A stretch of DNA of 64,000 nt, from NCBI GenBank assembly GCA_964577535.1, contig CAZNZO010000003.1:69620-133619 (forward strand). The letters are read 5' to 3'. Made by a program: the position numbers and the translations under genes. Below the pieces are notes generated by a model that was given only the letters and a program-made list of their open reading frames with translations, searched no databases and was not told the origin of the DNA. Each line of letters starts with the position of its first letter. Position 1 is the first letter of the stretch. Source of the stretch: an uncultured Oscillospiraceae bacterium. Its GTDB lineage: Bacteria; Bacillota; Clostridia; Christensenellales; CAG-314. Below are positions 1 through 64,000 of this stretch, one piece after another.

Positions 1-880
1 GTTTGAATATTTGGCAGTTTTCGAAATCTTGCGAAAACTTCAACAAGTTGTGGGCATCGGCACCACGCCAACTATAAATAGATTGGTCGTCGTCGCCCAC
101 AACGAAAATGTTGCCGTACTTTTCCCCCATCATTTTGAAAATTTGATATTGAACGCGGTTTGTATCTTGAAATTCGTCAATCAAAATGTACTTGTAGCGC
201 TCGCGATACTTTTCCAAGACGTCGGGGAAATTTGCAAACAATTTGTGAACGTAGTACAGCAGGTCGTCAAAATCCAAAGCGTTGTTTTCTTTCATTTTGG
301 CGCTATACTCGTCGATTATTTCCAACAAACGCTGCTGCGAAGCAACTTGTGCGGCATTGCGCATTTTATCAATTTCTTCGGCAATGCCTTCGTCCAAACT
401 TTCGGCAGAGGCCAAACCGCTATCCGGCAAATCGGGCAAATTGTTTTTCAGGTCGGAAATGCCTTCACAAAGATCATCCACCACTTTGGCATCGCCGTCA
501 TCCAACAAATCTTTGACTATCTTTTTTAGCAGGCTTTTCTTTTCGTCTTCCGTATAGATGGAAAAATTGCCTGTTCTATCCAGCTTGGATGCCTCGATGC
601 GCAAAACGCTTGCGCAAAAGGAGTGAATTGTTGAAACGTGCATGTACTGCGCGGCGCAGTCGAAATCGAACAAGCGGCGCTTCATTTCGTTTGCCGCTTT
701 GTTGGTGAAGGTTATGGCCAAAATTTCGTGCGGATTTACGCCACATTCGTTGACCAAATATAAAATTCTGTTGGTGAGCACGCGAGTTTTGCCACTGCCG
801 GCACCGGCCAAAACCAAAGTGGGTTTTAGCGGCGCGCAAACGGCCTGTAGTTGCTGCTCGTTTAGTTTTTGAAGGTTCAA
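1..880 (-). CDS. pcrA: UvrD/PcrA-family ATP-dependent DNA helicase, N-terminal part (gene runs off the left edge of the window)
   Basis: Not in the ORF track (TTG start, truncated by the window edge). My minus-strand translation from TTG 878-880 (GGAGAA SD 5 nt upstream) reads MNLQKLNEQQLQAVCAPLKPTLVLAGAGSGKTRVLTNRILYLV... Walker A GAGSGKT, motif II LIDEFQDTN and motif III VVGDDDQSIYSWRGA are present. Confidence 0.85.
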   Translation of the reverse strand, partial: MNLQKLNEQQLQAVCAPLKPTLVLAGAGSGKTRVLTNRILYLVNECGVNPHEILAITFTNKAANEMKRRLFDFDCAAQYMHVSTIHSFCASVLRIEASKLDRTGNFSIYTEDEKKSLLKKIVKDLLDDGDAKVVDDLCEGISDLKNNLPDLPDSGLASAESLDEGIAEEIDKMRNAAQVASQQRLLEIIDEYSAKMKENNALDFDDLLYYVHKLFANFPDVLEKYRERYKYILIDEFQDTNRVQYQIFKMMGEKYGNIFVVGDDDQSIYSWRGADAHNLLKFSQDFENCQIFK

Positions 881-894
881 AACTGTTCTCCGAA

Positions 895-1485
895 TTATCT
901 TTTCTTGTTGGGTTTGCGCCTTGTTAGCGTTGCCTTTTTCATATCCACCGAAACACCTTTGCCATGCTTAGCAATAAACTTGCGTTGAGCGGCAAAGCCA
1001 AAACGACCAAGCTGTTTGCCGTGTTGATAGTTGACTAGGTGCGCCAATTGATAGTTGATGCCACCATTTTCGTCCACGATGGAATCGTCGGCGTGCACCG
1101 CCAGGACGTCTGCCAAAAACATATCGTGCGAACCAAGGTTTAGCGTTTGAAAAACCTTGCATTCTAAGTTTATGGGGGATTGTTCGATGAGGGGCGCAGA
1201 TACAAAATCGGCGGCTACCTTTGTTAGCCCCATTTCGGCAAACTTATCTTCATCACGGCCGCTTCGAATGCCGCAGTAGTCGCAACAAGGCAGCAAATTT
1301 TCAGAAGTGAGATTGATAACAAACTCGCCAGTTTCGCAAAGCGTTTCGTAGGAAAACCTGTCGTGACGAATGGAAACGTAGACGCGCGGAGGATAGGAAC
1401 AAACAACACCCGTCCACGCAACTGTTATTATGTTGGATTTTTCCATATCCCCAACCGTGACCATAACGGCAGGCAAAGGGGGCAA
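895..1485 (-). CDS. flavin reductase-like FMN-binding protein; the N-terminus appears frameshifted (true start probably ATG 1517-1519)
   Basis: 196-aa ORF with family-typical LPAVMVTVG, NIITVAWTG and GIRSGRDEDKF. An SD-preceded ATG at 1517-1519 encodes MSKKLIKAGTLLAP in another frame, joined through the G5 run at 1478-1482. Confidence 0.8.
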   Translation of the reverse strand: MPPLPAVMVTVGDMEKSNIITVAWTGVVCSYPPRVYVSIRHDRFSYETLCETGEFVINLTSENLLPCCDYCGIRSGRDEDKFAEMGLTKVAADFVSAPLIEQSPINLECKVFQTLNLGSHDMFLADVLAVHADDSIVDENGGINYQLAHLVNYQHGKQLGRFGFAAQRKFIAKHGKGVSVDMKKATLTRRKPNKKR

Positions 1486-1561
1486 GCAGCGTGCCGGCTT
1501 TTATCAATTTTTTGCTCATTTATTCCTCCAAAAAATGTTTTTCGAATTTTTGCGTTTACAG

Positions 1562-2176
1562 CTAAAAATGGCAAAGCAACCGTTCTTTTTCGCAAACGGA
1601 CGCCTTTCCAAGGGTATTTTCCGATATTATGTCTAAAATAGTATTATACGAAAGTGTGGGAATTAGCAAAACCAGGGTGACTTTATCGGCATAGATGGCG
1701 TTTTCTTCCACCACTTTGCCAACAAGCGCACGGCGCAAAGTTTTTAGCAAAGTGTAGTCTACCGTCACTTCGAAGCGGGTGCAATCTGTCATTTGCAACT
1801 TGTTGCATTCGCCCAAAACTTTTGCTGCACTGCCGTTATATGCCCGAACAAGGCCGCCAGCGCCAAGCTTGATGCCGCCAAAATATCTTGTGACGACAAC
1901 GCAGACGTAATCTAGCCCCATGTTTTTGATGCATTCATAAATGGGCATGCCGGCAGTGCCTTGCGGTTCGCCGTCGTCGCTATATTTGACGCGATCGCCC
2001 ACCACGTAGGCAAAACAATTGTGCGTGGCATCAAAGTACTTTTTGCGTTTGGCATTGACAAAATCGACGGCAGCTTGAACGTCGCAAACGTGAACAGCCG
2101 AGGCAATAAACCGAGATTTTTCAATGACAACTTCCGCCGTCACTTCCTTGTTTTCGATGGTTACAAATTCTTTCAT
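1562..2176 (-). CDS. yigZ: IMPACT/YigZ family protein (UPF0029)
   Basis: 204-aa ORF with SRFIA, HNCFAY, DDGEPQGTAG and RYFGGIKLGAGGLVRAY motifs typical of YigZ. Confidence 0.8.
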   Translation of the reverse strand: MKEFVTIENKEVTAEVVIEKSRFIASAVHVCDVQAAVDFVNAKRKKYFDATHNCFAYVVGDRVKYSDDGEPQGTAGMPIYECIKNMGLDYVCVVVTRYFGGIKLGAGGLVRAYNGSAAKVLGECNKLQMTDCTRFEVTVDYTLLKTLRRALVGKVVEENAIYADKVTLVLLIPTLSYNTILDIISENTLGKASVCEKERLLCHF

Positions 2177-2197
2177 GCTGCAAACAATTGGTACAAA

Positions 2198-3403
2198 CTA
2201 TTTAACAATAACTTTTAGGTGATTCTTCTTGCCCTTGTGCAAAACAAATTCGCCTTTTTCAAGCGTTTCGGCACTAAGAGTCCAGCCGATGCTTGCAATT
2301 TTTTCGTCGTTGACGGAAACACCGCCACCTTCCACCAGGCGGCGAGCTTCGCCGTTGGATTTGCACAAACCGCACTTAACCAAAATATCAATTATGTTGG
2401 TGGGGTTTTCGATTGTGACTGTGGGCATATTTTCGGCATCTTGCGAGAATGCTGCGCGCACTTGTTTTAGCACTTCATCTGCCACTTCTTTGCAGTGAAC
2501 AATTGCCGTAACTTCATAGGCAAGGCGTTCTTTTGCGGCATTGATGCGTTCGTCGTTGTATGCACACATTTCTTCAATTTCTTCAACGGGCAAAAACGTT
2601 AATAGCTTCAAGCAAGTTTCCACTTTTACATCTTCAACGTTGCGCCAGTATTGGAAAAATTCGTAGGGGGTGGTTTTGTTGGGATCTAGCCACAAAGCGC
2701 CTTTGGCAGTTTTGCCCATCTTTTTGCCTTCGGACGTGGTTAGCAACGTGAATGTTGCTGCATAGGCAGGTTTTTGCAGTTTGCGACGAATAAGATCCAC
2801 GCCGGCAAGCATGTTGCTCCATTGATCATCACCGCCCATTTCCAAAATGCATCCGTAATCTTCGTTCAACTTCAAAAAGTCGTAGGCTTGCATAAGCATG
2901 TAGTTGAATTCCAAAAAGGTTAGGCCCTTTTCGAGGCGTTGCTTGTAGCATTCGGCTGTTAGCATTTTGTTGACGGAAAAACATGCGCCAACGTCACGCA
3001 AAAAGTCCACGTAGTTCAACTTGCACAGCCAATCGGCATTATCCACGAATATTGCCTTGCCGTCGGAAACGTCAATGAAACGCGCCATTTGCTTTTTGAA
3101 GCATTCCACGTTGTGCGCAACCGTTTCTTTGGTCATCATTTTGCGCATATCAGTGCGGCCACTGGGATCGCCGATCATGCCGGTGCCGCCACCAATCAAA
3201 ATTAGGGGGCGATGTCCGGCGCGTTGCATGTGCGCCATTGCCATAAGGGTGACAAAATGTCCGGCAGTTAAACTATCGGCTGTAGGGTCGTAGCCGATAT
3301 AAAAGGTTACTTTTTCTTTATCTAGCAGTTCATACAGCTCGTCGCCATACACCGTTTGTTTCAAAAATCCGCGTTCCTTCAATACGTCAAGAACATTTTT
3401 CAT
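2198..3403 (-). CDS. tyrS: tyrosine--tRNA ligase
   Basis: 401-aa ORF. It has a class I HIGH-type region (PTADSLTAGHF), a KMSKS-type KKMGKT and a C-terminal S4-like domain (ARRLVEGGGVSVN). Confidence 0.95.
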   Translation of the reverse strand: MKNVLDVLKERGFLKQTVYGDELYELLDKEKVTFYIGYDPTADSLTAGHFVTLMAMAHMQRAGHRPLILIGGGTGMIGDPSGRTDMRKMMTKETVAHNVECFKKQMARFIDVSDGKAIFVDNADWLCKLNYVDFLRDVGACFSVNKMLTAECYKQRLEKGLTFLEFNYMLMQAYDFLKLNEDYGCILEMGGDDQWSNMLAGVDLIRRKLQKPAYAATFTLLTTSEGKKMGKTAKGALWLDPNKTTPYEFFQYWRNVEDVKVETCLKLLTFLPVEEIEEMCAYNDERINAAKERLAYEVTAIVHCKEVADEVLKQVRAAFSQDAENMPTVTIENPTNIIDILVKCGLCKSNGEARRLVEGGGVSVNDEKIASIGWTLSAETLEKGEFVLHKGKKNHLKVIVK

Positions 3404-3445
3404 AACTAAAACTCCTTTATCTGATGCAACCTGCGTTGCAAATTT

Positions 3446-5152
3446 TTATGGTTCAATTCGGGCAAAATACCCGTGCGCTTTTGCATTCATCGCCTTGTAG
3501 GAAAGGGCTGCAAAAACAAAACAAGCTGCTAGCAAAACAATCCACATAAGCACTATTGCCCATATCGAAGCAGTGCCCACAAACCAAACAATGAACCCTG
3601 CGGACAATGCGGCAAGCGCAATGAAGATAATAAAGCCAACCAGCATGGCAATCCATGCGTTTTTGGCGTTTTTCAAACTTTGGTTGAAGTTTGTCCAGCC
3701 AAGTTTGGGCGACTTTAGATCCACCAAGGTGGTTATACACATTCCGCCAAAGCCGAGCAACAACATGGAAACTAGCATTGCTATGCCAAAATACCATTGC
3801 AAGCCAAACAGCAAAACGGAAAGCAAGATTGTTAGAAAGTCGACAACAAGCATCAACGCCGTGGACAAAATAACTTTGGAAAGCAAAATTTTGCTAAAAT
3901 CCACCGGCAAAGTTTTTAGCAAATACAGCGAGTTGTTTTCGCGCGAAATGGGATACATCCCCAAAACGTTGCTGCCAATGCCAAGCATGGACATATATGC
4001 CACAATAACTAGCGGCGCAACCACTTGATAGATCAAATTGCCTTGCAACACGCCTAGCAGATCGTAGCCGTCACCTTCGCCGGCATTGAACGCAAAGTAG
4101 AAAATTACTATCATTAGCGGCATCATTATTAGACCGGCAAAGGATTGGAAGCCAAGTTGGCTGTTGCGCAACGTTCGTTTTAGGTCGCACACCACCAATT
4201 CTTTTACCACGCCGCGATTGCTAACAACAAGTTGTTCGCCTTTGGCTTTTCTGCGTTTTGCGCCGGTTGTTTCGAGTGAAGAAGACAAAATCCACTTATA
4301 GAACGGCCAGGAAACAAGGGCCACAACGGCAAGCAGAGCGGCGTTTTCCGCCACGGATACGACAAGTGCAACAAGATAGTTGCCAAACGAACTTGCAATA
4401 AGCGCCGCCGAAAGCATAGCGTTGCAATGCAAAACGTTGAATTTTTGCCCAAGCAGTTGCAGTTGAGCAAGCATGGCTGTGATCATTTCCTCGGTGGAGC
4501 CAAATTCTGCGCCGCCTCCTTCTGATTGCAGTGCTGTGAAGATAAGCACGTAGGCAGCAAAGAATACCACGAAAAACAACACTTGTAGCACGGTGCGCAC
4601 CACGCTGTTTTTGCTTATTTTGGAAATGAGCGCCGAAAATGGCATTGCTAGCAAGCATCCCACAAGCAGTGGCAAAATGGGCAACAAAACAAGCACGAAA
4701 GGCAAAGTTAGGTAGAAACCAGCCGAAGCGCCTGCGCCAACGCCAAATGGCACTAGCAAAAATAAAATTGTTGCCGCAGTTGTGATAGCTTCGCTTATAT
4801 AGACCACTGTGAATTTTGCCAAGAACACCGTGACAGGGCTGATGGGCAAACACAAAAGACGATCGGCATCTTTGTTGTTGAACACGTTGGATATAAGCGA
4901 CATTGTGCCAAAAATCAAAACCAAACCTTGGCACACTGTTATTAGCAAGGTTAAAACGGAAAGATCCATTCCGCACACTTGCCCCAGCGTATAGGCAAAA
5001 ATTGCGATGCCAATTAGCATAGGCAAAAAGCAAATGCCAAGAACAATTATCAGCGCAACTGTTCCGCCACGCTTTTTCTTGCTATTTTCGGTTGGCTTTG
5101 CTCTGTATTGCTGAATGAGCAGCAATTTTAGTAGAGAAAGATATTTCTTCAT
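3446..5152 (-). CDS. polytopic membrane protein, putative permease partner of the adjacent ABC ATPase
   Basis: 568-aa ORF with many hydrophobic segments. It lies 12 nt downstream of the ABC ATPase gene on the same strand. Confidence 0.6.
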   Translation of the reverse strand: MKKYLSLLKLLLIQQYRAKPTENSKKKRGGTVALIIVLGICFLPMLIGIAIFAYTLGQVCGMDLSVLTLLITVCQGLVLIFGTMSLISNVFNNKDADRLLCLPISPVTVFLAKFTVVYISEAITTAATILFLLVPFGVGAGASAGFYLTLPFVLVLLPILPLLVGCLLAMPFSALISKISKNSVVRTVLQVLFFVVFFAAYVLIFTALQSEGGGAEFGSTEEMITAMLAQLQLLGQKFNVLHCNAMLSAALIASSFGNYLVALVVSVAENAALLAVVALVSWPFYKWILSSSLETTGAKRRKAKGEQLVVSNRGVVKELVVCDLKRTLRNSQLGFQSFAGLIMMPLMIVIFYFAFNAGEGDGYDLLGVLQGNLIYQVVAPLVIVAYMSMLGIGSNVLGMYPISRENNSLYLLKTLPVDFSKILLSKVILSTALMLVVDFLTILLSVLLFGLQWYFGIAMLVSMLLLGFGGMCITTLVDLKSPKLGWTNFNQSLKNAKNAWIAMLVGFIIFIALAALSAGFIVWFVGTASIWAIVLMWIVLLAACFVFAALSYKAMNAKAHGYFARIEP

Positions 5153-5164
5153 AGGCCACCACCG

Positions 5165-5893
5165 TTAGTTTGCGCCGTCGTTGGTGATGGTTAGGAAAAT
5201 GCTTTCCAACGAAACGTTTTCGTCTGCACGAATGTTATCCAAAGTGTCCACTGCAACAAGCTTGCCATGGTTTATTATGGCAATTCGGTCGCAAACCTTT
5301 TCCACCACGTCAATTACGTGTGAACTGAAAAAGACGGTGTTGCCGGCATCGGCGTGCTTGCGCATTAGTTGCTTCAATTGATATGCCGATTGCGGATCCA
5401 ATCCCGTTAGAGGCTCGTCCAAAACCCAAACTTTTGGGCTATGAATAAGCGCGGCAATAATCATCAACTTTTGCTTCATTCCGTGCGAATAGGAAGAAAT
5501 GAGGCTGGGCAACGCATCCGTCAGACCAAACGTTTGGGAATATTCTTCTATGCGGCTTTTTAGCACTTCCGGCTTGACGTCGTACATGGTGCCGATAAAG
5601 TTGAGATATTCGATGCCTTTTAGCGTATCGTAGCACTCGTGATTATCCGGAACAAAACCTATGCGACTTTTGGCAAGCGCCGGGTGCTCGGCCAAATTTA
5701 CGCCGTCCACTTCGATGGTGCCGCAGTTGGGAGACAAAATTCCCGTAATCATTTTTATTGTGGTAGATTTTCCGGCGCCGTTGGGCCCCAAAAACCCAAA
5801 AATTTCACCGTCCAAAATTTCCAAAGATAAATTGTCAACCGCAAGGGTTTTGGATTTGGCATAGGATTTTGAAACGTTAGTTAATCGTATCAT
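5165..5893 (-). CDS. ABC transporter ATP-binding protein
   Basis: Walker A GPNGAGKST, signature-like YSHGMKQKL and Walker B VWVLDEP. The start is placed at ATG 5891-5893 (MIRLTNVSKSY) behind a GGAGG SD; the longer ORF-track start has no SD. Confidence 0.9.
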   Translation of the reverse strand: MIRLTNVSKSYAKSKTLAVDNLSLEILDGEIFGFLGPNGAGKSTTIKMITGILSPNCGTIEVDGVNLAEHPALAKSRIGFVPDNHECYDTLKGIEYLNFIGTMYDVKPEVLKSRIEEYSQTFGLTDALPSLISSYSHGMKQKLMIIAALIHSPKVWVLDEPLTGLDPQSAYQLKQLMRKHADAGNTVFFSSHVIDVVEKVCDRIAIINHGKLVAVDTLDNIRADENVSLESIFLTITNDGAN

Positions 5894-5951
5894 ACAAACC
5901 TCCGAACTTGCCAAGCAAGGCCGTGGCCTTTTGGCACAATTGGCAAAAAAC

Positions 5952-6020
5952 TTAACGATTGTTTTTGCCAACAAAAACGAAAAAGAAAACTACAAACGCA
6001 ATCACAAAAACAGCTGCCAT
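5952..6020 (-). CDS. candidate 22-aa hydrophobic mini-protein (MAAVFVIAFVVFFFVFVGKNNR)
   Basis: ATG 6018-6020 lies 7 nt after a perfect AAGGAG. The peptide is a single TM-like helix followed by KNNR. It sits between rarA and the ABC ATPase gene and is too short for the ORF track. Confidence 0.3.
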   Translation of the reverse strand: MAAVFVIAFVVFFFVFVGKNNR

Positions 6021-6049
6021 AAATTTTCTCCTTGAAAACAATAAATTTG

Positions 6050-7357
6050 TTATTTCTTGGGCTTTTTGGGCTGTCTGCAACCAACGTCCAGACCGTTGCC
6101 GGTCGGGGTGAAAAATACTTGATCTTTCACTTCGTCGGGCAAATATTGCTGTTCCACCCATCCGCCATAGTTGTGCGGATACTTATAGGGTACGTTGTCG
6201 AGAGTTTCCGTATCGCGCGAATAGTTTTTATCCATCAGGTAGGAAGGTACCCTTGCAGTGGGATGCGAGGTGGCACATTCGGTTGCCGCCACTAAAGTTT
6301 CTTCCACCGAGTTGGATTTGGGACAATTGCAAATATACAAAATTGCTTCCGTCAAAGGCAAGCGGCCTTCCGGCAGGCCAATGTTTTGAAAGGCTGTTAA
6401 AGCACTGGTTGCCACCACTAGCGCCATCGGGTCGGCCAAGCCAACGTCCTCGGCGGCGTGAATAACAATTCGCCTTGCAAGTAGCAGAGGATCTGTGCCG
6501 GCTTCCAGCAAGCGTTCAAACCAAAACATGGCCGCATTTGCATCGCTGCCGCGCATGCTTTTGATGAACGCACTGATCATATCGTAGTACATGCCTGTAT
6601 CCACCGAAAGCGCCGGCTTTTGCATGGATTGCGAAGCAGTTAGCTTGTCGACGTGCACTGCGCCGTCGGCATCCATATCGGTTGTCATAACGGCCAATTC
6701 CAAAGCGTTGTAGGCGTTGCGCAAATCTCCAGCACTGGTTTCGGCAATGTATTCCAACGCATCGCTATCCACCTCGATTTTTCGTCTAGAAAGCACTTCG
6801 TCGCGTTGCAAGGCATCTGCAAGCCCCTTCAAAACGTCTTGTTTGGTGAGTGGCAAAAACTCGAACACTCTGCAACGGGAAACGATTGCCCTAGTCATGG
6901 AAACGTAGGGATTTTCCGTTGTGGAGCCAATAAAGGTGATGACGCCTTTTTCAATGGCAGGCAACATGCAATCGCTTTGGGCCTTGCTCCAACGATGGCA
7001 CTCATCCAAAAGCAAATAGGTTTTTTGTCCATAGGCATTGAAACGTTTTGTTGCTTCATCAATTATCTTTTTGGCATCGGCAACACCGCTGCTTACTGCG
7101 TTTAGTTTTTCAAAATGGCTGCCCGTTGTGTTGGCAATTATGTTTGCAAGAGACGTTTTGCCAGTGCCAGGTGCGCCCCAGAAAATGCAACTGCCAATTT
7201 TATCCGCCTTGATGGCGCGACAAAGCAACGAACCGTCGTAGATCAAATGCGACTGCCCGATGAATTGCGAAAGTACACGCGGACGCATACGCTCCGCCAA
7301 TGGAACGTTACCTGTTTTTTCCTGTTGAAAAATTGAATTTTGTTCATACTGTGTCAT
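6050..7357 (-). CDS. rarA: replication-associated recombination protein A (AAA+ ATPase)
   Basis: 435-aa ORF with Walker A GAPGTGKTSLA, Walker B LLLDECHRW and a MgsA/RarA C-terminal region (MFWFERLLEAGTDP). Confidence 0.95.
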   Translation of the reverse strand: MTQYEQNSIFQQEKTGNVPLAERMRPRVLSQFIGQSHLIYDGSLLCRAIKADKIGSCIFWGAPGTGKTSLANIIANTTGSHFEKLNAVSSGVADAKKIIDEATKRFNAYGQKTYLLLDECHRWSKAQSDCMLPAIEKGVITFIGSTTENPYVSMTRAIVSRCRVFEFLPLTKQDVLKGLADALQRDEVLSRRKIEVDSDALEYIAETSAGDLRNAYNALELAVMTTDMDADGAVHVDKLTASQSMQKPALSVDTGMYYDMISAFIKSMRGSDANAAMFWFERLLEAGTDPLLLARRIVIHAAEDVGLADPMALVVATSALTAFQNIGLPEGRLPLTEAILYICNCPKSNSVEETLVAATECATSHPTARVPSYLMDKNYSRDTETLDNVPYKYPHNYGGWVEQQYLPDEVKDQVFFTPTGNGLDVGCRQPKKPKK

Positions 7358-7363
7358 GATAGT

Positions 7364-7392
7364 AGTTTAACATTTTTTTTGCCGTATTGCAA
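7364..7392 (-). promoter_or_regulatory. sigma-A-type promoter of rarA: TTGCAA-17-(TGt)TAAACT
   Basis: On the minus strand the -35 is at 7387-7392 and the -10 at 7364-7369, with a TG extension. The -10 ends 6 nt before the ATG and there is no SD. Confidence 0.45.
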
Positions 7393-7477
7393 GGCAAATA
7401 AGCCCACAAATAATAAAATATTATTTACTATATCTAGCGAAAAAAGACATTGCACCAAAACCAGGCCGAAAAATTGA

Positions 7478-7877
7478 TTGCGGCGGCATGAAGATGGCAA
7501 AAATGGGATGGAAATTAATGCAAAACAATGCGTGAAAAAATATGAGCGCAAAGAAGGAACGAAAATGCTGTTGCGTGCATTTGGAATCAACCACAACCGG
7601 CAAAGCGAAAAAAAACAAAAAAAAAGCCCGATGATTCGAGCTTTTGATGGGTGAATTTTGGGATGCGCTTTTACTAAAAACTGACAGGTTTAGGGAAACA
7701 GATAAACTTGGCGGCGGCATGAAGATGGCAAAAATGGGATGGAAATTAATGCAAAACAATGCGTGAAAAAATATGAGCGCAAAGAAGGAACGAAGCTGCT
7801 GTTGCGTGCATTGGGAATCAACCACAACCGGCAAAGCGAAAAAAACAAAAAAGCCCGATGATTCAAGCTTTTGATGG
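7478..7877. repeat. two near-identical ~170-bp direct repeats (7478-7650 and 7708-7877) separated by a 57-bp spacer, period 230 bp
   Basis: Hand alignment shows only about 4 substitutions plus A-run length changes between the copies. Confidence 0.9.
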
Positions 7878-8242
7878 ATAGGTTGGTGAATGTATTTTGG
7901 TTGATAAACTACAAAAACTATGCCACAACCCGTTGCAAACTTCTTGACTGCTTCGGTATGTTTGGGGCGATGAACCTAGAAGCAATGCACGAGACAAACA
8001 AAACGTCAGATTTGAAATACGCCTCGAATACTAGAAACTTGCTAGATGCACTCAATAGTTTGGGCATTTTAGGCAGTTTCTTTGAAACGTGCTGCTATTT
8101 GTGGTGCGAAATTAAATTTGCAAACATTGATTGCAAAGGAATTTTACCGATTTTCAAAAATTGATATAAACATTCCCGTTTTTTTGCGCTGATTGCAAAA
8201 TGGTTTTTCGGCAATTTTTGATGCGATTTACTTAGCAAAACT

Positions 8243-8782
8243 CTATTTTTCTGCAACATATTGCAAAAATTCGGGCGTTTGACTCCAATATTTTATGCCC
8301 CAATTTTCAAAATTCCATTCGTCCATATAGGCATTACATTCGTAGTCGACGTAGACCATTTTGCCGCCAGTCACAACAAAATTTGTTGGGAAATAGTCCA
8401 CGTTGAGCCCGGCAGCATAAAGTGTTTTGCAAATTTCTTTCATTTGCAAAATTAGCACATCTACTTCGGCTTGGCGGCCATCGCGTACCAATTGGAACAC
8501 GGTGGGACCATCCACAAACTGCTTCAAAATTCTTTCGTTTGCCACGTCGCAATCCACTAGCTGCGGCAAAGGCATGCCAACTTCGCACAAACGCTTGTAG
8601 TCGCGAAGTTCCGATTGCAACTTGTCGCCAAAATTGTAGTAGCTGCACGGTTCGTGGTGAATTTGCTTCAAAACAAACTGATGCGCGCCATCCGTTACCA
8701 AATAGGAATATCCGCCCTTGCCGTGCCCCAAAATGCGCACCACTTCGAAGGGCTTGTTGTTTACACAAATGACCTCTGGCAT
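8243..8782 (-). CDS. small protein-kinase-like-fold protein (function unknown)
   Basis: 179-aa ORF. It has a Gly-rich loop GHGKGGYSY, a VLKQIH Lys, a catalytic-loop-like NVDYFPTNF and VYVDYE. It ends 3 nt after the LysR gene. Confidence 0.6.
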   Translation of the reverse strand: MPEVICVNNKPFEVVRILGHGKGGYSYLVTDGAHQFVLKQIHHEPCSYYNFGDKLQSELRDYKRLCEVGMPLPQLVDCDVANERILKQFVDGPTVFQLVRDGRQAEVDVLILQMKEICKTLYAAGLNVDYFPTNFVVTGGKMVYVDYECNAYMDEWNFENWGIKYWSQTPEFLQYVAEK

Positions 8783-8785
8783 AGG

Positions 8786-9664
8786 CTAATCCGAATATCT
8801 AAATTGCTTGGCAAACTGAATGAAATTTTCCGCATCGGAAAACAAACTGCCGCCCTTCGACCAAATTAGCACGATTTGCTGCGTGATCTTTTCGTCCAGA
8901 GGAATGCACACCAATTCGTCGTCCATTTCGGCAATTTGTCTATACAAAAATGCACCGGCCGTGCCGTAGGACAAAAATTGTTTGACTGTGTAGAGTTGCG
9001 AAGAATAAAGCAAAATGTTGGGTTCCACGCCGGCCGCGGCAAAAGCGTTTTTGATGACGACGTTTTGATAGCTATCCGCCTTGAACAAAATTTGCTTTTC
9101 GTTGGCAAGTTGCTTGAATGAAACAGATTTTTCCTTTGCCAAATGGTGATTTTTGTTGACACAATAGACAAGTTCTGTTGTGACAAGGGGCAAAATGTTG
9201 TAGTCGTCGGTTACGGCGCCATCCAAAATGGTTATGCCCAGGTCGACGGCGTTGGTATCCACAAGTTTGCGTGTTTGCAAGGACCCTGTTTCCAGCATTT
9301 CTAGCTGTACGTTGGGGAAGGCCTTTGTGTATTCATCGAACATTTGCGGGAACAAAAATGTGGAAATCATGGCGGGCACGGCAATTTTTACGTGGTTGCG
9401 GTTGGACGAAAGTTCTTGCATTTGCCTTTCCAATGCATCCACCGATTGCAAAATGTATTGCACCTTTTCGTAGAAAAATTGCCCCTCCACCGTTAGTTGC
9501 AACCTGTTGTGTTTGCGATGAAACAGCTTTACGCCAAACTCTTCCTCTAGTTCCTTTATGCAAAAGGAAATTGTGGGCTGGCTGACGAAGAGTTTTTCCG
9601 CCGCTTTTGTGATGCTTTCGTATTTGCAAACCGTTTGAAAATATTTTAGTTGCAACAACTTCAT
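8786..9664 (-). CDS. LysR-family transcriptional regulator
   Basis: N-terminal HTH region MKLLQLKYFQTVCKYESITKAAEKLFVSQPTISFCIKELE. The start is set at ATG 9662-9664 behind a GGAGG SD. Confidence 0.9.
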   Translation of the reverse strand: MKLLQLKYFQTVCKYESITKAAEKLFVSQPTISFCIKELEEEFGVKLFHRKHNRLQLTVEGQFFYEKVQYILQSVDALERQMQELSSNRNHVKIAVPAMISTFLFPQMFDEYTKAFPNVQLEMLETGSLQTRKLVDTNAVDLGITILDGAVTDDYNILPLVTTELVYCVNKNHHLAKEKSVSFKQLANEKQILFKADSYQNVVIKNAFAAAGVEPNILLYSSQLYTVKQFLSYGTAGAFLYRQIAEMDDELVCIPLDEKITQQIVLIWSKGGSLFSDAENFIQFAKQFRYSD

Positions 9665-9732
9665 GGCTGACCTCCGAACGAACCGCATAAATTTTGCCGA
9701 TAATTGCGGCGAGTTGATAAAAAATCTTTATA

Positions 9733-9761
9733 ATTATAGCAAAATAAACGAGAAAATGCAA
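9733..9761 (-). promoter_or_regulatory. sigma-A-type promoter of the LysR gene: TTGCAT-17-(TGc)TATAAT
   Basis: Minus strand; the -10 is at 9733-9738 with a TG extension and the -35 at 9756-9761. Confidence 0.5.
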
Positions 9762-10060
9762 CGAATAGCACCAGGAAAAAGAAATGTTTGAACAAATATT
9801 TCGCTATTGTAAAGTGAAAAGCGCAAAATAGAGCGGCTTGAAAAAGCTTGGGTGAACGAGCGTGCACACCTGACGACTTGTGCGCTGAGGTTGAAAGTTT
9901 TTTGAAAATTGAAATTAAATGTTCGGCAAGAGAATAGTTGCCGATAAGAAAAACGGAAAAGCAGAGAAAAATGTAGTGAGAATGTGAAAAATTGTGAATT
10001 TATTGACGGAGTGCGAAAACGGGTTGAAAGAAAAGACAAAACCCATTGTGCGGCACTAAA

Positions 10061-10680
10061 AACACACCAATATTTGAAAAATCTGGCGTAGAAAAAATAC
10101 AAGGATGGGCGTGAATGGCAATGTGAAAACGAGAAATTTTGAGCGATAAAATGCAACAGAATAGAAAAACGAAATGTACAAAAAGTCAAGGAATTTTGTG
10201 TGGCAAAAGAAATGGGCAACTTTTAGTAGAAATGCAGTTAATTGCAATGCTAAAAATGGCCGAAGTAAAAAATCTATTGTGACGAAGATAGGTGAAATAA
10301 AAAATTTGAAGTGAGATTGTGTAAAAATTTGCGAGAATGAATTTGCACGGCCATGAAATACACACCATTATTTGAAAATACAGGCGTGGCAAAAATGGCA
10401 AGGATATTGGCACAAATGACAATGCGAAAAACGAGAAATTTTGAGAGATAAAATGCACAGAATGAACAAAAATAGAATGCGTGAAAAGGCAAAACAATTT
10501 GTATGGCAAAAAATAAGAGACTTCCAGTTGAAAAACACAAAAATTGCAATGCTAAAAACTGCAAAAAAGCAATTTTCAGTGAGAAAGCCTGCAAAATTAC
10601 AGGCTGAAAATATAAAAGAAATGGTCAACTTTTAGTGGAAATGCAGGTAATTGCTATGCAAAAAATGGGCGAAGTGAAGT
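10061..10680. repeat. degenerate tandem duplication (period ~300 bp) inside a ~1-kb A-rich non-coding region
   Basis: Shared blocks are cacaccaWtatttgaaaa (10064 / 10362), aacgagaaattttgagMgataaaatgca (10128 / 10430) and caacttttagtRgaaatgcagKtaattgc (10217 / 10626). Confidence 0.7.
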
Positions 10681-10729
10681 GTGAATTTTTAGCGGAGAAC
10701 GTATGAAAATTAACGCTACAAACGGCAGG

Positions 10730-11833
10730 TCAATCGGGCAAAAGTTCCACCAAAATGGAATTTAGCACGTAGAATTTGTCGTCAGGAACAAACACGCGGC
10801 CGTTTTGGGAGCACAAAAAGCCCTTTTGCGCCAATTCTTTGGCTTTGGGGAATTTATCGAAAAAGTTGCAGTTGTAACGCTGTTGGAACAACACAAGATC
10901 CACCCCTTGTTGCAAACGCAAACCCACAATTGCACATTCGCAGGCTTGTTCGTCCTGGGAAATTGTTTCCTGGTATTGCTTTGCGGTTGCATTGGAAGAA
11001 ACGTATTCGTCAATGCCAAAAGCGTTGCCATAGCGCACATCGCCAACAAAGCCGCTGGCGGCGGCGCCAAAGCCAAAGTATCTGTCTTCCTGCCAGTAGG
11101 TCAAGTTGTGACGACATTCGAAGCCGGGGCGGCAAAAGTTGGAAACTTCGTAGCGACAAAAACCGTTTTCGGAAAATTTTTGACGAGCAAAATCGTAGTC
11201 GTCGGCAAGCTCGTCTTCCGTGCGGGCATAGGACTGGCAAAGCTTGTTGAATGCCTGGTTTTCGTGCAGTTCAAGCGCATAAAGACTGACGTGTGTTAGT
11301 GGCAATTTGCATACCTGTTCGACAGTGTTTTGAAAGTCGGTGCGCGTTTCTGGCAGGCCCAAAATGAGGTCGGCATTAACGTTGGTGAACCCTGCTTCAC
11401 GGGCAAGTTGCAGGGCTCGCAAAAATCCGTCGTAGGTGTGCAAACGCCCAATTCTTTGCAACGTGGCATCGCTAGTACTTTGCAAACCGAAACTAAGGCG
11501 GTTGACACCAATGCTATGGAAAAATTGAAAGAGTTCGCTGCTGGCACTTTCCGGGTTGCACTCCACTGTGAATTCGCAAAGTTCCGACAGATCGAATGTT
11601 TCGTTTAGCGCACGGAACGTTTGTTTAAGAAATTCAATTTTTACCGAACTGGGCGTACCACCACCCCAAAAGATGGTTTTTATTTTGCCGCAAGGTTTTG
11701 CGCTGCGAATCTCCTTTTCCAGCACGTCGAAATAGGTTTTGCAAGCAGAAAAATTTGTGCTAGAAGAAAAAGCGCAGTAAGCACACCGCGCTTTGCAAAA
11801 CGGAATATGAACGTAGATTGCTGTTGTTTTCAT
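10730..11833 (-). CDS. hemW: radical SAM heme chaperone HemW (oxygen-independent coproporphyrinogen-III oxidase-like)
   Basis: 367-aa ORF with the CxxxCxxC cluster CKARCAYCAF near the N-terminus. It lies downstream of lepA, as in other Firmicutes. Confidence 0.9.
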   Translation of the reverse strand: MKTTAIYVHIPFCKARCAYCAFSSSTNFSACKTYFDVLEKEIRSAKPCGKIKTIFWGGGTPSSVKIEFLKQTFRALNETFDLSELCEFTVECNPESASSELFQFFHSIGVNRLSFGLQSTSDATLQRIGRLHTYDGFLRALQLAREAGFTNVNADLILGLPETRTDFQNTVEQVCKLPLTHVSLYALELHENQAFNKLCQSYARTEDELADDYDFARQKFSENGFCRYEVSNFCRPGFECRHNLTYWQEDRYFGFGAAASGFVGDVRYGNAFGIDEYVSSNATAKQYQETISQDEQACECAIVGLRLQQGVDLVLFQQRYNCNFFDKFPKAKELAQKGFLCSQNGRVFVPDDKFYVLNSILVELLPD

Positions 11834-11942
11834 TTTTCCTCTGCTTTTTTCTTAAAAATTGTATGTTATGTTTGCCATAATACTCTACAATTTGCACAAA
11901 CTCGGCACAATTCGCTATTTTAGCGCCATTACACCGCTTTAA

Positions 11943-12177
11943 CTACACTAAAGACGGGAAACACAAAAATCGGTTGTTTATCTCCAAAATAGACCTGAGC
12001 GCTAGGCTGGGAACACTGACGGACCCCACCTGGCGCACGCGTTTTTCGCCCTCTTTTTGCTTTTCCAAAAGTTTCTTTTTGCGTGTTATTATCTGGTAGC
12101 ACGTTGCAAAAATGTTTTTGCGCAGTGCCTTGACAGTTGTGCGAGCAATAATTTTATTGCCCCACCACGGCCGCTTT
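11943..12177 (-). pseudogene. degenerate tandem copy of the last ~64 codons of lepA
   Basis: The minus-strand frame reads [63 protein letters not shown]. The LepA C-terminus reads [64 protein letters not shown]. The copy has no start codon or SD and is out of frame with the lepA stop. Confidence 0.8.
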
Positions 12178-12190
12178 AGCTAACACAAAA

Positions 12191-13990
12191 CTAGTCGTCT
12201 ATCTTTAAAATAGACATGAACGCTTCGCTGGGAACGCTGACGGAGCCCACCTGACGCATACGTTTTTTACCTTCTTTTTGCTTTTCCAAAAGCTTCTTTT
12301 TGCGTGTTATATCGCCGCCGTAACACTTTGCCAAAACGTCTTTGCGTAGCGCCTTGACTGTTTCGCGAGCAATAACCTTGTTGCCCACCGCCGCTTGCAC
12401 AGGAATTTCGAACATTTGGCGAGGGATGGCTTCTTTTAGTTTTTCGGCAATTTGTCTGCCTCGAGCATAGGCACGTTCTTCGTTGACAATGATGGAAAGC
12501 GCGTCGCACATTTCGCCGTTAAGTAGCATATCCAAACGCACAAGTTTGCCCGGCACGTAGCCTTTAAGTTCGTAGTCCAAGCTGGCGTAGCCGCGCGTGC
12601 GAGATTTCAACGTGTCGAAAAAGTTGTAGATAATTTCGTTTAGGGGAATGTCGTAGGAAAGTTTTACGCGCCTGGTATCCAAATAGGTCATATCCAAAAA
12701 GGTTCCGCGTTTTTCCTGGCACAGGCCCATAACGTCGCCGACATATTCCTTCGGACAAAACACTTCTGCCGCAACAATAGGCTCTTCAATGTGGTCGATG
12801 GCCGTTACCGGAGGCAATTTGGTGGGGTTATCTATCAGCAGCATTTCCCCTTGAGTTGTGTAAACTTTGTAGCTTACGCTGGGCGCCGTCGTTACCAAAT
12901 CCAAATCGAATTCCCTCTCCAAACGCTCTTGAATTATTTCCATATGCAACAATCCCAAAAAGCCGCAACGGAAACCAAAACCCAAGGCAACGGAGGTATC
13001 CGGTTCGTAAACAAGAGATGCATCGTTAAGTTTCAACTTTTCCAAAGCATCCTTCAAATCGTTGTATTTGCTGCCGTCTGCCGGGTAAATTCCGCAGAAC
13101 ACCATGGGCTTCACATCTTTGTAGCCCTTCAAAGGCTCCTTGCAGGGGTTTTCGGCATCGGTTAGCGTATCCCCCACCTTGGTGTCGCAAACCGTCTTGA
13201 TGCTTGCGCAAACGTAGCCAACGTCGCCAGCTTTAAGTTCGGCAACCGGTTGTGTGGAAGGCGCAAAAACGCCAACTTCCGTCACGTCGAAAACTTTGCC
13301 CTTTGTTTCGAACATTTTTATTTTGGTGCCCACTTTAACAGAGCCATCCACAATGCGAACAAAAATGATAACACCTTTGTAGTTATCGTATTGGCAATCG
13401 AAAATAAGCGCTTTTAGCGGCTGGTCTTCACTGCCCGACGGGGGCGGAACCAAATCGACCACGGCATCCAAAACGTCCTGAATGTTCAATCCCTCTTTGG
13501 CCGAAACCAACGGCGCCGCAGATGCATCCAAACCGATGGCATCTTCAATTTCCCTTTTGCAACCTTCCACGTCGGCAGAAGGCAAATCTATTTTGTTGAT
13601 GACGGGAATTATTTCCAAATCGTTTTCCAACGCAAGATAGCAGTTTGCCAGCGTTTGCGCTTCCACGCCTTGCGAAGCATCCACCACCAACAAAGCTCCT
13701 TCACAGGCGGCAAGAGAACGCGAAACTTCGTAGTTGAAGTCCACGTGGCCGGGGGTATCTATCAAGTTTAGTTCGTAGTCCACGCCGCCCTTTTGGTAGG
13801 TCATTTTTACCGGCGTAAGCTTTATTGTTATGCCGCGCTCACGCTCGATATCCATGCTATCCAGCATTTGCGCTTCCAAATCGCGTTTGGCAACTTGGCC
13901 GGTGAATTCCATAAGACGATCGGCCAAGGTGCTTTTGCCGTGGTCGATGTGGGCTATTATGCAAAAATTTCTCTTGTTTTTTTGTGTCAT
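12191..13990 (-). CDS. lepA: translation elongation factor 4 (LepA)
   Basis: 599-aa ORF with G1 [14 protein letters not shown] and NKID motifs and a LepA-specific C-terminal domain. Confidence 0.97.
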
Positions 13991-14074
13991 ACCGTCTACC
14001 GCTACTTTTGCAAACCTTTGTTTGCGCTAGGATTGCAACAAAAGGTGCAATTACTCATTGTTGCTTGTAGATAA

Positions 14075-14103
14075 ATTATAACCGAAAACTGCCGTTTTGT
14101 CTA
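14075..14103 (-). promoter_or_regulatory. sigma-A-type promoter of lepA: TAGACA-17-TATAAT
   Basis: Minus strand; the -10 is at 14075-14080 and the -35 at 14098-14103. Confidence 0.5.
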
Positions 14104-14131
14104 GAATGTTGCACATATTTTCGTCAAGCCC

Positions 14132-14160
14132 TTGATTTTTTGAGTTTATGAATATATAAT
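14132..14160 (+). promoter_or_regulatory. sigma-A-type promoter of the GDPD gene: TTGATT-17-TATAAT
   Basis: The -35 is at 14132-14137 and the -10 at 14155-14160. It is divergent from the lepA promoter. Confidence 0.55.
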
Positions 14161-14204
14161 TTAATATTGAAGTGGAAACTTCACAAAAAATAGGAAGTGA
14201 AAAT

Positions 14205-14957
14205 ATGATAAAACAAGAATATCGTTGGCTTACGGATACTTACGTGGCGCACCGCGGCTTGTTCAACAACGTGGACGTGCCGGAAAACTCCATCCCCGCC
14301 TTTGAAAAAGCAACGCAAAACGGATTTGGCATTGAAACGGACGTGCAAATGACGAAAGACGGCGTTTTGGTGGTTTTTCACGACGACACTTTGGACAGAA
14401 TGACCGGCGTTAGCGGCTCCATTTGTCAACTTACGTTTGACCAAGTGCGCCAGCTTCGCCTTGGCGGTACCGAACATCAAATACCCACCTTTGAAGAGTT
14501 TTTGCAAGCGGCCAACGGCACCAACCTTATTGTGGAACTTAAAAAACACAAGGAAATTGGCGAAATGGAAGAGAAGGTTGCAAAAGCACTTAGCACCTAC
14601 ACAGGCAACTATTGCATAGAATCGTTCGACCCGTTTATTGTGCGCTGGTTCAAGGTGCACTGCCCCAACGTTATTCGCGGCCAACTTTCGTGCAGTTTTG
14701 AAGGACAAAACCTTTCTAAACTTAAACGCTATTTGGCGGCCAACTTGAAACTTTGCAAATGGAACGGCAGTCAATTTATTGCATACGACGTTGCCACATT
14801 GCGCAATAACGCCGCAGTTGCAAAGTGGGCAAAGAAAGTGCCCATCATTTGTTGGACGGTGCGCAGCCAGCAGCAATACGACCAAATGCACGACTGCTTC
14901 GACAACATGATTTTTGATAGTTTTGTCCCGGAGCGCAACGACGTTCCACTTAAATAG
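14205..14957 (+). CDS. glycerophosphodiester phosphodiesterase family protein
   Basis: Contains HRG...ENSIPAF and ETDVQMTKDGVLVVFHD motifs. The start is set at ATG 14205 (AGGAAG SD 7 nt upstream). Confidence 0.85.
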   Translation: MIKQEYRWLTDTYVAHRGLFNNVDVPENSIPAFEKATQNGFGIETDVQMTKDGVLVVFHDDTLDRMTGVSGSICQLTFDQVRQLRLGGTEHQIPTFEEFLQAANGTNLIVELKKHKEIGEMEEKVAKALSTYTGNYCIESFDPFIVRWFKVHCPNVIRGQLSCSFEGQNLSKLKRYLAANLKLCKWNGSQFIAYDVATLRNNAAVAKWAKKVPIICWTVRSQQQYDQMHDCFDNMIFDSFVPERNDVPLK

Positions 14958-14991
14958 TTGGCAATAGCCAACTTTCACGAAGAGGTGAATT

Positions 14992-17559
14992 ATGGGAAGA
15001 AGAGTTTTAGCCTTTTTCTTGGGAATGATTTTTGGCATAATATTCCTTTTGGGCAGTTTGGCACTGGGGATATATCTTGCCATAACCGTGATAAAGCCTA
15101 GCGACATAAGCGCAGATGCTTCCACATACATGGGGGATTTGGCCGACATGTCCTTGCTGGATATGGTGCAAAGCGTACAGCAACTTTACACCGAACAACT
15201 GGGGCTGACGGACGAAAACGGCGACTATTTTAGCTTGGGCGATTTTTTGGACAACTACAACATCAATTGCGAAACGGCGTTTGGCATAGCGTTGCCACAA
15301 TCGGTTTTGGACGTTCCTGTGTTTGAATATTTCAACGAGGGCAGTGTAGACAATGCCTTGCAACAAATAAGCGTGGCAACCCTTCCGGCAATAATCAACA
15401 TGTTTGCGACGGAAGAAGGCGGCTACATTAGTGCCGAAACAATGGAAAAGCTGGATGCTTTCACCATGAAAGACCTGTTTGACGGCGAAAAGGGCGTTAC
15501 CTACGTTTTTGACGACGTGCGTTTTGCCGATTTGCTGGCAAATTCCTTCCCGGCGGCCGATTCGGACAACAAATTTATGTGGGCCATTGGGCAAGGTCGC
15601 ATTGGCCGGCTTTACGGCGCGCTTAGCGGTTCGGAAAGTTTATTTATGCAACTGAAGGAGGACGGAGGATTATCCGACCTGGGCAGTTTGCCTGTTACGG
15701 AAGTTTTGGGCGGCAGTTCCGGCGTGCTGGGTGCCATGCTTGGCGATGCATCTTTGGGTAGCATGGTGGACGAAAACGGCGCATTGAACTTTGACCAAGT
15801 GCTTGAAAAGACCTACGTTGGAAGCTTGCTTGCTTGCATTCGCAACGAAATTGAAGACGTTAGCGGCTACACGGAGGTTGAACTGGAAGGCGACACTATT
15901 CTTGCAAAAACAGAAAACGGCAAAACGCTTTTTGCCAAGGCAGACGGTGAAAAACACTTTGAAGTTGTGCAATATTGCACGGTGAAAGACATTGAACACG
16001 TGCACGATGCAAGTTGCTACGACTTTGCTTGGTACAACTCGATGGCGTTATCGGCAGGACACTCCAATTGCAAAGATAACGAACTTATTGCCGAAGACGG
16101 ACACCACTCTCGCATAAGCGGCATATACAAGGCGCTTGTTAACCTTTACGTAAGCGATTTGATGGGCGGTTCTTCTGCCGTTATTATGGAAGGCATGCAA
16201 AACGTTACCATAAGCGAAATGATGGACGGCAAGGTTAGCGGAGTTATGGCTAACTTCAAGGATATGACCATCCATGAAATGCTTAATGGTGGCGTTGACG
16301 AAATTTATTTGGGCTCGTTTATTGGTTACACTCGCACCACGGCCACCAAGCCGCAAGAATTTGAAAAACTTGGCGACGTTTACTTGGGCAAGAACGGAGA
16401 TAGATACGTTATGTCCGAAGAGGGCGCCGATTGGTACAACGCAAAACTTATTTGCGAAAACACCGATGCTTCCCACAAACACAGCCGCAGTTGCTATTCC
16501 TACGAATGGATGAACGGCACAAAACCTGCCAAAGGCCTTATGGCGAAACTATCCGAAAGCAAACTGGGCGAACTTAGCAATTTGAACGACATTATTCTTT
16601 CTAGCACCGTTAGCGACGTTTTGGGGGATAACCTTACCGGCATTATGGCGGAGCTGAAAGATACTCCACTTAAAAATTTGTCGTCAGAAATGAACAACGT
16701 ATATTTGGGCGCAGCAATGAACTTCTACCGCAAGAGCGTGGACGTTGCCGGCTACTCGAAGGTGGACGGAATATCCAACCTTATGCAAAAGGACGGACAG
16801 TTTGCCAAGAGCGACGACGGCAAAAAATGGTACCTTGCGGAACTTGATTGCGACAAAGATCACACTCACACCGCCGCTTGCTACGCATACGTTTGGTATA
16901 AAAACGCCGCAAGAACCATTCCCGTTACCGGCGTGCAAAAATGTTTTGTGAACTCTAAGCTGGGCAACTTATCCTCCACCATGGACAACCTGACGTTGAA
17001 AAAGCTAAGAGTTGGCGGAAACACCATTTTAAATGCAATGGGCGACGTGCCGTTGATGGCGTTGAACACCCAAATGAAAGTGATGAAACTGGGCGTTGTT
17101 TTTGATTTTGTGGAAGACAAAACCAGCGGCGTTAGCGTTTGGTATGAGCGTTGCAAAACAGGTTGCGGACACTCGGCAGGCCAACACGTGCGTTTGGAAG
17201 GAGAAACAGGCTACTTCACACCGGCAAAAGGCATAAACGCAAAGATGGCAAACATGACACTTTCGAACCTTATGACTGGCCAAGGCATGACGAGCATTGT
17301 TAGCGAATTTACCGTACGTGAAATGCAAGATAGCGGCATACTTTCCTTCACGGAACAGGACGAATACAAACTGGACGTTATTTTTGATTCCACAGGGGAA
17401 TGTTCCCTTGCCGACTACTTTATGCAACGAGCAACAAACTCGGCGCTGACCGCAAAACAATACTATCAAAGCAAGCACGGCGACGACCAGACGACGCGCG
17501 GAGAGTGGAAAGACGTTAAGTTTTCGGTATTTTTCAAAAAACTGTTGCAAGCAATATAG
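14992..17559 (+). CDS. 855-aa membrane-anchored extracytoplasmic protein with repeated Cys/His modules (function unknown)
   Basis: GAGGTGA SD and one N-terminal TM helix (VLAFFLGMIFGIIFLLGSLALGIYLAI). There are three full internal modules ending in C-x(5-6)-H-x-H-x(3)-CY-x-[FY]-x-W. Confidence 0.85.
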   Translation: MGRRVLAFFLGMIFGIIFLLGSLALGIYLAITVIKPSDISADASTYMGDLADMSLLDMVQSVQQLYTEQLGLTDENGDYFSLGDFLDNYNINCETAFGIALPQSVLDVPVFEYFNEGSVDNALQQISVATLPAIINMFATEEGGYISAETMEKLDAFTMKDLFDGEKGVTYVFDDVRFADLLANSFPAADSDNKFMWAIGQGRIGRLYGALSGSESLFMQLKEDGGLSDLGSLPVTEVLGGSSGVLGAMLGDASLGSMVDENGALNFDQVLEKTYVGSLLACIRNEIEDVSGYTEVELEGDTILAKTENGKTLFAKADGEKHFEVVQYCTVKDIEHVHDASCYDFAWYNSMALSAGHSNCKDNELIAEDGHHSRISGIYKALVNLYVSDLMGGSSAVIMEGMQNVTISEMMDGKVSGVMANFKDMTIHEMLNGGVDEIYLGSFIGYTRTTATKPQEFEKLGDVYLGKNGDRYVMSEEGADWYNAKLICENTDASHKHSRSCYSYEWMNGTKPAKGLMAKLSESKLGELSNLNDIILSSTVSDVLGDNLTGIMAELKDTPLKNLSSEMNNVYLGAAMNFYRKSVDVAGYSKVDGISNLMQKDGQFAKSDDGKKWYLAELDCDKDHTHTAACYAYVWYKNAARTIPVTGVQKCFVNSKLGNLSSTMDNLTLKKLRVGGNTILNAMGDVPLMALNTQMKVMKLGVVFDFVEDKTSGVSVWYERCKTGCGHSAGQHVRLEGETGYFTPAKGINAKMANMTLSNLMTGQGMTSIVSEFTVREMQDSGILSFTEQDEYKLDVIFDSTGECSLADYFMQRATNSALTAKQYYQSKHGDDQTTRGEWKDVKFSVFFKKLLQAI

Positions 17560-17842
17560 AAAAATTCAATTGCGGATAGCATGAATAACTTAAAATTCAA
17601 TTGCGGCTGATGCAAAAAATAAAAAGATTGGGCAAAATGATGCTCAATCTTTTTTTGTGATTTTTGTGCCGCAGTTGATAGACACATGAAAAACATTGAC
17701 TTTGAGTGATTAAAACCATGTACCACAGTTAATAAACATAAGTAATGTAAAAATATTCAGTCTGTGTTGTTTGGAGAAAACTGCAACAACCGTAGAGATG
17801 AACTAAACGGACGGAAGAGATAGATGAGAAATTGAATATTGT

Positions 17843-17874
17843 TCAAAAAACCAACCGCCACAGTTGGCGGTTTG
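17843..17874 (-). terminator. intrinsic terminator downstream of the flavoprotein operon
   Basis: Stem AACCGCCA/TGGCGGTT (17853-17860 / 17865-17872), loop CAGT, with a U-run on the minus strand (plus-strand A-run 17845-17850). Confidence 0.6.
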
Positions 17875-17982
17875 TGGCAAAGCAATTTTGTGCGCTTACT
17901 CGCAGAAATTGGTTTCTGCGCCAAATGGGGGTTTGGCTAGCGAGCAGGTGCGCAATTGCGTTACAAACGCAAGATGCACCAA

Positions 17983-19572
17983 CTAGCGGCCTTGCAAAAA
18001 GTTGCAAATGCTTTGGGCAACCTTCAAGCCGTCCACGGCCGAACTGACAATGCCGCCGGCATGGCCACCACCTTCGCCAACAGGGAACAAGCCTTGCAAC
18101 TTGCTTTGAAAGTTGGCATCTCGCAAAATTTTGACGGGGGAAGATGTTCGAGTTTCCACGCCAGTCAAAATGCCACATTCGGCAAAACCTTTCAATTTTT
18201 TGTTGAACTGAACAAGCGAAGTTTTTAGAATCTGGCAAATGTCTGCTGGAAGAAGATGGGAAAAATCGCAAAACTTTGTGCCGCGCGAATAGCTGGGCGC
18301 AACGTCGGCTTTTGTGCTGACTTTGCCTTGCAGAAAATCTACCACGTTTTGACAAGGAGCAACGTAGTTTCCGCCGCCCAAACAATAGGCCTGTTTTTCC
18401 AAACTTTGTTGAAAGCGCATACCACTTAGGGCATCACGACCGAAACCATAACGTTCCACATCGTCGGCGCCAACGGAAACAACCAGCGCGCTGTTGCTGT
18501 TTTGAGCATCGCGGGCAAAATTGCTCATGCCGTTGACAACGACAGTATCACGCTCGGAATTGGCCGGCACCACCACGCCGCCGGGGCACATACAAAAGGA
18601 ATAGCACCCACGGCCATCCACGTTGTTGACCAGTTTGTAGCTTGCGGCGCCAAGATCGCTGTGAGTGGCAAACAAATGGCCATATTGCGTTTGATTGATA
18701 AATTGCCGAGTGTGTTCCACACGCAAACCAACGGCAAAAGGCTTGAAAGCCACTTCAACGCCTTGTTTCACAACTTCGTGAAACAAATTTCGGGCACTGT
18801 GTCCACAGCAAAGAGCAACGCAATCGGCAACAATGGTAAAACTTGTTTGGCCACTTGTTGCTTCAACGCCGTGCACTTTTCCGCCATCCACAATTAGCCC
18901 TGTGACGGTGGTATCAAACAAAAATTGGCCGCCTTTCGCAACAATTTGGTCTCGCATTTGGGAAACAACGCCAACAAGCTTATCCGTGCCGACGTGCGGC
19001 AACGAACTTGTTAGAATTTCGCTAGGCGCACCACAGCGCACAAATTCGTTAAAGACGGTGGCAACAAGTGACGAAGAAATGCCTGTTGTCAACTTGCCGT
19101 CGGAAAAAGTTCCTGCGCCGCCCAAACCAAATTGAACGTTGCAATTTTCGTTGAAATCGCCACCATCGGCAAATGTTTTTACCGCTTGCACACGCTTTTG
19201 TGCATCGCTTCCACGTTCGACGACGGTGACTTTTGCGCCACAAGTGGTTAGGTATCGTGCCAAAAACAATCCGGCGGGGCCTGCGCCCACCACTATGCAC
19301 GAACCATTAACCTTGTTGAAGTTGCCTTGCAAAACGTCCTGCGGAGCAACGTAGGGCGTGGCGTTTTTGCGTGGTGTTTTGGTGCACTGCACCACGTAGG
19401 AACACACAAAATGCACGTCTTGCTTGTTGCGTGCATCCACACTTTGCTTGTTGAGAACAATTTTTTGCAGGCAGTTTTCGGCAAGGCCAAGATGTTTGGC
19501 AAGGCGAGGTTTAACGTCCAAAACGCTTGTTCCCAAAGGCACTTTTATGGGTGAAGTTAGAAATTCACGCAT
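17983..19572 (-). CDS. NAD(P)/FAD-dependent oxidoreductase (COG2509-type)
   Basis: Contains the dinucleotide fold VVGAGPAGLFLA. The start is set at ATG 19570-19572 (MREFLTSPIKVPLG) with AAGGAG 8 nt upstream, 1 nt after the upstream stop. Confidence 0.85.
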   Translation of the reverse strand: MREFLTSPIKVPLGTSVLDVKPRLAKHLGLAENCLQKIVLNKQSVDARNKQDVHFVCSYVVQCTKTPRKNATPYVAPQDVLQGNFNKVNGSCIVVGAGPAGLFLARYLTTCGAKVTVVERGSDAQKRVQAVKTFADGGDFNENCNVQFGLGGAGTFSDGKLTTGISSSLVATVFNEFVRCGAPSEILTSSLPHVGTDKLVGVVSQMRDQIVAKGGQFLFDTTVTGLIVDGGKVHGVEATSGQTSFTIVADCVALCCGHSARNLFHEVVKQGVEVAFKPFAVGLRVEHTRQFINQTQYGHLFATHSDLGAASYKLVNNVDGRGCYSFCMCPGGVVVPANSERDTVVVNGMSNFARDAQNSNSALVVSVGADDVERYGFGRDALSGMRFQQSLEKQAYCLGGGNYVAPCQNVVDFLQGKVSTKADVAPSYSRGTKFCDFSHLLPADICQILKTSLVQFNKKLKGFAECGILTGVETRTSSPVKILRDANFQSKLQGLFPVGEGGGHAGGIVSSAVDGLKVAQSICNFLQGR

Positions 19573-19573
19573 G

Positions 19574-20710
19574 CTAACGGCTCCTTTGGAATGCATAAAT
19601 TGCCGAAGCGGCGGCAAAAAACAGGTTGTAACCACCGCAAATTCCATCGACGTTCAAAATTTCGCCCAAGGCAACAACGCCATTTGGCAAACGAAGATTT
19701 TCGTCCACAAATTGCTCACCTATGCCGCCAGCCGTGACTTGACTTGCGGAAAAATCGCAAAGTTTTTGAAATTCACAGCAAAATTGCTTGGCAGTTTGCG
19801 CCAAACTTTGGGCGTTATCTGCACTGCGTTTGACAATACATTCGGCAATTTTGTTGTGCAAAATTCCGTAGAAATAGTTTTGTTTGGGAACATGACCAAC
19901 ACGCTGACTTAGAATTTGTTCCAGTTGCTGTTGCGACATTGTGGGCACAAGATCTAGCACAAAAGCATAGTTTTTGCGCTTGCCCAAAACCAAATCGCGC
20001 GCGATGATGGCAGACAAGTTGAACACGCAAATGCCCGAAAGGCCAAAATCGCGGAACTGCACTTCGCCACTTTCCGTTGCAACAACATTGCCGTCGGCAA
20101 CAAGCGAAACGTTTGCTTTGGCTCGCAAGCCGCTTAGAACCCGTTCCACATTGGCTTTTACCGGCACCAAGGAGGGCACACGCGGCGTGAAATAGCACTT
20201 TTCGACAAGGCCATCGACGCAATAGTTTTGCACGCTGCTGCTACTGCCACAGGCCAAAACAACTTGATCGAAAGTTTCCTCGCCACCATCCCAACGCACA
20301 AGGTAGCTTTTTCCCACCTTTTGCACCGAACGCACAAGGCAATCGCAACGAGTTTCGCCGCCCAATTGCGCAAAGGCAAAACGCAAGCAATCAACAACGT
20401 TGGATGCACTTTCCGAAAGGGGATAGATGCGCCCGACGGAATCGGCAAAAGTATAGATGCCACAGGATTGCAAAAAATTTAGATAGTCTTGCACGGTGAC
20501 GGCGTTCAAAACCGTTTGCACAATTTTGCTTTTGTTGTAGCAAGTGGCATCAACAAATTTGTTGCCCAAATTGCACTTGCCATTGCCGCTTACGGAAATT
20601 TTTTTGCCCACGCGCGAATTGCGTTCGCAAAGCACAACTTGGCCGTGTTTTGCCGCCAAAATTCCGTAGGTTAAGCCGGCCATACCGCCGCCGATAATCA
20701 ACGTTTTCAT
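19574..20710 (-). CDS. HI0933/aminoacetone-oxidase-family FAD-binding protein
   Basis: 378-aa ORF starting MKTLIIGGGMAGLTYG, with VSGNGKCN. It has an AGAGGT SD. Confidence 0.85.
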   Translation of the reverse strand: MKTLIIGGGMAGLTYGILAAKHGQVVLCERNSRVGKKISVSGNGKCNLGNKFVDATCYNKSKIVQTVLNAVTVQDYLNFLQSCGIYTFADSVGRIYPLSESASNVVDCLRFAFAQLGGETRCDCLVRSVQKVGKSYLVRWDGGEETFDQVVLACGSSSSVQNYCVDGLVEKCYFTPRVPSLVPVKANVERVLSGLRAKANVSLVADGNVVATESGEVQFRDFGLSGICVFNLSAIIARDLVLGKRKNYAFVLDLVPTMSQQQLEQILSQRVGHVPKQNYFYGILHNKIAECIVKRSADNAQSLAQTAKQFCCEFQKLCDFSASQVTAGGIGEQFVDENLRLPNGVVALGEILNVDGICGGYNLFFAAASAIYAFQRSR

Positions 20711-20917
20711 ATTGTACCTCTTTGCTAAACATTGTAAAACGAAAACGCCAATAAGTCAACCATAACTTTGCAAGCAAGGATGTTCGACCTGCTTTGAGTG
20801 TTTTTTATTTAAATTTTGATTTTTTTGCACTATGCGCCAACAAAAACTAGGTGCAATTTTACTTGTGTGTTTTTTACGTATAGCATGGACAACTTATTGC
20901 GTATTAAAAAACAAAAA

Positions 20918-21961
20918 CTAGCAGGGAGATTGGCGTTCAACGTTGCCGCTGAAAACATCGAAAACGCACTGAGCAATTGGCGCGGAGGAAAAAAATTTTG
21001 TTGTTTTGCCATTCAAAATTGTTTTGAAAAGCACAGCGCCTGTTTGTTGCAACTTGCTTGCAACTTGAAATGTGCACGATGATGCATCTGCCGCCAAAAG
21101 GTTGTGTAGCACCGTTGTTTCCGTGCCAACATGGCAAGGCTTTTGGCAAACGGAAATGAAGGGGAGTTGCGACGGACAAAAGGAAATTGTGGAAAACAAT
21201 TTGCAACTTTTGCTGTTGCCAACGGCAATGGGAATGCCGGATTTTTGGGCAATTTTGACGGCATCAGGGTGCAACACTTCTGCGCCGTTTTTGGCCAGCT
21301 GGTGCATTTGGTCGTAGCTTAGTTGGGTTATGGTTTTTGCGCCGAAAACGCTCTGGGGATTTGCATTGCAAATGCCGTCTACGTCCGTCCAATTTTGATA
21401 CATCTCACTGCTTGTGCCAACGGCGAAAATTGCGCCGCTAACGTCGCCTCCGCCGCGTGGAAACAAAGCTCGACCATCTGCCGAGCCGCCATAAAAACCG
21501 CCAACAACAGCCCTTTTAAGGCCGCAAAAGGCACTTTTTATGTTGTGGAACGTTTCATTGGCTGCAAATTTGCCGCATTTGAAGCGCACAAGTTGTTCTG
21601 CTTCCAAATAGGGACATTTCAAAAAAGATGCCACTAGTTTTGCCGTTAGCTCTTCGCCAAGCGACAAACAATGCGCCAACGTTTTGGCCTGCCTTTTTGC
21701 GTTGAAAAGCATTTTTTCCATATCCAAATTAACACCGCCAACTTCGGCCGCGCGCAAAAATTTTTGGCATACTTTTTGCCAAGCATCTTCCGAGCCGTAG
21801 TAGAATTTTTGCAACAAGTCGGTTGTTTTTTCGTCGCCACGCCAACTTTTGCCAATGGCGCTGACAACAATGCACTTGTTGCCATCACAAATCTCACGAA
21901 GGTGGCAAAAGTTTTCCGCCACAACCGACGAACCGCCCAGTTTTGCCGTTATCAAACGCAT
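20918..21961 (-). CDS. aspartate kinase (amino-acid kinase family), short form
   Basis: Motifs are KLGGSS, VVSA, RGGGDVSGA, WTDVDGICNANP and LSYDQMHQLAKNGAEVLHP. The start is set at the MRLITAKLGG ATG 21959-21961. Confidence 0.8.
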   Translation of the reverse strand: MRLITAKLGGSSVVAENFCHLREICDGNKCIVVSAIGKSWRGDEKTTDLLQKFYYGSEDAWQKVCQKFLRAAEVGGVNLDMEKMLFNAKRQAKTLAHCLSLGEELTAKLVASFLKCPYLEAEQLVRFKCGKFAANETFHNIKSAFCGLKRAVVGGFYGGSADGRALFPRGGGDVSGAIFAVGTSSEMYQNWTDVDGICNANPQSVFGAKTITQLSYDQMHQLAKNGAEVLHPDAVKIAQKSGIPIAVGNSKSCKLFSTISFCPSQLPFISVCQKPCHVGTETTVLHNLLAADASSCTFQVASKLQQTGAVLFKTILNGKTTKFFSSAPIAQCVFDVFSGNVERQSPC

Positions 21962-22249
21962 CTCCAAATTTTTTATTTTTGCCGCAGTTGCAGTTTTAAC
22001 TATGAAACTTCGGCAAAGCAGCAGCAATGCACTGCCCAGCCAAAACCAAGCAGTTGCACCGCTGTTCAAAACTATATGCCGTCTTGGCCAAAAATTTGCA
22101 AAAAGTCCGCAACAAAAGATGGGCATAATTGTGAAATTAGTCCCACCTTCATAAAAAAGTTATGGTTCATAAAACAGAAAAGTTTGATAGATAACGTTAT
22201 TAAAGAATTGAAATTAACAATATAGGAATTGGCGCAGTTTGCGTTCCAA

Positions 22250-22292
22250 ATAAAAAAGGTATAGCCGCAATTTGACTATACCTTGATTTTTT
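22250..22292 (-). terminator. intrinsic terminator after the cdaA unit (hairpin flanked by T-runs on both strands)
   Basis: Stem AAGGTATAG/CTATACCTT (22256-22264 / 22276-22284). It is followed by TTTTTTA on the minus strand and GATTTTTT on the plus strand. Confidence 0.6.
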
Positions 22293-22346
22293 AGAAAAAT
22301 AAATCCCTTATTTGAATCTTGTGAAGTTGTGAAAATTTTGCCTGGT

Positions 22347-22481
22347 TTACCAAACGCAAAGCCCAACCAAAACCACGGTTGCAAGTGCGCAGGAGAAAGC
22401 CAACACCAAATATCCAAAATAGTGCTTCATGAAGTGATTAAACTTCTTGCTGAAACTAACGTCGTTTTTAAGCCTTTTCAT
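22347..22481 (-). CDS. candidate 44-aa membrane mini-protein translationally coupled to cdaA
   Basis: ATG 22479-22481 overlaps the last 14 nt of cdaA, with a GGGGGTGGA SD 6 nt upstream. The peptide is MKRLKNDVSFSKKFNHFMKHYFGYLVLAFSCALATVVLVGLCVW (one TM helix). Confidence 0.4.
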   Translation of the reverse strand: MKRLKNDVSFSKKFNHFMKHYFGYLVLAFSCALATVVLVGLCVW

Positions 22482-23322
22482 CTACTGTCCACCCCCAAAT
22501 GCGTTCTTCGTCGCCTTCGTCCGAAAGACCGAAAGCGCAATACAAAATTTCGCGAAGTTGTTCTGCATCCAAATATCTTTTAACTTTTCTGTCGTGCATG
22601 GCCGAAATGATACCTGTTTCTTCACTGACAACAATGGCTGTGAGGCCGGGAAAGGCTTCGGATACGCCAATGGCGGCGCGATGACGTGTGCCAAATTCGC
22701 GAGGATAGATGTCTTCTTGCGTTAATGGCAAATAGCAACCGGCCGTTACAACTTTGTTGTTCATGATGACAACGGCTCCATCGTGCAACGGCGTTTTTGG
22801 GAAAAACAGCGTGCGCAACAGGTCGGCAGAAATTTTGGCGTTGATGGTTGTGCCACTATCCAAAATGCTGTCGGAAATTGTGTCGGCAATTAGAATTAGC
22901 GCGCCGGTATCCGTTTTGCTTAGACGTTGGCAAGCCTTGATAATTTCTTCAACGGAACTTTGCAATTCTTCACGGCCCAATTCTTCGCCGTCTTGCTCCT
23001 TTATGCGGCGTTTGCGAGCACGGCGGAACATATCTCTGCGAAAATCTTGTTCAAACAGCATAAGACAGGAAACAATAACCGTTCCCAGCGCTAGCAAAAC
23101 GTAAATTGTGAAGTTGGGAATATCGAAAAATGCCAAAACAACCAATACCGCTAGCGTAATGCAAACAAGCACGGTGAAAACGCCCAAGTTGCGTTTTTTT
23201 GCATAGTAGAACACCACAAAGAAAAGTGCCGTGACCAAAAGCAACAAAAGCACTTTGGCCACGATATTCGCGGCGCCACCTGCTGTGAAATATGATTTTA
23301 TAAACTGCAATACTTTTTCCAT
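22468..23322 (-). CDS. cdaA: diadenylate cyclase CdaA
   Basis: N-terminal TM helices followed by a DAC domain (GALILI, PLHDGAVVI, GTRHRAA, VVSEETG). The start is set at the MEKVLQF ATG 23320-23322. Confidence 0.9.
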   Translation of the reverse strand: MEKVLQFIKSYFTAGGAANIVAKVLLLLLVTALFFVVFYYAKKRNLGVFTVLVCITLAVLVVLAFFDIPNFTIYVLLALGTVIVSCLMLFEQDFRRDMFRRARKRRIKEQDGEELGREELQSSVEEIIKACQRLSKTDTGALILIADTISDSILDSGTTINAKISADLLRTLFFPKTPLHDGAVVIMNNKVVTAGCYLPLTQEDIYPREFGTRHRAAIGVSEAFPGLTAIVVSEETGIISAMHDRKVKRYLDAEQLREILYCAFGLSDEGDEERIWGWTVDEKA

Positions 23323-23490
23323 AAAATCAGCCCTAGTTTCACTGAAAATTTTTCTACAAAACATAATACAATATTTTTATAAAAAAATAAAGTAAAAATG
23401 CAAAATTACACGCAAATTTAGAAAATTTTTGCAAAAATGGGCCTGAAAATGCATATAAATTAGCACAAAGGTAGGCAAGGAGCATCCAAA

Positions 23491-24348
23491 TTGAAACTTA
23501 AAGTGGCCATTATTGGATATGGCAACGTGGGCAAACAACTGGCGGCACTGGCCGAGCAGGACGAACAACTTGATTTGACGGCGGTTGTTTCACGAAGAAG
23601 AATTGAGCATCCATTAGCCGTTAAGTGGCAAGATTTGCCCTGCGTGCGCGCGGACGTGTTGATGCTGGCGCTGGGAAGTTTTGACGATTTGCTGCCCAAC
23701 TTGCACCATTTTGCTCGCTTCGACACCGTGGATTGCTTTGACGAACACGACAAAATTTTGCCATACAAACAACTTTTGCAACAAACAAAACCCAACAAAA
23801 TTTCTCTTTGTGCATGCGGATGGGATCCGGGGCTGATGAGCGTTGCAAGGGGAATAGCGGCCGTTGGCGGCGCACCACCGCAAACTTTTTGGGGAAAAGG
23901 CATTTCGCAGGGACATTCCAATGCGCTTCGCAATTTGCCAGGCGTGCTGGATGCCGTGCAAGTGACCGTGCCGCCGGAAACGACTTGTGCCAAGGCGCAA
24001 CACAAACGCATTTGCTACGTTGCGTGCGTGGAACAGGACAAACAGGCAATTGAGCAGGCAATTTTGCAATGCAACTATTTTTGCGGAAAAGTGGAAATTG
24101 TGTTTTGCACCACGTCGGAAGTGAGAAAAATAAAGCAAGACACTTTCCACGCCGGACGAGTTGTTGCCCAAAACGATGGCTATTTTGCCGATTTTAAGTT
24201 AAAAATTGCCAACAACGCACAATTTACGGCGCAAATTATGTTGGCATGCGCAAAGGCAATTCCGCATTTGCGAAAGGACGGCTTTTGCGGCCCGATGGAC
24301 ATGTTTGACCTGCCCATTAGATACCTTGCGCCACACAACTTGTTGTAG
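23491..24348 (+). CDS. ddh: meso-diaminopimelate D-dehydrogenase
   Basis: TTG start 8 nt after AAGGAG. Contains VAIIGYGNVGK, GWDPG and SQGHSNA motifs. Confidence 0.85.
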   Translation: MKLKVAIIGYGNVGKQLAALAEQDEQLDLTAVVSRRRIEHPLAVKWQDLPCVRADVLMLALGSFDDLLPNLHHFARFDTVDCFDEHDKILPYKQLLQQTKPNKISLCACGWDPGLMSVARGIAAVGGAPPQTFWGKGISQGHSNALRNLPGVLDAVQVTVPPETTCAKAQHKRICYVACVEQDKQAIEQAILQCNYFCGKVEIVFCTTSEVRKIKQDTFHAGRVVAQNDGYFADFKLKIANNAQFTAQIMLACAKAIPHLRKDGFCGPMDMFDLPIRYLAPHNLL

Positions 24349-24368
24349 CAAAGCGGAAAAATTGCAAC

Positions 24369-24398
24369 AAAAAAGGACGCAAAAATGCGTCCTTAAAA
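24369..24398 (-). terminator. intrinsic terminator between convergent ddh and comEB
   Basis: Stem AAGGACGCA/TGCGTCCTT (24373-24381 / 24386-24394), with a U-run on the minus strand. Confidence 0.6.
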
Positions 24399-24428
24399 AC
24401 GTGCAAAATTTGGCGCGTTAAAACAAAC

Positions 24429-24881
24429 CTACAAATTGTTGTAGTTTTCCACCAAAACACCGGCTTCGTTTAGCAAATGCATGGCAAATTCGTCGGGGTA
24501 GCCTTCCTTATACACCACACGCTTTATGCCGGCGTTGATGATGATTTTGGCGCAAATTACGCAAGGTTGGTGCGTGCAATAGAGAGTGGCGCCTTCTAGC
24601 ACAACGCCAAGGCGTGCCGCTTGAATTATGGCGTTTTGTTCGGCGTGCACGGCATAGCAAAGTTCGTGCCTGGTGCCGCTTTGGATGCCCATTTTTACGC
24701 GCAAACACTCGCCACGTTCCTTGCAACTGGTTACGCCTTCTGGCGCACCGTTGTAGCCTGTTGTTAGTATTCTTTTGTTGCGAACGATGACGGCACCAAC
24801 TTGGCGATCTTCTTTGAAGCAGCTAGACCACCGAGCCACTTGCTCCGTCAGTTCCATAAAACGTTTATCCCACTTGTTCAT
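24429..24881 (-). CDS. comEB: dCMP deaminase (ComEB-type cytidine/deoxycytidylate deaminase)
   Basis: 150-aa ORF with zinc motifs HAEQNAI and PCVICAK. Confidence 0.9.
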
Positions 24882-24883
24882 AA

Positions 24884-25603
24884 TTAGTAGCGCAATTTGC
24901 GAATTTTTCCGTCAACTTTGTGAATGACCACGCGGCCTTCCTGATTTTTTGCTTTTTCTTTTGCAAAAGCAATGGCTTCGGCTTGAGTTTTGAACAATTT
25001 CAATGCTCTGCTGCCCTTGCCAAGCTTAACTTGCCACAAACCGTCGTCTCTGCGCAAAGATACGTGATACACCTTGGCCGTGGTTTTTGCGGCGGGAGTT
25101 TCCTCTTCTTCGCCGTCGTCTTCCACAACTTCCACTTCAACGTCGTCCGCTTCGGTGGCAACTTGCTCTTCGGCAGGTTCTTCCACAGATGCTGGTTGTT
25201 CCGCTTGCTTTTTGGGTGCGGCCTTTTTTGCACGAGGCTTGGACTGAGAAACAGGTGCTGGTTGTTCGGCAACTTCGGCGGTTGCTTCGGATTGGGCTTC
25301 GGCAACAGGTTCGGGCTGCTCTTCTGCAACAGGTTCGTTGGCAGGTTCTGCCGGTTGCTCTTCCGGTTGTTCTTCGGTGGCAACTTGCGGCAAATCGTCC
25401 GTTGCAACGTCCGTTTGTTCTTCGGGCAAAGCGCTTTCGTCAGGTTGTTCTTCGACAACTTCTTGAGCTTTTTTGCAGCGTTGTTTTTTGCAATATACGC
25501 AGGTGACAACGATTAGCGCAATGGCAACAATAAGCAATGCCAAGCAAACCAAATGCCAAACAAGCACGTTAAGAGAGCCAATTGAAAATACTAAATTATT
25601 CAT
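24884..25603 (-). CDS. membrane-anchored protein with an E/P/Q/A-rich linker and a C-terminal DUF2188-like domain
   Basis: N-terminal TM helix ([20 protein letters not shown]), then a low-complexity acidic linker. The C-terminus reads [40 protein letters not shown]. Confidence 0.75.
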
Positions 25604-26325
25604 AACTACCCCCCTCGCGCAGTGCGTGCGCGAAACAAATCTTTTTTTATTATATCATTCATGAATGAAAGTTACAATATTTTTTGCAAATTTTTTTGCA
25701 AGTATGGTGAATTTTTGCATACCGTTGCGCTGTTTTCGTGCAAAATTTGCCTGTTTGGGTGGCGAAATGCAATTCGGAAAACATTTTGAATGCGAGAGTG
25801 CGTGGTTTTGAAAAATTTGATTTCGTGAATGGAAAAAAAGTACAGCAAAAATGTGCAACATGGCTGCGTTGCGATTGAGCGGCAACAACTACCATACCTG
25901 ATAGCAAAGACACAAAACATATTGTTGAATTTTGATTTAAATCAATGTCGCATAGTCACACAAAATTGTTTGGAACAATGAAATGATAAAACAGAAAAAC
26001 AACAAGCAAAAGCAAACCCACAGTTTAATTTAAAATTGCAGCAAGGCAGGCACGGCAAACAACCTTGCAAAGCCAAGCGTGATACAAGAAAATTATTTTA
26101 GATGCAACAGTGTTGTGCGAGAACATAGATACAAACAAAAACAAGAACGTTGCACAACAAAACCAGTTGAAAATTGCGTGGCAAATAGCAATGTGAAAAC
26201 ATCAAGACAGGCAGCCATTTGCACTATTATAACCAAACTATCGCAAAAGGATATCGAAATTGTGCGAGGCGTGTTGGAAACGCAAAAATTCGTCAAAAAA
26301 AGTGATAAAAAACGCAACGGAAGTA

Positions 26326-26353
26326 TTGACATTTGGCGTTTATGGTGTATAAT
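26326..26353 (+). promoter_or_regulatory. groESL sigma-A promoter: TTGACA-16-TATAAT
   Basis: The -35 is at 26326-26331 and the -10 at 26348-26353, immediately upstream of CIRCE. Confidence 0.7.
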
Positions 26354-26357
26354 ATAA

Positions 26358-26384
26358 TTAGCAGTCGAAGCACGAGAGTGCTAA
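26358..26384 (+). promoter_or_regulatory. CIRCE operator (HrcA binding site)
   Basis: TTAGCAGTC-N9-GAGTGCTAA compared with the consensus TTAGCACTC-N9-GAGTGCTAA. It lies 35 nt upstream of groES. Confidence 0.9.
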
Positions 26385-26418
26385 AAAATTAGTTAAACAA
26401 TATTTTGGAGGCATATAA

Positions 26419-26703
26419 ATGACGTTAAAACCGCTTTTTGACAAAGTAGTGGTCAAACAAATTGAAGAAAAAGAAGAAAAAGTCGGCGGAATTTTCCTTC
26501 CGACGGCGGCAAAAGAAAAACAAGAAATTGCAACCGTTGTTGCTGTTGGCGATGGCGGCATCGTGGATGGCAAGGAAGTTAAGATGGTTGTGAAAGTTGG
26601 CGACAAGGTGCTTTACAGCAAGTATGCCGGAAGTGAATTTAAAATTGACGGCGAAACGGTTACTATCATTAAGCAAAGCGACGTGCTTGCCATTGTTGAG
26701 TGA
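26419..26703 (+). CDS. groES: co-chaperonin GroES
   Basis: 94-aa ORF starting MTLKPLFDKVVVKQIEEKEEKVGGIFLP, with a GGAGG SD. Confidence 0.97.
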   Translation: MTLKPLFDKVVVKQIEEKEEKVGGIFLPTAAKEKQEIATVVAVGDGGIVDGKEVKMVVKVGDKVLYSKYAGSEFKIDGETVTIIKQSDVLAIVE

Positions 26704-26714
26704 TTTGGAGGTGA

Positions 26715-28343
<1,629 letters not shown>

Positions 28344-28384
28344 AACCAAGTTGGCAGCGTTGAAACACAGCAACACTAAACACG

Positions 28385-28419
28385 ACAAAGGACACCACTT
28401 TTGGTGCCCTTTGTTTTTT
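28385..28419 (+). terminator. groESL intrinsic terminator
   Basis: 13-bp stem (one A.C mismatch) between 28385-28397 and 28402-28414, a 4-nt loop, then TTTTT. Confidence 0.8.
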
Positions 28420-28501
28420 ATGGAGACAAGGCATTGCACATTTATTTTGCATTTGAGACAACCTTGCGTAGAAGAATTGGCCTTATTTAGTGAAAATATG
28501 C

Positions 28502-28530
28502 TTGAAATCGTTCGTTGATCGTAGTATAAT
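28502..28530 (+). promoter_or_regulatory. sigma-A promoter of the lipoprotein gene: TTGAAA-17-TATAAT
   Basis: The -35 is at 28502-28507 and the -10 at 28525-28530. A leader of about 150 nt follows, with two short hairpins. Confidence 0.6.
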
Positions 28531-28690
28531 GGAAATATAATAAATATATTGCACATGCAAAAGCAAAATTTTGTGCGGCAAAACGACAAGCATGCCGTGC
28601 AAACAAAAGTTTTTGCATCTCTGCAAAAATGCAAACCTCGGGTTTGCTAGGCGCCGAAAACATGCGCCACAATTTGGGAGGTAACTTCGA

Positions 28691-28870
28691 ATGAAAAAGA
28701 AAGTTTTGGTAGGCATTCTTGTTTTGGCACTGCTTTCCTGCGTGCTGTTTGCCTTTTCGGCATGCAAGGGCCAAGTTCCCGTTTACCAAGGGATGACCAT
28801 TTCCGACGCATCAACGCACAGAAACGCCCATGCTGCAAACGGCAACATGGTGCGCAGTCGTCAAGATTAG
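28691..28870 (+). pseudogene. 5' fragment of the large lipoprotein gene (signal peptide with lipobox), ending at an in-frame TAG
   Basis: GGGAGG SD. The fragment encodes MKKKVLVGILVLALLSCVLFAFSAC|KGQ... and is in the same frame as ORF 29000-31987. The only stop between them is TAG 28868-28870. Confidence 0.7.
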
Positions 28871-28999
28871 GAAACTGCACCTCTGCAACACCGTGAAGAT
28901 CCTTTTCATGGTGACCACACCGGCCGCGACGACGACCTAGATAAGGACAATCCCTTCCCCGATGAAGACCAAACAATCGAAGAAGAAATAAAGTCGTCG

Positions 29000-31987
29000 T
29001 TGAACGTTGTTGGCCCTGTGGACGACATCTACTACGCAACGCCCAACCAAGATATTTACATTAGCATTCACATAGACAACCCCGATAGCTACGAAATATT
29101 ATCTTTCACGCTTAACGGCAAAAAATACACCGGCTACATGTTCGAAGAAGGTTCGGACATGGAAACCATAATTCTTAAATACAACGTGGGCAATACTAGC
29201 GGCATTGTTAGCTACACCATTGATGCAATTAAATACGTGGACGGCACTGCCATTAAGGACGTTCTTATTGACGGCAACAAAACGGTTATGGCCGGCATAA
29301 AAACTCAAGATCAAATAACCGCAAAAATTAGCGATTTTGCCGTGGAAACCAACTCCGTTTCCCTTGAAGCATCGGTAAAAGACAATGACAACCTTGTGGA
29401 ATTTTCATCCGGCACGCTTAAAGCAGTGTTATACGACGGCGAAAACATTGTTGAAGAAAAAGATATTTCCGTTGGCAAAAACCAAGTTTCCTTCCAAAAC
29501 CTTGGCACAAACACAATCTACCAATATGCAATTGTTGGATTTTTCGATGACCTTTCTGGAAATGGCTTCCAAATGCACGTGTTGCACAAGGATGCTTTCT
29601 TTACCGATTCCGTTTTGCTTTTTGATAACGTCAAGGTTACGCAAACAGGCATAACTTTTGGCTTTGTTTGGCACAAAAACCATGCAGGCAAAACCCTTAC
29701 GTCCCTTTCGCTTTATCAAAACCAACAACTTGTGCAATCGCTACACGCCGATGCAACAAGCATAGAAAACTTGCTTTGCAACAACACATATCAACTTGTT
29801 GCAGAATATCCCAACGGCAATGCAACGGAAAGCATCAGCATAGAATTCACCACCATTGCCAAGGCAACGCCGCAAGTGGAAATTAGTGGCACGCCCACAC
29901 AAACCAGCATAGACTTTGCAATTGACGTGACGGATACCGACAGCGTTGGCTCCATTACGGATATTGAACTTATCCACGGAGAAGACGTTGTTTCGGCACA
30001 ATCCACCGACCTTCGCACTTTTGCAAACTTGCTTAGCAACAACGCATACACGGTGAAAGTTACCTACACATACAACTTGAACGACGGCGAAGGCGACCAC
30101 GCTTTGACCAAGCAATTTGATACCACCACCATTGCCAAGGCAACGCCGCAAGTGGAAATTAGCACCCCCGAAGCAGGTGAAAAAACTGTGACGGCGGAAT
30201 ACCAAATTTCCGATGCCGACAATATTTGCATTGTTGATTCGGTGAAGATTTTGCAAGGTGAAAACGAAATTGCAAAGAACGACGAAAAGAAAATTGATTT
30301 TGCAAACCTTAACTACTACACGGAATATACCATTGTTGTTGCCTACACCTACAATCTTAACGACGGAACTGGCGATCATAGCCAAACGGTGCAAAACGTT
30401 TTCAAAACATTGCCGTACCTGGAATTTGATTCGTGCAAGGTGATAAACACTTCGGCAGTTAGCGAAGGGGAAACAATATACATTCAGGCAACGCTAGATA
30501 ACCCTTGCGCGGCCACTCCCATAAGCGCAGTGGTTAACGGAAAAACCTATACCTGTGCAGGCTCCACCTCCACTAGCAAAGTTTATCTTGAAATTGTGAA
30601 TGACGGCCAATTTGAAGGTGGCGACACCACTTTGAGCGTTGAAAAAATCAACTTGCAATTGGATGGCAACCCCTACACAGTAAAGACAGAAAAAAACAAT
30701 TCCGGCACGGTGTTTATAAACGGCAAATTGGAAGTTGCATCTTTCCAATTGGTGAATGGCCAAGGCGAGGCTGTTGACTGGTGTTTTGGGGACGACAATT
30801 CCTACGTTCTTTTGACACTTAAAAACAAAACTGGATACAGCATTGACAGTGTTGTGGTCACAAGCGATTGGAGTGAAATGACTCTTACGCCAACCCGGAT
30901 TGACGACGAACACTACAAAATTGAGTATGACAAAAACTACGGTTGGAACGGATTGGAATTGAAATCCATAAGTTACCACAACGAATACCTTAGCAAAACA
31001 ATTGCCATTGGAGATTGCTATTCGAATTGGATGTACATCCTAGATAACCATGTTGAAGAAATTTCAACACGAGAACAGTTGTTGAACACAACTTACAACC
31101 GCTACCATGGCTACTACAAATTGACTGCCGATATTGATCTTGGCGGAATGGAATGGACAAATTTGGGCATGCTTGAAGGTGTGTTTGATGGAAACGGCCA
31201 CACCATATCCAACATGAGCAACGTTTCCACTATAACAGATACAAATGCTGTTATAGGATTGTTCAGCAGCGTAGTTGGCATTGTGCAAAACCTGAATATA
31301 GCGGACGTGACCGTGTTGATAACAGTGACTTCGACCACAGAATCCAGCTATGATGCATATTTTGGTGGAATTTTTGCGCGAAAGGATAACTACAGACGTG
31401 TTATCGTATCAAATTGCTCAGTTACGGGCGACATTGGCATAAAGAATACAACAAAAGGTGAAAGCAACGTCGGTGGAATTATCGGACATTATGCCTATTG
31501 CACCTACATGAATGTTAAAAATTGCAATGTGGACACATCCATAACAGTAAGTGAAAATAGCACATGCTCGGTTGGCGGTTTGATTGGCTATACTCATTAC
31601 GGTACAACTGCTGTTACTGATTGCGAAGCAAAAGTTGACGTTACTGTTAACGCAACTGAATACAGTTATGTTGGCGGTTTGATTGGCTATGCTGATGGAA
31701 CTACTACCGCAACTGATTGCGAAGCAAAAGTGAATATTGACGTGAAAAACGGCGATACACCCGCAGGAACTGCCGGTGGCATAATTGGGCTAGCCGATTG
31801 GTATTCAATATGCAATGTTAATAATTGCAACGTGCAGGGAACAATAAAAGCCGCAAATGCCGAAGTTATTGGCACAATGTCCCGCAACGTATCTAGTTTG
31901 GAATTCAAGAACAACCAGTGCGACGTTTATATTAACGGAACAAAAATAACAGAAATTGCCGACGAAACATATAAGTATCAACGATAA
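29000..31987 (+). CDS. large surface protein body: Ig-like tandem repeats plus C-terminal GLUG-motif repeats (continuation of the lipoprotein gene)
   Basis: 995-aa ORF. It has two ~92-aa tandem repeats (TIAKATPQVEIS...TYTYNLNDG.GDH) and a C-terminal ADIDLGGMEWTNLG..FDGNGHTISN followed by repeated VGGLIGY/GGIIG units. The ORF itself has no signal peptide. Confidence 0.85.
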   Translation: MNVVGPVDDIYYATPNQDIYISIHIDNPDSYEILSFTLNGKKYTGYMFEEGSDMETIILKYNVGNTSGIVSYTIDAIKYVDGTAIKDVLIDGNKTVMAGIKTQDQITAKISDFAVETNSVSLEASVKDNDNLVEFSSGTLKAVLYDGENIVEEKDISVGKNQVSFQNLGTNTIYQYAIVGFFDDLSGNGFQMHVLHKDAFFTDSVLLFDNVKVTQTGITFGFVWHKNHAGKTLTSLSLYQNQQLVQSLHADATSIENLLCNNTYQLVAEYPNGNATESISIEFTTIAKATPQVEISGTPTQTSIDFAIDVTDTDSVGSITDIELIHGEDVVSAQSTDLRTFANLLSNNAYTVKVTYTYNLNDGEGDHALTKQFDTTTIAKATPQVEISTPEAGEKTVTAEYQISDADNICIVDSVKILQGENEIAKNDEKKIDFANLNYYTEYTIVVAYTYNLNDGTGDHSQTVQNVFKTLPYLEFDSCKVINTSAVSEGETIYIQATLDNPCAATPISAVVNGKTYTCAGSTSTSKVYLEIVNDGQFEGGDTTLSVEKINLQLDGNPYTVKTEKNNSGTVFINGKLEVASFQLVNGQGEAVDWCFGDDNSYVLLTLKNKTGYSIDSVVVTSDWSEMTLTPTRIDDEHYKIEYDKNYGWNGLELKSISYHNEYLSKTIAIGDCYSNWMYILDNHVEEISTREQLLNTTYNRYHGYYKLTADIDLGGMEWTNLGMLEGVFDGNGHTISNMSNVSTITDTNAVIGLFSSVVGIVQNLNIADVTVLITVTSTTESSYDAYFGGIFARKDNYRRVIVSNCSVTGDIGIKNTTKGESNVGGIIGHYAYCTYMNVKNCNVDTSITVSENSTCSVGGLIGYTHYGTTAVTDCEAKVDVTVNATEYSYVGGLIGYADGTTTATDCEAKVNIDVKNGDTPAGTAGGIIGLADWYSICNVNNCNVQGTIKAANAEVIGTMSRNVSSLEFKNNQCDVYINGTKITEIADETYKYQR

Positions 31988-32017
31988 CGGCAACAATTCA
32001 ACCAAAAACGGAACAAC

Positions 32018-32058
32018 AATGCGACCCCAAAAGTGAAAAACTTTTGAGGTCGCATTTT
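32018..32058 (+). terminator. intrinsic terminator after the surface-protein gene
   Basis: 17-bp stem (one mismatch) between 32018-32034 and 32040-32056, loop GAAAA, and a short T-run. Confidence 0.75.
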
Positions 32059-32302
32059 GGTGTGTGTAGTTTCTTTATCAAAAAAAAATTGGTTTGTAAA
32101 CACGCTTGCCACAAACCACTTCAAAAATGAAAAACGGTTTGAGTTGGTGCGTAAAATAAAAGAAGCGATGCTGAAGCAGGCAAAAGAAAAGCCGCCAGGG
32201 GTTGTTGGCGGCTAAAAACGAGATACAATTATTACAAAACACGGTGGCCTAGGCGGACAGGCAATGTTTGTTCAATTGACGACGTGCTGAAATTGTCGAT
32301 TT

Positions 32303-32481
32303 TTGACGTTGTTATAAGCAAGCAAGGCAACGTTAGTTGCAATTTGCTACGTGCTTTTGAAGTAGTTTCTCATCCCGACACAACAATAACTGCTAGTTCA
32401 ACTAGCGATGCGCTGATGGGATGGTTGACGTTGCAACAAACGGCAACGTTGGGTGCAACTAGCTGTGTGCTTTTGACGTAG
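32303..32481. repeat. two ~60-nt direct repeats (32303-32365, 32425-32481), period ~122 bp, each with an AACGTT-centred palindrome
   Basis: Both copies fit ttgacgttg...ggcaacgttRgKtgcaa...gtgcttttgaMgtag. A gctagttcaa motif also recurs at 32391 and 32508 (the latter overlapping the transporter stop codon). Confidence 0.6.
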
Positions 32482-32508
32482 CTATGGCAACAGCAATAAA
32501 CGCAATGG

Positions 32509-33429
32509 CTAGTTCAATCCAACCTCTGCAAAAGGCAACGTGAAGTAGCACACCACGCCCAGCAAAACGCCTGCGGCATACATTATGCCAACGATGCCAA
32601 AGTTTTTCCAATTTTTATCCTTGAACAAAATTGCCAAAGCAATGCCGCTGTTGCTGACAAGGCCGGCAAGCATGGCGGAAAAACTGACGATGCCTTCGGT
32701 ATACATTCCGGTGATGACAACACTGCTTGCGCAGTTTGGAATGAGGCCGACCAGCGCCGTCAAAAAGCATTGGAAGAAGCCAAGTTTTGACGCAAACTGC
32801 GTGATAGGTTCGCCAACGTAGTGCAACAACAAGCCAAACACCGTGTTGACAACAAAAACATAGCAAAAGATTTTTAGCGTGTGCAACAATGGGTGTTTTG
32901 CAAAAGACCAAACTTTTTGCCAGCGAGTTTGCTGATGATTGTGTTCGTGATTGTGATCGTCGCTTTGCTGATCGTTGTTTTGGTGGATTTCGTGGTGGCA
33001 ACAGCCTGTTTCCGTTAGGGCATATTCGGTGGCCAAGGGGCGCTTATCGAAAAGGTTGATTAGGTACCCAAGCGCCACGGCATACAGCACTTTTACCACA
33101 AGCACAATCCACACAACGCCAACGGTTTTTTGATTGGTTAGCAAAATGGGCAGGGCTTCGTCGCTGGTGGCAACAAAAAACGCCACCAAAGTGCCCAATT
33201 TTAGGTATTTTTGGCAATACAGGTCGGTTGCCATAACGGAAAATCCGCATTGCGGAACAAGGCCTACGCCGCCTGCAACAAGGGGCGCAAACCTGCCGTT
33301 CAAAAGTTTTACCGTTTTGTTGCGAGCCGTTACGTTGGTTTCCAAAAATTCTATGAACAAATAGATTATCAACAGAAACGGGGCCGCAATGGCGCTATCT
33401 TTTAGCGCATCTAACACTACTTCCCACAT
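32509..33429 (-). CDS. putative 10-TM heavy-metal/manganese transporter (ArsP_2-like) with a His-rich loop
   Basis: The N-terminus MWEVVLDALKDSAIAAPFLLIIYLFIEFLE is typical of this family as I recall it. The loop reads CCHHEIHQNNDQQSDDHNHEHNHQQ. The start is set at ATG 33427-33429. Confidence 0.75.
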   Translation of the reverse strand: MWEVVLDALKDSAIAAPFLLIIYLFIEFLETNVTARNKTVKLLNGRFAPLVAGGVGLVPQCGFSVMATDLYCQKYLKLGTLVAFFVATSDEALPILLTNQKTVGVVWIVLVVKVLYAVALGYLINLFDKRPLATEYALTETGCCHHEIHQNNDQQSDDHNHEHNHQQTRWQKVWSFAKHPLLHTLKIFCYVFVVNTVFGLLLHYVGEPITQFASKLGFFQCFLTALVGLIPNCASSVVITGMYTEGIVSFSAMLAGLVSNSGIALAILFKDKNWKNFGIVGIMYAAGVLLGVVCYFTLPFAEVGLN

Positions 33430-33502
33430 ACTTTTTATGTTTTTTTTGAGGTGACGTTTTGCCACAGAAGGGCAAATGCGCAAGTGATTTTTTTGCGTTG
33501 AT

Positions 33503-33619
33503 GCCCAAATTGGCAAATTACCGAATGATTTTTGTTTTTACGTTTAGCCAAAAAATTGGCAAACTTGTTTGGCATTTTGGGGTTTTGGGACTTGGATTGA
33601 GCCAAAATTTGCAAATGCC
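33503..33619 (-). promoter_or_regulatory. three spaced copies of a GCCAA-N(2-4)-TTGGCAAA-type inverted repeat (candidate operator sites)
   Basis: gcccaaattggcaaat is at 33503, gccaaaaaattggcaaa at 33547 and gccaaaatttgcaaatgcc at 33601. They lie 75-190 nt upstream of the metal transporter start. Confidence 0.3.
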
Positions 33620-33667
33620 AGGTTTTTTGATTAGATTTGGTTGAGAATCAACAATTCCAAACGTTTT

Positions 33668-34264
33668 TTACTTTTCTGGGCTTACTTCCAGGCCTAGATC
33701 TCGGCACAAATCTCCAAGCGACTGCGTTGGGCGAATTAGTTCTTCCAGTTCGATTACGTGCGCCGCTTGTTCCACCTTTTGGATGGGGTTGGCCAAATTT
33801 GTGGGGGCAGTTTGCTCTTCGCTGGGCAACTGCGCCACTATTGCTGCGGCATCCTTTGCCACGTCGCCGCCTTCGAAACTGTTTATAAGCCGTTCAATTT
33901 TGGCTTTTGTTTGGTTGAAAACCTTGACTTCTTCGTCCGACAAGGTGGCCACAAGCGTTTGCGCATAGGCGTGCCATGCGGCATAGAAAATTTTTGCGCG
34001 CAACAACGTTAGCTGCGAATACTTTTCGGCATCGTTTTGCGTTTGTTCGGCAAGTTTTTGCGATTCCACCAACGATTGGGAAATGGCATCTTCATCCGCC
34101 TTGTATTTTTCCACTTGCTTTCTTAGCGCCCAGTTTTCGTCGGCAAATTCGTCGATGCGCTGGCGCTGCAATGCCAAAGCATCGGCATGCTTTTTTTCCA
34201 ATTCGGATAGGTAGCTATCCACTTGCTCGGGGCTATATCCCCGAAAAACTTTGTTAAAGGTCAT
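33668..34264 (-). CDS. DivIVA-domain protein
   Basis: The N-terminus reads FNKVFRGYSPEQVDSYLSELEKKHADAL, followed by coiled-coil sequence. The ATG overlaps the pncB stop by 4 nt. Confidence 0.8.
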   Translation of the reverse strand: MTFNKVFRGYSPEQVDSYLSELEKKHADALALQRQRIDEFADENWALRKQVEKYKADEDAISQSLVESQKLAEQTQNDAEKYSQLTLLRAKIFYAAWHAYAQTLVATLSDEEVKVFNQTKAKIERLINSFEGGDVAKDAAAIVAQLPSEEQTAPTNLANPIQKVEQAAHVIELEELIRPTQSLGDLCRDLGLEVSPEK

Positions 34265-35706
34265 TTTTTCACCGATTCTCTTTCTTCACGAATTAGACGT
34301 TCTTTCAAATTGTAGAGGTCTTCCGAAAGGTCGACTTTATATTGATGCGGTTGGGTTAGGCGCTTATATTCGTCCCAAAAACCATCCAAACTTTGGCGAC
34401 ATTGGTCGGCAAGCTCGTAGACGTTTTGCGGCTTGTAGACGCATTTTCCGTCCACAAACACATCTTCGTAGAGTTCCTTAACATAGAAATTGGTGACGGT
34501 TTTGGACTTCCAGCGTTCCACGGGGTGGGTGATAACAAAATCGTGATCGCTATCGATTTTTTCACCTTCCATAGCAATTACGTCGGCAATGGCCTTGTTG
34601 GTATCCTTGCCAAACAGGCGGAAAACGGTTTTTTTGCCGGGGTTGGTCATCTTGATTGGGTTATCGGAAATTTTCATTTTGGGATAATCCACGCCATCCA
34701 CACGCAAGTTTGCCAGCTTATACACGCCGCCCAAACTGGGGTTGCTGTGGCTGGTTATCATTTTGGTGCCAACGCCAAAAATATCTATCTTTGCGCCCTG
34801 TTGACGAAGGGATTCCAAAACATATTCGTCAATATCGGAACTGGCAAAAATTTTGCAATAGTCGTAGCCAGCATCATCCAACATTTTGCGGGCTTCCTTG
34901 GAAAGGTAGGCCAAGTCGCCACTATCCAGCCTTATTCCAACAGGCTTATAGCCCTTTTGGGTTAGGTAGTCGAAGGCTTTTATGGCGTTGGGAACGCCGC
35001 TGTGCAAAGTGTCGTAGGTATCAACCAGCAGCAAACAGTTGGTGGGATAGGCATCGGCATAGGCCTTGAAGGCATCTAGTTCGGTGGGGAAAGCCATAAC
35101 CCAACTGTGGGCGTGAGTGCCCTTGGGGGGCATGCCGAACATTTTTGCGCAAAGCACGTTGCTTGTGGAAGAACATCCGCCAATTACCGCCGCCCTTGCG
35201 CCATAGATGGATGCATCGGGGGCTTGCGCACGCCTAAGGCCAAATTCTAGCACCGAAGCAGGACTTGCAGCGTGGCAAATTCGGCGAGCTTTGGTGGCAA
35301 TAAGCGTTTGGAAGTTCAAAATGTTTAGCAAAGCTGCTTCCACCAGTTGCGCCTGACAAATGGGCGCCGTTACAATCATCAACGGTTCGTAGGGGAACAC
35401 CACCGTTCCTTCCGGCACGGCTTTGATGGAGCCGGTAAACTTGAAGTTTTTTAGCCAAGCCAAAAAATCTTCGTTGAATGCGCCGGTTGTGCGCAAGTAG
35501 TTTATTTCTTCGTCGCCAAAGTGCAAACCGTTTATGTAGTCCACGGCTTGTTCCAAACCGGCAGCGATGCAAAAGTTGCTTTCTTCATACGGACGGAAGA
35601 ACACGTCGAATGTGGCTATTTGGTCGGTTTTGCCGTTCAAAAAATAGCCGTACATCATTGTTAGTTCGTAGAAATCCGTTAGCAAAGTTAAATTTCTCTT
35701 TTCCAT
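34261..35706 (-). CDS. pncB: nicotinate phosphoribosyltransferase
   Basis: The protein starts MEKRNLTLLTDFYELTMMYGYF. The start is ATG 35704-35706 behind an AGGAGGG SD. Confidence 0.9.
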   Translation of the reverse strand: MEKRNLTLLTDFYELTMMYGYFLNGKTDQIATFDVFFRPYEESNFCIAAGLEQAVDYINGLHFGDEEINYLRTTGAFNEDFLAWLKNFKFTGSIKAVPEGTVVFPYEPLMIVTAPICQAQLVEAALLNILNFQTLIATKARRICHAASPASVLEFGLRRAQAPDASIYGARAAVIGGCSSTSNVLCAKMFGMPPKGTHAHSWVMAFPTELDAFKAYADAYPTNCLLLVDTYDTLHSGVPNAIKAFDYLTQKGYKPVGIRLDSGDLAYLSKEARKMLDDAGYDYCKIFASSDIDEYVLESLRQQGAKIDIFGVGTKMITSHSNPSLGGVYKLANLRVDGVDYPKMKISDNPIKMTNPGKKTVFRLFGKDTNKAIADVIAMEGEKIDSDHDFVITHPVERWKSKTVTNFYVKELYEDVFVDGKCVYKPQNVYELADQCRQSLDGFWDEYKRLTQPHQYKVDLSEDLYNLKERLIREERESVKK

Positions 35707-35758
35707 ATACCCTCCTGTGTTAGTAGAAACATTTTGTGCCGCAATGCGCGGCAAAAGG

Positions 35759-37354
35759 CTATTCGCCCTGCGAATCGTCGGAATTTTGTGCTTCACCGCT
35801 TGTTTGGAGCGCTGCTTTGCGTTTTGCCGCCTTTTTTTCCTTTTCCGGATCCACCCACGGCTTCAAATTTTCCACGCCAAAATCCTTATAAACTTTTGGC
35901 GGAAACACAAACAACAAAAAGCTGTTTAGCTTAACTTTTTTGTTGTTGCCGCATTGGCAAAGATATTGATCGTCAAATTGCGTTTTGGAAGTGCCGCGCA
36001 AATTTTTGAAGGCCGGCAGCAACAAGCAGTACACAACGGCCGCCAAACAAAGCACTGCCGCCACTGCCAAAACGTAGCCGTTGGCAATGCCATCCACAAC
36101 GCCCCACTTAACGCATGAGAACACGGCAAGGCCAAGCAATGCAATGCAAATTGCCAAATAGCACACCGTTTGCGTGAAATACTTTTCGTAATCCGTTTGC
36201 CAACCGCCGGCAGGCAAGTTGCGTGTGTTGCAATTTTGGCAATAGAGTTTTAGCCTGTCGCAAAGCGACCAAATGCCCAGCGCCGAATAGATGCTGATAA
36301 GCACGGAGAAAAATCCGGCAATGAATTTGGATTCGCCGCCCAGCGCAAACATGACGATGCCGAATGCCATTGTTACGACGGAAACGCCCAACAGCACCCA
36401 GCGAGAAGCGGAAAGCTGCTGGCGCTCGCTATGGAACAGTTTGCTATACAGCCCGTGCAATTGCTTGCGATAAATGCGAGAAAGCAACAACAATCCGAAA
36501 ATTATTGTGAACACCGAAACAAGCTGGGAAATTTTGATATCTGTTTCGCGCGCGCCAATGAACAAATACAAACTGTCGCTACGCATGCCTTCGATGATTA
36601 AACGAACAATGCCGTAGTAGATGCCATAGAATGCAGAACACCAGCCAAGTTTGTAGTGCTTGGAACGCATCAAAATGCAAACGCACACCAAAAAGCCAAT
36701 GAAGGTGCAAACACTTTCGTAAAAGAAGGTTGCTTGATACCAACCGGAGCCTTGGTTTCCGTTGGTAATCCAAACGGCTATTCCGTTGAAGCCGTGATCG
36801 GGGTTGCTGCCCCAAAAGTTGACCATATCGCCAAAGTTTTTGGTGATAAGGTTGCCGTAGGCTTCTTGGTTGGCAAAGTTGCCCCAGCGGCCAATGCTTT
36901 GCGCCAAAAACAGGCCGGGCATTACGCAATCGGCAACAATGCGGAAATCTTGCTTTTTGATTTTGCTACAAATAAATGCCGCAATGTAGCCAATAATAAC
37001 GCCGCCGTAGATTCCCAAACCGCCACTGCGGAAGTTGAAAAAGGTGGACCAATTGGAAGTTTGCCCGCTCCAGGGGAAAATGTAGACGTAGAGCCTTGCG
37101 CCCAAAACGCCGAACGGAATGATGACCAAGGCATAGATGGTTATGTCGTAGGGGTCGTAGCCGCGTTTTTTGAAGTAGATGCCACCCACCAAAATGGCCA
37201 AGCACATGCCTGTGACGATGATGAGCGCATAGAAATAGATGGGAACGCCAAAAATGCAAAGCGCAGGACGCCCCCATTGGGAACCAACACCAAAATAGGC
37301 GTTGCCCCAAACAAGAGTCATACTTGTGGAAATTTCGGAAAGTAGGTTAATCAA
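35759..37354 (-). CDS. lgt: prolipoprotein diacylglyceryl transferase with a ~250-aa C-terminal membrane/Cys-pair extension
   Basis: TTG start 6 nt after AGGAAGGAAC. The Lgt core includes GGLGIYGGVIG, GRWGNFANQEAYG and RLIIEGMRSDSL. Residues from about 285 to 531 form extra TM helices containing CQNC and CQCG. Confidence 0.85.
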   Translation of the reverse strand: MINLLSEISTSMTLVWGNAYFGVGSQWGRPALCIFGVPIYFYALIIVTGMCLAILVGGIYFKKRGYDPYDITIYALVIIPFGVLGARLYVYIFPWSGQTSNWSTFFNFRSGGLGIYGGVIIGYIAAFICSKIKKQDFRIVADCVMPGLFLAQSIGRWGNFANQEAYGNLITKNFGDMVNFWGSNPDHGFNGIAVWITNGNQGSGWYQATFFYESVCTFIGFLVCVCILMRSKHYKLGWCSAFYGIYYGIVRLIIEGMRSDSLYLFIGARETDIKISQLVSVFTIIFGLLLLSRIYRKQLHGLYSKLFHSERQQLSASRWVLLGVSVVTMAFGIVMFALGGESKFIAGFFSVLISIYSALGIWSLCDRLKLYCQNCNTRNLPAGGWQTDYEKYFTQTVCYLAICIALLGLAVFSCVKWGVVDGIANGYVLAVAAVLCLAAVVYCLLLPAFKNLRGTSKTQFDDQYLCQCGNNKKVKLNSFLLFVFPPKVYKDFGVENLKPWVDPEKEKKAAKRKAALQTSGEAQNSDDSQGE

Positions 37355-37387
37355 TAGTTTGTTCCTTCCTGCAAAATTATTGAAAAT

Positions 37388-37416
37388 ATTGTACTCTTTT
37401 GCCGCCCACTTGTCAA
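37388..37416 (-). promoter_or_regulatory. lgt sigma-A promoter: TTGACA-17-TACAAT
   Basis: Minus strand; the -10 is at 37388-37393 and the -35 at 37411-37416. Confidence 0.6.
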
Positions 37417-37429
37417 TTATTATATTAGA

Positions 37430-37451
37430 TTAACAAATATATATTTGTTAA
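37430..37451. promoter_or_regulatory. perfect 22-bp palindrome TTAACAAATATATATTTGTTAA (candidate operator)
   Basis: Exact inverted repeat, located 14 bp upstream of the lgt -35 in the divergent lgt/acyltransferase region. Confidence 0.5.
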
Positions 37452-37731
37452 AGCCAAAACGCCTTGGCGCTTTTGAGTGCGACCGGCAGAGAAATTCACA
37501 CTAAACGCACAAAATTGTTTTGAAGGGGGCGGTTGCATAGAGCAAACACAAAAACGTGTAGCAAATAATAGCTGAGTTGCGTGTTTGCCGCTTTCACGGT
37601 TGTGCTTTGGCTGCGCATGCGCAAGTGGAAAATTCACACAAAAGGCGCAAAGAATTTGCCCCTAAATGCGCAAAAACTATACTACGTAGCAAATTTTTTG
37701 TGCAAAAAAACATATTATTTGCAAAATAGTA

Positions 37732-37760
37732 TTGTTGAAAAACACACAATGTGATACAAT
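37732..37760 (+). promoter_or_regulatory. candidate promoter of the acyltransferase operon: TTGTTG-17-(TGa)TACAAT
   Basis: The -35 is at 37732-37737 and the extended -10 at 37752-37760, about 30 nt upstream of ATG 37791. Confidence 0.45.
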
Positions 37761-37790
37761 GATTAGAAGAAACAAAAAGAGAGCAACTCT

Positions 37791-39221
37791 ATGAGCAAAA
37801 ATAAAAACAAAATAACGAGAGACGAAAAGCGCCTTGAAAAGCAGCAACGTCGCTTGGAACAAAAACAATCAAAAAAGGAAAAACGGCTTGCAAAAGTTGA
37901 CGAAGAAACTGTGCTTAACGACAAGCTTACAGCCATTGCCAACAAACAGCGGTACGAAAAAAAGTGGTATAAGCTGGATAACGCCGCACTGATGTATCCG
38001 CTGGTTGCACGCAAGGAAAGCATTTCGGTTTTTCGCATTGCCGCACTACTGAAAGAGCCGGTGGACCCCATCACTTTGCAACACGCCGTGAACGACGTCT
38101 ACGTGCGCTTCCCTTCCATTTGCGGATGCGTTAAAAACGGTTGGTTTTGGCCATACATTGACAAGCCTGCCGTGCCCATTGTGGTGAAAGAGCAAACAAA
38201 AGTGCCCTGCCGCCCCATTCCGTTGGATGCAAGGCGCAGTCAAATTCGCGTGAACTATTTTCAAAACCAAATTGCCGTTGAGTTTTTCCATTCGGCAACC
38301 GATGGCGCTGGCGGAGTTATCTTTTTGAATTCCCTTTTGCGTTGCTATTTTGCAAGGCTTGGCATAGAAACGGAAAAAGTTAACTGCTACGACCACAGAG
38401 ACGTGCCCATTCTGGCGGAGTTTAGAGACAATTTTGCCAACATTGCCGTGGCACACAACCCACCACCATTGCCGCCCATTGTCAAAAGCAAAAGGCTGCA
38501 TGGCACAACAATGAAAAACAAAAAGTTTGTTACCACCTTTGGCATTTGTTCGGCAAAACAACTGCACGAACTGGCGCAAAGCCACAATGCAACGGTAACC
38601 GACTTTTTGAGCGCAGTGCAAATGCTGGCGCTGGACAAACTTTGCCAAGCCACAAACAACCGTGACGAACGCCCCATTCGCATTTTGATACCTGTGAATC
38701 TGCGCAAGCGCTACGGTGTGGAAACGCTTAGAAACTTTTCCAGCTATGTGTTTTACCAATACAACGGCCAAACGGATTTGGACGAGATTTTGGCGGACAT
38801 AAAAAAGCAAAAGCAAGAACAACTAACCGACGACTACTTCCGTGGAATGGTTAGCTACAACTACAACAGCGGCAACAATCCCATTTTGAAAATTGTTCCA
38901 CTAGGCATAAAGCGCGCCGTTATGAAAATTGTTGTTAGCGGCCGTTGCGACGGCGTTGTTAACTGCTCGACTCTTTCGAACCTGGGAAAGGTTGAAGCAC
39001 CCAAAGAATTTGCCGACCACGTTTTGCGCTACGAATTTTTGCTGGGCAAGCCGGCAAAAGGCACAAACAATTTCACAGCCGTTACCTATGGTGACACTTG
39101 CGTTATCACAATCACTTCCAAATACCTAGAAAACGATTGCGAACGGCATTTCTTCACCACTTTGGCGCAAATGGGACTGGATTTGGCGTTGGAAAGCGAC
39201 GTTTGGGAGGATGAAAAATGA
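37791..39221 (+). CDS. condensation/CAT-like acyltransferase (HxxxDG; alcohol-acetyltransferase or WS/DGAT-like) with a basic coiled N-terminal tail
   Basis: 476-aa ORF with the catalytic-type motif FHSATDGAGG. The N-terminal ~45 aa are K/R/E/Q-rich. Confidence 0.8.
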   Translation: MSKNKNKITRDEKRLEKQQRRLEQKQSKKEKRLAKVDEETVLNDKLTAIANKQRYEKKWYKLDNAALMYPLVARKESISVFRIAALLKEPVDPITLQHAVNDVYVRFPSICGCVKNGWFWPYIDKPAVPIVVKEQTKVPCRPIPLDARRSQIRVNYFQNQIAVEFFHSATDGAGGVIFLNSLLRCYFARLGIETEKVNCYDHRDVPILAEFRDNFANIAVAHNPPPLPPIVKSKRLHGTTMKNKKFVTTFGICSAKQLHELAQSHNATVTDFLSAVQMLALDKLCQATNNRDERPIRILIPVNLRKRYGVETLRNFSSYVFYQYNGQTDLDEILADIKKQKQEQLTDDYFRGMVSYNYNSGNNPILKIVPLGIKRAVMKIVVSGRCDGVVNCSTLSNLGKVEAPKEFADHVLRYEFLLGKPAKGTNNFTAVTYGDTCVITITSKYLENDCERHFFTTLAQMGLDLALESDVWEDEK

Positions 39222-39934
39222 AATATTGCCCAAAATGCAAGGTGAACGTCCACCATCAACTGCAAAATTGCCCTTTGTGCGGCGGATATTTGGACGAAAA
39301 AGATAACAACGAAAATTGCCAAACCTACGTGAACATGGACGACTGCGTGGCATATCCCGTGCTGCACGAAATGAAAAACGAAAGCTTTTTCCGCTTTAAG
39401 TTTAACCGCTTTTTGCTGATTTTGCTTGCGTTTTGCGTTGTGCTTAACATACTTATTACGCCGCAATCGCATTGGAGTGCATACGTTGCAATGGGTGTTG
39501 TGTTCACCATCTTTTGCATTATGACACCCATCAACGTGAAACACCGCTTGGCACGCTACGTGCGCACCGACGTAGTTGTGCTGACGGCGCTGGCCATTGG
39601 CATGGAATTTGCCGTTTGCGACGGAAAATTTAACTGGTTCACAGTGGAATACGTTTTGCCGTGGTTCTACGTGGCGGCCATTGTGCTGACGGATATTTTT
39701 ATTGCATCTATGCACCGCCGCAACAAACAATTGTTTTCTACGCTTATTTTCTGCACCGTGTTTGCAATTATTCCGCAAATTGTGCTATGGATAACGTCGG
39801 CAACGGAAGTTTACACCCCAAAAACAGCAATTAACTTTGTTGTGTTTTTTGCATCCATTTTGAATTTGCTGGCCGTGTTCCTTATTTGGAGCCGCTGGCT
39901 TAAGGAAGAAATGGAACGCAACATGAGCGTTTAG
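39218..39934 (+). CDS. zinc-ribbon membrane protein (DUF6320-like)
   Basis: The N-terminus is MKYCPKCKVNVHHQLQNCPLCGGYL (CPxC...CPxC), followed by about 5 TM helices. The start overlaps the upstream stop (ATGA). Confidence 0.8.
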   Translation: MKYCPKCKVNVHHQLQNCPLCGGYLDEKDNNENCQTYVNMDDCVAYPVLHEMKNESFFRFKFNRFLLILLAFCVVLNILITPQSHWSAYVAMGVVFTIFCIMTPINVKHRLARYVRTDVVVLTALAIGMEFAVCDGKFNWFTVEYVLPWFYVAAIVLTDIFIASMHRRNKQLFSTLIFCTVFAIIPQIVLWITSATEVYTPKTAINFVVFFASILNLLAVFLIWSRWLKEEMERNMSV

Positions 39935-40237
39935 TTGCACCATGACTGGCCACAAAAGGCAAAAGGCTTGCCGCGTTGCGTTTTTGAAGAAGAGTTTTCA
40001 AGCGCGCGGTGGTTTCCGTACATGACAAGGCGCACGACAAAAATTTTGAAAAGACAAAACTGCAAGTGAAAATTTTGTTTTTGAAAAAATAGAGAAAGCA
40101 TTCCCCCAAAAAGCAAAATAACACTGCCAAAAAGATATATTTTGGGAAATAATAAAGAAAAATGGCCTTGCAATTGCAAAATTGCAGAAAACCATTGACA
40201 AAAAATTGAACTCAACAAAAGCAAACGAAGGTTGAAA

Positions 40238-40690
40238 ATGAGAAAAAAACTGACATTTTCGATAATCTTGATGGCATCTTCGGCAATGCTTGTTGCATTG
40301 TGCGTTGTTTTGCTGAACGTAAATTCGCTGGTGGCCAACCAAGATAACCAGGCTTCCACCGCCATTTTGTCGTGGGCTTTTTTGGGAATTGCACACTTCA
40401 TTTGGCCGATTTTGGCGTTGCTTTATTTGGTGCTTGCGATAATTGCACTAAAAACAAAAAGCATTGTCACAGCAAAATGGGAAAGTTTGTTGCTGATGGT
40501 TGTTAGCTTGGCTGCACTGCCGCTGTGCATTATTTCTTCTGCGCTGACATTCAAACTTGCGCCGTTTTCGGCCGTTATGGGCGTGTTTCAGGCTTTTGGA
40601 ATTGCCGCACACATTGCCGCAACAGTGACATCCATTGTGGTTTTTACCAAAACAAAAGGCAAACAAGACAAACAAAACGACCTGGAATGA
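40238..40690 (+). CDS. small 4-TM membrane protein (unknown function)
   Basis: ATG 40238 lies 6 nt after GAAGG. The protein is hydrophobic with a basic C-terminus. Confidence 0.7.
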   Translation: MRKKLTFSIILMASSAMLVALCVVLLNVNSLVANQDNQASTAILSWAFLGIAHFIWPILALLYLVLAIIALKTKSIVTAKWESLLLMVVSLAALPLCIISSALTFKLAPFSAVMGVFQAFGIAAHIAATVTSIVVFTKTKGKQDKQNDLE

Positions 40691-40714
40691 GCGCAGGCAT
40701 GCAATGTGATTGTT

Positions 40715-40746
40715 GAAAGATAGCGATTTTTCGCTATCTTTTTTGT
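40715..40746 (+). terminator. intrinsic terminator
   Basis: Stem GAAAGATAGCGA/TCGCTATCTTTT (40715-40726 / 40731-40742), loop TTTT, followed by a T-run. Confidence 0.75.
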
Positions 40747-40769
40747 TCCTACAAACTGCGCTCAAAAGC

Positions 40770-40822
40770 AAATAAAAATATTAGGGAGGGATAGTTTCGG
40801 CTATACCCCCCCCCACTTTTTT
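40770..40822 (-). terminator. G/C-rich hairpin terminator downstream of the SHOCT gene (T-runs on both strands)
   Basis: gggagggatag-tttcgg-ctataccccccc (40784-40814). The minus-strand RNA would be followed by UAAUAUUUUUAUUU. Confidence 0.55.
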
Positions 40823-40844
40823 TCTTTAACTACTAGAAGCCCAA

Positions 40845-41300
40845 CTATTCTTTCTTTTTAGTGTCGAATTCTTCTTGTGAAATTATTCCGCTATCAAGCA
40901 ATTCCTTGAATTTTTTCAACTCATCAGCAGGCGAAAGTGCTGCTGTGGGATTGTTTCGTTGCTGCTTGTAGTAGGCAATTCTATCCTTGATATATTGGTA
41001 AGCCTTTTCAAACTCTTCAATATCTGTCAAACCTTTCATAATGATGAATGTGTTTTCACTATCGAAGTTTCTTCTTCCATTATTGGATCCTGGATACTTA
41101 AATTGAATAAAGCCATTCACCAGTCTGGTCGCTTTCTTATATTGAACGGCTGTCAAATCGGAATAATAAAATTCTTTACTTCCGCTAAAAGCTCTACCGC
41201 CAAGGAATCCTAACAACGTTTTCTTTCCAGTTATAACGCAGTGATCTTCAAATACCGATAGTTTTGCAACATTTCCATCTAACTCAAATAATGCATCCAT
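40845..41300 (-). CDS. bacterial PH-like domain plus C-terminal SHOCT domain protein
   Basis: The start is set at ATG 41298-41300 (MDALFELDG) behind an AGGAG SD. The C-terminus ELKKFKELLDSGIISQEEFDTKKKE is a SHOCT signature. Confidence 0.8.
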   Translation of the reverse strand: MDALFELDGNVAKLSVFEDHCVITGKKTLLGFLGGRAFSGSKEFYYSDLTAVQYKKATRLVNGFIQFKYPGSNNGRRNFDSENTFIIMKGLTDIEEFEKAYQYIKDRIAYYKQQRNNPTAALSPADELKKFKELLDSGIISQEEFDTKKKE

Positions 41301-41318
41301 GTTCTCTTCTCCTCTTGT

Positions 41319-41354
41319 ATAAAATAAAAAGTGCGCCAACCGAAGTTAACGCAC
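41319..41354 (-). terminator. strong intrinsic terminator 18 nt upstream of the SHOCT gene's ATG
   Basis: The minus-strand RNA is GUGCGUUAAC-UUCG-GUUGGCGCAC: a 10-bp stem with 2 G.U pairs and a UUCG tetraloop. It is followed by UUUUUAUUUUAU. Confidence 0.8.
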
Positions 41355-41378
41355 CGAAAAACGCAAACCCCGATTGTC

Positions 41379-41535
41379 GCCAAACAAATCGAAGATAGAA
41401 GAGGGACGAATCCTTTGTGTCCTAACCCGCGGAATTTGCGCTTTTACCAAATTTCATCAAAGATTAGGTTGCACGAAAAAGATAGACTTATCCCTAAAAG
41501 AAACGTCCACCTCAAAAATATTCGATTTGTTTGGC
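41379..41535. other. 157-nt element closed by a perfect 15-bp inverted repeat (candidate structured RNA or MITE-like element)
   Basis: gccaaacaaatcgaa (41379-41393) pairs with ttcgatttgtttggc (41521-41535). The helix is extended by gagggacg / cgtc-ca-cctc. Confidence 0.6.
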
Positions 41536-41662
41536 ATATTCACTATATCACATACAAAGATTTTTCAAGTGCTTTACAAATAAAAACTCTACACCAACAA
41601 AACTTTGCGAATGAACACACGATGCAAAAGGCGTTGATACTCCACGCCCCTCGGGCGGCACG

Positions 41663-42004
41663 CTAGAAGCCAAGGCTTACTAGCAAAGCGTTATCTATTT
41701 TTTGCATAACTTCGGCGGGCAATTCGCCAATTTTATCCTTCAAGCGGCTTTTATCGATGGTGCGAATTTGCTCCAACAACACGACGGAATCCTTTGGCAA
41801 GGGCGTTTCCGCACGAGAAAGCCCAACGTGCGTGGGCAATTTGGCCTTATAGAGTCGCGAAGTTGTTGCCGCCGCAATCACGGTTGGGCTAAACTTGTTG
41901 CCGACGTCGTTTTGCAACACCACAATGGGGCGTATTCCACCTTGCTCGCTACCCACAACAGGGTTCAAATCTGCGTAATAAACTTCTCCTCGTTTAACTG
42001 TCAT
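41663..42004 (-). CDS. mazF: MazF/EndoA-type endoribonuclease toxin
   Basis: [43 protein letters not shown]...[13 protein letters not shown] closely matches B. subtilis EndoA as I recall it. The start is set at ATG 42002-42004 behind GAGGGG. Confidence 0.9.
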
Positions 42005-42698
42005 TTTAGTCCCCTCAATTTTGGGCAAACACTCTTTTGCACGAACAGCAGACATTTTCCGCGCCGCTTGTTTGCACGTGACAGCGGACATTAGCGCACT
42101 TGAAAATGCGTTTTGCCAGGCATTTTGACGTTAGCTGCGGCTTATTACACAATGCATAAAATTCTGTTTGATGCGCCGAAGGCACAAACACACAACGCTT
42201 TGTAGTTTTGCACAAGAAGTTAAAAGATAGCGGCAGTTCTTCAAAGATTTTGCAGAATGGCAAAATAGTTACTGCGAACAGCACACAATGCAATAAGTTT
42301 TGTTTTGCTTGCAGGCATGGAAAACTTTTTTGCTCTGCGTGTTTCAAGTGCCAAAACCACAGTTGTGCAAAGTTTTTGCTGCATGGCAAAAAATTTACTT
42401 TGGCTAGTATACACTATGTAACAATTGCAAAAAGTGTTAGCACGGTTATTGTTGCCAACAACACGTTTGCATATACTTAAACTAGAAAACCCGATCGCAC
42501 CACCTCCCAAACGTTTTTTGTTGAACACACCCCACACCGAAAACCACAAGCAAAACCGCAAAACAAACACGAAAAACAAACAATGTTGCAAAAATATAGA
42601 ATAAGCAAAAAGCGCAACTAATTAACAACGACAAACACAAACTAAAAAAGTTGCACGACTTTGCAAAATCAAAAGCCCAACAAACCGCAAAAAACGCA

Positions 42699-42736
42699 AC
42701 AAAAAAAGACGCACTGCACAGTAGCAATGCGTCTTT
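42699..42736 (-). terminator. valS intrinsic terminator
   Basis: Stem AAGACGCA/TGCGTCTT (42706-42713 / 42728-42735), followed by UUUUUUU on the minus strand. Confidence 0.65.
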
Positions 42737-42750
42737 TGACTGCAAAAAAA

Positions 42751-45366
42751 CTATTTAAGTTCGTCCAATCTTGCCAAAAGTTCCTTGTGCAAATCTTGGA
42801 ATTTTTGCAACTTCGCCTTTTCGTTTTCTACCAAAGCGGCGGGGGCTTTAGCAATGAAGCCGGCGTTGCTGAGTTTGCCGTTTGCACGAGCAATTTCGCT
42901 TTCGACGTTTTCCAATTCCTTTTTCAAACGCAAAATTTCCTTTTCGGCATCCACCAAATCGCCCAAGGGCACTTCGCAAGTTGCGGCGGCACACACCACT
43001 TTTACAACCTTTTCGCCCTGCGGAGCCACGCCGTGAACAACTTCTTCCAAGTTGCACAGTTTTGCCAAATACAAATCGCATTCGTTCAAGCGAGCATCGG
43101 AGGAGGTGAGATAGGTGCGAATGCGCTTAGAGGGCGCCACGCCATATTCCGTGCGAACGTTGCGCAGTTTTGCAACAACTTCTTTAAGTTCTTCCACCAA
43201 ACGGCAATCATCTTCAAAATTCAAGCTTTGGTCAACTTCGGGATAGCGTTGAATCATGATGCTTTCGCCGTGGAAAGGCAACGACTGATAGATTTCTTCG
43301 GTGATGAAGGGCACGAAAGGATGCAACAACTTCAAAATCTTATCCAGCACAAAGTTCAAAACGGAAAGGGTGTCGCAACGAGCTTGATCGTCGGTGCCAT
43401 ACAGCACAGGTTTGGTAAGTTCGATGTACCAATCGCAGAATTCGCTCCAAACAAAATCGAACAGTGTTTGACAAGCCAAACCAAGTTCGTATTTTTCCAT
43501 AAGGTCGGTAACTTCCTTGGCGACAGCGTTAAGTTTGGTCAAAATCCACTTATCCGCCAAAGTTAGGTGGCAGGTTGAAATATCTTGTTTTAGTTGTTTG
43601 CCTTCGCAATTCATCAAAACAAAGCGGCTTGCGTTCCAAATTTTGTTCATGAAATTGCGTGTTCCGTCAATTTTATCGGGCGAAAAACGAATGTCCGAAC
43701 CGTTTGCAACGCCGTTTAGCAATGCGAAACGCAAAGTGTCGGCGCCGTATTTATCGATGAAATCCACAGGGTCAACGCCGTTGCCCAACGATTTGCTCAT
43801 TTTGCGGCCTTGTTCGTCACGAACAATACCGTGCATCAAAACGTCGTGGAAAGGCACTTCGCCGGTGGCATAGAGGGAACTGAAAATCATGCGGGCAACC
43901 CAGAAGAAAATGATGTCGTAGCCGCAGGAAAGCACGCTTGTGGGAAAGAACGCTTTGAAATCGGGGCTTCCGCTGCAATAGCCTAGCGTTGAAAACGGCC
44001 ACAGTGCGCTGGAGAACCAGGTATCCAAAACGTCTTCGTCTTGGTGCAAATGGTTGCCGCCACACTTCGGGCAAACGGTGGGGTCGGTTTCTTGGCAAAT
44101 TTCGGCGCCACAATCGGGGCAATACCACACTGGGATGCGGTGTCCCCACCACAATTGACGGGAAATGCACCAATCCTTGATGTTTTCCATCCAGTTGTAG
44201 TAGATTTTTTCGAAACGTTCGGGGTGGAATTTGATTTCGCCCTTCTTAACTGCTTCGATGGCGGGTTTTGCAAGCACGTCCATTTTGACAAACCATTGCT
44301 TGGAAACAATTGGTTCCACTGTTGTGTGGCAACGATAGCAACTGCCAACGTTGTGTTTGTGCGGCTCTACCTTTTGCAAAATGCCCATTTCTTTTAGCTT
44401 GGCAACAATACGTTTGCGCGCTTCGTAGCGATCAAGTCCGGCAAATTCGCCGGCATTTTCGTTCATGGTGCCGTCGTCGTTCATAACGCGAATGACAGGC
44501 AAATTGTGTCTTACGCCCACTTCGAAGTCGTTGGGATCGTGCGCAGGGGTGATTTTTACCACGCCTGTTCCAAAACTCATATCAACGTATTCGTCGGCAA
44601 TGACGGGAATTTCGCGGTTGACAAAGGGCACGACAACAGTTTTGCCCACCAAATGTTTGTAGCGTTCGTCGTTGGGGTTTACGGCAACGGCGGTATCGCC
44701 AAGCATTGTTTCGGGACGAGTGGTTGCAAAAGTTACGGTAGTTTTGCCATCCGTTGTGGTATAGCCATAGTGCCAAAAATGGCCGTCTTGTTCGGCATAT
44801 TCCACTTCTGCATCGGAAAGCGCCGTTTGGCAGGTGGGGCACCAGTTAATGATGCGGTCGCCACGGTAGATTAGGCCTTGATTATACATTCTTACAAAGG
44901 CTTGGCGCACTGCTTTGCTGCAATTTTCGTCCATGGTGAAGGCAAGGCGAGTCCAGTCGCAACTGCTACCCAAATATTTTAGTTGTTCAACAATGCGGCC
45001 ACCGTATTTTTCTTTCCATTCCCAGGCACGCTTCAAAAAACCTTCGCGACCCAAATCGTGCTTGTCGATGCCTTCCTTTTTTAGCGCTTCGACAATTTTA
45101 ACTTCCGTTGCAATGCTGGCGTGATCCACACCTGGCAACCACAACGTGTTGAAACCTTGCATGCGCTTGAAACGGATAAGACTATCCTGAATGGCGTTAT
45201 CCAAGCCGTGACCAAGGTGCAACTGCCCTGTGATGTTGGGCGGCGGCGTGACCATTGAAAAGTGCGGTTTGTCGCTTTCCGCTTTGGGGGTGAAATAGCC
45301 TTGATCCATCCACCAGCGATACAAATCTCTTTCGAAAAGATTGGGTTGATAAGTTTTTTCTATCAT
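42751..45366 (-). CDS. valS: valine--tRNA ligase
   Basis: Contains HIGH (PNITGQLHLGHG), KMSKS (KMSKSLGN) and a C-terminal coiled coil. The start is set at ATG 45364-45366 (MIEKTYQPNLFE) behind GGGAGAA. Confidence 0.97.
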   Translation of the reverse strand: MIEKTYQPNLFERDLYRWWMDQGYFTPKAESDKPHFSMVTPPPNITGQLHLGHGLDNAIQDSLIRFKRMQGFNTLWLPGVDHASIATEVKIVEALKKEGIDKHDLGREGFLKRAWEWKEKYGGRIVEQLKYLGSSCDWTRLAFTMDENCSKAVRQAFVRMYNQGLIYRGDRIINWCPTCQTALSDAEVEYAEQDGHFWHYGYTTTDGKTTVTFATTRPETMLGDTAVAVNPNDERYKHLVGKTVVVPFVNREIPVIADEYVDMSFGTGVVKITPAHDPNDFEVGVRHNLPVIRVMNDDGTMNENAGEFAGLDRYEARKRIVAKLKEMGILQKVEPHKHNVGSCYRCHTTVEPIVSKQWFVKMDVLAKPAIEAVKKGEIKFHPERFEKIYYNWMENIKDWCISRQLWWGHRIPVWYCPDCGAEICQETDPTVCPKCGGNHLHQDEDVLDTWFSSALWPFSTLGYCSGSPDFKAFFPTSVLSCGYDIIFFWVARMIFSSLYATGEVPFHDVLMHGIVRDEQGRKMSKSLGNGVDPVDFIDKYGADTLRFALLNGVANGSDIRFSPDKIDGTRNFMNKIWNASRFVLMNCEGKQLKQDISTCHLTLADKWILTKLNAVAKEVTDLMEKYELGLACQTLFDFVWSEFCDWYIELTKPVLYGTDDQARCDTLSVLNFVLDKILKLLHPFVPFITEEIYQSLPFHGESIMIQRYPEVDQSLNFEDDCRLVEELKEVVAKLRNVRTEYGVAPSKRIRTYLTSSDARLNECDLYLAKLCNLEEVVHGVAPQGEKVVKVVCAAATCEVPLGDLVDAEKEILRLKKELENVESEIARANGKLSNAGFIAKAPAALVENEKAKLQKFQDLHKELLARLDELK

Positions 45367-45403
45367 AATTTTCTCCCGTGGCAGCAAAAACTGCCAAATA
45401 AAA

Positions 45404-45625
45404 TAAAAAAACGACCTTGCTCCATCAAAGGGCAAACGGTCGTTGCGGTACCACCTTCGTTCCGATTTTGGCATGCCAAAAATCGCTCGTTAAAGTTTTT
45501 AACGGAACAACCCGAGCAAAACTACTTTCGCAAAAATGCGCCGTTTCGTTTTGCCAACAAACAAACTACATTTTGCACCTTTCGACACGGAATTTTCACC
45601 ACAGTCCGCTCTCTTTAGACGAAAA
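45404..45625 (-). promoter_or_regulatory. T-box riboswitch leader of valS
   Basis: The minus strand has AGAGAG...GGTGAAAA stem-I elements (from about 45614 downward) and an AGTAG box. The T-box sequence is AACGAAGGTGGTACCGCAAC (core 45445-45455). It overlaps the terminator stem ACGACC/GGTCGT (45411-45416 / 45439-45444) followed by a U7 run. Confidence 0.85.
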
Positions 45626-45662
45626 ACTTGCAAAACCTTTTGTTTTTGGTTTTTACTATTTA

Positions 45663-45692
45663 ATTTTAGCACATTGCTAGGCAAATTGGCAA
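45663..45692 (-). promoter_or_regulatory. valS promoter: TTGCCA-18-(TGc)TAAAAT
   Basis: Minus strand; the -10 is at 45663-45668 with a TG extension and the -35 at 45687-45692. This gives a leader of about 290 nt. Confidence 0.5.
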
Positions 45693-46053
45693 GCGTTTTT
45701 TGCCATGCCGCAAGACACAAAATGCGCTTTGTGGCAAGTTGCAGATTTTCGGCTGAGTTGCAGCGGCCCAAAATGCACAAATGGGCATAGTTTTTGATGA
45801 ATAACTGCGCAGATGCAGCAGGTAGACAATGGCTTTTAGGAGAGAGGAAACACGTTTGTTGCCAAAAAAACTTTGTTACAAATAGGGAAATGATTTTTGA
45901 TGAGTGCACTAGCTGTTAGCTTCCCACATTGTTAGGTGGGCAATGGCTTTTTGGGGCGGGTGTGAACTAGCAGTGCCGGCGAATATCACGGCCAAAACAG
46001 CACGTTAACGTGGTTTTTGCAAGCCTCAATGCAAAAATGCCCCAAAACCACCA

Positions 46054-46335
46054 TTAGGCGCGGCACTCAGCAATAAGCACATCCACTATATCCCGAACTT
46101 CGGCGCGCAGTGCACTGCCGCTGTGGCCGTTGGCAAAGGCAGAACTGCGTTTGTTGACAATGGTATCCCAAACGTCAACGTCCAGTTTTGCGCCGCTTGT
46201 TTTGACAATGAGTTGCAAACCGTTGTGCAAATTTTGCGTGAACACCCAAACGCCCTTTTCGTTTTGGCAAAAGCCGTTTTGGGAAAGTTTTTCCGGAGAA
46301 AGTTGCACATTGGAAATTAAGTACGAATAATTCAT
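46054..46335 (-). CDS. hypothetical 93-aa protein
   Basis: ATG 46333-46335 lies behind an AGGTGA SD, with an extended -10 TGCTAAAAT just upstream. I do not recognise a family. Confidence 0.6.
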   Translation of the reverse strand: MNYSYLISNVQLSPEKLSQNGFCQNEKGVWVFTQNLHNGLQLIVKTSGAKLDVDVWDTIVNKRSSAFANGHSGSALRAEVRDIVDVLIAECRA

Positions 46336-46486
46336 TTTTATCACCTGCGTTAATTTTAGCACAAAAATTGTTTGACGTCAGCAACTTGCCAAAAAATTTA
46401 GAAACAATTTGTTGGGGCAAAACTTTTCACCTTTTTTGCGAAAAAACAATAGTATGCAGTATACAAAAAATAAAAGGGGAAAGTTT

Positions 46487-47476
46487 TTGAAAAAATTGGC
46501 AATTTTGGCGCTGATGATTTTGCTTGTAATGGCCGTGTTGGCGCTGGTGTGCGGTTGCAAAACCAGTGATGGCACTATTCGAGTTAGCGAAGTTACGCAT
46601 AGCATTTTTTATGCGCCGCAATATTTAGCAATGGCGCTTGGCTACTTTGAAGAAGAGGGCTTGACGGTGGAAATTACTAACGGTAGCGGCGCAGACAACG
46701 TTATGACGGCACTACTGACGGGGGAAGCGGATATTGGACTTATGGGATGCGAAGCAAACATCTACGTGTATTTGCAGGGCAAAAAGGACTATCCCAAAAT
46801 AATTGCACAACTAACCAAGCGGGACGGCAGTTTTTTGATTGCTCGAACGCCGATGGAAGGGTTTGATTATTCCCAGGCGGAAGGCAAAACGGTGCTTATG
46901 GGGCGAAAGGGCGGCATGCCAGCCATGATTTTGCAATACGTGCTTAACGGAAAAGGACTTGTGAACGGCACCAACGCGACAATGGATTATTCCATTCAGT
47001 TTGGCGCGCTTGGCCCTGCCTTTACGGGCGGAACGGGCGATTTTGTGCCTCTGTTTGAACCGGCCGCCAGCCAAGTTGTGGCAGAAGGCAAAGGGTACGT
47101 TGTTTCGGCCATTGGCATGGATAGCGGTGAAATTCCCTACACCTGCTACACCGCAACAGAAAAGTTTTTGAGCAGCAACGGCGAAAAAGCACAAAAGTTT
47201 TTGAAAGCCGTTTGGCGTGGCACAAAATATTTGTTTGAACATTCCGCCGAAGAGTGCGCACGGCTTATTTCGCCCTACTTCGACGGCACCGAGGAAAAAC
47301 TGATTGTTTCTGCCATTGGCAACTACAAAACGTACGACGTTTGGAACAGAACGCCGATTGTGAACAAGCAAGCGTTTGAACGCATTCAGCGCATTATGCA
47401 AAACGCCGGCGAACTTAGCCAAACGGTGGAATACGACAAGCTGGTGGACAACACCTACGCAAACGCAATTGGATAG
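46487..47476 (+). CDS. ABC importer substrate-binding lipoprotein (NMT1/THI5-like, NitT/TauT family)
   Basis: TTG 46487 lies 6 nt after AGGGGA and gives MKKLAILALMILLVMAVLALVCGC (lipoprotein-type signal). An alternative ATG at 46454 has no SD. Confidence 0.85.
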   Translation: MKKLAILALMILLVMAVLALVCGCKTSDGTIRVSEVTHSIFYAPQYLAMALGYFEEEGLTVEITNGSGADNVMTALLTGEADIGLMGCEANIYVYLQGKKDYPKIIAQLTKRDGSFLIARTPMEGFDYSQAEGKTVLMGRKGGMPAMILQYVLNGKGLVNGTNATMDYSIQFGALGPAFTGGTGDFVPLFEPAASQVVAEGKGYVVSAIGMDSGEIPYTCYTATEKFLSSNGEKAQKFLKAVWRGTKYLFEHSAEECARLISPYFDGTEEKLIVSAIGNYKTYDVWNRTPIVNKQAFERIQRIMQNAGELSQTVEYDKLVDNTYANAIG

Positions 47477-47491
47477 CAACGAGGCCACACC

Positions 47492-48238
47492 ATGCCCATT
47501 TTGAAATTTGAAAACGTAAGCAAAGTTTTCTACACACAAACGCAACAGACGATGGCAATAAAGGACCTCAACTTTCAGGTGGAAGAGGGACAATTTGTTG
47601 CGCTGATTGGCCCATCGGGGTGCGGTAAAACCACGATACTTTCGCTTGTGTGTGGATTGATTGAGCCGACGACAGGGAAAATTGTTTTTGACAAATCGGG
47701 CAGCGTGGGCTATATGCTGCAAAAGGACCAACTTTTTGAGTGGCGCACGATAGAGAAAAACGTGCTGTTAGGGCTGGAAATTCAAAAAAAGTGCACGGCG
47801 GAAAACGTGGAATTTGCGCATCAATTGTTGAAAAAATACGGGCTGTGGGAATTTAGAAATCACCTGCCGCATCAACTTTCCGGCGGGATGAGGCAACGGG
47901 CCGCATTGATACGAACGCTGTGCACCAAGCCGCAACTGCTGCTTTTGGACGAACCGTTTTCGGCGTTGGATTTTCAAACACGGCTGGGCGTTTGCGACGA
48001 CGTTTACGACATAATAAAGAAGGAAGGCAAAACGGCATTGTTGGTGACACACGACGTTTCGGAAGCAATTTCTATGGCGGACACAGTGATTGTTTTGACC
48101 AAGCGGCCGGCGACGGTTTTGGCAACGCATCAAACGCATTTAGAGCAGGTGCCAACTCCACTGAAACGGCGTGAAAGCCCTTCGTTTGCAAAACAGTTTG
48201 AATTGCTGCACGGGTACTTGACTGGGCAAAAAGAGTGA
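47492..48238 (+). CDS. ABC transporter ATP-binding protein (TauB/SsuB-like)
   Basis: Walker A GPSGCGKTT, signature LSGGMRQR and Walker B LLLLDEP. Confidence 0.92.
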   Translation: MPILKFENVSKVFYTQTQQTMAIKDLNFQVEEGQFVALIGPSGCGKTTILSLVCGLIEPTTGKIVFDKSGSVGYMLQKDQLFEWRTIEKNVLLGLEIQKKCTAENVEFAHQLLKKYGLWEFRNHLPHQLSGGMRQRAALIRTLCTKPQLLLLDEPFSALDFQTRLGVCDDVYDIIKKEGKTALLVTHDVSEAISMADTVIVLTKRPATVLATHQTHLEQVPTPLKRRESPSFAKQFELLHGYLTGQKE

Positions 48239-48418
48239 AAATTGGCAAAAAACGCATATTATGTTTGGCATAATAGTATACAAATTGCGATTTTCTGGCA
48301 AAGCCCGCTGGTTTTGGCGTGAAATTTGCTTAGGATAAGAACAACAGCACCGCCACCACTTGTGGAACAGGAACCATTCGGGAAACCAAAATAAATAACG
48401 TTTTCGGCGGCAAAAGGC

Positions 48419-48797
48419 GACAATTAAAAAACAAAAATTTACTGCAAAAGGCAACTGTTGAGAATAGAAAACTTGTTACAAAACAAACCGAAAAGCAAAC
48501 CGAAAAAGTGTGTAGATGAGTTTTGAATAGTGGTTGAAAAAGATTGAGCAATTAAACCCAAAACACTTGGAAGCATCAAATCTTTTCAACAAAAGCAGAG
48601 AGGTTGCCAAGGCATTTTTCCTTATGTTTGGAAAATGTACTACACCATTTTGGGCGCTAAAAAACAATTAATGAATACAAAACTCAATAAAAGCAATAAT
48701 GTTTTCGATAGTCGAATTTCACAATTAAGAAACCAAAACTTGTTGCGAAAGGCAACGATTAAAATCACAAAACTTGTTTCAAAATGAACCGAAAAAC
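48419..48797. repeat. diverged ~77-nt direct repeats (48419-48495, 48720-48797), period ~301 bp, inside the ATPase-permease gap
   Basis: The copies align as caattaaRaaac...gcRaaaggcaac...aaaacttgtt.caaaa..aaccgaaaa, about three quarters identical by eye. Confidence 0.6.
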
Positions 48798-48861
48798 AAT
48801 GGAAAGAAACAAGCAAAGCAGGCGAACAAAAAAGAAAAAATTTACATGCACGGAGGAAAAA

Positions 48862-49677
48862 ATGCAACACGCAAACACCACTTTCACCAAAGAACATTTG
48901 CAATTTTTGGCACGCAAAAAGCAACGAAAAATTTTGGTGCACGTTACGCAAGTGGGAGTGCTTGTTGCCGCTTTGTGCCTGTGGGAAGTTGCGGCGCGCC
49001 TGCAATGGATTGATAGCTTTATCACAAGCAGCCCGTCGCGAATTTTTGCAACTTTGTGCCAGCTGATTTCCGACGGCACGTTGATTCGCCACGCATGGAT
49101 TTCCACTTTGGAAACACTTGCCGGTTTTGCAATTGGAACGGTTGTTGGGTACGCCGTGGCAGTTGCTCTGTGGTGGAACAATTTTTTGAAAGACGTTTTT
49201 GAACCCTACGTTGTTGTTCTTAACAGTTTGCCCAAAATTGCGCTTGGGCCGCTGATAATAATTTGGGTGGGTACGGGCAAGGCGGCAATAATCACCATGG
49301 CAGTTCTGATTTCCGTTGTTATCACCACCATCACCATTTTGAACGGTTTTTTGAAAACAGATGCCGACAAAGTTTTGCTGCTGCTAAGCATGAAGGCAAA
49401 CAAACTGCAAATTTTTAGCAAGCTTGTGGCACCATCCAACTTACCAACACTTATGGCAACGTTAAAAATAAACGTGGGAATGGCGTGGATTGGCTCCATA
49501 ATGGGCGAATACCTTGTTTCCAAAGAGGGGTTGGGGTATTTGCTGGTTTATGGAAGCCAGGTTTTTAGGTTGGATCTTGTTATGACCTGCACTATTGTTC
49601 TTTGCGCGCTGGCCGGTGTGATGTATGCCGTTGTTTCCGTGCTGGAAAAATTGGCAACAAAAAACTTTGTGCAATGA
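48862..49677 (+). CDS. ABC importer permease (TauC/SsuC-like)
   Basis: The start is set at ATG 48862 behind a GGAGGA SD (MQHANTTFTKEHLQF...). The protein has six hydrophobic segments. Confidence 0.9.
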   Translation: MQHANTTFTKEHLQFLARKKQRKILVHVTQVGVLVAALCLWEVAARLQWIDSFITSSPSRIFATLCQLISDGTLIRHAWISTLETLAGFAIGTVVGYAVAVALWWNNFLKDVFEPYVVVLNSLPKIALGPLIIIWVGTGKAAIITMAVLISVVITTITILNGFLKTDADKVLLLLSMKANKLQIFSKLVAPSNLPTLMATLKINVGMAWIGSIMGEYLVSKEGLGYLLVYGSQVFRLDLVMTCTIVLCALAGVMYAVVSVLEKLATKNFVQ

Positions 49678-50608
49678 CTTTTGTAGCGGCGGCAAACACG
49701 CAAAAACCAAACAGGGAAACAAAAGCGTAGCCATATTTTAGGGCGAAATCGAACCCCAAAAAGGAAAGAGCGCAGGTTGAGCCAACCAGCAAAAAAGCCA
49801 ACAGATTTTTGTTGCCGACAAACACGCCTTCGGCCGCTTGCAAAACTGGCAGCAAATTGGCGCAAATACTTGCAACAACGCTGAAAAACACAGCAGAGCA
49901 CGCCAGCGCCACAAGAGGCACGCTGTTGTTGCGACCAAACAGCGGCAGGCTGAGGGAAAAATCGCTGCACCAAACGGCCAAAGCGGCAAGAATTGCAAAA
50001 ACTGCGGCGCAAATTGCCGATGGCAAACAACAACCGCCTTTTTGCTTCTGGCCAAGCGAAACCAGCACGCCCAAAATTGTGGCAACGGAAAAGGCGGCGT
50101 AGCCTACTGGATAAAACTTGCTGACGGTTGCAGTACCTGCTGCCTTGGGCAGTGTTGCAATGGCAACCAAATATGCAACAATAAGCACAACGGAAAGGGC
50201 GTTTATTGCCTTCAAAAAGGAAAAATTCGTGCACAAAACAACCAAACAACAAATGGCAACCACAGTGCTGCAAACAAATTTTGGCAAGCCAAGCGAATTA
50301 CGCAAGCAATCATCAACGCCGGCGAGCAACGTTGCGGCGCACACCAAACTGCACAAACAAAACAGCCAAGTGGCAACAGGCATACCTTTGCCAAAACACA
50401 CGGAAAAAAATTGCTGCACTGTTTTGCACTGCCGGGCTGCGCAGGCCTTTCGCACCACGAAACAAAAAGTGAAAAAGCAAATGGCAAAAATAAAGACGTT
50501 GGTGAAATTGCCAAAGAAAATTGATGCTTCCTTTCCGCTTAGAAAACCAACGCCTATGCAACTGCCCACAACTGTGGCACAATCAAAAAATACGTCGCGA
50601 ATTTTCAT
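49592..50608 (-). CDS. ykvI: YkvI-family membrane protein
   Basis: MKIRDVFFDCATVVGSCIGVGFLSGKE resembles the YkvI N-terminus (..IGTVVGAGFASGQE). The longer ORF-track start (50722) adds codons rich in TTA and ATA. The 3' end overlaps the convergent permease gene by 86 nt. Confidence 0.7.
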   Translation of the reverse strand: MKIRDVFFDCATVVGSCIGVGFLSGKEASIFFGNFTNVFIFAICFFTFCFVVRKACAARQCKTVQQFFSVCFGKGMPVATWLFCLCSLVCAATLLAGVDDCLRNSLGLPKFVCSTVVAICCLVVLCTNFSFLKAINALSVVLIVAYLVAIATLPKAAGTATVSKFYPVGYAAFSVATILGVLVSLGQKQKGGCCLPSAICAAVFAILAALAVWCSDFSLSLPLFGRNNSVPLVALACSAVFFSVVASICANLLPVLQAAEGVFVGNKNLLAFLLVGSTCALSFLGFDFALKYGYAFVSLFGFCVFAAATKVIAQSFLLPIFPARKQRHTSHRPARKEQ

Positions 50609-50708
50609 ACAGTATGGTATGCAATTCGCGGCGTATAAAGAAGTTGCGGCTGTTGCAAAATGAACGACTCGCCCAAAAACCGCAACTAAAAACAAAAGAC
50701 ATATTAAG

Positions 50709-51100
50709 TTGTTTTGCATCAAAATTGATGTGATTTAGGTGCGAAATGAGCACTTACATAAACATCACATTGATGCTGTTTTTTATAAAAAAAGCAAATT
50801 TATAGCGCAACGCCGGATGCGTTTTAGTGCAAAATTGATGCAAATTTAAGCGCCATATTGATGCTGTTTGCAACAAATTGACACATATTTTAACGCAGTG
50901 TTGATGTGTGTGAGTGGCAAACAGATTATAAAGCCACGCCGACGTGTTTAGTCTCGACACCGCATTTAAGTGTCTGGCAGAAAAGCACAATTTTAGCGCC
51001 ACATTGATACGTTTTCTTGCAAAATTGGCACGATGCAAACAAAAATTTGCACTATTTTAGCGGCCAAATTGTCGCAATTTTGGGGCTACGCATGCGATTT
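50709..51100. repeat. degenerate tandem array with a ~21-22-bp period, unit roughly TTTTAGCGC(C)A(A/C)AATTGATG
   Basis: The best units are tgttttgcatcaaaattgatg (50710), gttttagtgcaaaattgatg (50821), caaatttaagcgccatattgatg (50841) and tattttaacgcagtgttgatg (50886). Further units are attttagcgccacattgatac (50989), gttttcttgcaaaattggcac (51010) and ttttagcggccaaattgtcgc (51054). Confidence 0.7.
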
Positions 51101-51142
51101 TTTGCAACAAAACAAAATTTTGCACTTCAAAGGGCAATGCGG

Positions 51143-52009
51143 TTACTTTTGAAAAAGCTTATCCACTGCTGCTTGATCGTAGCAATATTTTTTGCCACAA
51201 AAATGGCAACAAACTTCAATTTGTCCCACTTCGTTAACAATACTTTGCGCTTCTTCTTTGCCAAGTCCCCGCACAAGTTTATCAATTTTGCGCTTAGAGC
51301 AATCGCACTTATAGGTTACAGATTTTTCCACCGTAAACACTGGATTGAAACGCCCGAAGAAACGTTGGATAACATCGCGCGCGGTACTGTTTTCGAACTG
51401 GTAGCTCATTTCGTCCATGGCGTACATAACAGTTTCCACGGCGGAAAGCAAGCTTTCGTCGCAGTTGGGCATCACCTGCACAAACACGCCTCCGGCCGAT
51501 TTACATTTTTCGTTTTGCAAGCCGACACCTAGCGTTACGCCGCAAGGTTGTTGTTCGCTGGTTGCGTAGTAGTAAGCAAAGTCGTTGGCAATTTCGCCAC
51601 TTATTAGCTCGGACGAACCAACGTAGGGTTGCTTCATACCGATATCCTTAACAACGGTTAGTTGCCCATTGTGGCCCACTGCCGCACCTACGTCTAAGTG
51701 GCCATTTTCACGTAAAACCGTTTCAACAACAGGGTTTTCCACCGTGCCTTTCACGTGGTTTTTGCCATCGGCACACACCGTTATAAGCCCGATGGGGCCA
51801 CCACCATCAATTTTGGCCGTTAGGTGATAGCGTTCGTCTTTTAGTTCTTCGCCCATAAGTGCCGCCATTGTTAGCGCCCTGCCCAGTGCGGCCGCCGCCA
51901 TAGGTGAAAGCCCGTGCGCTTTGATGGCCTTGTTGACGATATCCTTCGCTTCCACTGCGGAAATTATCAAAGAATTTTCTATTATTGCTTTTGTCAAAAT
52001 CGATGCCAT
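51143..52009 (-). CDS. hslO: redox-regulated chaperone Hsp33
   Basis: The C-terminal zinc centre reads CDCSKRK...CCHFCGKKY. The start is set at ATG 52007-52009 behind AAGGGGTG. Confidence 0.92.
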   Translation of the reverse strand: MASILTKAIIENSLIISAVEAKDIVNKAIKAHGLSPMAAAALGRALTMAALMGEELKDERYHLTAKIDGGGPIGLITVCADGKNHVKGTVENPVVETVLRENGHLDVGAAVGHNGQLTVVKDIGMKQPYVGSSELISGEIANDFAYYYATSEQQPCGVTLGVGLQNEKCKSAGGVFVQVMPNCDESLLSAVETVMYAMDEMSYQFENSTARDVIQRFFGRFNPVFTVEKSVTYKCDCSKRKIDKLVRGLGKEEAQSIVNEVGQIEVCCHFCGKKYCYDQAAVDKLFQK

Positions 52010-52010
52010 T

Positions 52011-52730
52011 TCAACACCCCTTTTTTGCATAGTAAGTTATTCGCAAGCTGTCTTCCCGAAGCGGTTTGCCATATTCGGCGGAAACTTGCAGCAAAGTGAA
52101 TCCCACATTTTGCAATGCGTTTGCAACATCTTCCTGCTTGTGAACATATTGCACGTGCCGTTCGTCTTGGCGACTGTAAAATTGGCCGACCTTTTCGAAC
52201 AACGACAGTTCCATTTGAACCTTTTCGCCCAAAAGTTTGTTTGTCCAAAGCAGCGTTGCTTCGTCACAATCGTAGAAAAAGGTTTCGTTGCCCAAAACGT
52301 TTTTTAGCTTATAGGGCGAAGAAACGTCGAACACAAAAGCGCCGCCATCCGTCAAATTGTTGAATATGGTGGCAAAAAACTGCGGCAATTCCTGCGGGGA
52401 AAGGTAGTTTACACCATCGTTGACAATTGTTATCATGTTGGCCTTGCGTGTTAGCGCAAGTTTGCGCATATCTTGCAAAACAAAGGTTGCTTTGCGGCAA
52501 TTTTGCGATGCTTCTTGCAACATTTCCGCACTGGAATCAATTCCCAAAAGGGAAAATCCGCCTTTGGCAAGCAGTTTTGTCATTTTTCCAGTGCCGCAGG
52601 CAAGATCGACAACGCTTTTTGCATTGCAACTTTGCGCAACAGCAAACAAATATTGCGACCAACTTTCGTAGTCGCAATCGTTGTGGGAAAACCTATCGTA
52701 ATATTTTGCCAATACGGAATAGTTTTTCAT
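52011..52730 (-). CDS. class I SAM-dependent methyltransferase
   Basis: 239-aa ORF with motif I VVDLACGTGK. Confidence 0.85.
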   Translation of the reverse strand: MKNYSVLAKYYDRFSHNDCDYESWSQYLFAVAQSCNAKSVVDLACGTGKMTKLLAKGGFSLLGIDSSAEMLQEASQNCRKATFVLQDMRKLALTRKANMITIVNDGVNYLSPQELPQFFATIFNNLTDGGAFVFDVSSPYKLKNVLGNETFFYDCDEATLLWTNKLLGEKVQMELSLFEKVGQFYSRQDERHVQYVHKQEDVANALQNVGFTLLQVSAEYGKPLREDSLRITYYAKKGC

Positions 52731-52948
52731 AGAATTTTAACTTCCCTAACGCGCGTTTTGCGCAAGTTTTTTGGTTTTGAGGCACGGCGTTGCAATTTTA
52801 CTACGCTCACCAAATGCCCTGTGAAAATGCTTGTCAGGCTAACGCAACAAACGCTTTTGGTGGCCTGTTGCACGTTTGGCCCGTACAAGCACAATGAAAT
52901 TCAACGCCGCAACGCAACTAGGCGGCACGGCGCTGTGTTTGAGCAAAA

Positions 52949-54106
52949 TTATTCGGCATCTTCGGTTGCAGGCGTTTCGGACGTTTCTTCAACTGGCGTT
53001 GCAACTTCTTCTGCAACTTGTTCCGTAGCAACCTCTTCTGCAACGGCTTCGGGCGCTTGTTCCACTTCTGCAACAGGTGTTGCGACAGTTTCTTCATGTT
53101 CCGATACTTTTTTGTGCTTGTTTCTTCTTGCTTCTCTGCGAGCGGCAGCCGCTTGTTCGGCAGCTTCTCTTGCTTGTGCCTCGGCAGCTTCTTTTGCACG
53201 CAGTTCACGCATAACGTCCTTTTTCTTTTTGACTTCCACAGGGTGGAACAATGCAAAAGTGCGCATCATAAACGTTTGCCACACCAAGGGGAAATACATT
53301 CCGCCGAACATGAACATTAAAATTAGCAGCAACATGCGGAACATGGACGTGGACGGAATGACAAGCATCAAAATGAGGGGAATGAGCGCAATAACAACGT
53401 GAATCAGGTTGGGGAACACGTTCATCCACAACAAACGCCACGAATCATCCAAGTTTTCGAAAACGGATTGCTTGTAGGTGACGGATACGGAGCACAAAAT
53501 TAGCAAATAGCACACCACAAACAGCCACAAAATGCTAAGCAAAACTGTTAGCACAATTGCCAGCCACAAAATTGTTTGTGCAAGCCAAGCGTAGAACGTG
53601 TAGATACCAAACACGCCAAAGGCAATGATGGCTGTGGAAATGAAAGCATAGCCTGCGTTGGACTTTATGCCCATCCACAAACTTTTTAGAACGCCCACTG
53701 TGGAAAGTTTTCCCGTCCAAAATGCGTCACGAATGACGGCAAAACCGCCGGAGAACACCACGAAAGTTATCAAAGATGCGCCAACCATCATAAGGCCGTA
53801 GGTGACGTTGGAATTGAAAACTTGTTGCTGGTAGTATTCTTCAACATCCCACCATGCACCGGTGGAAAAACCGAAAATGTTTTGGGTGGGCAACTTTTGG
53901 TAAACTTCGCTCAGTGCAGTTTGTCCCAAAGTTCCAACAAGAAAAATGGGCGCAATCATAATTAGCATAAGAATGCTGAAACCAAACAAACGCCAAAGGT
54001 TATCACGATACAAAACCTTGAAAAATCCCCAAGCTCCCAAACGATTGCGGCGTTTGATAACGTGCGCATTACGTTCGTTGTTGAGCCTAATTTTGCTGAA
54101 ATCCAT
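52949..54106 (-). CDS. YesL/DUF624-like polytopic membrane protein with a long charged Ala/Glu-rich C-terminal tail
   Basis: 385-aa ORF with 6-7 TM segments. The tail reads KKKKDVMRELRAKEAAEAQAREAAEQAAAARREARR...EETSETPATEDAE. Confidence 0.7.
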   Translation of the reverse strand: MDFSKIRLNNERNAHVIKRRNRLGAWGFFKVLYRDNLWRLFGFSILMLIMIAPIFLVGTLGQTALSEVYQKLPTQNIFGFSTGAWWDVEEYYQQQVFNSNVTYGLMMVGASLITFVVFSGGFAVIRDAFWTGKLSTVGVLKSLWMGIKSNAGYAFISTAIIAFGVFGIYTFYAWLAQTILWLAIVLTVLLSILWLFVVCYLLILCSVSVTYKQSVFENLDDSWRLLWMNVFPNLIHVVIALIPLILMLVIPSTSMFRMLLLILMFMFGGMYFPLVWQTFMMRTFALFHPVEVKKKKDVMRELRAKEAAEAQAREAAEQAAAARREARRNKHKKVSEHEETVATPVAEVEQAPEAVAEEVATEQVAEEVATPVEETSETPATEDAE

Positions 54107-54756
54107 TGTTACATCCTTCGAGGCGCATACCTCTAATTATTATATCACAAAGTATTATATCAAACTTTTGCAAATATTTCAATTATATTAAGCGTCATTT
54201 TTGCGAAGATTTGGCGGATGCGCACGTCAAAAAAAGCAAAAGCAACACAAATGCTATATGTATGCTAGGAAGTTTGCGCCGTGCGACGGTTTTTGAAAGG
54301 ACACAGGCAAAAGCACGTGAAAACGCTGAGTAAGCGAGCGCACCTGACAGGTGATAAAAGCAACGCTTATTGCAAGGACGAAAGCTACGATTGCATTTTA
54401 GCTGCGGTATTCTATTTTGTTATGAGCAACAACTTTGCAAGCAAAAAAACAACATGACGGACAACAAACTTGCCAAAAGTGAAAATGAATAAAACGAATG
54501 AATTAGACTGAAAAAGTGGCAACGTGGCGAAATGCTTCCAGAAAAATGCAACGTGGTTTTTGTTCGCAATGCAACAACTAACCCGAGAGTTGGCAAAAAA
54601 TTGCAGTACTCGGCCACAAATGTGGAAATTTGCTGCGACAGTGCAAACCGCACCACTTTGCAAAGAGATTTTTGCTGCGTAATTGGTACTAGCCGCAAGT
54701 AGCAATTTTGTTATTTTTGCACTCATTTTGCCATAACCTAGAAAACGGAGAACAAA

Positions 54757-55716
54757 ATGGCAACTATTGCCGTGATTGGCGCGACGGGGCTTGTGGGGCG
54801 CAAACTTTTGGAAATGCTTTCGCTAAAACTGCCGGATCACAAGTTGGTGGCATACGCAAACAATTCCGTCGGACAAAAAATTGACGTGTTTGGCAAAACG
54901 CTGACGGTGCAAAGTGCGCAAAAAATTTTGCCCTGCAAGTATGCAATGCTATTAACTTCCGACGAGGTTTCCGCACGGCTTGTGCCGGAACTAGCACGGC
55001 AAGGTACAATTTGCATAGATAACAGCGCGGCTTTTCGTCAAAAAAGTGGCGTTCCGCTGGTTGTTCCTCAAATAAACGGCGGCACGGTTGGGTGTTGCAA
55101 GATTATTTCCAACCCAAACTGCACCACAATTCAAATTGCCATTGTGCTGGATGCACTGAGGAGTTTGCAGCCGACGTCATTGAACGTTGTAACCATGCAA
55201 TCTGCAAGCGGCGCAGGGCGGGAGGGGCTTGGCGACCTTGCGGAAAATCGCACCTACGGCAAACTTAGATGTATGCCGCATCCGCTTTGCGACAACGTTA
55301 TTCCCAAAATTGGCGGCGCGTTGCAGGATGGTCAAACCACCGAAGAACAAAAAATTGCGCAAGAACTGCCAAAAATTTTGTCGACAAAACTGCAAGTGAA
55401 CGCACTTTGCACGCGAATTCCCGTGTCGGTTGCACACTGCGCAGCACTTAACGTGAAATTCGGGCAGGATTTCACCATTCAACAGGTGCAAAAATTGCTT
55501 AAAGACACGCCAAACGTGTTGGTTATGGACGATGCCGAAGCGGAAGTTTACCCCATGCCGCAAACGCTTAGGCACACATGTTTTGTGGGTGTTGGGCGGC
55601 TGAGGAAGTGCCCTGACGGCAGTTTGAACGCCTTTGTTGTGGCCGACAATTTGCTTGTAGGCGCAGCATACAACGCCTACCAAATTTTGAAAATTGCGCT
55701 TAAAAACAATGGCTAG
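54757..55716 (+). CDS. asd: aspartate-semialdehyde dehydrogenase
   Basis: Contains IAVIGATGLVG and the active-site region SNPNCTTIQ. It has a GGAGAA SD. Confidence 0.92.
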   Translation: MATIAVIGATGLVGRKLLEMLSLKLPDHKLVAYANNSVGQKIDVFGKTLTVQSAQKILPCKYAMLLTSDEVSARLVPELARQGTICIDNSAAFRQKSGVPLVVPQINGGTVGCCKIISNPNCTTIQIAIVLDALRSLQPTSLNVVTMQSASGAGREGLGDLAENRTYGKLRCMPHPLCDNVIPKIGGALQDGQTTEEQKIAQELPKILSTKLQVNALCTRIPVSVAHCAALNVKFGQDFTIQQVQKLLKDTPNVLVMDDAEAEVYPMPQTLRHTCFVGVGRLRKCPDGSLNAFVVADNLLVGAAYNAYQILKIALKNNG

Positions 55717-55738
55717 CAACGTGCAACAATCAAACAAA

Positions 55739-56560
55739 ATGCAACTCATGACGGCGCTTGCAACGCCCTTCAAAAACGGCAAACTTTGCCTTGATAGCTT
55801 CGAAAGACTGCTGCGGCGGCAAACCGGCCACGCCACGCAACTGCTGTGCGCAGGAACAACCGGCGAAGAGGCAATGCTTTGCCCTCGCGAAAAGCGGCAA
55901 CTTGTGGAAACGGCAAAAAGCACCGGCTTGCCTGTTTGGGTGGGCATAAGCGGACCGACAAAAATCGCCACACGGCAAGCAAAATTTGCCAAGCAATGCG
56001 GCGCTGACGGCGTGCTTATTTCACCGCCATCGTTTTTTAAGTGCACGCAAAAGGGCTACGTTTTGCACGTGCAAGAAGTTTTGCAAGTGGGATTGCCTGT
56101 GATACTATACAACGCACCGTCACGGTGCGGCTACACCATTTGGCCGGAGGCGGTTCTGCAACTTGCCGAGTTTGACGTAAGTTTGAAAGATGCCGGCGGC
56201 GACTGCCAATATGCGCAAAAAGTTTGCGGACACCTGCCAATTTTTTGCGGAAATGACGAAAATTTGCCCGAATACCTGCAAAAACGCCTTGCTTGCGGCG
56301 TTGTTTCGGTGGTTTCAAACGCTTTTCCGAGCCTTGTAGGGCAAGTTTTGCGTGGCCAAGCAACGGCGGAACAGTTGCAACTTTTTGAGGAGTTTAGCCG
56401 CATTGCCTTTGCGGAAATAAACCCGATTCCAATAAAATACGCACTATTCAGGTTGGGCGTTTTTGATACTTTTGAAGTGAGGCTTCCTCTGACACCTGCG
56501 GAGAGGCAAACGCAAATGGCAATTGATGAGTTTTGCAGTCGCCATGTCGAATTGTGCTGA
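55739..56560 (+). CDS. dapA: 4-hydroxy-tetrahydrodipicolinate synthase
   Basis: Contains ALATPF and GTTGEEAML motifs. The start is uncertain: ATG 55739 (MQLMTALATPF) or ATG 55709. Confidence 0.9.
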   Translation: MQLMTALATPFKNGKLCLDSFERLLRRQTGHATQLLCAGTTGEEAMLCPREKRQLVETAKSTGLPVWVGISGPTKIATRQAKFAKQCGADGVLISPPSFFKCTQKGYVLHVQEVLQVGLPVILYNAPSRCGYTIWPEAVLQLAEFDVSLKDAGGDCQYAQKVCGHLPIFCGNDENLPEYLQKRLACGVVSVVSNAFPSLVGQVLRGQATAEQLQLFEEFSRIAFAEINPIPIKYALFRLGVFDTFEVRLPLTPAERQTQMAIDEFCSRHVELC

Positions 56561-56597
56561 TGCTAAACAAGGTGCAAAAATCAACAAGGAGAATACA

Positions 56598-57209
56598 ATG
56601 AACATAGCGGTTTTTGGGGCTTGCGGCAAGGTTGGGCGCAAGGTTTGCCAAGTGGCCAAACAGCGTGGACACACAGTTTTCGCCATAGAAAAAAGCACGC
56701 CCTTGCCCAACGTAAACGTTGATGCTGTGATAGATTTTTCCATTCCTACGGCCACACAGCAGGTTTGCGACTTTTGCAAAACGCACCACTGCGCACTTAT
56801 TAGCGGCGTTACCGGTCGCTCGGAAGAGCAGCAACGTTTGCTTTGCGAGTTGCAAAAAACAAACGCCGTTTGCACTAGTTCCAATTTTAGCCAAGGCATG
56901 CCAACAGTGGAACAACTTTGCAAGGCGTGCGCAGCGCTTGGTTGGGATTGCGCCATAACGGAAACGCACCGTAAAGGCAAACTTGATGCGCCATCTGGCA
57001 CGGCGAAAAAACTTGCGGCAATAATTGCCCAAAACGGCACTCCCATTGTGGAAACACACAGTTTGCGACTGGGCGACACAGTGGGCACGCATCAAATAAT
57101 TTTTTCTGGCACCGGCGAAAGTATTTGCATTACTCATAACGTGCAAAATGCAACTTGCTTTGCGCTGGGTGCAGTGAAAACAGCAGAAAAGTTGGCGGAA
57201 AAATGCTGA
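56598..57209 (+). CDS. dapB: 4-hydroxy-tetrahydrodipicolinate reductase (short form)
   Basis: ATG 56598 lies behind AAGGAG. Contains IAVFGACGKVGR and the signature ETHRKGKLDAPSGTA. Confidence 0.88.
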   Translation: MNIAVFGACGKVGRKVCQVAKQRGHTVFAIEKSTPLPNVNVDAVIDFSIPTATQQVCDFCKTHHCALISGVTGRSEEQQRLLCELQKTNAVCTSSNFSQGMPTVEQLCKACAALGWDCAITETHRKGKLDAPSGTAKKLAAIIAQNGTPIVETHSLRLGDTVGTHQIIFSGTGESICITHNVQNATCFALGAVKTAEKLAEKC

Positions 57210-57513
57210 CCACCAGCGTGGAATTTGCAACTTTGGAAAGTTGTTGAGAAAAAGGCGTTTTAAAAGTGAAATTGAAAATTTGCGACAAGTGAAGTTATAA
57301 AAAAGCAAACTTAACAAAAAAGCAAAGTGCACAAATGAAAAAGAGTGAAAAAATATTTTTTTGAAAAAATGAATTTATGTGTTTGTTTTGAAAAAATGAA
57401 AGATGAAAGATTTGGGTTTTCACGAAATTGATACAGAGTGAAAAACACAAGTAATTTTGAAAAAAAGCCTGGAATTGTGCATTACTGCACTTTTTGCATG
57501 CGACAAAAAAGAT

Positions 57514-57552
57514 AGAAAAAAGCCGCCCTAAAAACAGGGCGGCACAATTTTT
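57514..57552. terminator. bidirectional intrinsic terminator between convergent dapB and the U32 gene
   Basis: Stem GCCGCCCT/AGGGCGGC (57522-57529 / 57536-57543), with an A-run on the left and a T-run on the right. Confidence 0.75.
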
Positions 57553-57555
57553 TGT

Positions 57556-58788
57556 TTAGTTTTTGCGGCGCAAAACATCGCCAACAGAAAGGTTGTAGGG
57601 GCAATTTATTGTTAAAATTTGCTGTACTCGGTTGGCAACTTCCACGGCGTTTCCGTCGGTATCGCAAATGCCTTCCACAACAAAAGTTTTGCTGCAATCG
57701 GCGCCGGCAGAAAGCGTTTCCAACGTGTCGCCAACGGAAAATTTGTTGCGCTGTTCCACAACAATTTGGCCGTCCAAAACTTGCTTAACCACGGCAATGA
57801 ACTTATATTCTTCCACGGCGCGGCTATCGGCGTAGTATTGGCGGGTTTCGTTTTCGTCAAAATAGAAACCGGTTGTGTATTCGCGGTGGGAAGCCTTGTT
57901 AAGTTCGGCGTTGAGAGTGTCGACAAGTTGACTATCGAAAGTGCCATCAGCAATGGCATCCAGTGCCCTGCGATAGGCGTTGACAACGGTACCAACGTAG
58001 AATGCCGATTTCATGCGGCCTTCAATTTTCAAACTGCACACGCCAGAAGGCAAAATTTGAGGCAAATATGCAAGCACATTCATATCCTTGGAATTGAACA
58101 CGTAGGTGCCTCGATCGTCCTCTTCAACAGGCAACGCATCTTGCCTGGAAACTTCGCGAACTTCCCACTTCCAGCGGCAAGCTTGCACACATTCGCCACG
58201 GTTGCTATCGCGGTTGACAAGGTAGTTCGACATTAGGCATCTGCCGGAATAGCTTATGCACATTGCGCCGTGAACAAACGCTTCTAGCTGCACGTCGGGG
58301 CAAGACTTATGAATTTGGGCAATTTCTTTTAGGGAAAGTTCACGTGCAAGCACTACCCTTTCGGCACCCAATTTGTGCCATACGCTCACAGCGTGACTGT
58401 TCAAGGTGTTGGCCTGAGTGGAAACGTGAATGGGCAAGTGGCTGTTTGTGCGAACAAAATCGAACGCACCAAGGTCGCTGACCAAAACAGCATCTACCTG
58501 CGCTTGTTCCAGCACGGCAAGGTAGGCGGGCAACTGGTCAAAGTCGCTATCCTTGGGGAACACGTTAAGCGTGATGTACACTTTCTTTCCCAAACTGTGG
58601 GCATACTGCACCGCTTCGGCAATTTGCTGATCATCGAAGTTGTCGGCATAGGCGCGAAGCCCAAACTTTTTGCCTGCAAGATAGACGGCATCTGCACCAA
58701 AATGGAATGCAGTTTTTAGTTTTTCCATATTGCCTGCCGGCGCAAGCAATTCTACTTTTTGGGCCAAATTCTTTATTATTTTATCCAT
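57556..58788 (-). CDS. peptidase U32 family protein (YrrO/TrhP-like, tRNA U34 hydroxylation factor)
   Basis: The N-terminus contains VELLAPAGN. It lies immediately downstream of the trmR-like gene, as in the B. subtilis yrrMNO operon. The start is either ATG 58788 or ATG 58851. Confidence 0.85.
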   Translation of the reverse strand: MDKIIKNLAQKVELLAPAGNMEKLKTAFHFGADAVYLAGKKFGLRAYADNFDDQQIAEAVQYAHSLGKKVYITLNVFPKDSDFDQLPAYLAVLEQAQVDAVLVSDLGAFDFVRTNSHLPIHVSTQANTLNSHAVSVWHKLGAERVVLARELSLKEIAQIHKSCPDVQLEAFVHGAMCISYSGRCLMSNYLVNRDSNRGECVQACRWKWEVREVSRQDALPVEEDDRGTYVFNSKDMNVLAYLPQILPSGVCSLKIEGRMKSAFYVGTVVNAYRRALDAIADGTFDSQLVDTLNAELNKASHREYTTGFYFDENETRQYYADSRAVEEYKFIAVVKQVLDGQIVVEQRNKFSVGDTLETLSAGADCSKTFVVEGICDTDGNAVEVANRVQQILTINCPYNLSVGDVLRRKN

Positions 58789-58863
58789 TTTACACCATTT
58801 TTGATATGTTATGTCTGTCGTAGTAGTATATATTTTGCAAAATTTTGCCATTCAAGGCATTTT

Positions 58864-59457
58864 TTAGCGCAGTTTTTGGGAAACAGTCACGCCATCGCCA
58901 ATTCTGTGCAAAGTTGTTTGGTACCTGCTGTCGCAAAGAATATCGTGCAAAAAAGCATTCATATTTCGAGCCACAGTTATGTGTTTGTGGCGCTTGTTTT
59001 CTGGCACGTGTTCCACCAAACCTTTGTAGAGAACGTTGTCGCAAACAAGTGTTCCGCCAACTTCCAATAGGTCGGTTAGAAACGGGAAAAACTTTTCGTA
59101 CTGTCCCTTGGGGCCATCCATAAAAATAAAATCGTAGGTGCCGTTTAGCAGCGGAACAATTTCCCTAGCGTCCCCCAAAAACAAATTTACCCTGTCGCTA
59201 TAACCGGCTTTTGCAAAATTTTCCTTGGCCATCTGCGCGCTGTTTTCGTCCATTTCCATCGTGTTCAAGGTGGCAAAAGGAGCGGCGGAAAGCATGACGA
59301 TTCCGCTGTAGCCAATGGCAGTGCCAATTTCCAAAATGCGTTTTGGGTTGCACTGCTTAACCGTTTGGAACAACAACTTTTTTGTGTCGTCCAACATGAC
59401 GGGTATGTAGTTTTCGCGAGCAAACTTTTGCAGTTGCTCCAAGTCGACGTTTAACAT
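58864..59457 (-). CDS. trmR: SAM-dependent O-methyltransferase, YrrM/TrmR-like
   Basis: Contains ILEIGTAIGYS, FMDGPKGQY, DNVLYKGLV and GDGVTVS, which match B. subtilis YrrM as I recall it. The start is set at ATG 59455-59457. Confidence 0.85.
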   Translation of the reverse strand: MLNVDLEQLQKFARENYIPVMLDDTKKLLFQTVKQCNPKRILEIGTAIGYSGIVMLSAAPFATLNTMEMDENSAQMAKENFAKAGYSDRVNLFLGDAREIVPLLNGTYDFIFMDGPKGQYEKFFPFLTDLLEVGGTLVCDNVLYKGLVEHVPENKRHKHITVARNMNAFLHDILCDSRYQTTLHRIGDGVTVSQKLR

Positions 59458-60511
59458 TTTTCTTGTTCCAATTTTTTGCACACGACAATGCCGTGTTTTG
59501 TGTGTTAACTCCCCGACCCCCTTGCACCACCGATGAGAAAAATTGAGAGATATATTTTGCAATTGTGCCGCCATGTTTTTTGACATCCAAAGCCACAACA
59601 GCATCAAGGCGTTTTTTTGAACACAAGCCACAACGAGATGATTGTTGCTTAATTTCAATTATCTGATAAGACTTTTAGAAAGTTTTTCAATCAAGATATT
59701 TTTTTGACTACTTTGGCTTTCTATTGCACTGCAAACAGAAAAATTGAATTGATACAAAAGACAATAATTTTGGCCATCCGTTTTCGCATCCCGCCTGCTT
59801 TTTGCGTCTTCTTAGAATACGATCGACCGCATGGCTACTCGCATTGTTGAGGGCTATCTGTTTTTGTTTAGAGAGTTATTTTCTGTTGAGGTTTCTGTTA
59901 TTGCTCGCTATGTTGAATTTAAGCCGTTACAGCCCATTGAAATTTTGTGTAGCAATGTGCCCGTCAAAACTCAACAATAAGCGATAGGTTTAAAACCCTG
60001 CACCACCGATGGGAAATGTTGAAGGGATACAAAAGCCAATGATTTGGGCCGTCAGATTTCGCATCCCGCCACTTTTAGCGTGTTTTGGCAAATTCGTTTG
60101 GCATTGTGGTTTTGCGAAAATTTTGGTTTGGTGGCGGCCAAATCGATTCCGTCTTTACCTGTTTTTTTCGATGCTTTTTTTGCGTTTTTCTATTTCAGGT
60201 TTTATTTTAGCGTTGCAAGTTTTTCGTTCTTTATTTTTATTCTTGAGTTTTTTGCTTTGTATATTTTTTTCTATTGCTGGTTTTGTTTGTGGTTGCAAAC
60301 TTTTTATTTCCTTGCAAGCCTTGGTTTTTCCAAATATTTATCCTAACAAGTTTTTTGTTTTGCGAATTTTGTATTTGCAAATTTTGCGTTAATTTTCGTT
60401 AAGTAACTTGCCGCAGCAGCGGGGTTTAGGTAGCTTGCACGCGAACACACAACTTTGCACAAAAGCCGCCAAAAGGCAAACAATGCCGCCAGACTGCACG
60501 TTTGCAAACAA

Positions 60512-60545
60512 ATTGCGGCAACAACAAGCAAAGTTGCCGCCGCAA
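60512..60545 (-). terminator. candidate rnj terminator hairpin
   Basis: Stem GCGGCAAC/GTTGCCGC (60514-60521 / 60532-60539). The minus-strand tail AAUUUGUUUG is only moderately U-rich. Confidence 0.4.
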
Positions 60546-60565
60546 AGCATAAAAACAATTGCAAA

Positions 60566-62476
60566 CTACAATTCTAAAACCAACGGCAACACAACAGGGT
60601 TGCGCTTAAGCTTAACACGGAAAAAGTGTTTTGCCGTGCGTTGCACTGCCGATTTTACCGCCGCAAGATTGTAGCCGCTTTTGAGTGTAGCGTTTATTTC
60701 CTGCGTGAGCAAAACTTTTAGTTGATCTAGGGGATTTTCCACCGCATCGTCTCCGGCAAAGAAACAACCGCGGCTGGCCACTTCCACTTGCGAAACAATT
60801 TTGTTGGATTTGGCGTTGATGCCAACGGCGCACACCAAAATTCCTTCTTCGGCAAGGGAAAGCCTATCCTTCAAAACAATGTTGCCCACGTCGCCAACGC
60901 CAAGACCATCCACCATAACGTTGCCGCTGACAACGGTGCCAGCCACTTTGAAAGTGCTCTTATCCACTTCCACACAGTCGCCGATATCGGGAATGATAAC
61001 GTTGGATGCCTTGTGGCCAAGTTTTTCCACCAACATTGCGTGTTGCTTCAGGTGGCGATATTCGCCGTGAATGGGGATGAAATATTTGGGCTTAACCAAA
61101 GTGTAGACAAGCTTCAATTCTTCTTGGCAGGCGTGCCCGGAAACGTGCACAGCCGACAGCGCGGAATATACCACCACTGCGCCTAAACGATAGAGTTTGT
61201 TAATTACGTTGTAGATATCCCTTTCGTTGCCTGGAATAGGCGTTGCGGAAATTACGATTGTATCGTTAGGGCCAATTTGCACCTTGTTGAATTCGCCACT
61301 AGCCATGCGGGTTAACGCCGACATGGGTTCGCCTTGGCTTCCGGTGGAAAGCACCACCAATTTGCCGTCGTCGATGTTGCCAATTTTGTCGATATCAACA
61401 AACATATCGTTTTCCACCGACATTTGACCAACACGGCAAGCCGTTTCGATATACTTAACCATGCTGCGGCCGGAAACGGCAATTTTGCGCTTGTAGAGTT
61501 TGGCAAGTTGAATTATCATGCCCAACCTATCCACGTTGGAAGCAAAGGTTGCCACAATTATTCTGCGGCCTTTGGCATCGTGAAAGACTTTGTTCATCGT
61601 GTCTTCCACCACCGATTCGCTCATTGTGTAGCCGGGCTTTTCCACGTTGGTGGATTCGCTCATCAGCAGCAAAACGCCCTGTTTGCCCACTTCCGCAATG
61701 CGGTTTAGGTTCATAATTTCGTTGCCAAGCGGCGTGTAGTCTATTTTGAAGTCGCCTGTGTGCAACACCACGCCAACCGGTGTGCGCAAACAAATTGCCA
61801 TGCTGCCTGCCACCGAGTGGGAAACGTGAATAAATTCCGCCGTGAAATCGGCAAGAGAAACCACGCTTTTATCCGAAACGGGCACAAAATTTACTTTTCC
61901 AAGCAAATTGTGTTCCAAAAGTTTGTTTTCTACCAGCGCCAAAGTTAGTTTGGTGCCGTAAATTTCCACCTTGCCGCCAAGTTTTCCCACCAAATAGGGG
62001 ATGGCGCCAATGTGGTCTTCGTGGCCGTGCGTTAGCAAAATTCCCTTGATCTTTTCGCGATTTTCCACCAAATAGGTGAAATCGGGAATAACCACGTCCA
62101 CGCCGGGCATATCCGACCCGGGGAAGGACATTCCAGCATCGATAACGACGATGCTATCGCCATATTCGAAAACCGTCATGTTTTTGCCAATTTCCCCAAC
62201 GCCGCCCAAAAACATAACTTTCAGTTTGCCTTTTAGCGGAACGTATTTCAAGGGGTTGGCCAAATTATTTTTGTTTTGAGCTTCGGGCGTTTGCGCAGTG
62301 TTTGCCGCCTTATTGGCCGGCTGCTTCTTGGACGAAGCCTTTTGCTTGGTCTTTGAAGCCTTGCTTTGCGCCTTTGCTCCCTTTTGCGCACCGCTCTTGT
62401 TGCCGCTTAGCGACAAATTTGTGGGCGCGGCCGTGTTCAACACGTCCGATGCGCGATTATTCTTTTTATTTTTCAT
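60566..62476 (-). CDS. rnj: ribonuclease J with an ~85-aa basic low-complexity N-terminal extension
   Basis: The beta-lactamase/beta-CASP core includes FLGGVGEIGKNM and LTHGHEDHIG. The start is set at ATG 62474-62476 behind AGAGGT. Confidence 0.93.
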   Translation of the reverse strand: MKNKKNNRASDVLNTAAPTNLSLSGNKSGAQKGAKAQSKASKTKQKASSKKQPANKAANTAQTPEAQNKNNLANPLKYVPLKGKLKVMFLGGVGEIGKNMTVFEYGDSIVVIDAGMSFPGSDMPGVDVVIPDFTYLVENREKIKGILLTHGHEDHIGAIPYLVGKLGGKVEIYGTKLTLALVENKLLEHNLLGKVNFVPVSDKSVVSLADFTAEFIHVSHSVAGSMAICLRTPVGVVLHTGDFKIDYTPLGNEIMNLNRIAEVGKQGVLLLMSESTNVEKPGYTMSESVVEDTMNKVFHDAKGRRIIVATFASNVDRLGMIIQLAKLYKRKIAVSGRSMVKYIETACRVGQMSVENDMFVDIDKIGNIDDGKLVVLSTGSQGEPMSALTRMASGEFNKVQIGPNDTIVISATPIPGNERDIYNVINKLYRLGAVVVYSALSAVHVSGHACQEELKLVYTLVKPKYFIPIHGEYRHLKQHAMLVEKLGHKASNVIIPDIGDCVEVDKSTFKVAGTVVSGNVMVDGLGVGDVGNIVLKDRLSLAEEGILVCAVGINAKSNKIVSQVEVASRGCFFAGDDAVENPLDQLKVLLTQEINATLKSGYNLAAVKSAVQRTAKHFFRVKLKRNPVVLPLVLEL

Positions 62477-62882
62477 ACATACCTCTGTTAACTGCAAAAG
62501 AAACCTTTTGCCAAACGGCGCAACGCGCGCCAGACGGGTGGCATTGCCACCAAACGCAAGAACGGTTCTTGCAAAGTTTGCACTCACTTGCAAACGAAAT
62601 TTCTTAGTTAGTTAGTTGCAAAAGCCTTTTTAATTTGCGAAAAACTGCAAATTGAAACTTTTATAGCAAAACAAATTGCGCCGCACATAAACACGACAAA
62701 ATTTGATTTGGGTAAGGCAATTAGTGTCCCAAAAACTTGCACAACATCGCCAAACGAAATGCGCAGCGCACTTCGACAAATCTACTCGCAAAAATTTTGC
62801 CCGTTTGTTTTGGCAACCGTGCAACGCAAAGTTGGCCCCAGGGCCACAAAAAGTGTTGCCAAAATTGAGCAAGAGCAAAACG

Positions 62883-63866
62883 CTATTTTTGTTTTGTCGC
62901 AGCCTTTGCTTTTGCCTTCATTTTTTTGTTGAAACGTTCGGTGCCTTCCACATCCACCTTTTTGCAGAAAAACGGACGATTGGTTGCCGTGAAATATTCC
63001 ACAAAGTTTACGCATTTAAGCAGGAAGAACAGCAGCAAACTGGGGATTGTGCTTGTTGCAATCGTGACAACGTTGCTTTCGCCAAACACTATGGACAAAG
63101 AAAAGCAAGCAGCCATTGTGCACACAATGACAAGGGTTTTCCAAAACACGCCCCAAAAACGATAGGGAATTAGCGATGCCGACCGTATTAGGCTTTTGCC
63201 AATGCCAATTTCTTCCGTTACGGCAACGGGAAGCCAAAAGGAAAAATAGGTTAGGCGTGCGGAATAGGCCAATAGCAGTACCACCATTGCCGGAACAATT
63301 GCCCACCACCCCATGAACACCGAAAGGGCCAAACAAATGCCAACGGAAGAAAGAATGACGAACAAATCTAGCGGCAAGGCCAGCAACGTTTGCAAAAACA
63401 CAAATTTTAAACTAGATGCAAATTTCTTGACAAAATACCACGAAAATGGGCGTGTGGCATTGGAAGTCATGAATTCTTGCAGTTGGTAGCCGGCGGAAAG
63501 GTCGGAAATGGAAACCAACATGCGGTACACCAAGAAAATGCAAACAAATGCCACGTAGGAAACTTCCACCCTGTTCCAAATGTTGGGGATGGATTCGATT
63601 GCATCGCCCGTTTCTTCAATTAGTTGAGCTAGCGTATCCAAAAATGCACGAATATTAAATTCGCCGTTTACAATGTTTTTGATGCTTTCGGCAAGAAAAT
63701 CGCTCCAATCCACCATTTCGAAAATTTGCAAGAAATCTTCAACAAGTCCGCCAAAAATCAAAAAGCAAAGCGCAGCAACCAATGCCAAAATAAGCACCTG
63801 ACAAATAAGTGCTTTTAGCATCACTTTCCAATTGTATCCAGCCAATATAAACGCTTTTTTTAACAT
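62883..63866 (-). CDS. polytopic membrane protein (unknown function)
   Basis: The ORF-track ORF is 62883-63974. I prefer ATG 63864-63866 (MLKKAFILAGYNWK) because the upstream 36 codons are rich in CTA and TTA, which real genes here avoid. Confidence 0.65.
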   Translation of the reverse strand: MLKKAFILAGYNWKVMLKALICQVLILALVAALCFLIFGGLVEDFLQIFEMVDWSDFLAESIKNIVNGEFNIRAFLDTLAQLIEETGDAIESIPNIWNRVEVSYVAFVCIFLVYRMLVSISDLSAGYQLQEFMTSNATRPFSWYFVKKFASSLKFVFLQTLLALPLDLFVILSSVGICLALSVFMGWWAIVPAMVVLLLAYSARLTYFSFWLPVAVTEEIGIGKSLIRSASLIPYRFWGVFWKTLVIVCTMAACFSLSIVFGESNVVTIATSTIPSLLLFFLLKCVNFVEYFTATNRPFFCKKVDVEGTERFNKKMKAKAKAATKQK

Positions 63867-64000
63867 AGTTAGCCCTACCAAATTTTGTAGCAAGCAAGGT
63901 TTTGCCTTGCCCTCAATTAACTTTTTGCCTGCGAAAAGGCATTTTGCAAACGGCACTAGGCATTGCGTGGCCATTACTTTGCCAAAGTGCGATCGTCATT

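Follow-up and report, generated by a model that had tools for sequence, protein, structure and literature searches.

A solitary EndoA-type mazF gene in a gut Clostridia genome with candidate sporulation-type promoters and no linked antitoxin gene

The closest described systems are the EndoA/EndoAI module of Bacillus subtilis and the MazEF modules of Staphylococcus aureus and Clostridioides difficile, the toxins of which belong to the same family as the MazF protein described here and have the same catalytic residues, R25 and T48. The type III modules (ToxIN, CptIN, TenpIN) resemble the locus in another respect, namely by non-coding direct repeats 5' of the toxin gene, and ToxN-type toxins have a Kid/MazF-like fold. 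In C. difficile mazEF is part of the sigma-E regulon, and it has been proposed that MazF freed of MazE is involved in mother-cell death (Saujet et al., 2013, PMC3789822). A solitary, developmentally regulated MazF has been described for Myxococcus xanthus (MazF-mx), where it has been tied to programmed cell death during differentiation (PMC4803016, PMC2701414). In addition, KapD (sigma-E/sigma-K) and NrnB of B. subtilis have been described as RNases with expression confined to sporulation compartments (PMC11736430, PMC10570053).

The locus described here is situated in a stretch of DNA of 64 kb, in the following called the window, and its features are compiled in Table 1. In contrast to the EndoA/EndoAI-type modules, mazF is not preceded by a ribbon-helix-helix antitoxin gene and has no overlapping or coupled start. 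It is located outside of an alr-mazEF-rsb neighbourhood, its promoter is predicted to be of the sporulation type instead of the vegetative type, and its product lacks the C-terminal ...IDF tail of those family members that are accompanied by MazE. It shares with C. difficile mazEF that an EndoA-type MazF is linked, here by prediction, to the mother-cell line of sporulation expression, but C. difficile has retained MazE and uses sigma-E control, while the window has no MazE and contains candidate sigma-K and sigma-F/G sites. The gene for MazF-mx is likewise chromosomal and has no mazE next to it, but it belongs to another phylum and another developmental programme, and the M. xanthus transcription factor MrpC doubles as its antitoxin. 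Unlike the type III loci, the mazF leader has no near-identical tandem array of ~34-45-nt repeats, no conservation of the repeats, and no terminator between repeats and toxin gene (none on the minus strand from 42005 to 42700). KapD and NrnB are exonucleases with folds unrelated to that of MazF, and they are not derived from toxin-antitoxin systems.

Table 1. Positions of the features of the mazF locus in the window
Feature	Position	Strand	Remarks
mazF (EndoA-type endoribonuclease)	41663..42004	-	113 aa, ATG at 42004, intact ORF
Ribosome-binding site GAGGGG	42011..42016	-	6 nt 5' of the mazF ATG, read from the sequence
Predicted long 5' leader	42005..42403	-	non-coding, evolves fast, made up of roughly three degenerate tandem units (126-136 nt each)
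124-aa ORF	42015..42389	-	not a gene; no family match, broken in L001 and L005
Second spacer ORF	42241-42591		
Third spacer ORF	42482-42745		
Two ~21-nt direct repeats, 36 nt apart	42071-42091 and 42036-42055 (span 42036..42091)	-	
40-nt leader element, copy 2	42234..42273	-	family D2, 83% identical to copy 1
40-nt leader element, copy 1	42360..42399	-	family D2, TTTGC-N6-GCAAA hairpin, just 3' of the predicted start
Main conserved island of the spacer	42410-42476		
Sigma-K-type promoter match, AC-N17-CATAGTGTA	42410..42437	-	strict consensus match
Sigma-F/G-type promoter match, GTATA-N15-GGCAACAATA	42447..42476	-	strict consensus match
Conserved 22-nt block, AAAACGTTTGGGAGGTGGTGCG	42496..42517	-	5' of the predicted promoters
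valS intrinsic terminator	42704..42737	-	stem of 14 bp, then a T run
valS stop	42751		

The toxin gene, its upstream spacer and the loss of MazE

An earlier note had described the gene as an EndoA-type mazF without an antitoxin gene, and the first part of this description was borne out. The protein matched the Pfam family PemK_toxin (PF02452) with an E value of 1e-35, and its alignment with EndoA of B. subtilis (4ME7/4MDX; E=1.8e-42, about 63-65% identity) was gapless. Loss of the catalytic residues had been raised as a possibility, and it was verified that both R25 and T48 are present; they were invariant in 169 of 169 relatives (109 MazE-less proteins and 60 proteins accompanied by MazE). 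Judged by its sequence, the protein is an EndoA/MazF endoribonuclease that looks fully functional, and its cleavage site is presumably UACAU, as for EndoA-type relatives. Two further contigs, L001 and L005, encode MazF proteins with 100% and 99% identity to the window protein, respectively. L005 and L185 belong to the assembly GCA_964521735.1, and L180, another locus of the clade, belongs to GCA_022508305.1. MazF is an intact toxin under purifying selection: between the window and L005, 19 of the 342 nucleotides of mazF were changed, 18 of the 19 substitutions were synonymous, and only one amino acid differed. Closer relatives were not found in the JGI metagenomes (best 72%); the closer relatives were retrieved by exact-protein look-ups only. 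The gene has its own ribosome-binding site and ATG start without translational coupling to an antitoxin gene, and about 50 nt directly 5' of the ATG, including the ribosome-binding site, were retained in the window, L001 and L005.

The spacer between the valS stop and mazF has a length of 746 nt, and not of about 690 nt as had been assumed, while the claim that it is free of an antitoxin gene was confirmed. The three ORFs that had been described do exist, and the 124-aa ORF indeed ends 10 nt ahead of the mazF ATG. None of them had a family match in Pfam, NCBIfam or PADLOC, and all three were broken by indels in contigs with 99-100% identical MazF, in agreement with the former view that they are non-coding. 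The 124-aa ORF was rejected as an antitoxin gene, as only 49 aa of it were left in L001, and 42 unrelated aa stood in its place in L005. A MazE profile, which was built from 30 related loci, had no match in the spacer or in the rest of the 64-kb window. An adjacent and co-oriented upstream antitoxin gene, be it a ribbon-helix-helix EndoAI/MazE or an AbrB-type MazE, was not present. According to these searches, the 746-nt upstream region contains no hidden antitoxin. Rfam families, tRNAs and tmRNAs were not found in the spacer, and there was no defence-system context.

The spacer has evolved in a roughly neutral manner. As a whole it had 73.5% identity to that of L005, with many indels, compared to 94.4-94.6% for mazF and valS. 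The valS terminator was kept in L005, where both sequence changes are in the loop or adjoin it. The AAAACGTTTGGGAGGTGGTGCG block was identical in the window and L005 and had a single substitution in L001, amid diverged sequence, and it was not followed by a conserved ORF.

The distribution of MazE was analyzed in 80 related species genomes. With the MazE profile an upstream MazE was detected in 31 of them, while there was none within 3 kb of mazF in the other 49. The MazE-less MazF proteins grouped as clades, and the loss recurred in several clades; the solitary gene, without an adjacent mazE, is conserved as such and is under purifying selection. The MazE-less proteins have lost the fixed length of 116 aa and the hydrophobic C-terminal residue, which are kept by all proteins with MazE; this is what the disappearance of the MazE partner would predict. 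They start with ATG, whereas GTG or TTG is the most common start of mazF in the operons with MazE. In some relatives (L010, L179) the gap between the upstream gene and mazF was only 100-157 nt. No other recurrent family of small ORFs was found next to MazE-less mazF genes. The clusters of small ORFs that were recovered turned out to be read-throughs of tRNAs, shadow ORFs of adjacent genes, or a pair of sigma-70-region-4-like genes that is specific to one clade. An apparent tRNA gene is situated between this gene pair and mazF. MazE-less mazF genes also occur in cultivable relatives, such as Bianquea renquensis NSJ-32 (L056), Lachnospiraceae bacterium 46-61 (L060), and Ruminococcus and Anaerotignum isolates. 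The partner gene mazE (ndoAI) has probably been lost not only in the window lineage but also in a number of further Clostridia lineages.

Candidate sporulation-type promoters

The main conserved island of the spacer contains a sigma-F/G-type match directly 5' of a sigma-K-type match, and the second promoter follows the first at a distance of about 40 nt. The consensus strings were taken from the table in PMC3416734, and the promoters are consensus matches only. The consensus sequences of C. difficile sigma factors resemble those of B. subtilis (PMC3789822), and the -10 box is common to sigma-E and sigma-K, while the -35 boxes differ by one base (PMC517825). The sigma-F/G-type site was the sole strict match on both strands of the 64 kb (0.03 expected). 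In L005 its -35 and -10 boxes were intact despite a changed sequence between them, and equivalents were found in L165, L168 and L176, as well as, by eye, in L182 (14-nt spacing). The sigma-K-type match alone was at chance level in the window (2 hits, 2.5 expected), and its weight comes from its conservation in relatives, not from the window statistics. Its TACATA core was invariant in an alignment of 12 loci of the window clade with non-alignable flanks, and a regex search yielded a K-type match in 9 of the sampled lineages. In the window clade the sigma-K-type site recurs where nothing else aligns, and in several loci a sigma-F/G-type site is located 5' of it. Both pairs of boxes in the window agree with the consensus at the correct spacing, and the boxes are kept where the flanks diverge. 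A promoter scan of the mazF strand of the spacer did not reveal any sigma-A-like promoter; the combination TTGCAA/TATACT was ruled out as a sigma-A promoter by its spacing of 13 nt. The island reads as a tandem of a candidate forespore-type (sigma-F/G) and a candidate mother-cell-type (sigma-K) promoter.

Promoter matches were also counted at other loci. At 99 MazE-less loci there were 21 strict matches of the sigma-K type, 18 of the F/G type and 8 of the G type, while shuffling led to expectations of 0.77, 0.17 and 0.13, respectively. The antisense strand contained one sigma-K-type match and none of the other two types. At 55 loci with MazE a single F/G-type match was found, and the 194 neighbouring genes of the same loci had one sigma-K-type match (Fisher tests against the neighbouring genes: p = 1e-9 for sigma-K, 3e-9 for F/G and 1e-4 for G). 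Strict matches were present at only 41-43 of the 99 MazE-less loci. The hits were spread over 35 of 75 non-alignable upstream clusters and were situated 50-250 nt from the mazF ATG, and 15 loci had both types. MazE loss was strongly and specifically associated with promoter matches of the sporulation type. The sequence TACAT was enriched 26-82 nt 5' of many MazE-less mazF genes. It was rejected that UACAU is a site of self-cleavage in the leader, because a two-block pattern with fixed spacing showed that TACAT is mostly part of a -10 box.

Explanations for a mazF gene without mazE

With a probability of about 0.55, MazF of the window is a solitary RNase for which sporulation-specific transcription has taken the place of a linked antitoxin. 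The earlier note had listed an antitoxin encoded elsewhere and a domesticated RNase among several possibilities. Of these two, the evidence favours the domesticated RNase, and the sporulation-type promoter matches and the clade-wide loss of MazE are what is new in its favour. The pattern is shared by many gut Clostridia, which suggests that a toxin has been turned into a developmental RNase.

That an antitoxin is encoded elsewhere, either as an unlinked mazE/ndoAI or as an unrelated neutraliser that acts in trans, is somewhat unlikely, and it could be combined with sporulation-specific expression. A trans-acting antitoxin has a precedent in MrpC, which serves a solitary MazF (PMC4803016), it appears dangerous to produce an unopposed toxin from an early promoter of the forespore type, and the search of the source genome covered 64 kb only. 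However, no MazE-like ORF was present in these 64 kb, nor in the 49 species genomes at a distance of up to 3 kb from mazF. The loss of the C-terminal tail and the fixed length in the MazE-less proteins and the repeated loss of MazE in several clades also speak against an unlinked MazE.

It is improbable that the host is a non-sporulator in which another sigma factor or regulator uses the sites, and that MazF is a constitutive housekeeping RNase at a low level, tolerated due to weak expression or few essential target RNAs. According to one machine-learning survey, most metagenome-assembled genomes of Christensenellales and Oscillospirales belong to predicted non-sporulators (PMC12536801). It is unproven that the host can sporulate, and neither sporulation genes nor antitoxin genes were seen among about 50 window ORFs that were scanned against Pfam. 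In contrast, two different two-block motifs are conserved side by side with the correct spacings, the motifs are enriched only 5' of MazE-less mazF genes, and no sigma-A-like promoter was found on the mazF strand of the spacer. In addition, sporulation genes have been reported for UBA1242, a Christensenellales family with reduced genomes that includes the genus UBA5489 (PMC12306168), and one of the MazE-less loci (L048) carries the label UBA5489.

Direct repeats in front of mazF had led to the proposal of an RNA antitoxin. The 36-nt-spaced repeat exists, and each copy opens with an ATG in the mazF frame, but it is poorly conserved. The two copies are equal at 19 of 22 positions, with one gap. 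It was the best short-range direct repeat of the spacer (score 27 versus 17.9 +/- 2.1 for shuffles, 0 of 60 reaching 27), although the words TTTGC and GCAAA are spread over the entire window at 6-7 copies per kb, so that simple shuffles understate chance. Neither L001 nor L005 has conserved the upstream copy, and in L005 the spacing was 42 nt and both ATGs were missing. The leader of about 400 nt looks like a lineage-specific expansion by degenerate duplications of ~130 nt. Its repeat families D2 and D4 had spacings of 126 and 136 nt, units 1 and 2 aligned with a score of 45 (shuffles 15.2 +/- 2.5), and a three-way alignment of the units was obtained. Tandem Repeats Finder did not detect a tandem array in the leader; its single hit was a low-complexity repeat of 9 nt close to the valS terminator. 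Copy 1 of the 40-nt element was retained in L190/L191. In relatives the same promoter block is found at 60-230 nt from the ATG.

A type III, ToxI-like RNA antitoxin that inhibits MazF and is formed from the 36-nt repeats or the ~130-nt units would be in line with the presence of direct repeats in the leader and with the two 40-nt elements, which are better conserved than their surroundings. It is nevertheless very improbable. The 36-nt repeat has no more than two copies, which are imperfect, the spacing changes to 42 nt in L005, and no terminator separates repeats and toxin gene. The leader is near-neutral, it has no Rfam match, and it showed no excess fold stability (z-score 0.04), by which a structured leader RNA was ruled out. 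In relatives the MazF of which is 82-86% identical, the leaders are unrelated and span just 60-230 nt, and the toxin is a canonical PemK/MazF and not of the ToxN, CptN or TenpN type. Least credible of all is that a spacer ORF encodes a novel protein antitoxin or that MazF is N-extended, since the 124-aa ORF, in spite of its classic antitoxin position, is disrupted in L001 and L005 and has no family match, and the N-extended isoforms that the two in-frame ATGs 5' of mazF had suggested are ruled out by a 1-nt deletion in L001 between these ATGs and the mazF frame and by the lack of an upstream ATG in L005, with a strong ribosome-binding site in front of the ATG at 42004.

Proposed function and implications

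For the solitary MazF under sporulation-specific transcription, we infer as follows which sigma factors act at the sites, where MazF cleaves and what its physiological role is. The mazF gene would be silent during growth, and it would be transcribed solely in both compartments of the sporulating cell. MazF dimers would cut single-stranded RNA, probably at UACAU, like the characterized orthologues with 63-65% identity, and the cutting of RNA would contribute to the arrest of translation, both in the forespore, which is dormant, and in the mother cell, which is bound to lyse. In these terminal compartments an antitoxin would be dispensable, and control would thus shift from neutralisation by a protein to compartment- and time-specific transcription.

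As a counterpoint to this main reading, it seems risky to express MazF unopposed when an early forespore promoter drives it, and therefore some inhibitor may exist. The survey that predicts most Christensenellales and Oscillospirales genomes to be non-sporulating, the lack of sporulation genes among the scanned window ORFs, and the presence of strict matches at only 41-43 of the 99 MazE-less loci also speak against it.

It is tempting to extend the proposal, though only tentatively, to several lineages of gut Clostridia, in which an EndoA-type MazF freed of its antitoxin could have been rewired to forespore and mother-cell promoters and could act as an unopposed RNA-shutdown factor of sporulation. 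The rewired MazF would serve forespore silencing, mother-cell killing, or both, and compartment-specific transcription would provide the safety that an antitoxin otherwise gives. In addition, owing to the UACAU within the sigma-K -10 box, MazF itself may cleave the forespore transcript of the window clade but spare the transcript of the mother cell.

The purpose of chromosomal toxin-antitoxin systems has long been disputed, and programmed death mediated by MazF is the most contested case. The MazE-less loci represent a natural experiment: in dozens of lineages the toxin has been retained by strong purifying selection, the antitoxin has been dropped, and the gene is preceded by candidate promoters for terminal compartments. 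If the proposal is true, the annotation 'type II TA system toxin' would be misleading for MazE-less mazF genes. It would also reveal a route by which the toxin of a toxin-antitoxin module is domesticated into a developmental RNase, and it would give MazF a concrete and testable role in spore formation of abundant, little-studied gut anaerobes.

Solitary mazF gene and coding potential of the spacer

An earlier note had claimed that the window contains an EndoA-type mazF gene without a linked antitoxin gene, and both parts of this claim were upheld. The Pfam PemK_toxin match spans the entire product (E=1e-35). Arg25 and Thr48, which we take from the 4MDX work to be the catalytic pair of EndoA, are both present and were invariant across 169 of 169 aligned relatives. 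The alignment with B. subtilis EndoA/MazF of known structure (4ME7 and 4MDX) is gapless (E=1.8e-42). An identical MazF is encoded on four metagenome contigs with preserved valS-mazF context, and a 99% identical one on a MAG contig (L005). Window and L005 share 94.4% DNA identity in mazF and 94.6% in valS, and 18 of the 19 mazF differences are silent.

Because valS ends at 42751, the spacer between its stop codon and mazF comprises 746 nt; it had been described as about 690 ORF-poor nucleotides, of which the ORF-poor character was confirmed and the length was revised. The three spacer ORFs listed earlier do exist, and searches against Pfam, NCBIfam and PADLOC yielded zero matches for them. A MazE/EndoAI profile, iterated from the Acetivibrio straminisolvens antitoxin through 30 related loci, detected nothing in the spacer or the remainder of the 64-kb window (E<=50, filters off). 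The 124-aa ORF, which had been considered a possible antitoxin, is shortened to 49 aa by a 1-nt insertion in L001, a related contig with an identical MazF, and its equivalent in L005 consists of 42 unrelated residues, which argues against this role. N-terminally extended MazF isoforms are also disfavoured, since a 1-nt deletion puts the upstream ATGs out of the mazF frame in L001, and the upstream ATG is absent from L005. Spacer identity between the window and L005 is 73.5% with many indels, a divergence that would correspond roughly to that of silent sites.

Features of the mazF region and its surroundings (window coordinates)
Feature	Position	Strand	Remarks
SHOCT/DUF4429 gene, true start	about 41300	minus	ATG
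Candidate cis-regulatory RNA	41330-41568	minus	upstream of SHOCT/DUF4429 gene
Intrinsic terminator after SHOCT leader	41355-41330		followed by ribosome-binding site and ATG
Closing stem of SHOCT leader	41535-41521 with 41393-41379		perfect, 15 bp
mazF ORF	41663-42004	minus	113 aa; ATG start; intact reading frame
Ribosome-binding site GAGGGG	6 nt ahead of mazF ATG	minus	
40-nt leader elements (two)	42360-42399 and 42234-42273	minus	83% alike; TTTGC-N6-GCAAA hairpin in each
Repeat family D2	leader		40 nt, 83%, spacing 126
Repeat family D4	leader		23 nt, 83%, spacing 136
Conserved block, ~75 nt	about 42480-42405		
Sigma-K-type match AC-N17-CATAGTGTA	42437-42410	minus	~40 nt downstream of sigma-F-type site
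Sigma-F-type match GTATA-N15-GGCAACAATA	42476-42447	minus	inside ~75-nt block
22-nt block AAAACGTTTGGGAGGTGGTGCG	42496-42517	minus	just upstream of sigma-F-type -35 box
valS terminator	42737-42704		

Promoter block, leader and neighbouring gene

Four islands of the spacer are conserved between the window and L005, i.e., the valS terminator, the 22-nt block, the ~75-nt block and the final ~50 nt before the ATG. The predicted promoters lie in the ~75-nt block. Its sigma-F-type match fits the forespore consensus GTATA / GGNAANAMTR perfectly and is the sole one on both strands of the window, with 0.03 expected; in L005 the internal spacer is altered from GCAAACGTG to GTAAATTAG and both boxes are intact. 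The sigma-K-type match fits perfectly the form AC-17-CATANNNTA, a wording that reportedly stems from a table of Helmann and Moran; taken alone, it is no more frequent in the window than expected by chance. A table in PMC3416734, citing Wang 2006 and Eichenberger 2004, gives the consensus strings. According to Eichenberger et al., sigma-E and sigma-K promoters have the -10 box in common and differ in one base of the -35 box, T versus C (PMC517825), and the sites found here have C at this position. All these promoter readings are consensus matches and thus predictions. A promoter scan of the spacer on the mazF strand revealed no sigma-A-like site; TTGCAA and TATACT in the block were rejected as a vegetative promoter, their boxes being 13 nt apart.

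The 22-nt block is the same in the window and L005 and differs by one substitution in L001. It resembles a strong Shine-Dalgarno sequence, no conserved ORF follows it, and it may serve as a regulator site. In the half of the spacer distal to the promoters (42440-42700, minus strand), T and G are strongly enriched on the mazF strand (on the plus strand, AT skew reaches 0.44 and GC skew -0.33) and TTTTGC and GTTTGT words are abundant; this stretch is the least conserved in L005.

A unit of 126-136 nt, starting with the -10 region, is repeated about three times in degenerate form and makes up the extra ~350 nt of the window lineage; units 1 and 2 aligned with a score of 45 (shuffles 15.2 +/- 2.5), and the third unit shows a weaker resemblance. 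The ORF-poor stretch is thus composed of the terminator, the promoter block and a leader that has expanded and drifts. The repeat pair with 36-nt spacing, each copy opened by an in-frame ATG, is real; the ideas tied to it are not supported. An RNA antitoxin, also proposed earlier, found no support either: the predicted leader folding was no better than that of shuffled sequence (z=0.04), and the leader had no Rfam match at E<=10 and contained no tandem array. No tRNA or tmRNA was detected in the spacer. Both 40-nt elements are retained in the lineage of L190/L191 despite a diverged surrounding leader, and they might bind a regulator or act as RNA hairpins.

The neighbouring SHOCT/DUF4429 gene is preceded by a candidate new cis-regulatory RNA: downstream of an extended -10 promoter (TGATATAGT) lies a ~155-nt leader (fold z=-4.28), for which Rfam gave nothing at E<=10. 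In L192-L195 a 75%-identical SHOCT gene has a homologous leader ahead of it, whose stems show compensatory changes and whose conserved loop reads GAAATTTGGTAAAA.CGCA.ATTCC. Gene and leader are absent from L005 (3343-3800 compared with window 40845-41662) with synteny otherwise kept, and in L001 a 104-nt deletion removed the leader promoter. More distant homologues of the SHOCT gene have prophage or mobile surroundings (recombinase, ParB/methylase, SNF2) or a tRNA gene as neighbour. Gene and leader look like a small accessory island adjoining mazF.

Antitoxin loss and sporulation-type promoters across clades

The best 80 MazF relatives, one genome per species (61-99% identity), were compared. 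A recognisable EndoAI-type MazE is encoded directly upstream in 31 of the 80 genomes, and the profile search within 3 kb of mazF yielded nothing in the other 49. The MazE-less genes form clades (labels Oscillospiraceae, Ruminococcus, Christensenellaceae and Anaerotignum), and the missing antitoxin is a trait of whole clades. At some of these loci the preceding gene is only 100-157 nt away and therefore there is no space for an antitoxin gene; no other recurrent small ORF family was found beside MazE-less mazF. MazE+ proteins nearly all have 116 aa and a hydrophobic last residue, mostly with GTG or TTG start, whereas MazE-less proteins have 112 to 142 aa with a C-terminus of varying length, have lost the hydrophobic end and start with ATG. 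These features are marks of a long existence without MazE.

Several Oscillospiraceae-type MazE-less proteins of 131-142 aa (L017, L025, L029, L031, L052, L071, L072) have Pro/Arg-rich C-terminal extensions of 15-30 residues, e.g., ...GLIPRPRH..., which might serve as an in-cis inhibitor or a localisation tail. In the Ruminococcus-like clade (L012, L013, L015, L018, L021, L022) two small genes form a conserved pair ahead of mazF, one for a coiled-coil protein and the other for a sigma-70-region-4-like HTH protein of ~105 aa, and, judging from tRNA-like read-through ORFs, what looks like a tRNA gene also lies upstream. Sigma-K-type and sigma-G-type matches stand in tandem directly upstream of mazF in L012, L015, L018 and L021.

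Upstream regions were scored for three motifs, i.e., sigma-K strict, F/G type (GNATA-15-GGnAnnAnT) and G type (GNATA-17/18-CAWAMTA).

Promoter motif matches upstream of mazF and in control sets
Set	Sigma-K strict	F/G type	G type
99 MazE-less loci	21	18	8
Shuffle expectation	0.77	0.17	0.13
Antisense strand	1	0	0
55 MazE+ loci	0	1	0
194 other genes of the same loci	1	0	0

Fisher tests of the MazE-less loci against the 194 other genes gave p = 1e-9 (sigma-K), 3e-9 (F/G) and 1e-4 (G), and the sigma-K count of the MazE+ loci was still 0 when 1000 nt were scanned. Shared ancestry does not explain the matches, because the upstream sequences form 75 non-alignable clusters and matches occur in 35 of them. 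The matches are positioned 50-250 nt from the ATG, and fewer than half of the MazE-less loci have a strict match. A mother-cell-type site is combined with a forespore-type site at 15 loci; F precedes K in the window clade, and K precedes G in the Ruminococcus-like clades. By these counts, MazE loss is accompanied by sporulation-type promoter matches.

MazF proteins 82-86% identical to that of the window occur widely among uncultured gut Clostridia with the labels Christensenellaceae, 'Candidatus Fimimonas' or 'Corallococcus sp. CAG:1435'. At every such locus fetched mazF is solitary, often still adjoined by valS, lgt or a DUF6320 gene, with a gene-free gap of 157 to about 1000 nt upstream. Apart from a short piece of the promoter block in L182, these regions cannot be aligned to the window. 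Nearly all of them contain a (C)AC-N17-TACATAnnnT(A) site, and several have G(T/C/A)ATA-N14/15-GGnAAnAnT about 40-50 nt further upstream. The distance from block to ATG is 60-230 nt in the relatives versus about 405-475 nt in the window and L005. What the clade conserves is the promoter block, not the long leader.

MazF of B. subtilis, S. aureus and C. difficile cleaves at UACAU. Throughout the clade the sigma-K-type -10 box is TACATA and hence includes UACAU (window 42415-42419, with the equivalent site in L005, L165, L168, L171, L173, L176, L179, L182 and L008). A transcript started at the upstream forespore-type promoter is predicted to contain this site and the sigma-K-type transcript to lack it, which may be coincidence or feedback. 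In 'CAG:1435' and related lineages no gene was called in about 1 kb upstream of the block (about 1020-1110 nt in L176-L178, about 960-980 nt in L182-L184). NCBI places 'Candidatus Fimimonas' and CAG:1435 (proteins P0010 and P0076, 82% identical to the window MazF) in Myxococcota; their valS, lgt, EndoA-type MazF and promoters are Clostridia-type, and the label looks like an inherited misassignment.

Proposed role of the solitary MazF

The favoured reading is that the safety device of this solitary MazF would no longer be a labile antitoxin. [quoted passage not shown] Related cases are the C. difficile mazEF operon, which is under sigma-E control and for which it was suggested that MazF, when released by MazE, may have a part in the death of the mother cell (PMC3789822), and the developmentally regulated solitary MazF of M. 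xanthus (PMC4803016, PMC2701414). A trans-acting inhibitor of MazF is a serious possibility, because production of an unopposed RNase so early in the forespore would fit poorly with spore development unless its activity is otherwise limited.

No sporulation genes were found among about 50 scanned ORFs of the window, and one classifier predicts that the majority of MAGs from Christensenellales and Oscillospirales do not sporulate (PMC12536801). Conversely, a reduced-genome family of Christensenellales, UBA1242, which includes genus UBA5489, is reported to have sporulation genes (PMC12306168), and one MazE-less locus (L048) is labelled UBA5489. No published description of antitoxin-less EndoA-type MazF genes with sporulation promoters was found in the literature. 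The locus has a conserved solitary EndoA-type mazF behind a predicted double promoter of sporulation type, with a leader expanded in this lineage, and is one instance of a pattern that is widespread in Clostridia and apparently undescribed so far. It would extend a known kind, the solitary, developmentally wired MazF, in a form that is directly testable.

Follow-up and report, generated by a model that had tools for sequence, protein, structure and literature searches.

The window analysed here, a 64-kb stretch of DNA, has as its nearest genomes MAGs of uncultured gut Clostridia related to Candidatus Fimimonas. Within it, the genes hslO and ykvI-like, both on the minus strand, enclose a spacer that begins at the hslO stop (51143) and is filled with degenerate tandem repeats. 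The non-coding interval between the two genes (50609–51142, 534 bp) consists of the repeat array (~50700–51142) and a non-repetitive segment of 110 bp (50609–50718). The features of the locus, in the direction of transcription, are as follows:

51143–52030, minus strand: hslO (Hsp33), upstream of the array, assigned by Pfam and NCBIfam matches
50700–51142, minus strand: the whole degenerate tandem array, delimited by its 21.5-bp period, minus-strand PWM matches and repeat-family offsets
50609–50718, minus strand: non-coding and strongly conserved, immediately preceding the ykvI-like ATG and outside the repeat
49592–50608, minus strand: gene of the ykvI-like membrane protein (338 aa), on the downstream side of the array

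The neighbours of the array are genes for membrane proteins, a methyltransferase, Hsp33 and an ABC transporter, and also valS and asd. No regulator gene adjoins the array, no rep, Par or integrase gene lies near it, and the 64-kb window contains no tRNA genes. A 385-aa ORF upstream was considered as a possible DNA-binding protein and rejected as such, as it encodes a membrane protein with an acidic tail.

The 338-aa ykvI-like protein has no Pfam or NCBIfam match, and a search of 5.8 billion proteins at E ≤ 1e-20 yielded only eight homologues, all of them gut-metagenomic. Its start is placed at the ATG at 50608 and not at ~50702, because the homologues all begin with MK.D..ATVVG; an in-frame stop lies upstream of this start in the related locus L003. 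On the evidence of the homologues we rejected the start at 50719 chosen by gene callers (375 aa, 37 codons further upstream), and it is because of this upstream start that an exact-protein look-up of the 338-aa product returned no match. Across the interval 50609–51142 the sequences of three Logan contigs match the window exactly, and over the whole of the loci retrieved they differ from it by no more than one base. A scan of one metagenome collection with a 21-mer from the conserved segment returned a single unrelated contig; the collection apparently does not include this organism.

The periodicity of the spacer is clear. Base autocorrelation of positions 50709–51100 has peaks at lags of 21, 43–44 and 64–65 bp (z = 3.5, 3.4 and 3.7, respectively), and the best-fitting period by a three-harmonic score is 21.5 bp, with a score reached by none of 500 first-order Markov shuffles. 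Scored for this period, the 400-bp segments of the 64 kb reach their maximum at 50701, about 5 sd over the mean, which makes the array the strongest non-coding periodicity in the window; stronger ones occur only within genes and are multiples of 3. The period is still found when the best 89-bp block is taken out, and it is seen in each half of the array, the distal half carrying it by itself. A previous reading of the letters without database searches (the sequence-only reading) had proposed a periodic array between hslO and ykvI, and in this respect it is borne out.

Two other minus-strand genes of the window, at 24884–25603 and 52949–54106, encode membrane-anchored proteins with long acidic low-complexity repeat tails rich in E/P/A/V/Q, and give the strongest 12- and 24-bp DNA periodicities of the window. 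The protein of 24884–25603 ends in a small basic globular domain.

The array consists of about 20 degenerate head-to-tail units of 17–30 bp (mean ~22) in a single orientation, and on the gene (minus) strand the unit can be written as CATCAAT-nTk-GCGC-TAAAAy. A PWM built from nine units recovers all nine on the minus strand with 15–25 bits. The nine start at 50711, 50756, 50821, 50844, 50864, 50887, 50990, 51011 and 51055, and the distances between them (45, 65, 23, 20, 23, 103, 21 and 44 bp) are near multiples of 21.5. The PWM also confirms the four directly tandem units that had been read at 50821–50906. Repeat families recur within the array at offsets of 43, 88, 146 and 190 bp, indicating a partial organisation in 43-bp A/B dimers. 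The units and blocks referred to below are:

50711–50730, minus strand: u1 (20.1 bits), adjoining the conserved 110-bp segment and holding the inverted repeat CATCAA-tt-TTGATG at 50717–50730
50756–50775, minus strand: u2 (15.4 bits), with the inverted repeat CATCA-atg-TGATG; its counterpart in the sister species L001 is CATCAACGTGATG
50802–50890, minus strand: 89-bp block of about four units, comprising u3 (at 50821), u4 (50844), u5 (50864) and part of u6
50887–50906, minus strand: u6 (19.5 bits), whose L001 orthologue is well preserved (CATCAACACTGCACTAAAAT, 19.2 bits)
50932–50950, minus strand: 19-bp, one-unit indel relative to L001, within the most degenerate stretch of the array (50907–50989)
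50990–51074, minus strand: distal units found with the PWM, u7 (50990, 24.7 bits), u8 (51011, 17.4 bits) and u9 (51055, 17.2 bits)

So degenerate is the repeat that Tandem Repeats Finder does not call it even at a minimum score of 30. The best-scoring units (25.0 and 24.7 bits) belong to the 89-bp block, whose paralogues elsewhere in the array (families D1–D3) are 75–86% identical. The claim that at least seven to nine units clearly match a stated consensus was correct as to the existence of nine units recognisable by the PWM, but overstated the agreement with the consensus, which has one exact match and four with at most two substitutions. Five matches are found when up to three substitutions are allowed and seven when up to four are allowed, and at the latter level the consensus also matches 19 sites outside the array. 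The A+T content of the array is ordinary (61.6% vs 59.5% in other intergenic DNA).

Comparison with related genomes provides the main evidence on how the array arose. The gene order hslO – spacer – ykvI-like is common to three species, represented by the window, its sister L001 and L134, while the length of the spacer between hslO and the conserved segment is ~100 bp in L134, ~320 bp in L001 and ~424 bp in the window. The L134 spacer contains two to three unit-like sequences (CACCAACGTGGCGCCAAAT and CGTCAATTTTGATGTAAAA). L001 lacks the 89-bp block 50802–50890 (four units, among them the two with the highest scores) and the 19-bp block 50932–50950 (one unit). The locus therefore has both properties by which a VNTR is recognised, that is, a significant common period and copy-number variation by whole units between relatives. 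No variation in copy number was seen within the species, for which three identical Logan contigs are available; a further Logan contig from another sample (L138) ends at window position 50806, at the boundary of the 89-bp block, and so hints weakly at polymorphism.

Where it can be aligned, the array shares 72% identity with L001, in a comparison that involves two comparator species and a repeat alignment that may be out of register, which would inflate the apparent divergence. Four-fold sites of the hslO, ykvI-like and methyltransferase genes are 63–77% identical between the window and L001 and 58–65% identical (58–59% in the comparison of these three genes) between the window and L134, and the coding DNA is 80–90% identical. 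The array thus diverges at the neutral (synonymous-site) rate. When orthologous units of the window and L001 are compared, 9 of 24 positions of the CAAT core differ, which is worse than the unit average, and the core is lost in several of the L001 units. A period of 21–22 bp is weak yet detectable in L001 (p ~ 0.03), which indicates that the array is older than the split of the two species and is decaying. Since the blocks within the window array are more alike (75–86%) than expected from the neutral orthologous identity, the 89-bp block is most simply explained as a duplication in the window lineage.

The position of the array coincides with a rearrangement. In more distant orthologous loci (L139, L140 and L141) the genes for an NMT1-type binding protein, an ABC ATPase, a permease and the ykvI-like protein, probably one operon in these relatives, follow each other on one strand, and a 575-aa gene lies between ykvI-like and hslO. 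In the window, the ykvI-like gene is convergent with the permease gene, and their 3' ends overlap by 86 bp (49592–49677; region compared, 46409–50608). The distant gene order implies that the window lineage has inverted the ykvI-like gene and lost the 575-aa gene, and the array grew at the junction created by this inversion. The spacer was also considered as a decayed remnant of the 575-aa gene, which was rejected, as tblastn with that gene gave no significant match.

A different repeat is present at the corresponding place in L003 (84% HslO identity; 6890–7930), where the hslO–ykvI spacer is ~1 kb long and contains a repeat of ~125 bp. Its units carry a terminator-like hairpin (...aacggaagtagtgctcgttgccgttttttttgtg...); the repeat is interrupted by an assembly gap of Ns and is not called by Tandem Repeats Finder. 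The hslO–ykvI junction seems to be prone to repeat growth.

Bacterial intergenic minisatellites and VNTRs, such as the MIRU-VNTR of Mycobacterium tuberculosis and the MLVA loci of many species, are the known systems closest to these observations. Like them, the array is made of head-to-tail units of tens of bp in a spacer between genes of the same strand, changes by whole unit copies among close relatives and is conserved no better than expected from the neutral rate. It differs in being far more degenerate, to the point that Tandem Repeats Finder misses it, in its partial organisation as a 43-bp dimer, and in that its variation has so far been seen between species and not between strains. The array is probably an ordinary member of this class.

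The unit had been said to recur as single copies in unrelated intergenic regions, which would point to a dispersed element. Intergenic PWM matches outside the array with at least 10 bits number 19, compared with 12.8 ± 4.1 expected, and at 14 bits or more there is one, compared with 1.8 expected; the density of matches in genes is similar to that in intergenic DNA outside the array. The proposed single copies at 25732, 46353 and 57414 score 10.6–11.9 bits and belong to about 100 matches of at least 9 bits in the window. Allowing up to three mismatches, an 18-mer has ten matches vs 5.2 expected, six of the ten within the array. The recurrence therefore does not hold, and a dispersed intergenic repeat of REP, BOX or MITE-like type was rejected, because matches occur at the level of chance and equally in genes; this test covers the 64 kb and the related loci. 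The best match outside the array (51280–51299, plus strand, 19.2 bits) is inverted and lies inside hslO, and we attribute it to chance because it is formed by the codons of the conserved CxCSKRKIDK motif (SKRKIDK) of Hsp33. When 80 hslO loci of related genomes were scanned for PWM clusters, none contained an array, and only the orthologous u6 in L001 scored well.

The length of the unit and its direct orientation recall plasmid iterons, the Rep-binding direct repeats of 17–22 bp found in R6K, F, RK2 and pPS10. The array resembles them in unit size, in its ~22-bp spacing (two helical turns) and in the direct orientation of the units, and an A/T run lies close to the units at 50779–50793, as might suit iterons of plasmid or phage type, a chromosomal replication origin or a partition site. 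The setting is different, being chromosomal with the housekeeping neighbours valS, hslO and asd, and the array is accompanied by no rep gene, no DnaA-box cluster and no other origin context. DnaA boxes are as frequent as expected by chance; one of them lies ~20 bp past the array, inside hslO. The cumulative GC skew is flat. Blastn against plasmids gave no match, and a scan of IMG/VR with a 19-nt unit pattern returned 50 contigs with a single copy each, that is, chance matches and no arrays. In place of near-identical units under selection, the array has one exact and four near matches to its consensus, an identity far lower than that of iterons, evolves neutrally and has no plasmid or phage counterpart. 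An iteron, origin or partition function is accordingly extremely improbable. The wider suggestion that the units are binding sites for an iteron-binding or nucleoid-organising protein likewise fares badly in view of the divergence at the synonymous rate, the loss of the CAAT core in several L001 units, the missing rep gene and DnaA-box cluster and the lack of dispersed motif copies, although a protein specific to this lineage may bind the units.

The same reading had noted that the unit, on the gene strand, contains a good extended -10 element, so that the array could be an amplified promoter module. Each unit would in that case start transcription towards the ykvI-like gene, and in its favour the units do carry the hexamers TAAAAT, TAAAAC or TATAAT on the gene strand. 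The extended -10 motif TGnTAWAAT, however, is absent from the array, all ten of its matches in the window being elsewhere, among them TGCTAAAAT at both 45663 and 46353. Neither a -35/-10 pair at 16–18 nt nor a TGn combined with a -10 was found in the units: the distance between -35-like and -10-like elements is ~8 nt within a unit and ~29 nt between units. A single weak sigma-70-like site is present in the array (9/12 matches), and the region as a whole has three such sites vs 2.1 expected. Consensus sequences for sigma-54, ECF sigma, Spo0A-box, CodY, FNR and ARG-box, compared by eye, were rejected, as none fits the units.

The promoter that had been called at 45663, by contrast with the extended -10 attributed to the units, is supported. 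The valS promoter (45663–45700) reads TTGCCA-18 nt-TGC-TAAAAT, with a good extended -10, and the TGCTAAAAT at 45663 is located seven bases upstream of a T-box leader. This leader, upstream of valS at 45425–45656 on the minus strand, scores 84.2 bits (E = 1.4e-18); it was missed in the Rfam search of the whole window because its score is below the gathering score of 93. The valS promoter and the array units have CAAT-nTG...GCTAAAAT in common, and u7 (TCAATGTGGCGCTAAAATTG) in particular resembles the -10 region of the valS promoter (GCAATGTG followed by CTAAAATTA) with three extra bases. The three-base insertion destroys the TGn spacing in u7, and array units in general differ from the valS promoter in having neither TGn at -15/-14 nor a -35 element at 16–18 nt. 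Of the proposal that a promoter-derived module had been amplified, the tandem amplification is upheld by the whole-unit indels and the growth of the spacer; a promoter origin of the units would be only a resemblance, and tandem promoters driving the ykvI-like gene are very unlikely.

The array is also unusual in the arrangement of its A/T tracts. It has 23 AnTm tracts of 4 nt or more, in phase at 10.7–11.1 bp with a Rayleigh value of 9.7, which none of 500 shuffles reached and which exceeds that of every other 420-bp segment in the 64 kb. Leaving out the recent 89-bp block does not abolish the phasing, and it is present but weaker in L001 (R = 5.2, reached by 7 of 500 shuffles). These properties are consistent with a structural DNA element, in which phased tracts would render the 424 bp anisotropically flexible or writhed and would favour the binding of nucleoid proteins or of the RNA polymerase alpha-CTD upstream of the ykvI-like promoter. 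Phased A-tracts forming curved DNA are known upstream of Gram-positive promoters, for example in the upstream region of the Clostridium perfringens plc gene, and the array is similar in carrying, ahead of a gene, A/T tracts that keep step with the helix. It differs in that it has 23 short tracts (4–5 nt) spread over 424 bp as a by-product of the repeat unit, and in that the predicted curvature is not elevated above background. A dinucleotide wedge model gives 8.8 degrees per turn for the array, with 9.8 as the mean of the window and 26.7 for a phased A6 control, and an end-to-end ratio of 0.875; these curvature values are indicative only. The ~11-bp phasing follows automatically from the repetition of a 21.5-bp unit holding two tracts, and the A+T content is, as noted, unexceptional. 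We consider a structural role improbable.

The 110-bp segment between the array and the ykvI-like gene behaves very differently. It is 98% identical to L001 and 94% identical to L134, above the identity of coding DNA. It contains a hairpin, AGTTGCGG...CCGCAACT (50642–50687), followed by TCTTTAT, and CATACCATA is located 4 nt ahead of the ykvI-like ATG; no evident Shine–Dalgarno sequence is present in the segment. Its predicted folding gives z = -1.1, and it has no Rfam match. The segment could be the hslO terminator combined with a promoter for a near-leaderless mRNA, or a new leader element.

No intrinsic terminator was called between the hslO stop and the array, and the first hairpin with a T-rich tail is the one at 50642–50687, after the array. 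It is conceivable on these grounds that the array acts in RNA, as a long hslO 3' UTR or as hslO–ykvI intercistronic RNA, with CAUCAAU...GCGCUAAAAU as a protein-binding or structural module. Against this, an Rfam search of the window gave no match at the gathering threshold, and a search of 50400–51300 gave nothing credible even at E ≤ 10, the sequence diverges neutrally, and no strong or conserved inverted repeats were found inside the array. An element acting at the RNA level is hardly probable.

The most serious rival to a minisatellite origin is an operator array. A transcription factor would recognise the inverted repeat CATCAA-N2-TTGATG at 50717–50730, the CATCAAT half-sites further upstream would lie on one face of the helix, and cooperative or titrating binding would tune the expression of the ykvI-like gene. 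The palindrome in u1 is the sole perfect match to this pattern within the window and is partly kept in both relatives, the L134 form being CGTCAATTTTGATG and the L001 form CATCTATTCCGATG. In u2 there is likewise an inverted repeat (CATCA-N3-TGATG), which is kept in L001, the units are spaced at multiples of ~21.5 bp, that is, two helical turns, and a strongly constrained regulatory segment adjoins the array. The upstream units, on the other hand, diverge neutrally, with loss of the CAAT core in several L001 orthologues; L134 has just two or three units; the neighbours include no regulator gene; and the motif has no other sites in the 64 kb. Weighing these points, we assign the operator array a low but appreciable probability. 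It may well be that u1 and u2 form a real operator beside the constrained segment; the copies further upstream would in that case be half-sites that hitch-hike with it.

We favour, with moderate confidence, the interpretation of the array as a lineage-specific degenerate minisatellite, the product of a near-neutral tandem expansion of an ancestral spacer or operator module. The ancestral state would have been a short spacer between hslO and the conserved segment upstream of the ykvI-like gene, containing an operator-like CATCAA-N2-TTGATG inverted repeat and one or two neighbouring unit-like sequences. Replication slippage or unequal recombination would then have amplified this spacer by one, two or four units at a time to reach ~20 units of ~21.5 bp. 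The copies would subsequently have decayed by point mutation at an approximately neutral rate, with occasional refreshment by new block duplications, and both the ~11-bp A/T phasing and the -10-like TAAAAT hexamers would have been inherited from the amplified unit without selection. According to this scenario the array would have little or no sequence-specific function, and at most it would supply the ykvI-like gene with additional upstream half-sites or spacer DNA.

Two observations speak against the minisatellite interpretation. The periodicity and the A/T phasing span all 424 bp, old degenerate units included, and u7 scores 24.7 bits despite its distance of 100 bp to the recent block. Selection acting weakly on a physical property, and not on the sequence, would give such phasing of the whole array, L001 included. 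The interpretation as a neutral minisatellite would be contradicted if more genomes were found to keep the unit number and the CATCAAT/GCGCTAAAA positions of the unit well above the level of four-fold sites.

The 110-bp segment is a better lead than the array, being a candidate cis-regulatory element upstream of a membrane-protein family with few known relatives. The array is of little significance as it stands, and might be used as a marker for strains or species. It does show how a short spacer at a rearranged junction can grow four-fold through unit duplication. One further scenario, which we regard as improbable, is that the array is a young, lineage-specific set of ~20 CATCAA-N2-TTGATG half-sites phased on a single helical face, recruited after the inversion of the ykvI-like gene and the loss of its operon promoter, and acting as a cooperative or titrating sink for a regulator that controls the downstream gene. 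If this were true, a young array of binding sites would be regulatory DNA born by minisatellite expansion, and if the units do bind a regulator, the three related species would represent successive stages in the birth of a binding array.
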